NCBI RefSeq assembly: GCF_902459465.1
Contig: NC_047067.1
Span: 16,554,001 to 16,618,000, forward strand
Reading direction: 5' to 3'
Origin: Asterias rubens
Lineage: Eukaryota
DNA: 64,000 nucleotides
This document shows positions 1-64,000 of the stretch, in pieces. The translations under genes and the position numbers were made by a program. Every line of letters starts with the position of its first letter. Position 1 is the first letter of the stretch. The notes beneath the pieces were generated by a model. It saw nothing but the letters and a program-made list of their open reading frames with translations. It was not told where the DNA came from and ran no database searches.

Positions 1-12325: not shown

Positions 12326-13540
12326 ACTTACTTGGACTTAGGGGTTCCTGCGTCGTCCGACGCATGAGGCAGTCAACGTCTCCAGGCAGATCGGTCAGCA
12401 GTCAGTGACCTGACATCACTCCAGCCTCTATTGACCATATGAAGGTCCCGCTGGATGGTCTGGTGCCAGTTCATTTTAGGTCAGCCTCTCCTCCTCCTTC
12501 CCAGCGGGTTCCACCACAGGACTTGAGGGGGAGCCGCGAACAATGGCCCAGCCAGTTCATGCGCCGCCCACAGATTGTACTGGACACTGGAGTTAGTTGT
12601 GATCGTTTTCTGACCTCCTCATTGCGGACGAAGTCATTCCACTTAATGCTCAAGATCTTCCTTAGGCATCTTGAGTCGAAGGCATCAAGTTTTTTCTCCT
12701 GACTTGATTTTAAGTGCCAAGTTTCGCAGCCATAGAGTAAAGTAGAAAGCACATTGGAATTGTAGAAACGAAGCTTGGTTTGAAGAGAGAACTTTTGCTT
12801 GTCCAGATCTTATTAAGCTGGTTGAAGGCTGCAGAGGCTTTACCTATTCTGCAGCTGATTTCATGGCCCATTGATCCCTGGCTGTTGATGTAACTTGGCA
12901 GATAGGTAAAATCATCCACTAGATCAACTTTATCTTGCCCAATGAGAATGTCAGGTGTTGTCTGGTGATCACCTGAAAGCATGATTTTTGTTTTCTTTCT
13001 GCTGATCATAAGACCCAGTCGAGCTGAGGCATCACTGATGGAGTCCATTACAGGCTGGAGACCCTGGGTACTGTCAGACAATGCTGCGATATAATCAGCA
13101 AAATCAAGGTGGAACAGTTGAACCAATAAGTTGAACCTGGTGTGGGCTCTGCCAGAGCATCAAAGCAATTCTGTATGTATATTTCGAAACCTCTCCTGGA
13201 TTTGGTTTTTTTTAAGTTTGGTTATGTCAAACTTCTTTGGTGGAGTTGTTGTCCTTTTCTGATTCCTTTTCAGCTTGATCTTAAGTGTTCAATGGCCAGG
13301 TGGTGATCACTTCAGATGTCAGCTCCTCAAATGAGCTGTTCTGTAGCCGCCACTGTTTATTTTCTCTACCAGTGTTTGCTTATTTTTATCCGTTTAATAT
13401 TTGCTGAGTTTTTGGCATCGTCTTTATATTTATTGTTGACGTGTTTGGTAAGCTTTCTGTGCTTTTGTGTGATATATTTTGGTGCTTTATCCGATTAGTA
13501 TTGCTTGTTATTTTGATGTTTTTGATGTGGTTTTTATCTC
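12324..13540 (-). mobile_element. RTE-clade LINE 3' fragment
   Basis: DFADYIAALS, ISRKKTKIM, FTYLPS, LLYGCETW, DAFDSRCLRKIL; CTAAGTCCAAGTAAGTAA tail. Confidence 0.85.
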
Positions 13541-13559
13541 CGGTCGAGTTCACTATTTA

Positions 13560-14197
13560 ACGTGTGTTCATCATGGTTGTTGCCTTTAGTGCCCGTGCTC
13601 GTCTGTTGGTGTTTTTACATCTGATTTTTATCATACATAAATCACAACGGGTTCAAATCTTTCCTCATGCTGAAACTGTCAGAAATGAGTATTTTGTGTC
13701 TTCAGACCAGTACATGTGTCTGACTAATTTTGTTGTGCCATTTTCACCCTGTCATGGGTTAACATTACAGCTGTGCCGTACTGGATTTAATTTCTCCAAA
13801 GTTCAATTGGTCAAATGGTCCAAACATGGCCAAACTACTCTAGTTATTCCTGGTCATGACCCTCCACATGACATAACAATATTTATGGATATTTCTGTTA
13901 ACCCAGGCCCTCGTATTGGGTCCCTTAGTAATGAGGAGTTGCATTTTATACATACAGATAGTTCGCATTCTATCATGTCTAGTAATTCAAGTATAATGTA
14001 TTCCCGTGGTCAGCTTTTTAACATCCGTAAGACTTCTTGTCACTCTACTCAGTCTGGATTGCTTTCTATTTCAAAAGCGAATGAAATTCTTCGGTTCAGG
14101 GGTAATAGAGCGGGTCATTGTAACTTTTAAGTATAAAGTTCCTGTTCAAATTGGTCACCGGCTTGATTATGTTCATAATAGGGTAGCTTTGAAAGAC
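13560..14197 (+). mobile_element. 5' part of an L2/CR1-group LINE with 2A-like NPGP motif
   Basis: PGHDPPHDITIFMDISVNPGP then YSRGQLFNIR, a leader typical of L2/CR1 ORF2. Confidence 0.6.
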
Positions 14198-15560
14198 CGA
14201 CATGCCTGCCACGGAGTCGTCCTCTTTTCTCTTAGCCGCGAGTGGGTGAGGTTGTGTATAAATCTGTTCCCACAGTTCACCGTTTTCTACGTTAAAATAG
14301 AGACGCCTTATCCTCGCTAAGAGTGCTTATAAAGACTAGAAAGATTGTAGAGTTATAGTTGAAATAAACTATAGTTTGATTTCATTGATAAATAATGGGT
14401 AACGTAAAAAAACTGGGGAGGGCTTCGGCTGTCAGCACTGGGGTTACGTCCGTTTCCCCGGGACAGTGTTAGCTCTCGGGGGGCTGCGCCGGCGACACTC
14501 CTGCCCGGCTTGCAGTCCTCCAGCCGGCCTACGCAGCCTCTGTCGGCTGCGTCGGCCGGGGTACCCACCGATCAGAGAGGGGTTGCTTCCCGCTCCCCCT
14601 CCTCGGTCAGTGTGCGTGGGTCGACCCTGTCGAAGGTCAAACGCCCCGGCAAGGCCAAGAAAACCAGTGCCGGGGCAGCGACCAAGAGAGGCAGGGCAAA
14701 AGGTGGCTCCGTTCCGGAGCGCACCATCCCCCTCTCCCAGCACCGCCTCGGGGTCTCTGAAGCCGGAGGGCATCCCCCCTCCGCACGGCTCAGAATACCC
14801 GGCCCGCACCGACCCCGTGGATTCCCCCACGACGGTTGGTGACAGCCTTTTGCGAGGTTTTCCAACCAACAAGGCACCCGCCCACGCCATAGGCTGTGGG
14901 GCGCTGGCCATGGGAAGAAGGATTATGGGTGCTGAGTCGGGTACCTGGGACTCCCCCGGGATACCCCACTCACAGGGCCCGCCCTCGTCCTCGTGTTTCA
15001 CCCTTTGTTCGGGCATCCCTGTCACTCATGTTTTCTCGGAGAGGGCCTCGGATTCGTCTTGGAGCGGGTACCGAAAAAGAGGCAGAAGACCAGAAAGGAC
15101 CGTCATCTGCGGTCGTCTGACTACTCTTCGCCTGATGCCCATAGGAAACGGCATCAGGGTAGCGAACCGCTATCCCAAGACGAATTCCTGACGGCTTTCC
15201 AGACCTTAGCGGCCTCGATATCCGGTTGGCGCGAGGTCCAGGAATTTTCCCAGTTTTCAGGGCCGTACACCCATCCCCAACCAGTCCGGTCATAGCTGGG
15301 TGCGCCAGGATCGAGGTGGCCTGCCGTGCACCGGCCTCCCCTCCCAGCCACGGTCACCACACAGGGGAGGTTGCATGGGGTGTGGTGGAACAGGGTGGTG
15401 TGCGGTCACGCACGGGTGCACATTCACAATCCCAGACGGGGATCAGCATACACCCTTCGGGGTCCTTTGTATCCGATCGGGATGCAGAGCACCATTATTA
15501 GTTAGGCACAGCCCTACCTTTGGGTGAACAATCACTGAGTGTATCCGACCCCCCCCCCCC

Positions 15561-16590
15561 GTGTCCGGCGACTCGTCCCTGGAAGAGGATGAGTTGGCCA
15601 CAGCGGTTCAACGGCTCTCAATTGCCGAAACTGAATTGCGCCTTGTCCAAAGCGACATGGCCCGGGTGTTGGATCTCCCCGCCGAGAAAGCGGAGGACGG
15701 CCCCGCTGAACGGCGGTCTTTTAAGAGGAGGACTGGCCCCGCTCCGAGGAGCGGGAATATTTTCCCGGCTATGCCACTTGACCGTGTATGCGCTGACCGC
15801 ATCGAGGGCATTATGTTGGCATCCTCTTGGACGGCCTACCCCAAGCTGGCGGATTTATATTACCGATTTCCCCCGCGGGGATTTCGATAAATATAATTTG
15901 ACCCCGGTCCTGCCGGACTCTGTGGCAGACAAGCTGACCGCAGACAGGGGATCAACCTCCTCCAAACTTCCCTTCGCCGACAAAGTGCGGGGGAAAATGG
16001 AGGAAGTAATCAGGAAGATGGACTCAGCGTCTCGCTTCGGCATGCGCACATCGTCCTTTTTGCTTCTCTTGTCCAAGTACCTCACGCTTGCCGGCAATGA
16101 GGACTCGGCGATCCCAGCGGACATGATGGTGGCGGCCCTCCATTGCCTGGATAATGGGCTGCGCACTGTCCTAGATCAATTTACGAGGGTCTCCACCCTA
16201 GCGACATCTGCCCGTAGAGCAAACGTCCTTGATGCATTGTTCCTCCCGTCCGTCGGGGCTTGCAAGCGACTTGATGCGCTCCCCCTAACGGGACAAGACC
16301 GGTTTGCAGGGCAATTCCAGGAGTCTATGGAGGTCGAGGCCAGGCGCCTCAAGGCCACAGATAAGATCAACTTAAAGAAGCCACAGACCTCCGTACCGGC
16401 GGCAAGAAAAGGCAAGCAAGCTTCCTTTGTGATTCCACGTCGGCGCCCACAGAGACCCGCCCGTGGTGGTTTTCGTGGGAACCAAGGACCAACGAACGCA
16501 CGCACGCCGGCCCAAGGCCAGCAGCGGGCCCAGTCGTGCCGTGGTTTTCGTGCGTCCGCCCCCCAGTATCCCGGGGCGTGGCGGAAGTGA
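15561..16590 (+). pseudogene. DIRS ORF1 gag-like / LAP2alpha-like region (frameshifted)
   Basis: ORFs 15561-15890 and 15520-16590 join by a frameshift; position upstream of RT; ARRANVLDALFLP..KRLDALPLTG.D.FAG. Confidence 0.75.
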
Positions 16591-18083
16591 CTTCCCTTTT
16601 CTCCAGGCGACCTCCCACCGACGGACCCGTGGGAGGCTGCGGTCAGGAATTGTTTGGGTCCTCAGCTCAGAGCACGTCCAACAGGTGGGTCCTCGAGACG
16701 ATCGAGTGCGCCTACGCACTCGAGTTCAGGAGGACCCCCCCGTCGGACATGCTGATGCGGCCAACGCCCACCCCGTCCGACCCTCTCAAGCGCCATGCCC
16801 TCGAAGGGGAGATCAGTTCCCTTCTCCTCAAACGGGCGGTACGTGTTGTCCCCGACCAGGGGACACGGACGGGCTTCATGTCCACTTTCTTCTTAGATCC
16901 CAGGAAGGAGGCGGACACTTGGCGGCCGATCCTGAATTTAAAGCCCCTAAACCGATTTATCTGCCCAAAGCGCTTCCGTATGGAAACACTGCGGGCAATC
17001 CTCGAATCAATTCATACACGTGCGTGGGGGCGAGCTTGGACCTTCGGGACGCTTACCTACACGTTCCCATCAGGGCCGAACACCGCAAATTTCTGCGCTT
17101 CCTCTACAACGGAACGCTATACGAATTTGTGGTGCTCCCCTTTGGGCTGTCCACCTCCCTTCGGGTTTCGACCCGCGTGGTGCGGGCGATCGGGGCAGCA
17201 CTTCGGAGGCGAGGACTGCTGATTTTCCAATACCTCGACGATTACTTGGCGCCTCACGTCCAGCCTGGGGTTCCTGGTTAACACCGAGAAATCGCATCCG
17301 ATCCCCTCTCAGGTGCCCAGCTTTCTCGGTGCGGCTCTCGACCTTCAAAGGGGGCTGGCCCGCCCTTCGGCGGAATGGGTACAGAACCTACGTCAGTGCG
17401 TGGCCCTTTTCCTTCGGGCTACGGTGGCGCCGGCAGTAGCCTGGCTCAGATTACTAGGCCTTATGGCCAGCATGGTAGACCTGGTCGATTTTTGCAGGCT
17501 GAGGATGAGGCCTATCCAGCTCCATCTCCTCTCCTACTTCCGGCCCAGCCGTCATTCAGTCAACCTCCCGGTGCCTACCACGCCTTGGCTGACCCCCCAC
17601 CTTCAATGGTGGGTGGAGGACGCCAACCTCACACGTAGTCGAGTGTTCCGCCCGCCCCGACCGTCAGCCACCGTCGTCACCGACGTGTCTCTGTACGGTT
17701 GGGGGGCGACCCTCGACCCCCGCCAGATAGCGGGGGTGTGGGGCCCGGAACACCACTCTACCCACATCAACGTCTTGGAAATGCTGGCGGTCCGAAATGC
17801 CCTCCATCACTTCCGGGCACAGTTAGTGGGGCAGGCCGTCCTGGTGCGCTCCGACAACGCTACAGTGGTAGCGTCTATCAATCACCAGGGGGGCACCCGG
17901 TCGGCCCAGCTGTGTGCACTAGCCTGGGACCTACTCCACTGGTGCATGCAGCAGGGGATCGCCCTGTCGGCGGTGTACATCCCAGGGAAAGAGAATATCA
18001 TGGCCGACGCTCTTTCCCGGGGCTGGATCGTCCTGACAATTGGTCCCTCCGCCCCTGTGTGGCCCAGTCGCTCTTCCTGCTAA
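16536..18083 (+). pseudogene. DIRS reverse transcriptase + RNase H (frameshifted)
   Basis: WRPILNLKPLNRF, LDLRDAYLHVPI, LPFGLSTS, YLDD, TDVSLYGWGA, HINVLEM, SDNATVV, YIPGKENIMADALSR. Confidence 0.92.
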
Positions 18084-18109
18084 TCGACCGGCCTCATGTG
18101 GATTTGTTC

Positions 18110-18788
18110 GCCTGTCGGACGGGCGCTGTCACGAGATCCCTCAGAGCAGCAGGCCTTTCGAGACGGGCTGCGGAAGTTGCCACCCAGTCCCGGAGGGCCT
18201 CAACTACGCCATTTCTTTAAATGGTGTAGGTGGCGAGCTATTCATCCCGCCGATACTTCTATAGAGGAAATCGGGATTTCCTCCTATATTTTTTCGATAG
18301 CGGGCTGGCGACGGCCACGGTAAAGAATTACCGATCGGCCATTGCAGCGGTCCACGGGGGATTTGCTGACGGTTCGATGGTTTTGGATAACCGGGCGATC
18401 GGGCAACTGACTAAGGGGATGTTTGTCACCCGTCCCCCTGTGCGTTCCACCATTCCGACCAGCATCCCGCGATACAATCGCCCGTTGGATAGTTACAGCC
18501 ATTCGCTCGGTGCCGGGCGGATGGCCAGCGACCCATGGTCCGGTTCAGGCCCACGAGGTACGGGGAGTGTCGGCCTCATGGGCTTTCTTTAAAGGTGTCT
18601 CCATGAGTGACATAACAAGGGCGGCCTCCTGGAAGAGCCCGTCCATGTTCTCCGACTGCTACCTGAAGGACATTCTGCAGGTGGATGGGAGAGCGGGTAG
18701 AGCGGTGTTGCAGGCGGCCAGCCAAGCTGCGAAGCCAGAACAAGCTGCGAAGCCAGAACAAGCTCCACCTCGTCAGTCACGTGTTTAG
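18110..18788 (+). pseudogene. DIRS tyrosine recombinase remnants
   Basis: ATVKNYRSAIAAVH, AHEVRGVSASWA, SWKSPSMFSDCYL; the central part is deleted. Confidence 0.85.
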
Positions 18789-19364
18789 GTGAGTTTGTCC
18801 ACGGTATTACAGTGCTAACAATACTTATTAATGTTTTGTTCACCTGTGGGACGACACCCCCTGTTTTGGGCATGGACTATCGGGCCTAGCGGCCGCGAAG
18901 CGTTCTCTGAACTTTTTGAGCGCGCCGGGGTCCTACGCCCCCTTAAGACATGCAGTAGCACCGCGTATACCCACCGCCTTTCCTCGGTGCAAGTCTATGC
19001 AAATTAGTAATTCGACTCTACCGGTAAGTAGAGTGAAGTAGACTCGATCCCCCCCCCCCTCCCCCCCACAGAAGTGTGGATGGGGTCTACGAATGAATAC
19101 ATACCGGTAGAGTATCCCTCCCTCCTTTCCCACATACTCGGTCCTTGGGTGCTTACATTTAGTAGGGCTCATCGAAAAGAGGACGACTCCGTGGCAGGCA
19201 TGTCGCGGGGCGTTGTGGGTAGGACGGTGGAGGGCGCTATTGTGTGTGAAAGTCTTAGCATTATTGCCTCGCGGCATAGGGAATATGCAAATTAGTAATT
19301 CGACTCTACCGATAAGTATTCGTTCGTAGACCCCATTCACACTTCTGTGGGGGGGGGGGGGGGG

Positions 19365-19630
19365 ATTTTAACATCCATGTTGACATCTCTGATGATCCAA
19401 ACACTGTACGTTTTTTGTCACTTCTTGAGTCCATGGGTCTCCAGCAACATGTTGACAAACCTACTCATGAGATGGGTCACACACTTGATCTTGTTATTAC
19501 CAGGAAATCGGACATGGTTCTTAACAGCCCCCCGACACCCCACCGCCTTTTTTCTGATCATTTTTCTGTTATTTGCAACTTGCAACAAAACAAGTCTGCT
19601 TTTCCTGCTAAACAGATTACTCATAGGGAT
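19365..19630 (+). mobile_element. L2-clade endonuclease fragment
   Basis: (G)DFNIHVD...LESMGLQQHVDKPTHEMGHTLDLVITR...SDH. Confidence 0.85.
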
Positions 19631-19945
19631 GTGGCCCACGGTATTTAATAGGCCAAATAAAGGATAGAGGACACGGCTGTGTTGTTGTTCTTATTATCAC
19701 GATGTTTATTCTGTAAGTAGAAGACAAAGGAAAGGAAAGCTGTTTACGCGTCTTCTACAAGAATATGAATGACTTTTTAATTAATAAAGGCTAATGCATA
19801 TTTAGGATATATTTAGATTTAATAAACAAATCAATTAAATTAAAAGGTAAAGGTATTGCTTAAGGCAGAAAACAAATAAAACAAGATGGCGCCTGGTTCC
19901 CGCCAAAAGCTTGCTGGCGGCCGCCATCTTGAATTATGTGACTTA

Positions 19946-22900
19946 CAGGCATGAGAATCTTCCGGATTTTTCCGGATTTCCGGATTTTTCACTTCAAAAT
20001 ATGTGGTCTCCGAGTTCAATGTGAATTAGATATAAAATTTGGGGGGGTAGGTCCAGGTGGGTTAAGGTCAAATGTTGAAAAATATTGTGAAAATTTCCCG
20101 AGAAAATGCATATTTAATTCATTGATGCCGGATGAAAAGGAAGTGCGCTTTCTCGTTTCGTCCGTGTTTAATATGTGTACACAAAAAGACGTTGAAGTGT
20201 TTCTTATATTCGGATCCTCACTGTTTACGTCACCGAAATGCGCATGTATGGAGAATTTGTCAAGACGTAAAATACAATCTTTCATACACGCGGGGCACTG
20301 TGCAGTCAGCCAAATTCTCACTACATCCTGTAGACTGTGAAGAACAAGTCCTCTGTGTGTTTTATGTGTGTGGTTGGCGCGCGCGATGTGTATCACAATG
20401 CTAGTGTTGAACAAAATAACTAACTGCGACTTGTGCGAGTCTATTTGCTACACATGTTGTTGCACAACCAGCGGCATGCACATGGCAGACATTTTCCGCT
20501 GTCGCTGAGTCAAAATGGCACTCAGTGTAGCGTTTGTGCAACGTGATGCCGCTGTTGATGTCAAGGAAATTGACAAAACGATAAAGAATAAATGGAATTG
20601 GAGCTGGTGCGACAAAGTTTTGTTTCCTGGATCTCCTGACCAGCATTTAGTCGGCGATTGTTTTCGCAAGCTTAATCAAGCTGGCGATGCATTTTGTACA
20701 TGTTGCCAAGCCACGATCAGATATGGAAGCTCTGGCTGGACTGCGTTGCAGAAACACGCAACCAAGAGTGAGCACAAACGCCGGTTAAGAGAGAGGCGAA
20801 CCAACTATCGGTTATCAGTGGTAGAACACGGTAATTATGAGCTTTGTTTCTATTATTTTAATATTAGGTTGTGTCTTAATAATTTTATAGATTGTTTATC
20901 TGTGTTTTTTTTTTACTTGCTTGAGTGACGAACCTTGTTGTATTGTAATCATCGTATCCTCCACATGCACAATGTACGTTGTCACATACAACTCGAATTT
21001 CCGGGGTTGGAAAATGCACTTTGTGGAGTCTAATCTCAACCTCGTTCTAGTTATATTCAATGTTAAATTATAACCTCGTACTCATAAACACATCGCTCTC
21101 GCCGCATAATATTTTCCCAGTGTGCGCCGTCGTTGGTCATTAAATCACGAACATTTCATTGCAAAAGATGTGCTATACAACCGATCCTCAAATCGCAAAC
21201 ACATAAAAAATGATTGTTTATGAAAAAGTATTATTCAGGGCAGAAATTTGGGCCAAATAGTGAAAAAGCAAGTTGTTGTTTTTTTTCTATTTGCTGTCGT
21301 TTTGGGAACCTTACCTCTGTTTTATTTATTTAATCTGTTGTGAATATTAGTACGTTGCATACCAATATCTTTCGAGCCAGTGTTGTTTTAATTTTAATAT
21401 GTTAACAATGGTTTCAAATATACTTTTTCCACAGGTCAATCCTCCAGAAGCACCCCTCCATATGGTTTGAATCCTCTCCTTTTGCATCCTGGAGACATTG
21501 GAGTAGACACAAGAAATCCAACAGAGCCAGCAAAGCCTAGAGTTACCAGGGCCGACAGATTACAGGTGATTATTCATTTAGTTGTAATATGTATTGGTTA
21601 CATTGTGACATTTTGTTTATTCTAGCATTAGACTTTTAGGTTAAAAAACTTGTTGACATCATTTTGAATTTGTGTTTTCAATTATTAAAATGCACTGTGT
21701 TTTTCTTTTGTTTTTATTAAAAGGCAGTGATATTGGGTGTACTAGCTGAGCACAACCTCCCCTTCACTATGGCACCTGTCCTAATAGACACTGCTAAAGA
21801 GCTTGTGAAGGATAAGAAAGTCCTTGATGACCTCACCATGGACAGGACTACAGCTTCATACAAGATGCAGTACGGCTTAAAGAAAACTGTCATGGAGAAG
21901 ACACTTCATAATATCAAGAGCAGTTAATTCTCCCTGAACATAGATGAAGCCACAAGCAGCGGAAACAAGAAAGTGCTAGCCATACTCGTCAGCTACTACT
22001 CAGAAGAAGACAAATGTGTCATCGTAGAGCACCTCCAATCAGTGGAACTGGTTGTAGTTAATTCAGAGTCACTCTACAATGTGCTGGTACAAATTTTTCA
22101 CGACCATGAAATTCCATGGAAGAATCTTGTATCTCTTCTTATGGATTCCTGTGCAGTAATGCGTGGAAACAAGACAGGGTTAGAGAAGCGTATTCGGGAT
22201 AATAAGGCAATATTGTGGACATAGATGGAGACATATGTCAACACATCCACAACGCGACAAAGAAGTTCTGCAAGCCATTTGATAAGTTTGTGGAGCGGTT
22301 ATTCAGTGATCTGCATAATGATTTCAAATGGTCACCTAATTTGAAAGAGGCACTGAGGGAAATCTGTGAGATGATTGGATTATCATTTACGATGCCTGAC
22401 CAATTCATAGAGCACAGATGGTTATCATGCTATGATGTGGCTGTATCTACACTGCGATTGATCGATGCCTATCAACTGTTCTACTATGGCTTTCTTCCAC
22501 CTGCAAATAAGTTTGTCTATCAGGCAGTGGTCCTTCAACTTGTTCGCAAATATGGCTTGGACACAACAGAAAGAGACAGAATAAAAAGTATTCAGAGAAC
22601 ACTGTCGGCAAAGAATCTCACAGAGCAAGGCAGAGATAGGAAGAAGAGGATAGTTGAGAAGTTTTTTATTACTCTCACAAGACACAGCTGACCCTCCATC
22701 TCTACAAGTCTGTTTTACCACAACTCAAGTCGTATGTCTGCTTGTTCCAGACAAAAGTTCCACTAATCTTCAAGGCACATGATGAGCAGGAGAAGCTATT
22801 CAAGGGCTTCCTGTCTTGCTATATAAAGCAGGAATTCCTGTTGAACTTGAATGCGCATTCACTGAAGAAGTTCAAGCTTGATGATCCATCCAAGTATCTT

Positions 22901-24199
22901 TCCAGTAGAGATATTTTTGTTGGATCGGGTGTGGCAAAGATTGCCAAAGCGAGAGGCCCAACAGACCAAATTGTTCGGACATTCATGGAAGCCACATGTG
23001 ATGCCTACAAGGCATGTGGAATATATTTGCAACTCAAGTTGCCACTGGCCAACCCGTGTCTTCAGGCTGTATCAGCCATTGATCCTGCAGCCCGAGGCCA
23101 TAGCCTAACTTGTCGTCTTTTGAAGAAACTCAAGTCTGAAATTTCTGCATGCCTTTCAGAAGATGAGGAAGAGCAGTATGATCTACAGGTGCAGAACTTC
23201 CAGACTGATAGGATGCTGCCAGCGTATAATGATGGTGATAGAGCAGATGTGTGGTACGTTGATGCTTTCATGAAGTATCCAACCTTCGGGAAAGTTGTCA
23301 AGGCATGTTTGTCAATTTTCCACGGCCCACAGGTGGAAAGCAGCTTCAGTGTGATGGGGCATATCCTGGACCCTAAATCTTGCAGGATGAACATACCTAC
23401 CTTTTCCTCCATCCAAACTGACAAATACCATATGCTGGCTAGAAATAAGAATGCATTGACTGCATTTAAAACATCTCCCCATCTAACTCACAACATGCGT
23501 GGTGCAGCTGCTGCCTACAAGGCTGTGCTTGCAGCAAAAAAGAAAAAGAAAGTTGCGACTCATGCGGCAACAAAGGCTGCCTTCAAGAGACAGGCCGCTA
23601 TTGCTGATAGGGTTGGCAGGTTGGCCTTCGAGGCAAAGCAGAGAAGGATTGCCCGAAAGAAGGCTTTGGAAGCTCTTTCAAAGAACAAGGCACCAGGAAG
23701 GAGACCATAAATATTAAAAAATGAGTGTTTTTCTTTTTCTTTTGTTATTTTTTCCCAACTCTTTTCAAGATGTTTATTACCAATAGTGTAAATTGCTTGA
23801 AGTTACAAACTGTGGTGAATCAATATTAAATGTATGTGTCATTACTTGACTTTGAGTATTGGTAACCGTAATAAAAACAAAGCCCTTGTAAGAATTCAAA
23901 ATTGTTTGAACTTTTATTACATTTTTAAGGAACTGAAACATTGGACAGATAGTGATGTACTGCATTTTGTTTTACCATTCCAGATAAATTTAATGAATCA
24001 AAATGTCTCTTAAAGGGCCTAGAATGCACCAGAGAGCATCTACAACCTAAAAAAATTTCGGGGCCCTAAAGCGGGCCCCGGACCCCACGCCGTAAGGGCT
24101 TCGCACTATGCGCTCGCAGGCTTCGCCATCGCAATTTCGTCTCTTTTTTTTGACCAAATACTTTTCCTTCTTTTTTCTGAAACTCCATTCTCATGCCTG
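19946..24199 (+). mobile_element. hAT-like DNA transposon with 13-bp TIRs and a 6-bp TSD
   Basis: CAGGCATGAGAAT / ATTCTCATGCCTG; GACTTA at 19940-19945 and 24200-24205; hAT-type GGGCCCTAAAGCGGGCCCCGGACCCC subterminal motif. Confidence 0.9.
20515..23710 (+). pseudogene. Spliced hAT-like DDE transposase (exons 20515-20830, 21435-21565, 21724-23710), inactivated
   Basis: BED-like CxxC...H...H, LNIDE, LMDS, CQHIHN, HRWLS, VESSFS; GT-AG introns join in frame; premature stops at 21925-21927 and 22689-22691, frameshift near 22220. Confidence 0.85.
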
Positions 24200-24871
24200 G
24201 ACTTAGTCGACGATAGAGACATCGTAAGTCCAAATAAACAAAATGGACAGACGTTAAAATAATCACGCCTGTGTTGTATATTTACTTAAACATTATTTAC
24301 AACGAGAGTACGAGATTAAACTGAATTTGGTTGCTTTTCCTGCATATCTCAATATACAGGAAAACATCTCGCAAACAATAATTATCTACAAACTAACGAT
24401 AAATCACAGTAATATGTACAAGGTAACTCTATTATACATTTTCTCTAGTCACATGTTGTATAAATAAATGAAATAAAGTTATAAGCATAATATATGAAAA
24501 TAGAAAATCTTTACCTGTAAGTAGAAGACGAAGGAAAGGAAAGCTGTTTACGCGTCTTCTACAAGAATATGAATGACGGCGAAGTATAGTGCGCCGCCAA
24601 CGGTGTGAAAGCTGATTTGATTTTGGGGTGATTTGCATATATGAATATTTTTAACCAATGACGTAAGTCTACAATCTATTTTTAGAGGGGGTTATTATTC
24701 ATACCGGTGACATTCTCCCCTCTGTTGAAAACAAAATGGCGGCCTCGACATTTTACTGATTTACCAAAGCCGAATTTAGATTTCAATAAAAAACATATTA
24801 TTCTTTAACTACGAAAACAAATACATACACATACAGAGATAAATCGTTCTAAATTCACTCTGCAACCTTAA

Positions 24872-25360
24872 AGACCTGCTTGAACGAAAATGTCAAGTCG
24901 TGAACTTTGCTGAATTCCATTTAAAATGTTTTCAATGAATAAGGAAATCGAGTCATATGATTATAAATAGATTTTGATTGTGTAAAAAAACAATCATGTT
25001 AAATACCCTTATCCAGGGCTTTTCTGAGAGATTTGCGAAAAGCCCCGTTACGTAATCACTCTTAAAACGTCATAGTTGGGAGCTCCAATTTGTAAAGCCG
25101 CTTTGTTGTAGCGTGGAGGTATAACAAAGCAAACTCCCACAAATGACGTCAGCGGCATTGTCCTTTGGCGCGCGCTCTCAACGGCAGAAGTGTTTTTAGT
25201 TTTTCAAAACCTTTAGGTTGGGGCCTGATTTTTTAATCGATAATTACGAAAAACTGCGAAAAAGTGTAAACATATCAAAATTACATTAAAATGGTCAACA
25301 AGTGCATGTAAACAAGTCTAAATACCATTTTCGTTAAAAACCTTCCGCTCAGGTAGCTGT
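24872..25360. repeat. Kolobok-like non-autonomous element, TTAA-flanked
   Basis: TTAA at both ends; shares sequence with 1-227; TIRs match poorly. Confidence 0.5.
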
Positions 25361-25591
25361 TTAAGATCTTTGTGAACTAGGTAATGACTATAGCTTTAAT
25401 TTCTAGCTGTCATTCTATAACACAGCTTGAAAGCTGACCTCAACTGTTGTGTCTCTTTTTGGACACATGTGGGGAAAAAAATTACACATTGGGATTAACT
25501 TGGCTTGTGCTTTTGGGAAAGCCTTACAATGTAAACAAAATTAAACACAGTTTATTTTATACAATAGAAATAAAACAGCAACATTTTGCAA

Positions 25592-26170
25592 TTAATTACT
25601 CATGATTTGTGAGAAGAGAAATCTTCTACCGACTTTCATTCTCACTTCAGCCATCTCAGGGCTTTTCCACCTCGTCCACAACCTTTTACCAATTTTGAGC
25701 TTGGACTCATAGAGCTCTTGCAGTGATTTCTCTGAAGCTCTATGTTGTTTGGTTTGTCCAACGCACTCATATGTGAACCTGTCTGGTGGTTTACGCACTC
25801 TTTGCGGTCTTATTGGTAGCCGGTCGGGAGAATTCTTTGAAGGAGACTCGTCATCAGTCGTCTTTGGAGACTTGATGGTAGGTTCTACTTCGGACACGAT
25901 TTGTGAAGGAGAGTTAGCCTTTGAAGTTGAAGGAGAATTTGGATCAGAGATGCTGTCATCTAATGGGAGGAACATGCACGGTGTAAGCAAGTTTCGATGA
26001 AGAGTGCGTTCTTTACCGGTGTCCTGATTGCACACAACATACACTGGGACGTCTGGGTGTTTGGAGACTATAACGTATGGGTGAGTTTCCCATCTGTCTG
26101 CCAATTTCTGCATCCCAGTGATATGTTTATGTTGGACCAGCACACATGTAATTGCTTGAAGGGTGACTTA
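25592..26170 (-). mobile_element. Gypsy-type LTR retrotransposon, integrase C-terminal fragment
   Basis: KLADRWETHPYVIVSKHPDVPVYVV...RTLHRNLLTPC...RPQRVRKPPDRF. Confidence 0.8.
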
Positions 26171-26184
26171 GTCTCTTCTAGATA

Positions 26185-28110
26185 GGCTGTGCAGGGACAC
26201 ACCTCAAGGTCTTGAGGAGCTTACCAAGTGCTATAATACTACGCTAGCTGGTGCCTTCAATACACATGCTCCATTAAAGTCTAAGTTGGTCACCGCTAGG
26301 CCACGTCTACCTTGGTTTAGTCAAGAAATCAACTCTGCCTTGAGGATGAGGAGACGTGCAGAAAAGAAGTGGCGACAAACAAACCTGGTCTCTGATCTTT
26401 CAGAAAATAAGCATATAAGAAATAAGGTTACCTTTCTTCTTAATAAAGCTCGCTGCAATTTTTACAAAGACTTTTTTGAAAGTAATAGCTCCGACCAGAG
26501 GAAATTATTCAGAGCATCTAAAAAGCTGCTGGGGCATAATGTTGACGTCCTTATATCCACCTTTTAAAGATAAAACGACTCTTGCTAATGATATGGGTAG
26601 CTTTTTTGTAAAGAAAATATCTAATACTTGATGATATAGAAGTTTCAACCTCTGTGGACTGACCGTTATCTTTTACACCTGAAACAATGTCCAGTAACAT
26701 CCTGTTTGATAGTTTCATACCATTAACCGATTCACAGGGATCATGCGCTCTGGATCCCATGCCTACTAACCTTGTGGGTGAGTGCCTTGATGTTTTGCTT
26801 CCAGTAATTACCAAAATTATAAACTCATCATTAGTTTCTGGTACATGTACATTTCCTACTGACTGGAAAGAAGCTTCAATATGTCCTTTTTAAAAAGAAA
26901 CCCAATCTTGACATGAAATTAAAAAACTACCGTCCAATCAGTAACTTGCAATTTATGTCTAAATTAACTGAGAGGGCTGTTTGTGACCAACTTTATAGTC
27001 ACATGTCTAAACATTCCATGTTTCCTGTTCTCCAATCATCTTACCGGAAGCATCACAGTACTGAGACGGCTCTTATTAAGGTTGATGAGGATGAATTCCC
27101 AACATGTGATTCTGCTTGTCCTTTTAGACCCGAGTGTAGTGTTCGATACTGTTGATCATGAAACTTTATTGAAGCGTCTTCAGTCTAAACGTGGAGTCAC
27201 TGGCAAGGCACTCGATTGGTTTTCGTCCTATTTGTCAGATAGAAGTCAATGTGTATGAATTCAAGGTACCTTATCAGAGAAGTTTAACATCAACTGTGGT
27301 GTTCCTCAGGGATCCTGCTTGGGACCATTTCTTTTTATTGTATACATGTATGCCTCTAAATTGTTTGACATCGTTGAGCATCATCTCCGATGTCAAGCTG
27401 CTGTGACTATAATCGAAGATTGCATTAGGAACATCAGGCAATGGATGATACATGACCGGCTTTTAATTAATGATGCTAAAAGTGAATTGTTGATCATTGG
27501 ATCAAAGCAGCAGTTGAACAAAATTAATGTTTCCGATATAATGATAGGTGAAGCTACTGTTATTCCTACAACATGTGTTCGTAACTTGGGGTCTTGGTTT
27601 GATTCTGAACTTACAATGAACACCGACATTGCTCTGCAGCCTTTTTTCATCTTCACAACATCAAACGCATTAGTCAATTCCTTATTCACAACTCTCTTTT
27701 AAAACTCATTCATGCATTTGTGACCAGTCGTCTTGATTATTGTAATATCCTTTTGTATGGTCTAGTCTGCCAAAGTCACAGATAGCTAAACTACAAAGGG
27801 TTCAAAATGCAGCTGCCAGAATTGTTACCAATACACACCGGTTTTAACACATCACACCTATAATTCGTCAATTACATTGGCTGCCTGTTTCGTACAGGAA
27901 TAATTTTAAAATCCTGTGGTTGACATTCAAAGCTCTTCATGGTCTTTCTCCAAAGTACTTACAGGATCTTGTTGCCATCCGGAAAGTGTCTTCATATAAA
28001 CTTAGGTCAGGGAATGATGGTATTTTCTTAGATTATCCTTCTGGTAAAATGTTGACTACATTTGGTGATAGGGCTTTTTCAGTAGCAGCAGAAAGTCACC
28101 TTTTTTAAAT
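26185..28110 (+). mobile_element. L2-clade LINE linker + RT (decayed)
   Basis: [47 protein letters not shown]; many frameshifts. Confidence 0.88.
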
Positions 28111-28468
28111 GTAATATAAAAACCCACCTTGTTAAAATCGCTTTTTAGTGTCTTCTATGGTCACCTTGCCAGTTAGTTTAAAGTTTTAGCTTAGATAGGG
28201 TTAGAGGCGTCTGTCTCCTGAAAAGGTCAAAACATTATCGATGCCAGCAGGGATAGGCCTATGTAATAAGTAATTGTTAGTTCTCTATTGGCGGGACAGA
28301 CGTATCCCCATACTTCTGTTTGGGCACTGGCCTGGTGACCAGTCTTTTTCTCAGTCTTTTTCTTCCACTCTGTGCTTTTTAATACAGTATGTGTTTTGCG
28401 CATATGATCATTTTGTATGTAAGGGGCGCAATATACATGTAATATAGACATAATATAAATGATATTAT

Positions 28469-29923
28469 TATTAGGTGTTCGGGCAACAGCCCGAACAACT
28501 CATTGATTTTGTTCGTTTTTTTTTTTTTTTTTTTTTTTTTCTTATTCTTCTCGCTGTCGATTGTCCGCAAGAAAAAGCATAGATGCGAAGCTTGCATTAA
28601 GTTGAAACTTTGCACACAGGTAGACAATAACCAGTAGATGATACAAAAGTTTTTACGTCACGATGACGTCATCAGTTGACGAGATACACTAATTCAAAGT
28701 TTATTATTTCAAAAAATCATAACTTTTGATCTACATGAGGGATTTTTATAATCAATACATCATCGGAAAGGGCATTAAAAACTCCGTAAACGCCTCACAG
28801 ACATGACCCCATTTTGATTTTGTCTTCCGGCTCAAAAGAGAGGTTGAAAAATTCCAAATTCACGTCTAAAGAACAACGTAAATCCCCCGTTGGTATGTGC
28901 ATAAACATTACACTTAGGCATACACACAACGTGTAGTGTATTAGCTGTGCGGGAGAGTCACGCTCCAGTGATCATCCATAGAGCGCGAAAAAGCTTCATG
29001 TAGAATAGTCTTCGTTCAAGGCGTTTAACATTTTGACCTTGTCTTCTAATTCAAATCGAACTTATTGTATATTATCTACGACCGAACTACGTTGATAACA
29101 CCGGTTCCCGTCCAATCACTAAAGTTAAGCAAAATCGGGCTTGGTCAGTACTTGTATGGGCGACCAATTGGCGACCAAATTTTGTATGTTTTATTTTTTT
29201 ATTTAATTTTTTCTTCCCCTGTAATTAGCTTCGTGTTTAGTCTATTTTCAAGGCGTTTTCAACCAACATTTCTTTTCCGGTTAGTTAATATCTTCTTCAG
29301 TCGTCATTATGCATAAGGCTCCAACCACAAAAGCTATTTTGACAATCTATACATCATATGAAAGGGCTTTTAAGTACGTAGTCTGTTTTCAAGGCGTTTT
29401 CAACAAACATTTTCCTTCCGGTTAGTTAGTCTTTTCTCCAGTCGTCATTATGCATAAGTTCCTATGCCCTCAACCACACAAGCTATTTTGACAATCTACA
29501 TCATATGAAAGGGCTTTACAAACATAGTCTGTTTTCAAGGCGTTTTCAATAAACATTTTTTCCGGTTAGTTAGTCTCTTCTCCAGTCGCCATTATTCATC
29601 AGTTCACATTTCCTCGACCACAAAAGCTATTTTGACAATCTATACATCATATGAAAGGGCCTCACGTACTTCAAAAGAATTGGTATGTTGGTGACCTTCT
29701 CTTGACCTTTTGACCTTTTTAAACTGGAAGTGCCTGTAAAAGGCTTTGAAAAGGCATTATTTAAAGGCTTTTAGGTTGAAATGTAGTCTTTTTGATGCTT
29801 TACCATAAAATTATTTCACATCGAGAAAACTGTTTGGTTTTGATTTCTTTGCAATTTGACGAGTTATTAACAACACTTTTTCATTCATTCAAACACTGAC
29901 CCAACAATAGCCGAACACCTAGT
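28469..29923 (+). mobile_element. HINE-like non-autonomous element, family B copy 1, carrying a 5S-derived module
   Basis: TAGGTGTTCGG / CCGAACACCTA subterminal inverted repeats; 5' hairpin GTTCGGGC-AACA-GCCCGAAC; three ~143-bp core repeats; second copy 49441-51105. Confidence 0.7.
29074..29177 (+). pseudogene. 5S rRNA-derived sequence (about nt 1-95), 3' stem absent
   Basis: ATCTACGACC..ACACCGGTTCCCGTCCAATCACTAAAGTTAAGC..GGTCAGTACTTGTATGGGCGACC aligns by eye to the metazoan 5S consensus. Confidence 0.85.
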
Positions 29924-29931
29924 GTTTGTTT

Positions 29932-30132
29932 NNNNNNNNNNNNNNNNNNNNNNNNNNNNNNNNNNNNNNNNNNNNNNNNNNNNNNNNNNNNNNNNNNNNN
30001 NNNNNNNNNNNNNNNNNNNNNNNNNNNNNNNNNNNNNNNNNNNNNNNNNNNNNNNNNNNNNNNNNNNNNNNNNNNNNNNNNNNNNNNNNNNNNNNNNNNN
30101 NNNNNNNNNNNNNNNNNNNNNNNNNNNNNNNN
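29932..30132. other. Assembly gap (N run)
   Basis: Run of n. Confidence 1.
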
Positions 30133-30600
30133 GTCCTGCAGACATGGAACCCTCCAGCCTGGACCAATGGCAAAATGGTCAATCTGTGTTATAGTTCTAT
30201 GATCGTTTGAGATCCATGTTATCTTGTGGATATCCTTGTACTGGAACATGGATGAACCAATCTTGAGATCAATCATAGAGCAGAACTGTATGAAGTGGTC
30301 TCCATTCTCTGTTCGCCGTCCATATGCATGAGGGCCGAGAACATTTTCATATCCTGCTCGGTCTCAGCCTATCTGTGCGTTCATGTCCCCCATGACGATT
30401 TTTACGTGGGACCTGATCTACCAGGTCTTGCAGTTGTTGGTTGAAAACGTCCTTTTGTTCATCCTCATGGTCATTGGCAGGCCTCGACCTACAGCGGCCA
30501 CCACAGCGGCCATTGCCGCGATGCCCCAGCAAATTGCCGTGATGCCCCTTATAAAATCACGTACCTTACGGCCACTTGGCCATCATGCCTTTTCCATTGA
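30133..30600 (-). mobile_element. RTE-clade endonuclease fragment
   Basis: DEQKDVF..QLQDLVDQVP; IHKITWISNDHRTITQIDHFAI. Confidence 0.8.
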
Positions 30601-30665
30601 TCCCATAACATTATTTATTTGAAAGTGTTATTTTTTGTTAACATTGTGACCCATTTAATTATTAA

Positions 30666-30990
30666 AGGCAGTGGACACTATTGGTAATTACTCAAAATAA
30701 TTATTGGCATAAAACCTTACTTGGTGACGAATAATGGGGAGAGGTGGATGGTGTAAAACATTGTGAGAAACGGCTCCCTCTGAAGTGCCATACATGTAGT
30801 TTTCGAGAAAGAAGTAATTTGCCACGAACTTGATTTCGAGACCTCAAGTTTAGAACTTGAGGTCTCGAAATCAACCATCTAAACGCACACAACTTCGTGT
30901 TGCAAGGGTTATTTTTCATTCGCAAGTTTGATGACCGATTGAGCTCAAATTTTCACAGGTTTGTTATTTTATACTTATGTTGAGATACAC
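30666..30990. repeat. Truncated copy of the Kolobok-like MITE at 9420
   Basis: Same TTAAAGGCAGTGGACACTATTGG start and body. Confidence 0.8.
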
Positions 30991-31630
30991 CAACTGTTAC
31001 GCGTTTTTGCACTGATTTTGTCTATTGAGATCTGTATTTGTAGGGGATGGGGCCGGAGAGGCGTGCGGCCTGGGGCTGGATACAGTTTATGTTTTTCCCC
31101 TGGCTATTTCGCTGGTGTCCAAGGCTTGATGTTTTGGATTAATGTTTGTGACCCACCACTAGTGACCTGGTTGCCTTGCGACTTTCTTTTTCATTGCCAA
31201 ACACATGTTTGTGTACACACAACAAGCGTGGAGTTGTAAAGCATCAAGATCGGTATATACATGTATGGAGGTAACGGCAGAGCTCTACTTTTGGAAATCG
31301 TCATACTCCATTAAGTTCATTAGTGATTAATCAGCTTGCCATCCCACAAATGACGCAATAATAAGCAGAATGGCTGAAGTGGCAGCAAACTGTCAACATT
31401 CAGAAGCGTTTTTTAATTAGGTGCGTTTGTTTACATTTTCATAGTATTAATTTTAGCAGTCTATCTAGCGTGGCATGAGCGTTGGCATGCAACTTACATC
31501 TAGCTAAATACTATAGGCCAATTATTGTGTGCTATAAGGGGGTGGCCTATGGGGGGTTCGTTTTGAATGTTCATAATCATATTTATTAACAAATCAAACA
31601 AATTAAGAGATTTATATTAAATTTTAAGGT

Positions 31631-32250
31631 TCATTTTTCTGAATCAGCGGATTTTGTTGAGCCTCCGGGTTGTTGGTGGGTTGTTAGCGTGGGGTGGGTG
31701 GGGCTCGCTTGTCTCGCAGAGTTGGGGTGGTAGTCATGGTGAGCCGGGGATTGAGTTTTTTTTTTCAGATACATCCTCTGTATCCTTCTGTATGGAAAGC
31801 CTACCAGTTTGAGGTTGTTTCGCCGGGAATGACATTCCATTCTGTCGAGCACCGAGATTGTTAATCTTCTTCATTTCTACTTTCCACTTCAGCAAGCTGG
31901 GACCCAAGCTCTTCAACCTTGGAGGAAACTTCATATATCCGTGATGCCTCGAGGTCTAAAGCTGAAGCTATTTCTTTTTCCAGCGTTGACACCTTCCGGC
32001 TCGATCTTTGTTGCCTGTTTAGATCGGATGACAGCCTAGCTTGAACAGCGCCAAACATCTCCAGAAAAAATGACTCAAAATCTTCGCTGAGCGTCGATTG
32101 ACCATTGGCTGTCGCAGAATTCAGGGAGCCAGACACTGTAGTATGAGCTGTGATGGCCACCCTTTGTACCTGTCGTGAAAATCTAAACTTCAAATTGGAC
32201 TTTTTTCGCAGAAGAGCTGGCAGGGTCTTGAAACTATTTTAAGACAAGCG
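31631..32250 (-). pseudogene. LINE ORF1 (coiled coil + RRM start) fragment
   Basis: Heptad-like KVSTLEKEI...KVEELGSQLAEVE followed by ECHSRRNNLKLVGFP. Confidence 0.7.
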
Positions 32251-32545
32251 AATTTAAAATACCAGGCGAAACAACGAAAAGCAAAGAGGTGAATTTTGCA
32301 AGGCCAATGGAGCTGGTTTATCGTTGCGATCAGTCCCAGTTATTACCCATGATGCACCCTGTATTGTAAACTGACTGGCACCTCCCAGCAAAGATAGTGA
32401 CAAAATAAGAACATCACCAAATAGGGCTAGATACCTCAATTGGTAGAGCATTCAAACTGTTGTCATTCCTCTGTAAAAGCAGTAGTCAGGCCTAAAGTAC
32501 ATGTAATTGAATGGAATGGAAGAAATCTTTGATAAATAAGTTTAA

Positions 32546-32728
<183 letters not shown>

Positions 32729-33119
32729 TGATTAAAAAAATACACTTTTCACTGGAATATACAACTTACCAATCATGGCAACTGTTTTAGATCCAGGCTT
32801 TGTACATGTACAACAAATAAGCTCAAGCTACCGGCATAAAATGTGGTGGATTTGTAAATGTGATAATGTCTGACTTTTTAAGAGATTACACATTTTAGCC
32901 TATCTCACCTTTCTTGAACAAACGTGCAGGACATGATGATGGAAGGGATGATTTAGATCTTGTATCCTTCTAGATCTCTTCTTGCCATAATTATACATTT
33001 GCGGGATGCCGAAATGGGATGCTGAAAGTGGGGGTGGAGGGACACTTACATGTAGAGTCACAATACAAATCACTGTATCAAACAACTCATCCTAAGTTAA
33101 GACAAATCTAGTACTTTGT

Positions 33120-33890
33120 GAAATCGCACACTTGTCCGTCTTTTTTCTCCGTTTCTCATTATTTGTCGGTTCCAGTTTCGCACGGGACCCACTAGTGGTT
33201 CTTTCCCAGTCACGTTTTTACCCATTTTTTCCTCGATCCGTTAATTATTTTCCTGTCCTGTATCGATTTATACAAGTCCCTTTTCTTTTTTCCTTTCCTA
33301 TATTATAGCCCCAACCCCGTGCATTCTTCCCGTCATTTTATTTTTGCCGTCCCCTGTCTGTGTGCCCCTTCCCTATACCCCATCCCATACGTATCTAACC
33401 CGCGCCTCCCTACTCAAGGTTCCATGCATTTGCATTGTTCTTTGCTTGCCACTGTTTGCCCATAACTCATGTTTTCCACTTTTCAGTTGTGCGCAGGTCC
33501 CGCTAGTGGTTCAATTTCCCTTAGTCCCTTTTATACTCGCTTCAGTAAAAAAAAATTCCTTTTGCAGTTCCCCTACCACCGTCCCACAGACGTACTACTG
33601 TGTGCCCCTTCCTCTCCTCGTCCCAAAGTCTAATCAGCGCCCTCGTCCCTGTGATCCTGTACGTTGGCATTGTTCTTTGCTTGCACTTTTCCCTCATAAC
33701 TCATGTTTTCTAGTTTCGCGCTGGTCCCGCGAGTGGTTCTTTTGTTTATTTGTTCCTGTTCAGTTTATTATTCTCTTCTCCCATATTATCATTAGTCCTT
33801 TTTTTCCCCGTATTTTTTCCCCAGTCCTAGGAATTTGTTCCCACGCCCTAGGAATTAGTTCCCATCTACTTTCGCTGTACTTTTTTCTTA
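33120..33890 (+). repeat. Pyrimidine-rich repeat fragment related, in opposite orientation, to 52302-53277
   Basis: Recurrent GCACGGG(A/T)CCC..TAGTGG motif at about 33180, 33495 and 33720; its reverse complement at about 52960. Confidence 0.45.
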
Positions 33891-34360
33891 TAATGTAAAG
33901 TTCTGGTTTTTTGAGCTGAATGCTGGCAGTTTGACCATGCTTGTATGCCACATTTGTGTAACAAAAGGACAAAGGTCTGGAATTGGTCATACAATAACCC
34001 TCAAACAGGGATTTTACAATGCATGTTTTCAAGAACCTGTTGTAGCTCTTTGTATGGGTAAAACAAAACAACATGGTACATGTATAGGTGCCTGTCTGTG
34101 CATGTTAGACATTGGAAAGTCCAAGTGGATGTACACACGCCAGCTATCCAGTTGTCAGCAAAAAAATTATGACATTTGTAGGATGTGAACAAACAAAATT
34201 TCACCTGAAATCTTTTTTTTTATTTTTATTTTTTATATAAATTGTTGTCAATTCAAGAAACATTGAAGTGGCTTAAAGTCTGATACATGATACCAAGATC
34301 AGTGTGTGACGATTTACTTTTGTTGTTTTTATTATCTTATTCTTCTTTTCAAATGATCAG

Positions 34361-34427
34361 ATCTTTGAAGATGCATATAAGTCGCATGTAAGCTGTGTTG
34401 TTGTAGATGACATTGAAAGACTTCTTG
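34361..34427 (+). CDS. NSF: NSF exon with D2 Walker B region
   Basis: AG|[23 protein letters not shown]|GT; 67 nt. Confidence 0.96.
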
Positions 34428-37277
34428 GTGAGTTTTCATTGGTTTTTTAATCTATGCAACTTATTGGTTTTATTTTTTATTCAATCTCTTTTTGTCATTG
34501 TTTCTATTTCAGAGGCAAATTTGTTGATTTAGTTAAGAATTAAAAGTTTTTGATTTATTTTAGTTTTCTTTAACAAGACGTGGGTATGTAGCATGGTGTG
34601 GCTGGTCAAGCACACGTAAACTTGATTCAAGTCCCATTCTTGTGTAAGAGGTCCCTAAAAGACCACAGGGTGTGCAGTGAAAATGTGCTTAGAAATGGAG
34701 TTTCTTGGCGCACCTCTGGAAAAAATTAAAAAAGTGTCCGGATTTTGGGCAAAAAATACGCGTCCGGATTTTGGGCATTGTCTGGACATCGGCGCAACAA
34801 TTACTAGTAAGAAAGCATGGAAACTGTCTAGCTTAGATCTCACAGGCCACTCAGTTGAAGGTATTTTTGTTCAGAAGGTCTCCTTTTTTTGTTGCCATTA
34901 TTTCGTACTTTTTTTGCAAGCTTCGAAGAAGTACATGTACAGACAGCGTGGGCACAATAATAGTGGATACGTGAGGAATGAGGTTACTGTGACACGTTAC
35001 ACATGTAGCTCACACACAACCTCATTCCCCACGCACGTGTGCACTATTCCCCAATACGTCCACTATACACAAAGGTTTGAGACACGTTCATTGTTCGAGT
35101 GAATTCGCCGCTATTATTCAACACTGCGTTCTAAAATTAAAAGGGTTTTTTCTTTTCTGTTACAATTATTTTGATATTTTTCTTAATTTTGATTTCCACT
35201 TAATAGTTCATTCGTTGTTTGCATGTATTGTACGATTTAATAAAATTATATGGGGCGGCTTGTTTAGCGTGTTTTATTGAGTATTATCGTAGCGTCATAG
35301 TCAAGGCTCGAAATCGTATTTGCTACGCCCAAATCGTGTCTCTGCATATTGTACATCAATCATGAAACATCAACAAATAAGTTCATGAACTTATGTACCA
35401 GTTTATGTTGAATCGGTTTCTTTGCATTTAATCAAATTGAACGCATACTTTGTAGTATACACATCAAAGATAAAAACACAGATAAAACTTCATAGTTACC
35501 TGGCAATGTTAACATCAGCACAATCATGTTGTCATTAAACATGTGGGGACAAACTCCTCAACTCTGAAAGTGTCCTCATCAGCCAGCATCCATTGATTGT
35601 ATAGTGGGCATGTTCGGTCGTTTGACGCAGTCGCCTATGATCAATTCTGCTAGTAATATAACCAGCCGAACACCTTTTCAGCTGGAAGTTCACCTGAACA
35701 CAGTCTTATGAGAAAAAATTAAATTAAAATCATGGTGGTATTGTCACAAGAATGTTAAACTAGCTAGAGTTGATAGCGGGCCAGCCATGTCAAACACATC
35801 TCTAGCTGCATCATTCCCGAATGAAAATTGACCCTCAGAAAAATATTTTAACTGGTTTCTAATAAACTGGGGTATTTCAGACAAACAATTTTAAACGGTG
35901 CCTCACCGTTACAGTATGGATATATGATAAACAAGCAAGTTTTCACTCAGATAGAAATAGACAATCAAATTTTCCAGGTCACGTTCAAGGCCCCCACGTT
36001 CAAATAACAAAATAAAATAAAAACAAATGAAACAATTGTTATATAAAAAATTGAGTTAATAAAAAAATAAATCATGGCCATTGCATCATGATCATTGACA
36101 TTGTGTCAGATTGAAAGAAAGGATAAAGACTTGAACAAAAAATTGTTTCATTTACCGATTGGAATGTAGATCTAGTAACAATTTATGAGCATTTTTTTCC
36201 TGAAAATATTGCAAGGATCTATGTATTTTAAACAGCCAAAAAAGCATGATCAGATGTTTAGAGAGACAGTCAGTGAGTCACTGGAAATGCCGGACAAAAA
36301 ATTATTCAGAATCATTAAATCATATTGACAGATATTAATAGGTCTACAGCTATTGGTTAGTTCATCGCAACCGTCTTGTAAAGCCATCAATGATTGGTCA
36401 TTTTTTCCCCAGCCTCGCACTATACTTTGGAAATTATAGCTGTTAAATTGGTCCATCACAAGAAAACTGGCAAAGAGATCGATTGTGGATTTATGGTATG
36501 TTAATTACCATATTTTTCTCATGAATTTAAATTTTTTTTTATTTCATTAATTTAAAAATGCTCATGCCAGATATGCGTCGCAAAACTGCACGATAATCGG
36601 CTACGCCCACTGGTCTATAAGCATATTGTGCCAACTAGCAAACAAGCCGTATAGCATGCAGTGCACACTGGCCGTCAAAATGTAGCTATTTTGGTCCCGA
36701 GAATGTGACTAAAGTGAGTCGTGTCTTACTCCTGCACGTTGTTATCGAAAAATCTCCTTAAATGGGGAAAGGCCAATGGGAGCGTGGAAGCGCTGCCCCA
36801 CCAGTAAAACATTCATTACACTCTGTGACATCAGAGTGCAAGACATTGTTAGTGCACACGTCTAAACACAACAACACATGGGGGCTGGCAAACTCATTAG
36901 CAGGCAAGGGTGTCAGTATTATAAAACGTTGAGTTGCACTTCACAACGTTTCAACATTTGGAATGTGTGAAAATGTTGGGTTTTCGTTGCCAACAAACTC
37001 TCCAATTCGTTATACTGCTGCAGAGCTGCACGCAATGGACACTCGACATTTGCATGACAATGCCTGGCTGTTGAATCTGGACTTGCCAAAAGGTATGCGA
37101 CGTCGTAAACGAGGCAAAGCTGGTGGAGTAAAGAAACTTTTACGTAAACGGAGGTTCAGACCATATTTACCATCAGTTATAATGGGCAATGTACAATCAT
37201 TGAGAAATAAAGGTGATGAACTTCAAGCAAATACCCGGTATCTACATGATTACAGAAACATTTCCCTGATGTCATTC

Positions 37278-40200
37278 CTGGAAAGGTTTTCTGCCACGTA
37301 CTCCTGTCTCGCCTAGAACCTCTACTCGTCCGTCACCGCCGACCCCAGCAGTCTGGCTTCACAAGGGGCCGTTCAACAATGGATGCAGTGCTCGCCCTTC
37401 GACTCCTGTCTGAACTGCACCGCCAGTTTCAGGGATGTGATTCTTCCGTTTTTTGACGGAAATCCGTTTTTTTCCTCCTCAAAAGTCCATCAACGTGAAT
37501 TGTGTGAATTCGTTGAGAAAATAGGGGGGTAGAATGTGATAATTAAATATTCATATCGATGTCTGTTTGCCGAAATCGTCCAAAATGTACTTAACTTGCG
37601 TTGTTTTATTATGCATTTTAACACACGTAACTTTAACGTCAGCGCGAGTGTAATGTGGTTCGCTCGACCCCGCGGCCCGGCCGAGGTTTGTGAATAATTA
37701 TATAAGGTAGTTCCTTTGCCAAAACTCGTGATTCACGCAAATGGGTGCAACCTCGTCCACAATAGCAAACCCTGGAACTCTTTCCTTGAAACCCTAAATG
37801 GACGCGGGGCGTGTGTGGTCTAATCTGAGTGGCCTTAACTGTCCTGGGGAAAAAATGTACACGATCGAGCGGGCTGAGAATGAAGTCGGGTGCCTTTTAA
37901 CGCACCCACCGTTGTAATATATCTCACCTCTGGGTACCAGCCGTCGCACACATGTTTTTTGAGCCACCGCTGATTTCTCTCATTGAATTTGTTTCCAACA
38001 TGGCCGCGCTTAAAAAGACGGTCCTGTTGTATGGAGACGCGTCCGTTCGAGAGATCGATAATGGAGTAAAGAACAAGTTTCGCTGGGAATGGCTCCAAGA
38101 GACAGTCACAATTGATGGATATCACCATAAGCTAAAAGATTGTTTTCAAAAAATAGCGACCGCTGGCAAGGTGTGTTGCAACTATTGCAACGACACCATC
38201 AACTACTCGGCGAACGGGAAACGAGCGCTCGTCTCGCATGTCAAACAAAAAACACTTAAAAGCATGGCATGTGAGGCGAGACAACATGAAGTTGGTGGTG
38301 GACTCGGGCGGCGTAATAACGACTGAAACCAGGAACGCCGTGAGAACTGTCCCACTTATAGACAGAGTTGCAAATAGCCAGGTAAGCTCCGATTTCACGT
38401 ACTTGTTGTTAACTGTGCCTATGACTGAGTATGGGCAGATGTCTTCTTCTACTTCAAAGTTCTAGTTATGATGTGATAATAATATGTTCATACTTTAAAA
38501 AATTGTTTATGTCGTTTTAATGTATCATTTTTGCCGTTTTGGGGGTATTTTTTTTAGAGAAAACAAAATTTTTGGTAGAGTGTCAAACGTTTTAGCATGA
38601 TTTATTACAACTTACTTAACTCTGGTTTTGATTTGAATAATACATGTTATTCAAATTTGAGTCAGTCAAAATGGGCTCACCGCCCCTAGGGGAACCCCTG
38701 GCCAATTTATTTTTGATAGGCGAGTACATGCGAGTAACAACTACCGATCCCTTTGCAAAGTTGTCTTGTCAGTTTGTTCCATCTTTTCAGGTCCTCAGGT
38801 GAGTATGGCTAAAAGAAATGTTCCATGCTAAATAAAACACAACAACTTCGAATTCCTCATTTCAGAATATGCATATCTCATTTAGGAATTGAAAGTATTG
38901 TAAAAGACTGTCTTGTTTCAATAGGTTGAATCATCCTTCAACACGATGGGGGATGTTATGGGAACAAAGAAGAGCCGCATGAAGGTGGAAACCTACGGAG
39001 CTGTTCAAGGAGTCAAGTACGCTTTGAGGGCAAGAGCAACAACTGCCATCCAGCTGTTCCAGAAGACTTCCCCTAATCAGCCTGTTGATAGAACAATGTG
39101 TCGAAATATAAGGAGTGCAAGTGCTATATACAGAAGGAAGCTGACACTTGCAAAAGAAGAAAAGGAAAAACAACTCAGATTAATGAAAATAAAGAAAACT
39201 CTTCTCAGTAAAAGGGCAGCAAAACAGGCCTTGGACGATAGCAGAAAGCTGGCCCGACTCAGGCACCTACAGCAGCAGAGAAAGAAGGGAAGGTTGAGGG
39301 TTCTCCAAGAATTGGCAGAAAGACTGAAAGAGAAGAAGACAAATTATAGCAAACAGAGAAATGTCTAAGCAGATCAGTGCATAATGCTTTTAAGTGTTGA
39401 TATGGTTTTGATAATAAGTTGTTATCAAAAAAATAAGTCGCATTTCCTCCAACTTTCAAGTGAGTAGTCTGCTGTGTTGTTAACTGACATGAAATAACAA
39501 ATTGGCTGGGACTCACCTTTTTGGATAATTTCAATTTTCTTTTCTGTTTTTTTCATGATTCTCCAATCACATCCCTGCAGTTTGAAAGACCTCTCCACGT
39601 TGCTTACGTCGACATCAAGGCAGCATTTGACTCTGTAGATCAGGAAGTCCTTTGGAAAGCCCTGAAAGCAACCGGAGATCCACCATTTCTTCTTCACCTG
39701 ATTCAGGACTTACATGACGGCAGCACCTCCCCCGTGCGTGTTGGCAATGACATCTCCTGCCCCTTCCTCAGCACCTCTGGTGTTCGCCGAGGCTGCGTCC
39801 TGGCCCCAGCCCTATTTTGCTGTGCCATTGACTGGGTACTAAACCGCTGTCAGGCTGACCTCGGCATATTGGCAGGAGAAACGTCCTTTACCGACCTAGC
39901 CTACACTGACGATGCCGCCCTGTTCACAAGAGAGCCCAACGAGTGGCCTACCAAGCTCCAGAAGTTCGAGGAAGAAGCTGGGACAATGGGTCTATACACA
40001 TCCTGGGCCAAAACCAAGATCCAAAACTGCACCGGCCTCGGACCACCTTCTGTTCCAGCATCTGTTGAGGGCCAGCCTGTCGGGACCACAGATAAGTTCA
40101 GATACCTGGGTGCGACATCTGCTCTGAAGGTCACTCTTCTCCCGACATCCATCGACGACTCGGGCTCGCCTCTTCAACTTTTGGCCAGTTAGATCGCGTG

Positions 40201-40712
40201 TGGCGGAACAAGCATCTCAACCTCAAAACCAAGCTGAGGGTGTACACTACATGCGTTCTCCCCATCCTACTCTATGGGTCAGAAACCTGGACACTTCTGG
40301 TAGAGGATGGCCGTAGGCTTCAAGCTTTTAACACCAGATGCCAACGGCGGATACTCGGTGTCCGTTGGTCAGACTTCGTCTCCAACGAATCAATTTTGGA
40401 AACCACCGGTCTCGAGGACATCCGTGTGTCCATCTCACGGCGACGCCACTCCCTCTTTGGCCACGTCTGTCGCCTTCCAGAAGACACTCCAGCACATGCC
40501 GCCCTCAAGCTGAGCGTCAACGCTCGAGGGGGACTACGTCCTGGCCCTGCCTGGAAGAGACCCAGAGGGCGACCACGCAACACCTGGTTGCGCCAGCTAG
40601 AAGTCGACCACCACTCACCGGCACAGCAGCTGTGGCAGTCTGCAAGCAATCGTCTGGTTTGGGCGACTCTACGTCCCCCTTGATGGTCCACAGAGAATGA
40701 TGATGATGATGA
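37278..40712 (+). mobile_element. 5'-truncated RTE LINE with (TGA)n tail, 11-bp TSD
   Basis: TGATGTCATTC at 37267-37277 and 40713-40723; QQSGF, VDIKAAFDSV, GVRRGCVLAP, AYTDD, LLYGSETW; frameshift near 40115. Confidence 0.92.
37430..39577 (+). mobile_element. Internally deleted hAT-like transposon related to 19946-24199, 6-bp TSD
   Basis: TIR CAGGGATGTGATT / AATCACATCCCTG; CAGTTT duplicated; N-terminal zinc finger (38000-38381) and VESSF-containing C-terminus (38925-39368) similar to the larger element. Confidence 0.88.
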
Positions 40713-43590
40713 TGATGTCATTCACTGAATCGTGGCTGAAGGATATTGACCGTGATGAGCATGTGGCAATAGATGGGTTTAAATTGCTACGAGGGGATAG
40801 AAACTTAAACGACACGGACAAAGCTTGTGGTGGTGGAGTTTGTCTATACGTTAATGAGAAATGGTGTCATCCAAACAATGCAGTGATCAAACGCCATGCA
40901 TGTTCTCCAAACATGAAAATTTTGACGGTCAGTTTACGCCCATATTATCTACCCCGGGAATTTTCTCATGTTGTGTGTTCAACAATATACATTCCTAACC
41001 GGTCGGTTGCCAAGCAAGGAACTGATGAATTGTGTTCAGCTATTCATGATATTGAACGAGCTAACCTAGATGCCATGGTTATCATTTATGGAGATTTTAA
41101 TCATGCCTCTTTAAAGAAAAGCAGTGTTCAGTACCACCAATATGTCGACTGCCCTACACGTGGCACAGCAACCCTGGACTTAATTTACTCCAACGTCAAA
41201 GGAGCATATACTGCCTCTCCTCTCCCTCAGCTGGGCCAAGCAGACCACAATTTAGTGTCTTTGTTACCAAAGTATCGACCATTAGTGCAACGTCAGAAAC
41301 CAAAGATCGTGTCGGTTCAACAATGGAATACAGATTCATTGAGAGAATTACAGGCATCGTTAGAGTGCACCGACTGGAATGTATTTATTGAAACTAACCC
41401 TGATTTAAATGATCTTGTAGACGCAGTTAGCAGCTACATTAACTTTTGTACATCAAATGCAATTTCCACGAAGGAGGTCAAAATCTACCCCAATAACAAA
41501 CCCTGGGTGACAAAGGAAGTTAAAGATGTGATTAACAGGAAGAAGCAGATCTACGGACAAGGTGACAAGATGTAACTTAAGAGAATTCGAAAGGAACTGA
41601 AGCGTGTCATCAAAGCAGAGAAAGTTAAATACAAGAACAAGATTGAAAAGACTGACTCAGAACAATCTGAAAAAGGTTTGGGAGGGAATGAGACTCATGA
41701 GTGGCTATTCAAATAAATCAGAAAAAATAGCCAATTACCAGACGCATCAGTTGAGTATGCTAATAAGTTGAATGAGTTTTATAACCGTTTTGATGAATAT
41801 AATTTTCATAATGAAGTTGATAACCTTCACGATGTACTTCAACAAGATTTAGATCCCTATGAGCTAAGTGTTTCTGAACAAGAAGTTTGCCGTCAGTTTA
41901 AAAAACTGAATACATCTAAGGCAGCCGGACCGGATGGAATTTCCGGAAAGGTTTTACAATCATGTTCGGGTTAGCTTTCTACAACTTTTACCTTTATTTT
42001 AAACTTGTCGTTTAGTACCTGTTCTATTCCACAACTTTGGAAATGCTCTCGTATTATTCCTATCCCTAAGCATTCTAGTGTTACATGCATGAATGATCTC
42101 CGGCCAGTGGCCTTAACAGCCATACCAATGAAAGTGTGTGAAAGACTGTTTAAGAATGTTTTGTTTGATTTTGTATCTGGCTTTCTTGACCCAATGCAGT
42201 TTGCCTATCAGGGAAATCGTAGTTGTAGTGATGCTATTTTAACAGTGTTAGATAAATTATATGCTCACTTAGAACAGGTTCACTCTAATAGTTCAGCTAG
42301 AGTGATGTTTTTTTATTTCTGTCAGCATTTAACACTTTTCAGCCTCATGTACTAATTCAAAAACTACTAAACCACTGTGATGTACCTAAGTCTCTATTGT
42401 CCTGGATTTTAAATTACTTGACAAATCGTTCTCAGTATGTTAAAATTAATGCTGCTGGCACACAATCTAGTTTGATTTATTCGAATACTGGTGCTCCACA
42501 AGGTACGGTTCTGGCTCCATTCTTATTTTCATTATATACATCAGATTGTAGGTCTTCTGAAATGTCGTGTCCTTTAATTAAATTCGCCGATGACACTGCA
42601 ATGATTGGTCTGATCAGTAAGGATGATGATCACTTGTATAAAGATCAACTTCAACGTTTTGTCAAATACTGTGATTTAAACTATCTCCAACTAAATGTTT
42701 CTAAAACTAAAGAAATGGTTATTGATTATAGGAAATCGCACCGTCAACCAGAGCCTGTGATCTTGAAAGACAGGACAGTGGAACATACAACTTGTTATAA
42801 ATATCTGGGTGTCGTATTTGACAATGAACTGTGTTGGCATGAGCATGTAGATTCCATTGTGAAAAAAATGAATTCTCGTATGTTTTGTCTTAGGAAATTA
42901 AATTCTTTTCATGTCAATCGTAAAATTTTAGCTACTTTTTACGACACTGTGGTTGCTAGTGTTTGGCCGCTTGTTGACACAGCATATGGGGATCTGCTGG
43001 CTGGCAAGCTAACAATGCTACTGAATGATGCTTACCATCCGCTTCATGATGCGCTTGCCAGCCAGTTGATCCCTAGGTCTGGTCGTACATGCGAGTGCCA
43101 TATTCTGTGACAAACCGCTACCCATCCTCCTTTATCCCTCGTGCAATAACACACCACAATCTCAATTTTAAACGTTAATTATAAATTATCGCCTAGGCTC
43201 CAGTAGTTTTCTTCTCAATTTTAAAAGTTTATTATAAATTTATCGTCCAGTCTCCGGTATTTTTTCTTATCGCTTTTTAGTGTTTTTTCTTGTAATTGTA
43301 TATAGCCATTGTCTGTTTTGTAATGTTTTAAATGTGTCAATGTTTTTACTGTATGCGAGCATTTGAATTACCCTTTTTGGGATGTAATAAAGATTATTGT
43401 ATTATTGTATTGTATTGTATTGTATACAGCCTTCTGTAGGAAACATTAATTTCTTGTGTAATCTAAAGGTAAATTAGAGATTTCCACATAACCTTCTTAT
43501 CATCACAACACTGACCCCATTGAAACCTGCACATCTAGTGTTTGGTCTGACAAACTCTAATTAATATTTGTTTACTGTTACAGAGATTGA

Positions 43591-43815
<225 letters not shown>

Positions 43816-43914
43816 TGAAAATAAATTTGTAATTGCAACATACATGTATGTTAAGTGATTTTGTTTTGCACATATATTAATATATATTGTGACAGCAGAA
43901 ACTCTGTGAATTAT

Positions 43915-44130
43915 CTGGGAAAAGCACTAAAAAGGGAATATTTTCAAAATCAGATAACGGAAAACCGTCACAAACCAAAGGAGCTATGGGAAAACGCTTA
44001 AAAGCCTCTACCCTGCTAAAACAAGTTTGAGCTCATTCAACTGTATCAATGTCAATGGGTCTGTAGTTACAAACCGCAGGCTTGTTTCGATGAGTTTAAT
44101 TGTTTTTTTTTTTGCAACAGCTGGCCACAA
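43915..44130 (+). repeat. CR1-like linker relic
   Basis: KREYFQNQITENRHKPKELW-like text. Confidence 0.4.
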
Positions 44131-44199
44131 TGTATTCGGGCATCAACAATTCTTCATCAAGTCAAACTCAATCAGTCCATCATACAGTAGGGCAAGTCC

Positions 44200-44305
44200 G
44201 GTCACCGTAGTGCGGGTTCGAATCCCGGTCTTGACAATTGTGTCCTTGAGCAAGATACTTTACTATAATTGCGTCTCTTCAACCAGGGGTATAAATGGGT
44301 ACATT
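44200..44305 (+). repeat. tRNA-derived SINE fragment
   Basis: B box GGTTCGAATCCC then TGTGTCCTTGAGCAAGATACT...GGGGTATAAATGGGTAC. Confidence 0.65.
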
Positions 44306-45258
44306 TATGTACATTGATGTCTGCTGACGACACTATAATTATGAACAGCAGACCTACCAAGTCTCACGCATTAGGCGTTAGACTCGTGCATGATAGATGT
44401 CCGTCTCACGCTCTCATTTGCAGCAACCATTTTCTCCCGCATTGGGAAAAAGATTTTAAAATGTCTAATAAAAAAATAACCAACAATTTTACCGTGAACG
44501 AAATGCCAGACTTTTTCCAACTTTTGCTTCCTCAGTAGGTTCAGCTGACAATTTGGCAATTCGGCAGAGCTCAAAATTTGGATTGCGCAACAGTTTGTCC
44601 TGATTTGTTTAGCAAATTCGTTGAATGCGCTCCACAAGAGTAGACTCGACACAACAGGCAGAAGTCATGAGCGGCGAGGATTTTGGACATAATTTTAGCT
44701 GGAAATTGAATGGGGTTTTTTTTTGGGGGGGGGGAAATATTCTGACACAATCATACATCCACATTAACCAGCAACATCTCCTGTGTCATGTTCCACACTG
44801 TCCCTGCCTAGGTCCTTATTCCATAGGTTCCGTCATAACATGCCTAGACATTCCATGACATGCCACGACATGCATTCAAGGCATTCAAGGCTTTGTGTGT
44901 ACCCCACAAAGAGGGTCAAAGGGAAATCTTGGTGCATTTCATGAAACCATTTTTTTCTTTCTTTTTTGGCGAGCTGCTTTAGCAGTATGCGAGCCTATGT
45001 AATACCGATTTTGTCCGTCCGTCCCTCCGCACTCAGTGGAAATGTTAAAGTTTTTGGTTTAAGTTTCAGTGTTTAAGTTGAGTTGTTTTTGGTATGTACA
45101 TGTACAAGCCCAAGTGAGACTGCCAGGCATTTTTGGTAATTTTCAGCTATATGTTTTCCAATAATGTTAACGTTTTTTTTAGGCTCAAATACTGACATCT
45201 GGATTTTAAAGGACCAAACTCAAACTTAAGTCTTAAAGTTTTGAAATAATTTGTTTAA

Positions 45259-45627
45259 AGGGAGGGTACACGTTTGGTATTTGTCAAAGACCCATCTTCT
45301 CACTTGGTGTATCCCATCATAACAATAAAATAACAACCCTGTGAAAATTTGGGCTCAATTGGACATCGAAGTTGCGAGAAAATGATGAAAGAAAAAAACA
45401 CACTTGTTGGACGAATTTGTGTGCTTTCATATATGAATAAAAGACTTCTAGCTAGAAGTCTATTAATATTTTAGTGAGAAATTACCTCTTAATCAAAAAC
45501 TATGTTACTTCAGAGGGAGTTGTTTCCCACAATGTTTTATATTATGAACGGCTGTCCAATGCTCGTTACCAAGTCAGTTTTTAAGTTAATATTTGTTTTG
45601 AGTAATTACCAAACGTGTATCTTCCCT
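45259..45627. mobile_element. Kolobok-like MITE
   Basis: TTAA|AGGGAGGGTACACGTTTGGTA ... TACCAAACGTGTATCTTCCCT|TTAA. Confidence 0.8.
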
Positions 45628-46606
45628 TTAAACAAAAATCAATCTCTCTGTCACTGGTTTCAATTGAATGAGCTGAAACAATGAAAAACCTTAAATTTTC
45701 ATAACTCCTTATTGCAATGATGTTCTGACTTAAAACTTAAATCAAATATTGCTTCCTACATATAGATGCATATGAAAAGATAAAACTCAAAGAGTATATC
45801 ACTGGTTCCAGTTGAATGAGCTGAAACAATAAAAACAATAAATTGTCATTACTCCTTAATGCAATGATGTTCTGACTTGAAACTTAAATCAAATATTGCT
45901 TCCTACATAAAGATGCAGATGTTAAGATGAAACTGAAAAAAGAGTGCAAGTCAGTTTTTAAGTTAATATTTGTTTTGAGTAATTACCAAACGTGTATCTT
46001 CCCTTTAAACAAAAATCAATCTCTCTGTCACTGGTTTCAGTTGAATGAGCTGAAACAATGAAAACCTTACATATATGGTCATAACTCCTTATTGCAATAA
46101 AGTATTGACTTGAAACTTAAATAAAATATTGCGTCTTACATATAGATGCTATGGAAAGAACAAACTCAAAGATTGCATCACTGGTTCCAGTTGAATGAGC
46201 TGAAACAATTAAAATCTTAAATGGACATAACTCCTTTTTGCAATGATGCACTGACTACAAAATTAAATAAAACATTGCTTCTTACATGTTAATTCGGACG
46301 GAAAGATAAAACTCAAAGAGTTTATCACTGATTCCAGTTGAATGAGCTAAAACAATGAAAACCTTAAATGGTCTTAATTCCTTATTGCAATGATGCATTG
46401 ACCTAAAAATAAGGTAAACTCATATGACAAATATAAAACTCAAAGAGTTGATCACTGGTTCCAGTTGAATGAGCTAAAACAATAATGTTCTGACTTGAAA
46501 CTTCAATCAAATATAACTTCTTGCATGTAGCTTCATACGAAAAGACGAAATTTAAAGAGTTAATCACTGGTTCAAGTCGAATGAGCTAAAACACTGAAAA
46601 CCTAAA

Positions 46607-46935
46607 AGGAACAATACAGATTCGGTAAGAAACAAAAATCGTGAAGTTCACACAGATTTACATAAAACTTACACGGTCTAATGATGACGATAGCTGGAAA
46701 CATCCCTTGAAATATTTCTGTCTGAAATGTCATATTTGATGAGAAATAAATAATCTAACTTCGCGTTTGGAGTTTATCGCTCAGTGAGCGTTTTATTCAT
46801 TTTTATTTTGGCATTGATGCAATGCAAAATTTGTAATCAGTTTTTCACTACTCTCTCTTGACCCAGATGGTGGATTACATAAAGTGCTTACACTGCCAGC
46901 AACTGTTTTGTAGGCAAAAACCAATTCTGTAATGT
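46607..46935. mobile_element. Kolobok-like MITE; inverted relative at 57985-60106
   Basis: AGGAACAATACAGA start and CCAATTCTGTAATG end; body is the reverse complement of 59860-60100. Confidence 0.65.
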
Positions 46936-47331
46936 ATGTACTTCATACTTGTCAATGTCTCCACCCCTTTGACCATCAGTTGATCAAACAATTGGTTTTT
47001 CTGTCAGTCATTGGTTCTATCTGGCGATCGCCAGCTTGCCTTGGCAGCTTCGCTGTCTAGTTTTTCTTGGTTTAGTTGAAACTATTTACTGCAAATTGCG
47101 CTTGCAGTGTCTAATGCTCGTTTAGTTCATGATGGTGCTACATGTATTTGTATGCTCACGCACAAGCCTATTATTAGTTAACCTTACGTGAGCGTGTTTC
47201 AGCCAACTAGAATACAGAACTAGCAAGTGATGTTTGGGGCCATGGAAAATACTTCCTAGAATTCCATTTTATTTTTTTAGATCAGAATGAGCTATCTTTC
47301 TGATAAACCCATAATCATTTCTATCCGTTGA

Positions 47332-47718
<387 letters not shown>

Positions 47719-48489
47719 TGAAAACACACACAATTACAATTAATTATCTCATACAATGAAAGTACATCGCTTGTCAGTAAAATGAAAGCCACTCCTAAAT
47801 ATTCCATCTCAAATCATTACTATCCCAAGTAAGGCAAATAAATGAATGCGTGGGGATCAGGAAACGGCATGACACCGGGCAAGAAGGCATACAGTAACAG
47901 GCCCCACTAATCATAATCATTAACACAAGAAAGCCCCAAACCCATTAGTCCAATCCCACCTGCCAAACCGGAGTCCACACCCACCCATGTATCCCATTTA
48001 AAGTGATATACAATAATACACGCTATTAATCTCTTTATTTCATGAAACAGACGTCCATTTGGTCGCACCAAGATACACACACAACATAACGTGCACATAA
48101 AGTTACGACCTCATGGGGGCCACCCATTACATTGACACATTGCACATAAATAAACACCTTGGAGAGTTTCCCGTCTCTGATTGGTCAAAACCCAATCACT
48201 TGTGGGATGTATTAATGGATGATAAAGGATCATCGAAGTTGCAAGATAAAAAACATCCTTTTTACACAGAGTTTAGGGGTTTCAGATACATGTACATCAA
48301 CGGAGAGGAAAGGACCAAGCTACATGTTTTAGAATGTCAATCAAGAAAGAAAAAATTGATTTGTTAGAAAGATCATGATATAGGTAAATTAATAAAGGAA
48401 CAATATATAAAACAAAAAGGAGTTAAAAAGAAAATTAAAAGCAGGTAAATTATCTTATTGGGTTTGTATAACGAACAAGTAAATCAAAC

Positions 48490-48730
48490 TGACATGTTCA
48501 GAGAGGATCAGTATTGGCTTTGGGCCAGGTTATGGCAGCTTTAACAGCCTTTTTCTGTAGAAGAATATTTGTTTTACTAATAAAATGGGAAGCATTTCCC
48601 AAGACTGAGATATCATAATTGATGAAATCCAAAGTATTGCATAAAGAGAATAAAGAGTACTGGGAAAGAACTAAGCCTAGAATACCGATATAATGCACAA
48701 TATTTGTACATAAATAATCCATGTCAAGTT
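48490..48730 (-). repeat. CR1-group LINE RT C-terminal relic
   Basis: LLQKKAVKAAI....NTDPL. Confidence 0.5.
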
Positions 48731-48800
48731 TCCAGGTACAATACTAGTAAGCTTGTTATCAATAGATAGACCACAATCAGATAAGTTTGATCAGTCATGT

Positions 48801-48995
48801 GTGGTGGCCGAGTGGTCAAGCACACTCTATCCCAAGCTCTGATGTTTCCGAGTGTGGGTTTGAGTTCTGGTCTTGACACTTCATTATTGCTTTGCCTTCA
48901 GATGGGACATTAAGCTGCTTGTCTGGTGTAATGCACCTACATGTAGATTACCCCATATACTTGGTATTAAGAGAAGGGGTTCGCCCCTGTGTTGC
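48801..48995 (+). repeat. tRNA-derived SINE, decayed
   Basis: A box GTGGCCGAGTGGTCAAG; degenerate B box; body ..GAGAAGGGGTTCGCCCC. Confidence 0.55.
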
Positions 48996-49324
48996 TTACT
49001 GAAATAGCTGAAAGCTCCAATGGATTTTGGGAGCACTTTAACTATAGTTAAAGATAAATTTTTCATGGGAAACCACTATAATACCATTTCATGTCCTTAT
49101 GTATCTGTGCAACAAATAAATGTGTAAAGTGCTACTGCAAAAAAATGACATGATCAAACACTAGCATTATGACAAGTTAAACTCGGTGCATGGTGTTGTT
49201 TTATACTAATTTGTGACTGTTTTAAATTAGGGGATGCAAAACTGCATTCATGAGTCCCAATTGTAAACTTGAAATCTTTAATTTCACTGTGTTTTTTTAA
49301 TTTATTTTTGTTTTAATGGATCAG

Positions 49325-49386
49325 GACCTAGACTGCTTCACATCTGCGGAACGCACTACTTTGGAAAACAAACTCCGAGGAAAAAG
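49325..49386 (+). CDS. NSF: NSF exon (near C-terminus)
   Basis: AG|DLDCFTSAERTTLENKLRGK-AG|GT resembles NSF [21 protein letters not shown]; phase 0 fits the previous exon; 62 nt. Confidence 0.85.
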
Positions 49387-50034
49387 GTACTTGTACATGT
49401 GTATCTGTTCTGTTCCAAACATTGTCTGTCTGTTTCATTTTTAGGCGTTCAGGTAACAGCCCGAACAACTCTTTGTTATTGTTCGTTTTGGGTTTTTTTT
49501 CTTCTTCCTCTCGCTGTCGATTGTCCGCAAGAAAAAAACATTGTTGCGAAGCTTGCATTAAGTTGAAACTTTGCACACAGATAGACAATAACTAGTAGAT
49601 GGTACTAAAGTTGTTACGTCACGATGACGTCATCAGTTGACGAGATACACTAATTCAAAGTTTATTATTTCAAACAATCATAACTTTTGATCTACATTAG
49701 GGATTTTTACAATCAATACATCATCGGAAAGGGCATTAAAAACTCTGTAAACGCTTCACAGACATGACCCCATTTTGATTTTGTCTTTTGTCTCAAAAGA
49801 GAGGTTGAAAATTTCAAAATTCACGTCTAACGAACAACGTAAATCCCCCGTTGGTATGTGCATAAACATTACACTTAGGCATACACACAACGTGTAGTGT
49901 ATTAGCTGTGCAGGAGAGTCACGCTCCAGTGATCATCCATAGAGCGCGAAAAAGCTTCATGTAGAATAGTCTTCGTTCAAGGCGTTTAACATTTTGACCT
50001 TGTCTTCTAATTCAAATCGAATTTATTTTATATT

Positions 50035-50124
50035 ATCTACGACCGTACTACGTTAACACCGGTTCCCGTTCGATCACTGAAGTTAAGCAAAATCGGGCTT
50101 GGTCAGTACTTGAATGGGAGACCA
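50035..50124 (+). pseudogene. 5S rRNA-derived sequence in HINE-B copy 2
   Basis: ATCTACGACCGTACTACG..CGATCACTGAAGTTAAGC..TCAGTACTTGAATGGGAGACC. Confidence 0.85.
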
Positions 50125-50132
50125 ATAGGAGA

Positions 50133-50262
50133 CTTTCCAACGCTAGGCGGCAGCAGACATACCGGGTAAATTTCCATTGTTTACGTAGTTCTGAACATGC
50201 GCATAATTCTGAGAACAATGGATTTACCCGGTAAGTCTGCTGCCCTCTATCGTCCCAGAAAG
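50133..50262. mobile_element. 130-bp palindromic MITE
   Basis: GCAGCAGACATACCGGGTAAAT..CCATTGTT / AACAATGG.ATTTACCCGGTAAGTCTGCTGC; absent from copy 1. Confidence 0.75.
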
Positions 50263-52301
50263 TTGGCGACGCAATTTTGTATTATTTATTTATTTATTTT
50301 TTTTTTTCTTCTCCTATAAATAGCTTTGTTTTTAGTCTATTTTCAAGGCGTTTTCAACCAACATTTCTTTTCCGGTTAGTTAGTCTCCTCTTCAGTCGTC
50401 ATTATGCATAAGGCTCCAACCACAACAGCTATTTTGACAATCTATACATCATATGAAAGGGCTTTAAGTACGTAGTCTGTTTTCAAGGTGTTTTCAACAA
50501 ACATTTCCCTTCCGGTTAGTTAGTCTCTTCTCCAGTCGTCTTTATGCATAAGTTCCTATGCCCTCAACCAAAAGCTATTTTGACAATCTACATCATATGA
50601 AAGGGCTTTACGTACGTAGTCTGTTTTCAAGGCGTTTTCAACAAAAATTTTCCTTCCGGTTAGTTAGTCTCTTCTCCAGTCGTCATTATTCATCAGTTCA
50701 CATTTCCTCGACCACAAAAGCTATTTTGACAATCTATACATCATATGAAAGGGCCTCACGTACTTCACAAAAATGGGTACGTTGGTGACCTTCTCTTGAC
50801 ACTATATCTAGTTAGGTGTTCGGGTATACATCATATGAAAGGGCCTTACGTACTTCACAAAAATGGGTATGTTGGTGACCTTCTCTTGACCTTTTGACCT
50901 TTCTAAACCGGAAGTACACGCAGAATGCTTTGAAAAGGCGTTAATTAATGGCTTTTAGGTTGAAATGTACACTTTTTGATGCTTTACCATAAAATTATTA
51001 CACATCGAGAAAACTGTTTGGTTTTGATTTCTTTGCAATTTGACGAGCTATAAACACTTTTTTCATTGATCCAAACACTGACCCAACAATAGCCGAACAC
51101 CTAGTGTTTGTTTCTACAAACACTATATGGGTGTGTTCCTATGCATTGGTTTTTTTTCATCAAGTTCTTGAAGCTATACCTTTCCAGGTTTTCTGTTCAA
51201 GTTTGGAAATAATGGAGCAACAATCAATGTCGGGCTGGAAACTTTGTGTTTGGAGTAGCACTTTATATTTATTTATAGGACTAACAACAGCTTGCTTCTA
51301 TTTCTAGTTTTGTTTTTAATTTCTATTTCTAGTTGCCCCCACCTCCAAAAAACAACCGCAATATGTGGAGTTATTGGTTGATATTGTGCCTTCATTTTCA
51401 AAAAAGGTCCGTAAAATTATAAAGAAAGAAGAAAGCCACACAAATTTAAAGTGCAATAAAGGACAAATTTTCATTTGGCCTTCATTTGCCAAAAATGTCA
51501 ACTCCCCACCTCGCTGCACAACGGGCATCGCTAATACACTAATTTAGGCCTACATCTTCTTTTTTGTCCCCCCCCCCCTCAGCTCTAGCAATTTGGGTAA
51601 TATCAGTACAAGGTGTGACCTACACATAAGCTTAGAACAAAGCATATGCAACATTACACAACAGTTTTACATTAAACTTGCAGGGTTTGAAGATAATGAT
51701 AGTGGAAAGCTTCCCTTCAAATATTACTTACTAAGGTTCTGTAGTTTTTGAGAAATGAGTAAGACAAGTCGCCAAATAATTTTTGTCTCAGTGAGACAAA
51801 ACTTAGTTAGCATGTAAAATCCCATTAACTAGTTATGATTTTATAACTGGTAAATACGTTTTTACATGCTAAAACTGAGACAAAACTTATGTGTTTTACT
51901 TCTTTCTCAAAAACTAAAGCACCTTAGTAAGTAAAATTTCAAGAGAAGCTTTTTACTGTGATTATCTTCAAACTGTGTTAGTTTAATGTAAATCTGTGGA
52001 CATGGTATTTTGTGCTAGGAAAAAGTACACAGACCCTTAAAAGAGATAACAATTATATATATACAACATAAAAAAATAAGTGCGCGAAGTTGCAATGAAA
52101 TTAACAGGGATATAAATACGCGTGCGATACAGTGCAACGCGCAAGGTTTACACAATGTATGCTGATTTAGTGGCCACTTATTCGCTATTTTCCAAAGCCG
52201 GTCTTTATACCACCGTTAACACTCCCACCTGTGACCGGGTTTTGACCAATCAGAGACTTGAAACCGTCCAAGGTATTTATTAATAGATTTTAATAGTAAA
52301 A

Positions 52302-53277
52302 CCCTTTAGTACCCATGCAATATTAAACATAACGCTATACGCTCCTCTGTGCGCCATGAAAATTCAATTGATTTCCGGCCATATCCAGAAATCTATACTA
52401 TAATACATAAAATCGTGTGGGTGCCGCCATTGTTGTTTTGGGCGCTGCCAATTTGTTTTCACTTCAAGTGGTGCCCGCACCCTGTCGAAATGATGCGTCC
52501 CGGGGTCAATTTCGGGGTACCTTTGGGTTGGGGGTTTGTGTTGTTTGTGACGTCACAGTCAAAGCGTGACCGTGTAGTAACTACCCTCAAGTTTAAGGGG
52601 GCTGCGTTACCCGTCAGGCACCCTTTGTGATGTCACAGTCATCATAGCGTGAGTGTCCAGTAACTTTGCACATACAGGGGAAGCAAATATTATTGCACGT
52701 GATCATTACGAGGATCACAGCGGAGGCGCGATGAACGTGTGGGTTAAGAGCACGTTGGACAGGGAAAGGTCGGCACACATTGGCACGTCTTTGGAACGGG
52801 GAACGGGGGACGGGGAACGGCAAAAGTGACGGATAAAATGAACAGGGCTGGGGTAGGGAAATGCAAACATGAAAAGGGACTATGAAGATATGGGATTTTG
52901 GAAAAGAAAATATTAAGCTGAACAAACTGGGGAAAATCAAACCGTAAGAATGGGGGTAGCGCCACTATAAGCGGGACCCGTGCAAAATTGGAAAACATCA
53001 GAACGGGGGATCACGAAACTGAAAAAGAGGATTATGGGATGGGGAGAGGGAATTGGAGCACACAGTGGGACTAGGGAGTGGTGGATCAGCAAAATCAATG
53101 ACGGGAAAAAAATTAATGGGGCTGGGAATGTAATAAGGGAAAGAAAAAACGGCTGTTTGCTGCATTTTAATCGCATGTCTATAACTCAAAATACACCATG
53201 TCAAACTGCGTGGGTGCGTGCGGGCGGTATGCGTGGTAATATGCAGGGCGACTCCGGGCGGTATGCGTGCTAAAGGG
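52302..53277. mobile_element. piggyBac-like non-autonomous element
   Basis: CCCTTTAGTACCC / GCGTGCTAAAGGG|TTAA; the left TTAA is degenerate. Confidence 0.5.
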
Positions 53278-53759
53278 TTAAAAGCATTTCACCTGGTACA
53301 GGGATTAGATTTTTCATTTTTCAAATATGAAACTTAAACTTCCTGATTAGACTGTAAGTTGAGGTCGAATGGGGTCACACACCGTGCACTGTGTAGTGTT
53401 TGTTACATTTTTTGAAAACAAGATAATTTTCAAACCCAGCATTTGGCCTGTGTAGGAGTTGTTATTTTTTGAAAATGTGCCGTTTAAACCGTAAATAAGG
53501 TCAAATGTGTTCCACTTCTTTGTAGCTTTTTTGTTGACACTTATATGAACAAATCCAATGTTTGGTTCAGGTATTATGATTGTTTTGAAATAAATAATAA
53601 GTTAATAATATACAGCATTTATTTAGCGCTTCATACATCGTGTTTCTTAGTGCTTTACAAAAACAATAGGAATAAACAACAAAGAAAGAGCAAACATAAA
53701 TTAAATTTTATCTTCTTGTTTAAACCGGAAGTCATGGTAATCAATTCACGCGCTATCTA

Positions 53760-55470
53760 GAAGCTCGAGCCTGCTCTGATTTTTCTCCAGATGTTCTGGT
53801 CCAGCATGCAGGAGCGTAGTTCCTCAGCGCTGGTCAAGCCAGTGTCTCGCTTCAGTGTGTCTACAAAGGAGAGACATCTTCTCCCACGCGAAGCCTTGCC
53901 TTGGGTGGGCTCCCAGAGGACGGTTGGGCAAGCGGCAAGCTCCGAGTGGCAGACACAGTGCCCAGCAAGCTTGAGGCGGCGCTCACGGATCTTCTCTAAA
54001 TTCTTTGGCCAGCCAGCAGAATGGAGTTTCTCATGTGGTCCCGCCAGAGGATGTTGAGGGCCATACGCAGCATCCTGGGGCCGATTTCACTAACGTCTAT
54101 GTTTGCGATCATCGCTAACACACTTGCGATGAGATCGCAAACCTCAAATCCATCGCAATTGCGATGTCGCTAATTCTGCGTTTCACTAAAGTCATCGCAA
54201 TTGCGATGACGTTATAAGGGAAATAAAGTTTTTGTACGAGGCAAAAAGTAGTGACCTTTGACATCCCGCGACAAAATCGTCGGTCGTCGCTCGAAATGAA
54301 ATGGCATTGTGCAGTTTATATGTAAATCGTTGTCATGTTGGTGCACCCGAACTATTGTGGACGATGTTTAGGCATTCATTTACAAAGGGTTAAAGCATTT
54401 ATAGGCCTATGGCCTCTATTATAATTTTAGATTTTAATAAACAGTTTTCGTAAATCTGTTGTAACGGTGGGATTGATGAAAATTCTGACATATCTGTCTA
54501 ATAATACTAAGCTTAACACTGTCAATTTGCCAATACATTACACATTTTTTCTAAAAATGATGGTTAAAATAATCGAACCCATATAGTATCTACTTTTTAC
54601 CGATATTAAGGGGCTCTTTGCTGCAGTTGCGTCGCTGATAGTTGTCATCAGCAATCTGAGTCTACCAGGTAAAAGACCGCAAGACTAAAATAATGTACAT
54701 GTAGCGCCACTCATTTTACTCTAAATCACGGACAATTTATACGTCAAAACGTACACCGCTATAGCTATAAGCACAGAATGGCGCAATGTATCATAAGTTT
54801 GCGATGAACTTTTACTTTGCGACCACTAACATGTCATCGCAAGATTGTCATCGCTAAATAAAACTTTGCGACGAGTATATTCATCGTTGAGTTTTAGTGA
54901 AATCGTCGGCTAAAAATCCATCGCTAAGTTGCGATGGATTTTAGATTTAGCGATCGATTTCAGCGTTTGCGATGACCAAAACGCGTTAGTGAAATCGACC
55001 CCTGGTGTAACAACCATCCAGAGACTTCTCCATCCTGGTGGTGAGGGTCCAGGTCTCAGCTCCGTAAAGTAGCACTGACTCCACTGTTGCGACAAACAGC
55101 GACTTTTTCAGCTGTGCACTCAGCGTTGATGACCACACCTTTTTCATGCTGTGGAGCACAGACCACGCCTGTGCTTCAGGTCTTCAGGTCTTTTTCACTG
55201 GAGTTGATCCAGGATCCAAGGTATTTGAAGTCAGATTCAAAACAAAGAGTTGTGTAGTCATGGGTAACAGAGTCACATTCTGTGTACTGTTTCCTATAAA
55301 GTTGTTACACATTTTTTTAATAACGTCTGTCCCAACTTTGAGCATTCACCAATCTATGGCGTTTGATTCTGAAGGAATTGCACATCCAATGACCAAGGGC
55401 TCTGTGCAGTATTCACGGTCTGAGCCTAGTGTTCCCTAGTCACTGGGGGCTGAAGTTGAGGACGATTAAG
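53760..55470 (-). mobile_element. RTE-clade LINE 3' fragment split by a MITE
   Basis: DFKYLGSWI, VESVLLYGAETWTL, SLDGCYTR|MLR across the insertion. Confidence 0.85.
54078..55001. mobile_element. PIF/Harbinger-like MITE with CTG TSD
   Basis: CTG|GGGCCGATTTCACTAACG ... CGTTAGTGAAATCGACCC|CTG; the flanks rejoin into an RTE reading frame. Confidence 0.85.
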
Positions 55471-55496
55471 AAGTGGCGCAACACAGGCAATGACTA

Positions 55497-56400
55497 TCTG
55501 TTATGGAAACCAAGCCCAGGCTGGTTCAGTGTGACATGTTATGGAAACCTCGTTCAAACTGGTTTAGTGTGACATTTAATGGAAACCAAGCCCAGGCTGG
55601 TTCAGTGTGACATGTTATGGAAACCTCGTTCAAACTGGTTTAGTGTGACATTTAATGGAAACCAAGCCCAGGCTGGTTCAGTGTGACATGTTATGGAAAC
55701 CTCGTTCAAACTGGTTTAGTGTGACATTTAATGGAAACCAAGCCCAGGCTGGTTCAGTGTGACATGTTACGGAAACCAAGCCCAGGCTGGTTCAGTGTGA
55801 CATGTTATGGAAACCTCGTTCAAACTGGTTTAGTGTGACATTTAATGGAAACCAAGCCCAGGCTGGTTCAGTGTGACATGTTACGGAAACCAAGCCCAGG
55901 CTGGTTCAGTGTGACATGTTACGGAAACCAAGCCCAGGCTGGTTCAGTGACATGTTTCAGTGTGACATTTTATGGAAACCAAGCTAACAGGCTGGTTCAG
56001 TGTGACATGTTGTGGAAACCAAGTTCAGGCTGGTTCAGTGTGACATGTTATGGAAACCTCGTTCAAACTGGTTTAGTGTGACATTTAATGGAAACCAAGC
56101 CCAGGCTGGTTCAGTGTGACATGTTACGGAAACCAAGCCCAGGCTGGTTCAGTGTGACATGTTACGGAAACCAAGCCCAGGCTGCTTTAGTGACATGTTT
56201 CAGTGTGACATTTTATGGAAACTAAGCTAACAGGCTGGTTCAGTGTGACATGTTGTGGAAACCAAGTTCAGGCTGGTTCAGTGTGACATGTTGCGGAAAC
56301 CAAGCCCAGGCTGGTTCAGTGTGACATGTTATTGACACCTAGCCCAGGCTAGTTCAGTGTGACATGTTATGAATACCGAGCCGAGGCTGGTTTAGTGTTA
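55497..56400. repeat. 38-bp minisatellite, array 1 (two alternating variants)
   Basis: GGAAACCAAGCCCAGGCTGGTTCAGTGTGACATGTTAT alternating with GGAAACCTCGTTCAAACTGGTTTAGTGTGACATTTAAT. Confidence 0.95.
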
Positions 56401-56916
56401 TGGAAACTGAGCTTATAGCTTGTTCAGTTTGACATATTTATGGAAACAAAGCCAGGCTCGGTCGCACTAAATACCGACAATTCATGACAACTCACGACAA
56501 CTCACGCCAACAATTTTTAAATGAACTTAAACAGAACATTTGAACATAAGTCAACAGTTAAATATGTGCACAAGAGTCACATGCATCTAAATCATCTTCA
56601 AACTGTTGAAAAAGTTGTATTTTTAACTGTAAAAAATGTGTTTTTTATCCCGAATTTAGTAACGAACGGAAATATTCGCCATGTTGTCGTTTGACGTACT
56701 TGGACGATTCTATAACACTGCAGGGGGCAGGGGAATTTTCTGAGGGCTGAGTTGTATTTTTTTCTTTTTGGTTTTAGCTGCTGTGTTTTCTTTCTTGTTA
56801 GTAACTAAGTGCCACTCTGGAATTCGAAGTTAAAAGTGGAGATTTAAATATAATAATTTTTAAACTCCATGAGAGGCACATTAAATGGTAAATAATCATC
56901 TTGCATATTGCATCAC

Positions 56917-57690
56917 CCCCAGGCTGGTTCAGTGTGACATGTTATGGAAACCGAGCCCAGGCTGGTTCAGTGTGACATGTTATGGAAACCAAGCCCAGGC
57001 TGGTTCAGTGTGACATGTTATGGAAACCGAGCCCAGGCTGGTTCAGTGTGACATGTTATGGAAACCAAGCCCAGGCTGGTTCAGTGTGACATGTTATGGA
57101 AACCGAGCCCAGGCTGGTTCAGTGTGACATGTTATGGAAACCAAGCCCAGGCTGGTTCAGTGTGACATGTTATGGAAACCGAGCCCAGGCTGGTTCAGTG
57201 TGACATGTTATGGAAACCAAGCCCAGGCTGGTTCAGTGTGACATGTTATGGAAACCAAGCCCAGGCTGGTTCAGTGTGACATGTTATGGAAACCGAGCCC
57301 AGGCTGGTTCAGTGTGACATGTTATGGAAACCAAGCCCAGGCTGGTTCAGTGTGACATGTTATGGAAACCGAGCCCAGGCTGGTTCAGTGTGACATGTTA
57401 TGGAAACCAAGCCCAGGCTGGTTCAGTGTGACATGTTATGGAAACCAAGCCCAGGCTGGTTCAGTGTGACATGTTATGGAAACCGAGCCCAGGCTGGTTC
57501 AGTGTGACATGTTATGGAAACCAAGCCCAGGCTGGTTCAGTGTGACATGTTATGGAAACCAAGCCCAGGCTGGTTCAGTGTGACATGTTATGGAAACCAA
57601 GCCCAGGCTGGTTCAGTGTGACATGTTATGGAAACCAAGCCCAGGCTGGTTCAGTGTGACATGTTATGGAAACCAAGCTCAGGCTGGTTC
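56917..57690. repeat. 38-bp minisatellite, array 2 (about 20 near-identical units)
   Basis: Exact 38-bp period; A/G variant at one position. Confidence 0.97.
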
Positions 57691-57984
57691 CTTTTACTCT
57701 GCAAACTAACATGGTCAGCCATCACAAATTGGGGTGCCATGTTCGATCACGAACTATCGGGAAACCAGGCAATTTTGAGGCATATTTGTGTAGATCATTG
57801 TATTCTACTTTTAAAACATCTTTCTAACCATATATGTATGCATTTCTAAACAAACGGTTACAAACACTTTTTATAGACCATCTTGCTCGCTCCAAGGCAA
57901 CGTGTCCCTTTAATTTGTGTACATTGTCTTGGTAAGATCGACTTCTTTTGCTTTTATAATACATGTTATCTGTATTTTCTATAA

Positions 57985-60106
57985 AGGAACATTACAGAAT
58001 TGGTCTTTGCTAATAGAACAGTTGCTGGCTGTGTACTGTATTTTCCTGCAGATAAGACGCTCGGCGGACAAGGCGCAGGACCCTAAAATGACCCAAACAC
58101 ATTTCAAATGTCAGCAGACAAGGCGCACCGCCGCACAAGGTGCATGTTTAACTGCACACAAAAGAACACCGGGCGCCACCCGGTGTCGGTACATTGACAC
58201 AAAGACGTAATTTTGTTGCCTTTTAGAACCTACATGTACGTATACCGACCTTCATCCAATCAGCCAACGCTGTCTATTGTTATAACATAAAGTCTGGGCC
58301 ATTCAGCAGGCAGAAACCATGGTCCACGCACTGTCTGAAGTTAATTTTATTTGCAACATGAACCCAGGCTCTCCCTGTACGTCCCACAACGAGGAGCCTT
58401 GCTGATACAGATAACATTGCAACGACAGACGGACGTAGCTTGTGTGTAGTAATGTATCATGCACATTATGCACATGTACACTTGCGAGTTCGTAAAGCTA
58501 GCAATCTGTTGATTGCGCTGCTCAATCTCGAGATTGCACAACAGATGTTGGGGGCATGTGAGCACCGTATTGAGCGATGTTCGCCGACGGGTTGCGCTAC
58601 GCCCTGGAAATGCGCTAAAATTCCCACGTGACTGTACGGATCCCAAGCATACCCAGACACGTCGAGTCTTGTCTCAATGCGTTTATTGCTGGTTTTACCA
58701 ATAGAGGGCGTTTAATCTCACGCTATTACTTTGTTCCAAAACACCCTCTAGCGTTCAATGTTTCTTGTATTTATTGTCACACGCAAAGTAACAATGACTA
58801 CAGGCGTGATTTGCTTTTACAGACCTCGGAACGGTTGCGTTTTGGGGCTTATTTTCTGCGTCATTTTAAGAGATTTTCGAGTCGAACTTGGACATCGTTG
58901 ATTTTACAGGCAATTTACATGCAAGGGCAAACATGATTTTAACAATCGTTCCTACGCGAAGTTTTGAAGCAATAAAATAATTCAATAAAATAAAATGTGT
59001 TTTCGTCCCTACCGACCCTCTAATTTTGTTGGCCAGTGTAAGCACACATATTATTTTAATTTGGCCTTACAAACAAATACAAGTCGTATCCTTCTATTAT
59101 ACATGTAGTAAGATAATGCTACATTCCCATAATACTTTTTAAAGCAAACGTCTAAAAAGAGGCAACAAATAAATAAACGATTTGAACGTTTATTGTAACA
59201 ATATAAAACTCTTGTCCTACCAAAGATGACAGTTACATGTAAGTTCCCAAATCACTTATCAATCACAAAGGTCTAAAATAGGCAAATACAAAAATAAATT
59301 ATTACCCCATCCTTTTAATACGTTAAGCCTAAAGCACACTTCAGAGATCATTAATATTCTCTACAATAAAAACCCTCAAAGTTTACCACACAATAGCGGT
59401 TGGGTGAATGACGTTTGAATGTATGAAGTTATTGACTGTCAATTGTTTTCGGAACGAACACCTGGTCACACAGAAAAACGTTTGTACAATGCCGACGTGT
59501 GTTGGACCGAAAGCTAGACGCATTGCGGCATTGTTGGAATGAAAGCATGGTCATGGGGAATAAACACGTTGCAGCATTGTTGGAATAAAAGGACCGTCTG
59601 GGGGATTGCAGCATTGTTCGAACGAAAATACGGTCTCAGTGTCTGAATAGCCTTGTTTGACCGCATTATTGAGTAAGGATTCTTCACACAAAGACCGTTG
59701 ATTTGAACTGGACAAGAAGGTATTTTTTTTATTTCACGCAGTGATCATAAAAAAAATCAATCGTCAGCAGACAAGGCGCACCGAAAGATAAGACGCACCA
59801 ATGTTTTTGGGGCTTAAAAAGTCAGATAAGACGCGTCTTATCCGCAGGAAAATATGGTAAGCACTTTATGTAATCCACCATATTATACATAAACTGACAA
59901 ACCTGTAGAAGTTTGAGATCGATCGGCCATCTGGGTCACGAGAGAATAGTGAAAACCGATTACAAATTTTGCCATGCATCGATGCCAACATAAAAATGAA
60001 TAAAACGCTTACTGAGCGATTAACTCCAAACGAGAAGTTAGATTATTTATTTCTTATCTAATATGACATTTCAGACAAAAATATTTCAAGGGATGTTTTA
60101 GGGATG
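57985..60106. mobile_element. Kolobok-like MITE hosting a Tc1/mariner element
   Basis: AGGAACATTACAGAATTGG start; sequence resumes at 59860 as in the 46607 copy. Confidence 0.6.
58036..59857. mobile_element. Non-autonomous Tc1/mariner (pogo-like) element, TA TSD
   Basis: TA|CTGTATTTTCCTGCAGATAAGACGC ... GCGTCTTATCCGCAGGAAAATATGG|TA; empty site seen in the 46607 copy; no transposase found. Confidence 0.8.
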
Positions 60107-60626
60107 ATATAAAGTCTGGCGACTGAATCGGCATAAGGAGTATACATGTACAACTTGGAGTTGTGACGTTCTAACCTTGTTCATCACTTTGTATTTTAAC
60201 CAAGCAAGCTGAATTTATCCCCGAAAGTTTGAGGGTTCTGAAGCTTGGTGAAATTTAAGGTAGTGTGTCATGGCTATATTTGAGAAAATTTTTAAACACA
60301 TTTTTATTAAAATTCATTCTTGACCAATACAATAAAATTATTGATAGTGAAATAGTTGAAAAGTTGAGTGAATGCACTGAAGTGAATGTCGTCCGCGACA
60401 GAATCATTAAGTCTGGTTCCCAACATATAAGTCGCCCACGATTAGCTGTTATGAGAGGCAGAAGCAAGATGTAAGTTTCATTTATTAAATTGGCCCATTA
60501 ACATGGATAGAAAATAACCAATAAATCGCGTACAAGTGACGAGCGGCGAGGGGCAAAGCTAGCACTGCAGCAGAATTTCGTTCTCAAATGTACAGTTTTT
60601 TAAAACTTTAGGAAGGTAAAGGTCAG

Positions 60627-61466
60627 CTCGGTAAAATTATCAAGAACCAGGCCTCGCGTCTCGGTAAAATTATCAAGAACCAGGCCTCGCGTCTCGGTAA
60701 AATTATCAAGAACCAGGCCTCGCGCCTCGGTAAAATTATCAAGAACCAGGCCTCGCGTCTCGGTAAAATTATCAAGAACCAGGCCTTGCTCCCGGTAAAA
60801 TTATCAAGAACCAGGCCTCGCTCCTGGTAAAATTATCAAGAAACAGGCCTCGCGTCTCGGTAAAATTATCAAGAACCAGGCCTCGCTCCCGGTAAAATTA
60901 TCAAGAACCAGGCCTCGCGTCTCGGTAAAATTATCAAGAACCAGGCCTCGCGTCTCGGTAAAATTATCAAGAACCAGGCCTTGCGTTTCGGTAAAATTAT
61001 CAAGAACCAGGCCTCGCTCCCGGTAAAATTATCAAGAACCAGGTCTCGGTAAAATTATCAAGAACCAGGCCTCGCTCCCGGTAAAATTATCAAGAACCAG
61101 GCCTCGCGTCTCGGTAGAATTATCAAGAACCAGGCCTCGCGTCTCGGTAAAATTATCAAGAACCAGGCCTCGCGTCTCGGTAAAATTATCAAGAACCAGG
61201 CCTCGTGTCTCGGTAAAATTATCAAGAACCAGGCCTCGCTCCCGGTAAAATTATCAAAAACCAGGCCTTGCGTCTTGGTAAAATTATCAAGAACCAGGCC
61301 TCGCTCCCGGTAAAATTATCAAGAACCAGGCCTCACGTCTCGGTAAAATTATCAAGAACCAGGCCTCGCGTCTTGGTAAAATTATCAAGAACCAGGCCTC
61401 GCTCCCGGTAAAATTATCAAGAACCAGGCCTCGCGTCTCGGTAAAATTATCAAGAACCAGGCCTCG
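60627..61466. repeat. 33/32-bp minisatellite, about 25 units
   Basis: CTCGGTAAAATTATCAAGAACCAGGCCTCGCGT, with CTCC variants. Confidence 0.97.
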
Positions 61467-62928
61467 GCGGGTTTAAACCACTAGCTTAAAACCTCTTCAC
61501 TACACATTGATTCCCCTTATTATTAGCTGTTTTGCAGCACAGCGAAACAGCTTCTTGCTTTATTTTCAAAATAATTCAAAAGTAATAAAAATAATTGTTG
61601 TAATTCATAAGTGGCAAAAGTTATGAAGTTGCTTTTTCTGATGTTAGTGTCTGGCAAGGGTTGGCAGTTTTCACAAAAATACTGATAACGTCCTGATACA
61701 CAAGAGGGCCTTCTACTAGCGGCAGGTTGAAAACTCTTCAAAATGGACTTTTTGAAGATGTGTGTGGTGAAGTTCTTTGTAATCACTGTAATATTTACAC
61801 ACCTGTTGATCCTCAGGCAGGCAGCATGTGTGTGTGAAGTTCCAGATCAATGACATCATCAGAGGTCACGTTATGTAACATAAAAGGTGCACTGTTTGAA
61901 GTAGTATAACTCCCGAAGTGTTGGTGCGATCACGTTGAAACAAAATAGGTTGTTAGATATTGGTACATACGTGTAAGTTCCTGTAAATAATGAAATGACG
62001 TTATGATGATGTCGTCACAAACAAATTAATGATAATTTAAATGTTTTGCACATTTAAGTCATAAATTGCTAGCTGAGCGTGGTACAAACCAAATTCTTTT
62101 TTAAAATAATAATAACTGGAGATAGTGATTGTAAAAAATCACACAGCTGTTTCCGAATGTTTTGTTAATAAAAGTTTTCTATGCTACAATAAAACGCACA
62201 CATTACAACTGTATGACATGTGATTACCTGGTCTCGTATCTGATCGCGCACTGGATTTTTCTACTATGACGTCAGTATCGGTAACTGAGTGACACGCGGC
62301 GCAGTGCACCTTTTACCGCATACATTCTGCAGTTGCTTTGTAGATTGGTTCCGCAGTTTTTCCTAGCTCGACGGCGGCAAACATGACAATCTTTTTTCCT
62401 TCTAGACAGACTTGGCGCTGCGCGCTCGTGTTGTGTGCTACGCACACAATGTTTCTATTTTTTGTAGTGATTTTAGGTTGCACTCCCACTTTTTCAGTTT
62501 GCACTCCCACTTTCCAAATTCCTGGCTAAGACACTGTTTTGTACACAAAAAATAAAGCGCGCAAACGTATCCTGTCATGATGATGTGATTGAACATTTTA
62601 GGCCACAAACAGCATCTGTAATACAAGACAAGTCCATAACCAAACAAAAATTGGGATTGAATGTTTAATTCTTGAGATATGATGGGAACAATATTGCCTA
62701 ATTAAATATTCATACAGCTATCACGTGAATAATTAATTAAGAATGTTAATCTAATTAAATCTAAAAATTAAGTTAGGCCTTATGCTTTCATATGGTATAT
62801 TATTTGTCTTTTTCTGGTAATTCTAATTTGAAATTTGACAATTTTAAAACTCAAAATCGTAATGACTTGAAAGTCAATACGATATTGAGGAAAGAAAGAA
62901 TAATAATAGTAATAATAAAAACTTTAAC

Positions 62929-63120
62929 AAATCTGGACGATTACAATAGCTGTTCCAACGGAACTGTCGGAACAGCTAATAATAAAAAAATTAAAAATCT
63001 GGACGATTACAATAGCTGTTCCGACGGAACTGTCGGAACAGCTAATAATAATAAAAAAAAATTAAAATCTGGACGATTACAATAGCTGTTCCAACTGAAC
63101 TTCGGAACAGCTAATAATAA
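62929..63120. repeat. Three tandem 66-70-bp units, each with a strong hairpin
   Basis: TAGCTGTTCCGAC-GGAACT-GTCGGAACAGCTA. Confidence 0.9.
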
Positions 63121-63242
63121 AAACAATCTTGATATAGTGATTGTATACAATCACAAAGCTGTTCCTGAATGTTTTGTTAATAAAAGTTTTCTATGCTACA
63201 ATAAAACACACACATTACAACTCTATGACATTTGATTACCTG

Positions 63243-64000
63243 CCCCCGATTTCACGAAGCTTGCGACAAGTGCAAGTTGCGACCGGTTACACGTCGTAAG
63301 TTGCGATGCGTATGGAATCCATTTCATCAAAGTTACGATGCGTTGGATACGTCGCAAGTTCCTTGACAACGAGGAAGAACACGTCGTAAGTTACGACGAC
63401 CCATAGGGTCGTCGTAAGAATGCTATGTTTCATTTGTTTACATACAAAATGCATGAAAGGACATAACAATTACCACACGTAACTTCCGTGAACCAATCGG
63501 GAAGACACTAGTTTTAGTTTAGTTTAGTTTTATGTGACTTACACTGGCATAAAAATACAGAAATACAAATCGATACGAAAAAAAAAATAAAGAATCGAAT
63601 GCCGCCGCCGCGTGCGCCTTGAATAAAGGCTAGGTAACTTGCAGCACTTAGACAACAAATGGAAACTTACCCTCCCCCCCCAAAAAAAAAGGGACGGGTA
63701 AAAGAAAAGAAAACAAACACGCACAACAAACGAACACACACAAACTAAAACAACTAAACAAATAAATAATTATAAACCAAAAAAAACAAAAGAAAATTTC
63801 TATTAAACACTAGTCCGAAACGGTTGAGTGTCTGCCATCTTGAATGAACTATAATACACGACTGTTTCATGACCAAGTTGTACACAACATAAAACAGCCG
63901 CAGAACTTTAGCAGTTCATCCTCGTCCAAAGGGTAGTTTTTATTAAGAGGGAAAATGGTTTGAGTTGCGACTCGTCGCGCTTACGACGTGTTTGGTGAAA
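63243..64000. mobile_element. Left part of a probable PIF/Harbinger-like MITE running off the window
   Basis: CTG|CCCCCGATTTCACGAAGC resembles the other Harbinger-like TIRs; interrupts a repeat whose other copy continues differently at 62230. Confidence 0.5.

What the first reader, a model, noticed from the sequence alone, without database searches (positions are those of the whole stretch)
28469..29923. 5S rRNA-derived Pol III module carried inside a Helentron-like non-autonomous element
Seen: both copies of this ~1.5-kb element (also 49441-51105) contain about 5S nt 1-95 at the same internal position (29074-29177; 50035-50124), with A box (AGTTAAGC) and C-box-like region (AGTACTTG.ATGGG.GACC), followed by T-runs. 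The 3' stem of 5S is absent. The ends are DNA-element-like (subTIRs, hairpin, CTAG), with no poly-A or LINE tail. Known: 5S-derived promoters occur in SINE3 and Cassandra retroelements; I know of no established case in a HINE-type DNA element. Inference: captured before amplification; it could recruit TFIIIA/TFIIIC, make a ~110-nt RNA, or act as an insulator in NSF introns.
Basis: partly seen in the sequence, partly recalled or inferred. Interest (0 to 1): 0.75.

Follow-up and report, generated by a model that had tools for sequence, protein, structure and literature searches.

The report
5S pseudogene riding a Helentron element
A short, non-coding jumping element of the rolling-circle (Helentron) kind picked up the host's 5S ribosomal RNA gene once. 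It has since scattered about 160 decaying copies of that gene over the genome, and the copies look like passive cargo rather than a working gene or switch.

Summary
Both ~1.5-kb copies carry a 5S rRNA-like segment above Rfam's gathering score. All 53 non-redundant copies of this subfamily that span the site have it at the same place.

The carrier is a Helentron-type non-autonomous element (HINE). It has subterminal inverted repeats, a 3' hairpin, a CTAG end, TT on both flanks, a central 144-bp satellite and head-to-tail concatemers.

The module derives from the host 5S gene: 84-89% identity over nt 1-98, with a degenerate 3' end running collinear to a T-run. It was captured once, before at least two subfamilies split.

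About 160 modules exist against about 121 genuine-type 5S genes.

The proposed Pol III or insulator role has no support:
- The promoter boxes decay as fast as the flanks, within and between subfamilies.
- The youngest sampled subfamily has lost 5S nt 1-6 and 33-43.
- The host genes' upstream ATAAATA element is missing.

Expression could not be tested, because only contigs were available. I found no report of 5S inside a Helentron. First readers of this scan flagged the same family on four other windows of this genome.

The parts
28473..28497 (+). Copy A: 5' terminus with subTIR (AGGTGTTCGG...) that is itself a small palindrome, preceded by TT at 28471-28472
   Evidence: In 98 termini from the loci, 94 are preceded by TT.
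28516..28540 (+). Copy A: T-run of variable length just inside the 5' terminus
   Evidence: 25 T. Its length varies between copies.
29074..29190 (+). Copy A: 5S rRNA-derived module. A box 29123-29137, IE 29140-29145, C box 29153-29170, first T4 at 29180-29183, T-rich to about 29215.
   Evidence: Rfam RF00001 53.9 bits, model 1-120. The family consensus is 89% identical to the host 5S over 90 nt.
29238..29660 (+). Copy A: central satellite, 144-bp unit x 2.9
   Evidence: Tandem Repeats Finder.
29910..29931 (+). Copy A: 3' subTIR (GCCGAACACCT, 29910-29920) and the first arm of the 3' hairpin. The element then runs into the N stretch, which was not read or filled.
49443..49467 (+). Copy B: 5' terminus (mutated subTIR AGGCGTTCAGG...), preceded by TT
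50035..50126 (+). Copy B: 5S module, part 1 (about 5S nt 1-95)
50127..50262 (.). Copy B: secondary MITE insertion that splits the 5S module (TIRs 50140-50171 / 50222-50253). It is not part of the family.
   Evidence: Absent from copy A. The inverted repeat is 32 nt at 88%.
50263..50300 (+). Copy B: rest of the 5S module and the T-rich terminator-like stretch
   Evidence: Alignment with copy A.
50333..50763 (+). Copy B: central satellite, 144-bp unit x 3.0
50801..50824 (+). Copy B: embedded junction of a 3' end (..ACTATATCTAG), TT and a 5' end (AGGTGTTCGGG), inside a ~90-bp internal duplication. It is a footprint of a head-to-tail or circle junction.
   Evidence: Arm 50813-50827 pairs with the 3' subTIR at 51089-51103.
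51092..51128 (+). Copy B: 3' subTIR (51092-51102), hairpin (stem 51102-51111 / 51116-51125, loop of 4) and a truncated end that lacks the family's terminal CTAG
   Evidence: 10-nt stem, 100% complementary. Compared with 66 other 3' ends.

Best explanation
These are two copies of a Helentron-associated non-autonomous rolling-circle element (HINE). An ancestor of the family acquired, once and at the DNA level, a host 5S rRNA gene. The captured piece was roughly the 120-nt coding region plus its T-rich terminator, without the gene's upstream promoter element or spacer. It landed in the satellite-bearing middle of the element.

The module has been copied passively ever since, through at least two subfamilies, to about 160 copies. 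Many of these lie in head-to-tail concatemers. It is a pseudogene cargo: it is not needed for the element's spread and shows no sign of selection.

Shown: the homology, the single origin, the family-wide presence, the HINE anatomy and the neutral decay.
Inferred: the capture mechanism (transduction or template switching during rolling-circle replication) and the lack of function.

Young copies of the less damaged subfamily may still bind TFIIIA weakly, but nothing requires this.
For: 5S homology:
- Rfam scores of 48-65 bits over model positions 1-120 for 18 full-length copies in 15 loci (one further, shortened copy reaches 37.9), and 53.9 and 41.9 bits in the window.
- 88-89% identity to host 5S genes over 90 nt; homology is confined to the coding region, with no spacer match.

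Family-wide presence and single origin:
- All 53 non-redundant subfamily-1 copies that span the site carry the module.
- Subfamily 2 carries the same module with the same derived changes, such as the A-box CG>AA change and the same 3' part.
- 80 of 113 exact derived-A-box 16-mers have the HINE anchor 65-95 nt downstream. This is about the survival expected for an 11-mer at ~3% divergence.

HINE anatomy:
- An 11-nt subTIR pair, a 10-bp hairpin, a CTAG end, TT at 94 of 98 5' flanks and 63 of 69 3' flanks, a 144-bp satellite and concatemers.
- These match the definition in PMC4067079.

No constraint:
- Mismatch to the consensus is 2.7% for 5S nt 1-98 and 2.7% for the whole element. The boxes run at 3.2-5.2%.
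- Between the subfamily consensuses, the ICR is 87.5% identical and the flanks 87-91%.
- Relative to the host gene, the consensus differs at 7 of 39 ICR positions and 8 of 59 non-ICR positions.
- Subfamily 2 is the younger of the two, at 0.8-1.3% from its own consensus. It lacks 5S nt 1-6 and 33-43 and has G70>A in the IE.
- Several unpaired helix positions appear in the Rfam alignment.
Against: - In subfamily 1 the internal control region is still largely intact in the consensus (A box 13/15, IE 4/6, C box 15/18 against the host), and a T4 terminator sits at the expected place. Residual Pol III activity therefore cannot be excluded.
- After insertion, TE copies always decay neutrally, so only the comparison between subfamilies bears on selection in the source lineage. 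That comparison rests on two consensuses.
- nt 1-98 are much better kept (about 85%) than nt 99-120 (about 50%). This could hint at past constraint on the promoter-bearing part. It could equally be a local slippage duplication (GACCAATT ... GACCAAATT).
- No usable expression data were available.
- The autonomous partner was not identified.
Confidence: 0.8

Rival explanations
1. The module is a working type-1 Pol III unit that the element carries and benefits from, or that the host uses. TFIIIA/TFIIIC would bind the A box, IE and C box, Pol III would make a ~110-nt RNA ending at the T-run, or the bound factors would act as a chromatin boundary in introns.
For: - The boxes are recognisable and mostly match the host gene in the subfamily-1 consensus.
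- The first T4 run lies at module nt 107-110.
- Both subfamilies keep nt 44-98 while other parts were lost.
Against: - The boxes decay no more slowly than the flanks, within or between subfamilies.
- Subfamily 2 has an 11-nt deletion upstream of the A box, a 5' truncation and an IE G70>A change, yet it is the younger and the more often matched one.
- Both host 5S array types have ATAAATA at about -30; the module has nothing like it there.
- Copy A itself has two further private C-box changes, and copy B is split by a MITE.
- In the one certain RNA library, contigs cover the element's 5' arm and satellite but not the 5S part. This is weak evidence, since only contigs were available.
Confidence: 0.14
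2. The 5S piece is the head of an independent 5S-derived SINE (SINE3 / 5S-Deu type) that retroposed into one element before it amplified.
For: 5S-headed SINEs exist in deuterostomes (my own knowledge). Such SINEs keep mainly the first ~100 nt of 5S, as seen here.
Against: - No body, LINE-derived tail, A-rich or simple-repeat tail follows the module. It is followed by a T-rich stretch in the sense orientation.
- No target duplication flanks it. The block sits between two partial satellite-monomer starts.
- Variant modules are found in essentially HINE context only.
- Collinearity with the host gene extends to the terminator.
Confidence: 0.04
3. The similarity to 5S is chance or a low-complexity artefact.
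For: None beyond the degenerate 3' end.
Against: Rfam E-values range from 1e-8 to 2.5e-11 per copy. BLAST to the host 5S genes gives E 1e-26. The reversed-pattern controls give 0-1 hits against 113 and 160 real hits.
Confidence: 0.01

Closest known systems
HINEs / DINE-1-like elements (non-autonomous Helentrons; Thomas et al. 2014, PMC4067079), including the sea-urchin Tsp elements listed there
   Same: Subterminal inverted repeats a few nt from the 5' end and about 40 nt from the 3' end, a short palindrome 8-35 nt from the 3' end, TT-rich target with Ts on both flanks, no target duplication seen, central tandem repeats, clusters, no coding capacity.
   Different: It carries a 5S rRNA gene copy as fixed internal cargo. 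The autonomous partner was not linked here.
Satellite-carrying Helentron non-autonomous elements of oysters (PMC7492417; PMC8268682)
   Same: A rolling-circle element with an internal satellite-like array whose unit number varies, dispersed and forming arrays.
   Different: In those papers 5S rDNA figures only as a FISH control, not as cargo. Different phylum.
Gene-fragment capture by Helitrons/Helentrons
   Same: A piece of host DNA taken up once and amplified with the element. PMC4067079 states that Helentrons can transduce genes, like Helitrons.
   Different: The cargo here is a small Pol III gene with an internal promoter rather than fragments of a protein-coding gene.
5S-derived retroelements: SINE3 / 5S-Deu SINEs and plant Cassandra TRIMs (PMC7215508)
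   Same: A 5S-derived segment containing the internal promoter boxes is multiplied by a mobile element.
   Different: Those are RNA-mediated. In SINE3 the 5S promoter drives the element's own transcript. In Cassandra the 5S sits in both LTRs. Here the carrier is a DNA rolling-circle element, the 5S lies in the middle, and it is dispensable for spread and unconstrained.
Genuine 5S rRNA genes of the host (arrays on C10, C18, C38, C42)
   Same: 84-89% identity over nt 1-98 and the same box layout.
   Different: Rfam scores are 48-65 bits against 103-116 bits. Helix pairs are broken and the 3' strand of helix I is degenerate. The module lacks the -30 ATAAATA element and is dispersed rather than in rDNA arrays.

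Membership tests
HINE (Helentron-associated interspersed element) | Subterminal inverted repeats of about 11-15 bp, near the 5' end and about 38-60 bp from the 3' end | tested here: met
   AGGTGTTCGG(C) at the 5' end pairs with GCCGAACACCT, which starts 41 nt before the terminus. A 15-nt pair at 93% is found within copy B. Definition.
HINE (Helentron-associated interspersed element) | Short palindrome/hairpin 8-35 bp from the 3' end, downstream of the 3' subTIR | tested here: met
   10-bp stem with a 4-nt loop at 51102-51125, 100% complementary. It is conserved in 66 3' ends and followed by TATCTAG.
HINE (Helentron-associated interspersed element) | Insertion in T-rich/TT sites without target-site duplication | tested here: met
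   TT precedes 94 of 98 5' termini and follows 63 of 69 3' termini. No longer duplication is visible in the flanks listed. Empty sites were not examined.
HINE (Helentron-associated interspersed element) | No coding capacity; often central microsatellite or tandem repeats | tested here: met
   144-bp unit x 3. The ORF listing shows no ORF of 90 aa or more wholly inside either copy; the three that start at 29881-29926 run out into the N stretch.
HINE (Helentron-associated interspersed element) | An autonomous Helentron (Rep-helicase-endonuclease) with the same termini in the genome | tested here: inconclusive
   There are 13 Helitron_like_N (PF14214) matches, 10 without stops inside the match, with open frames of up to 1921 aa. 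Neither the shared termini nor an endonuclease domain was checked.
5S rRNA gene (RF00001) | Score above the curated cut-off | tested here: met
   Subfamily 1 scores 41.9-64.8 bits against a cut-off of 38. Subfamily 2 scores 25.5 bits, below the cut-off.
5S rRNA gene (RF00001) | Intact secondary structure (helix I closed by the 3' end) and a host-like promoter context | tested here: not met
   Many non-canonical pairs appear in the Rfam alignment. nt 99-120 are about 50% identical to the host. The -30 ATAAATA element is absent. The module is therefore a pseudogene.
5S-derived SINE (SINE3 / 5S-Deu) | 5S head followed by a body and a LINE-related or A-rich tail, flanked by target duplications, dispersed on its own | tested here: not met
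   There is no tail or TSD. The modules occur in HINE context only.
Cassandra-type TRIM | 5S segment inside both LTRs of a terminal-repeat retroelement with PBS/PPT | tested here: not met
   Each element has a single internal 5S copy. The ends are subTIR/hairpin/CTAG, not LTRs.

The most novel reading that the evidence does not exclude
The younger, less damaged subfamily-1 copies are still bound by TFIIIA/TFIIIC and transcribed by Pol III. A rolling-circle DNA transposon would then have seeded dozens of ectopic type-1 Pol III units, or TFIIIC boundary sites, across all chromosomes, including introns. That would be the first DNA-transposon counterpart of SINE3 or Cassandra.
Probability: 0.12. 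Interest if true: 0.7.

Novelty: new variant of a known kind. Interest (0 to 1): 0.4.

Why it matters
1. Annotation. In this sample, 20 of 21 full-length-type modules score above Rfam's 5S cut-off. About 160 HINE-borne modules compare with about 121 genuine-type genes in the assembly. Automatic pipelines will therefore report dispersed '5S rRNA genes' on nearly every chromosome that are in fact transposon cargo.

2. Transposon biology. This is a clean, datable example of a Helentron-type element capturing a small Pol III gene and carrying it through subfamily diversification and concatemer formation. I found no published case.

3. Natural experiment. Many near-identical ectopic 5S internal control regions, with graded damage, could be used to ask what a type-1 promoter needs in vivo (TFIIIA/TFIIIC occupancy, upstream element).

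Without expression or binding data it remains passive cargo.

Tried and rejected
- Expression. The look-up of sequencing runs returned only Logan contigs, most of uncertain RNA/DNA nature. Laying four runs showed fragmentary family contigs. In the one certain RNA library, none covered the 5S part. Contigs cannot show starts, ends or levels, so I draw no conclusion.
- Donor locus. A BLAST of the element against two host 5S array types, with their spacers, matched only the coding region. A third 5S variant on C38/C42 could not be fetched.
- CpG hypermutation as a confounder. CpG sites decay at 2.9% and other sites at 2.7%, so there is no effect.
- Polarity of the 5S-less related family. It may predate the capture, or it may have lost the block by recombination between the flanking monomer starts. 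This is not resolvable here.
- NSF. A crude search with motifs recalled from memory found nothing. An exon-like stretch at about 49325-49387 (+) resembles, from memory only, the C-terminal part of NSF. The claim remains unverified.
- Literature. Searches for Helentron or Helitron with 5S rRNA/rDNA, capture or pseudogene found no report of this arrangement.
- The N stretch after 29931 was neither read nor filled.

Full report
**The observation**

Rfam's 5S_rRNA model hits the window twice, and hits nothing else. The hits are 29074-29190 (53.9 bits) and 50036-50148 (41.9 bits), both above the gathering score of 38.

The two elements align at 89% mean column identity, with the 5S piece at the same internal position. 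Copy B differs by two secondary events:
- A 136-137-bp MITE at about 50127-50262, with 32-nt TIRs at 88%. It splits the 5S piece after about nt 95.
- A ~90-bp internal duplication. This contains a 3'-end/TT/5'-end junction at 50801-50824.

The A box (29123-29137), the intermediate element (29140-29145), the C box (29153-29170) and a T4 run (29180-29183) can be read directly in copy A.

**The carrier**

I compared 66 3' ends and 98 5' ends from about 47 fetched loci. The family ends are:
- 5' end: TT | AGGTGTTCGGGCAACAGCCCGAAC...
- 3' end...GCCGAACACCT, then a 10-bp-stem hairpin, then TATCTAG | TT.

TT precedes 94 of 98 5' ends and follows 63 of 69 3' ends.

The real terminal CTAG is about 26 nt further on. 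Copy A runs into the N stretch at 29932 before reaching it, and I did not read or fill those letters. Copy B stops at about 51128 without it.

The middle of the element holds a 144-bp satellite in about three units. Copies often lie head to tail, and the downstream unit then lacks the first ~50 nt. The 55-60-bp 5' terminus alone forms arrays of up to about 20 units.

All of this matches the published definition of HINEs, the non-autonomous Helentrons: subTIRs near the 5' end and 38-60 bp from the 3' end, a palindrome 8-35 bp from the 3' end, Ts on both flanks, no target duplication, and central repeats (PMC4067079).

The genome has 13 Helitron_like_N Rep matches, with open frames of up to 1921 aa. 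I could not fetch their flanks, so the autonomous partner is not identified.

**The genome**

The assembly is 417.6 Mb in 150 contigs. An earlier, unchecked note of this scan calls it a sea star. I did not verify the species.

**Origin of the 5S module**

Genuine 5S genes sit in arrays on C10, C18, C38 and C42 and score 103-116 bits.

The family consensus of the module is 88-89% identical to the C18- and C10-type genes over 90 nt. Nothing else in the element matches the rDNA spacers.

In a global alignment, nt 1-98 are 84-86% identical. The rest stays collinear down to the T-run but is only about 50% identical. This degenerate part looks partly like a local slippage duplication. The capture therefore took roughly the coding region plus the terminator. 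Helix I can no longer close properly.

Both host array types have ATAAATA at about -30. The module has no such element at that position.

**One capture, carried family-wide**

- All 53 non-redundant subfamily-1 copies that span the site carry the module.
- Eighteen full-length copies in 15 loci score 48-65 bits over model positions 1-120; one further, shortened copy scores 37.9.
- A second subfamily is about 87% identical to subfamily 1 and only 0.8-1.3% from its own consensus, so it is younger. It has the same module with the same derived changes, but lacks 5S nt 1-6 and 33-43 and has G70>A in the intermediate element. Its Rfam score is 25.5 bits.
- A few hits keep host-like states at other positions while sharing the derived A box. 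This fits one ancient capture followed by divergence.
- A third, more distant HINE family has a single satellite monomer at the same place and no 5S block. The block in subfamily 1 is bracketed by two monomer starts. The 5S-less state could therefore be ancestral, or it could be a recombinational loss.

**Numbers and context**

The pattern searches are exhaustive:
- 160 HINE-type modules (27-mer, up to 2 mismatches; reversed control 0) against 121 genuine-type 5S sequences.
- 113 exact hits to the derived A-box 16-mer. Of these, 80 have a HINE-specific 11-mer 65-95 nt downstream. That is about the survival expected for an 11-mer at ~3% divergence, so essentially all modules are in HINE context.

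Together with the missing tail and TSD, this rejects a free 5S-derived SINE.

**Test for function**

Mismatch to the consensus across the 53 aligned copies:

| Region | Mismatch |
|---|---|
| Whole element | 2.7% |
| 5S nt 1-98 | 2.7% |
| 200 nt upstream | 1.9% |
| 200 nt downstream | 4.0% |
| A box | 5.2% |
| Intermediate element | 5.0% |
| C box | 3.2% |
| CpG sites | 2.9% |

- CpG sites are not hypermutable here.
- Between the two subfamily consensuses, identity is 87.5% in the ICR, 90.6% in the immediate flank and 87% further downstream.
- Relative to the host gene, the subfamily-1 consensus differs at 7 of 39 ICR positions and 8 of 59 other positions within nt 1-98.
- The younger, more frequently matched subfamily spreads with the more damaged module.

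There is therefore no sign that the promoter boxes, or the RNA, are or were under selection.

The subfamily-1 consensus still has most box positions, so residual TFIIIA binding cannot be excluded.

Expression could not be assessed. Only assembled contigs were available, and they cannot show RNA ends or levels.

**Comparison and novelty**

Gene capture by Helitrons and Helentrons is known. So are 5S-derived modules in the retroelements SINE3 and Cassandra. I found no report of a 5S gene carried by a Helentron-type element.

I rate this a new variant of a known kind. It is real and tidy, and it is relevant to annotation: these copies pass the Rfam cut-off and outnumber the assembled genuine genes. 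On present evidence, however, it is passive cargo.

First readers of this scan noted the same family on four other windows of this genome. None of those notes had been followed up.

Noticed in passing
L044:2989-4078 (G000:C16:9015171-9016260); also G000:C2:6875962-6876638 and L053 (C13:6891493-6891702): The 55-60-bp 5' terminus of the element (palindromic subTIR plus T-run) is amplified on its own into tandem arrays of up to about 20 units, upstream of a normal copy.
   Followed up: partly
L060 (G000:C3:12512000-12521999), L003/L027 (C12:4129164-4133763), L055, L056: Copies lie in head-to-tail concatemers. After the terminal CTAG and a T-run, the next unit starts at about element nt 50-70, so it lacks the 5' subTIR. 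Units of both subfamilies are mixed within one array.
   Followed up: partly
window 50127-50262: An unrelated ~137-bp MITE with 32-nt imperfect TIRs is inserted into the 5S module of copy B.
   Followed up: partly
window 50801-50824: Copy B contains an internal 3'-end/TT/5'-end junction. It looks like the footprint of a circle or tandem junction of the same family.
   Followed up: partly
G000:C42 and C38 (e.g. C42:113631-113948): A third 5S gene variant (C box ...GACCTCCTGGGAATACTG) forms dense arrays on two small unplaced contigs, with spacings as short as about 199 bp. It makes up roughly 95 of the ~121 genuine-type 5S sequences.
   Followed up: no
L040, minus strand, about 2861 of the reverse complement (G000:C18 array): One unit of a genuine 5S array has an internal deletion of about 28 nt. 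It joins ...GTCCGATCA directly to GTACTTGG.
   Followed up: no
G000:C2:149256, C6:9938656, C15:12917596-13996237 (several), C92:15560, C24:828192: There are 13 Helitron_like_N Rep matches, 10 without stops inside the match, with open frames of up to 1921 aa. Six of them cluster on C15. They are candidate autonomous Helitrons or Helentrons.
   Followed up: no
window 45651-46410: Two adjacent arrays of a 147-bp tandem repeat (2.0 and 2.6 units, 82-89% matches). They may be the satellite core of another element.
   Followed up: no
L002:678-750 and L013:3380-3452: tRNA-model hits (46.9 and 37.6 bits) lie next to two family copies. They may be tRNA genes or tRNA-derived SINEs.
   Followed up: no
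L015:3040-3760, L017:2960-3830, L010:2925-3720: A related but distinct HINE family (80-91% identity in shared parts) has one satellite monomer, a different 3' arm and no 5S block. It often lies directly after a 5S-bearing copy.
   Followed up: partly
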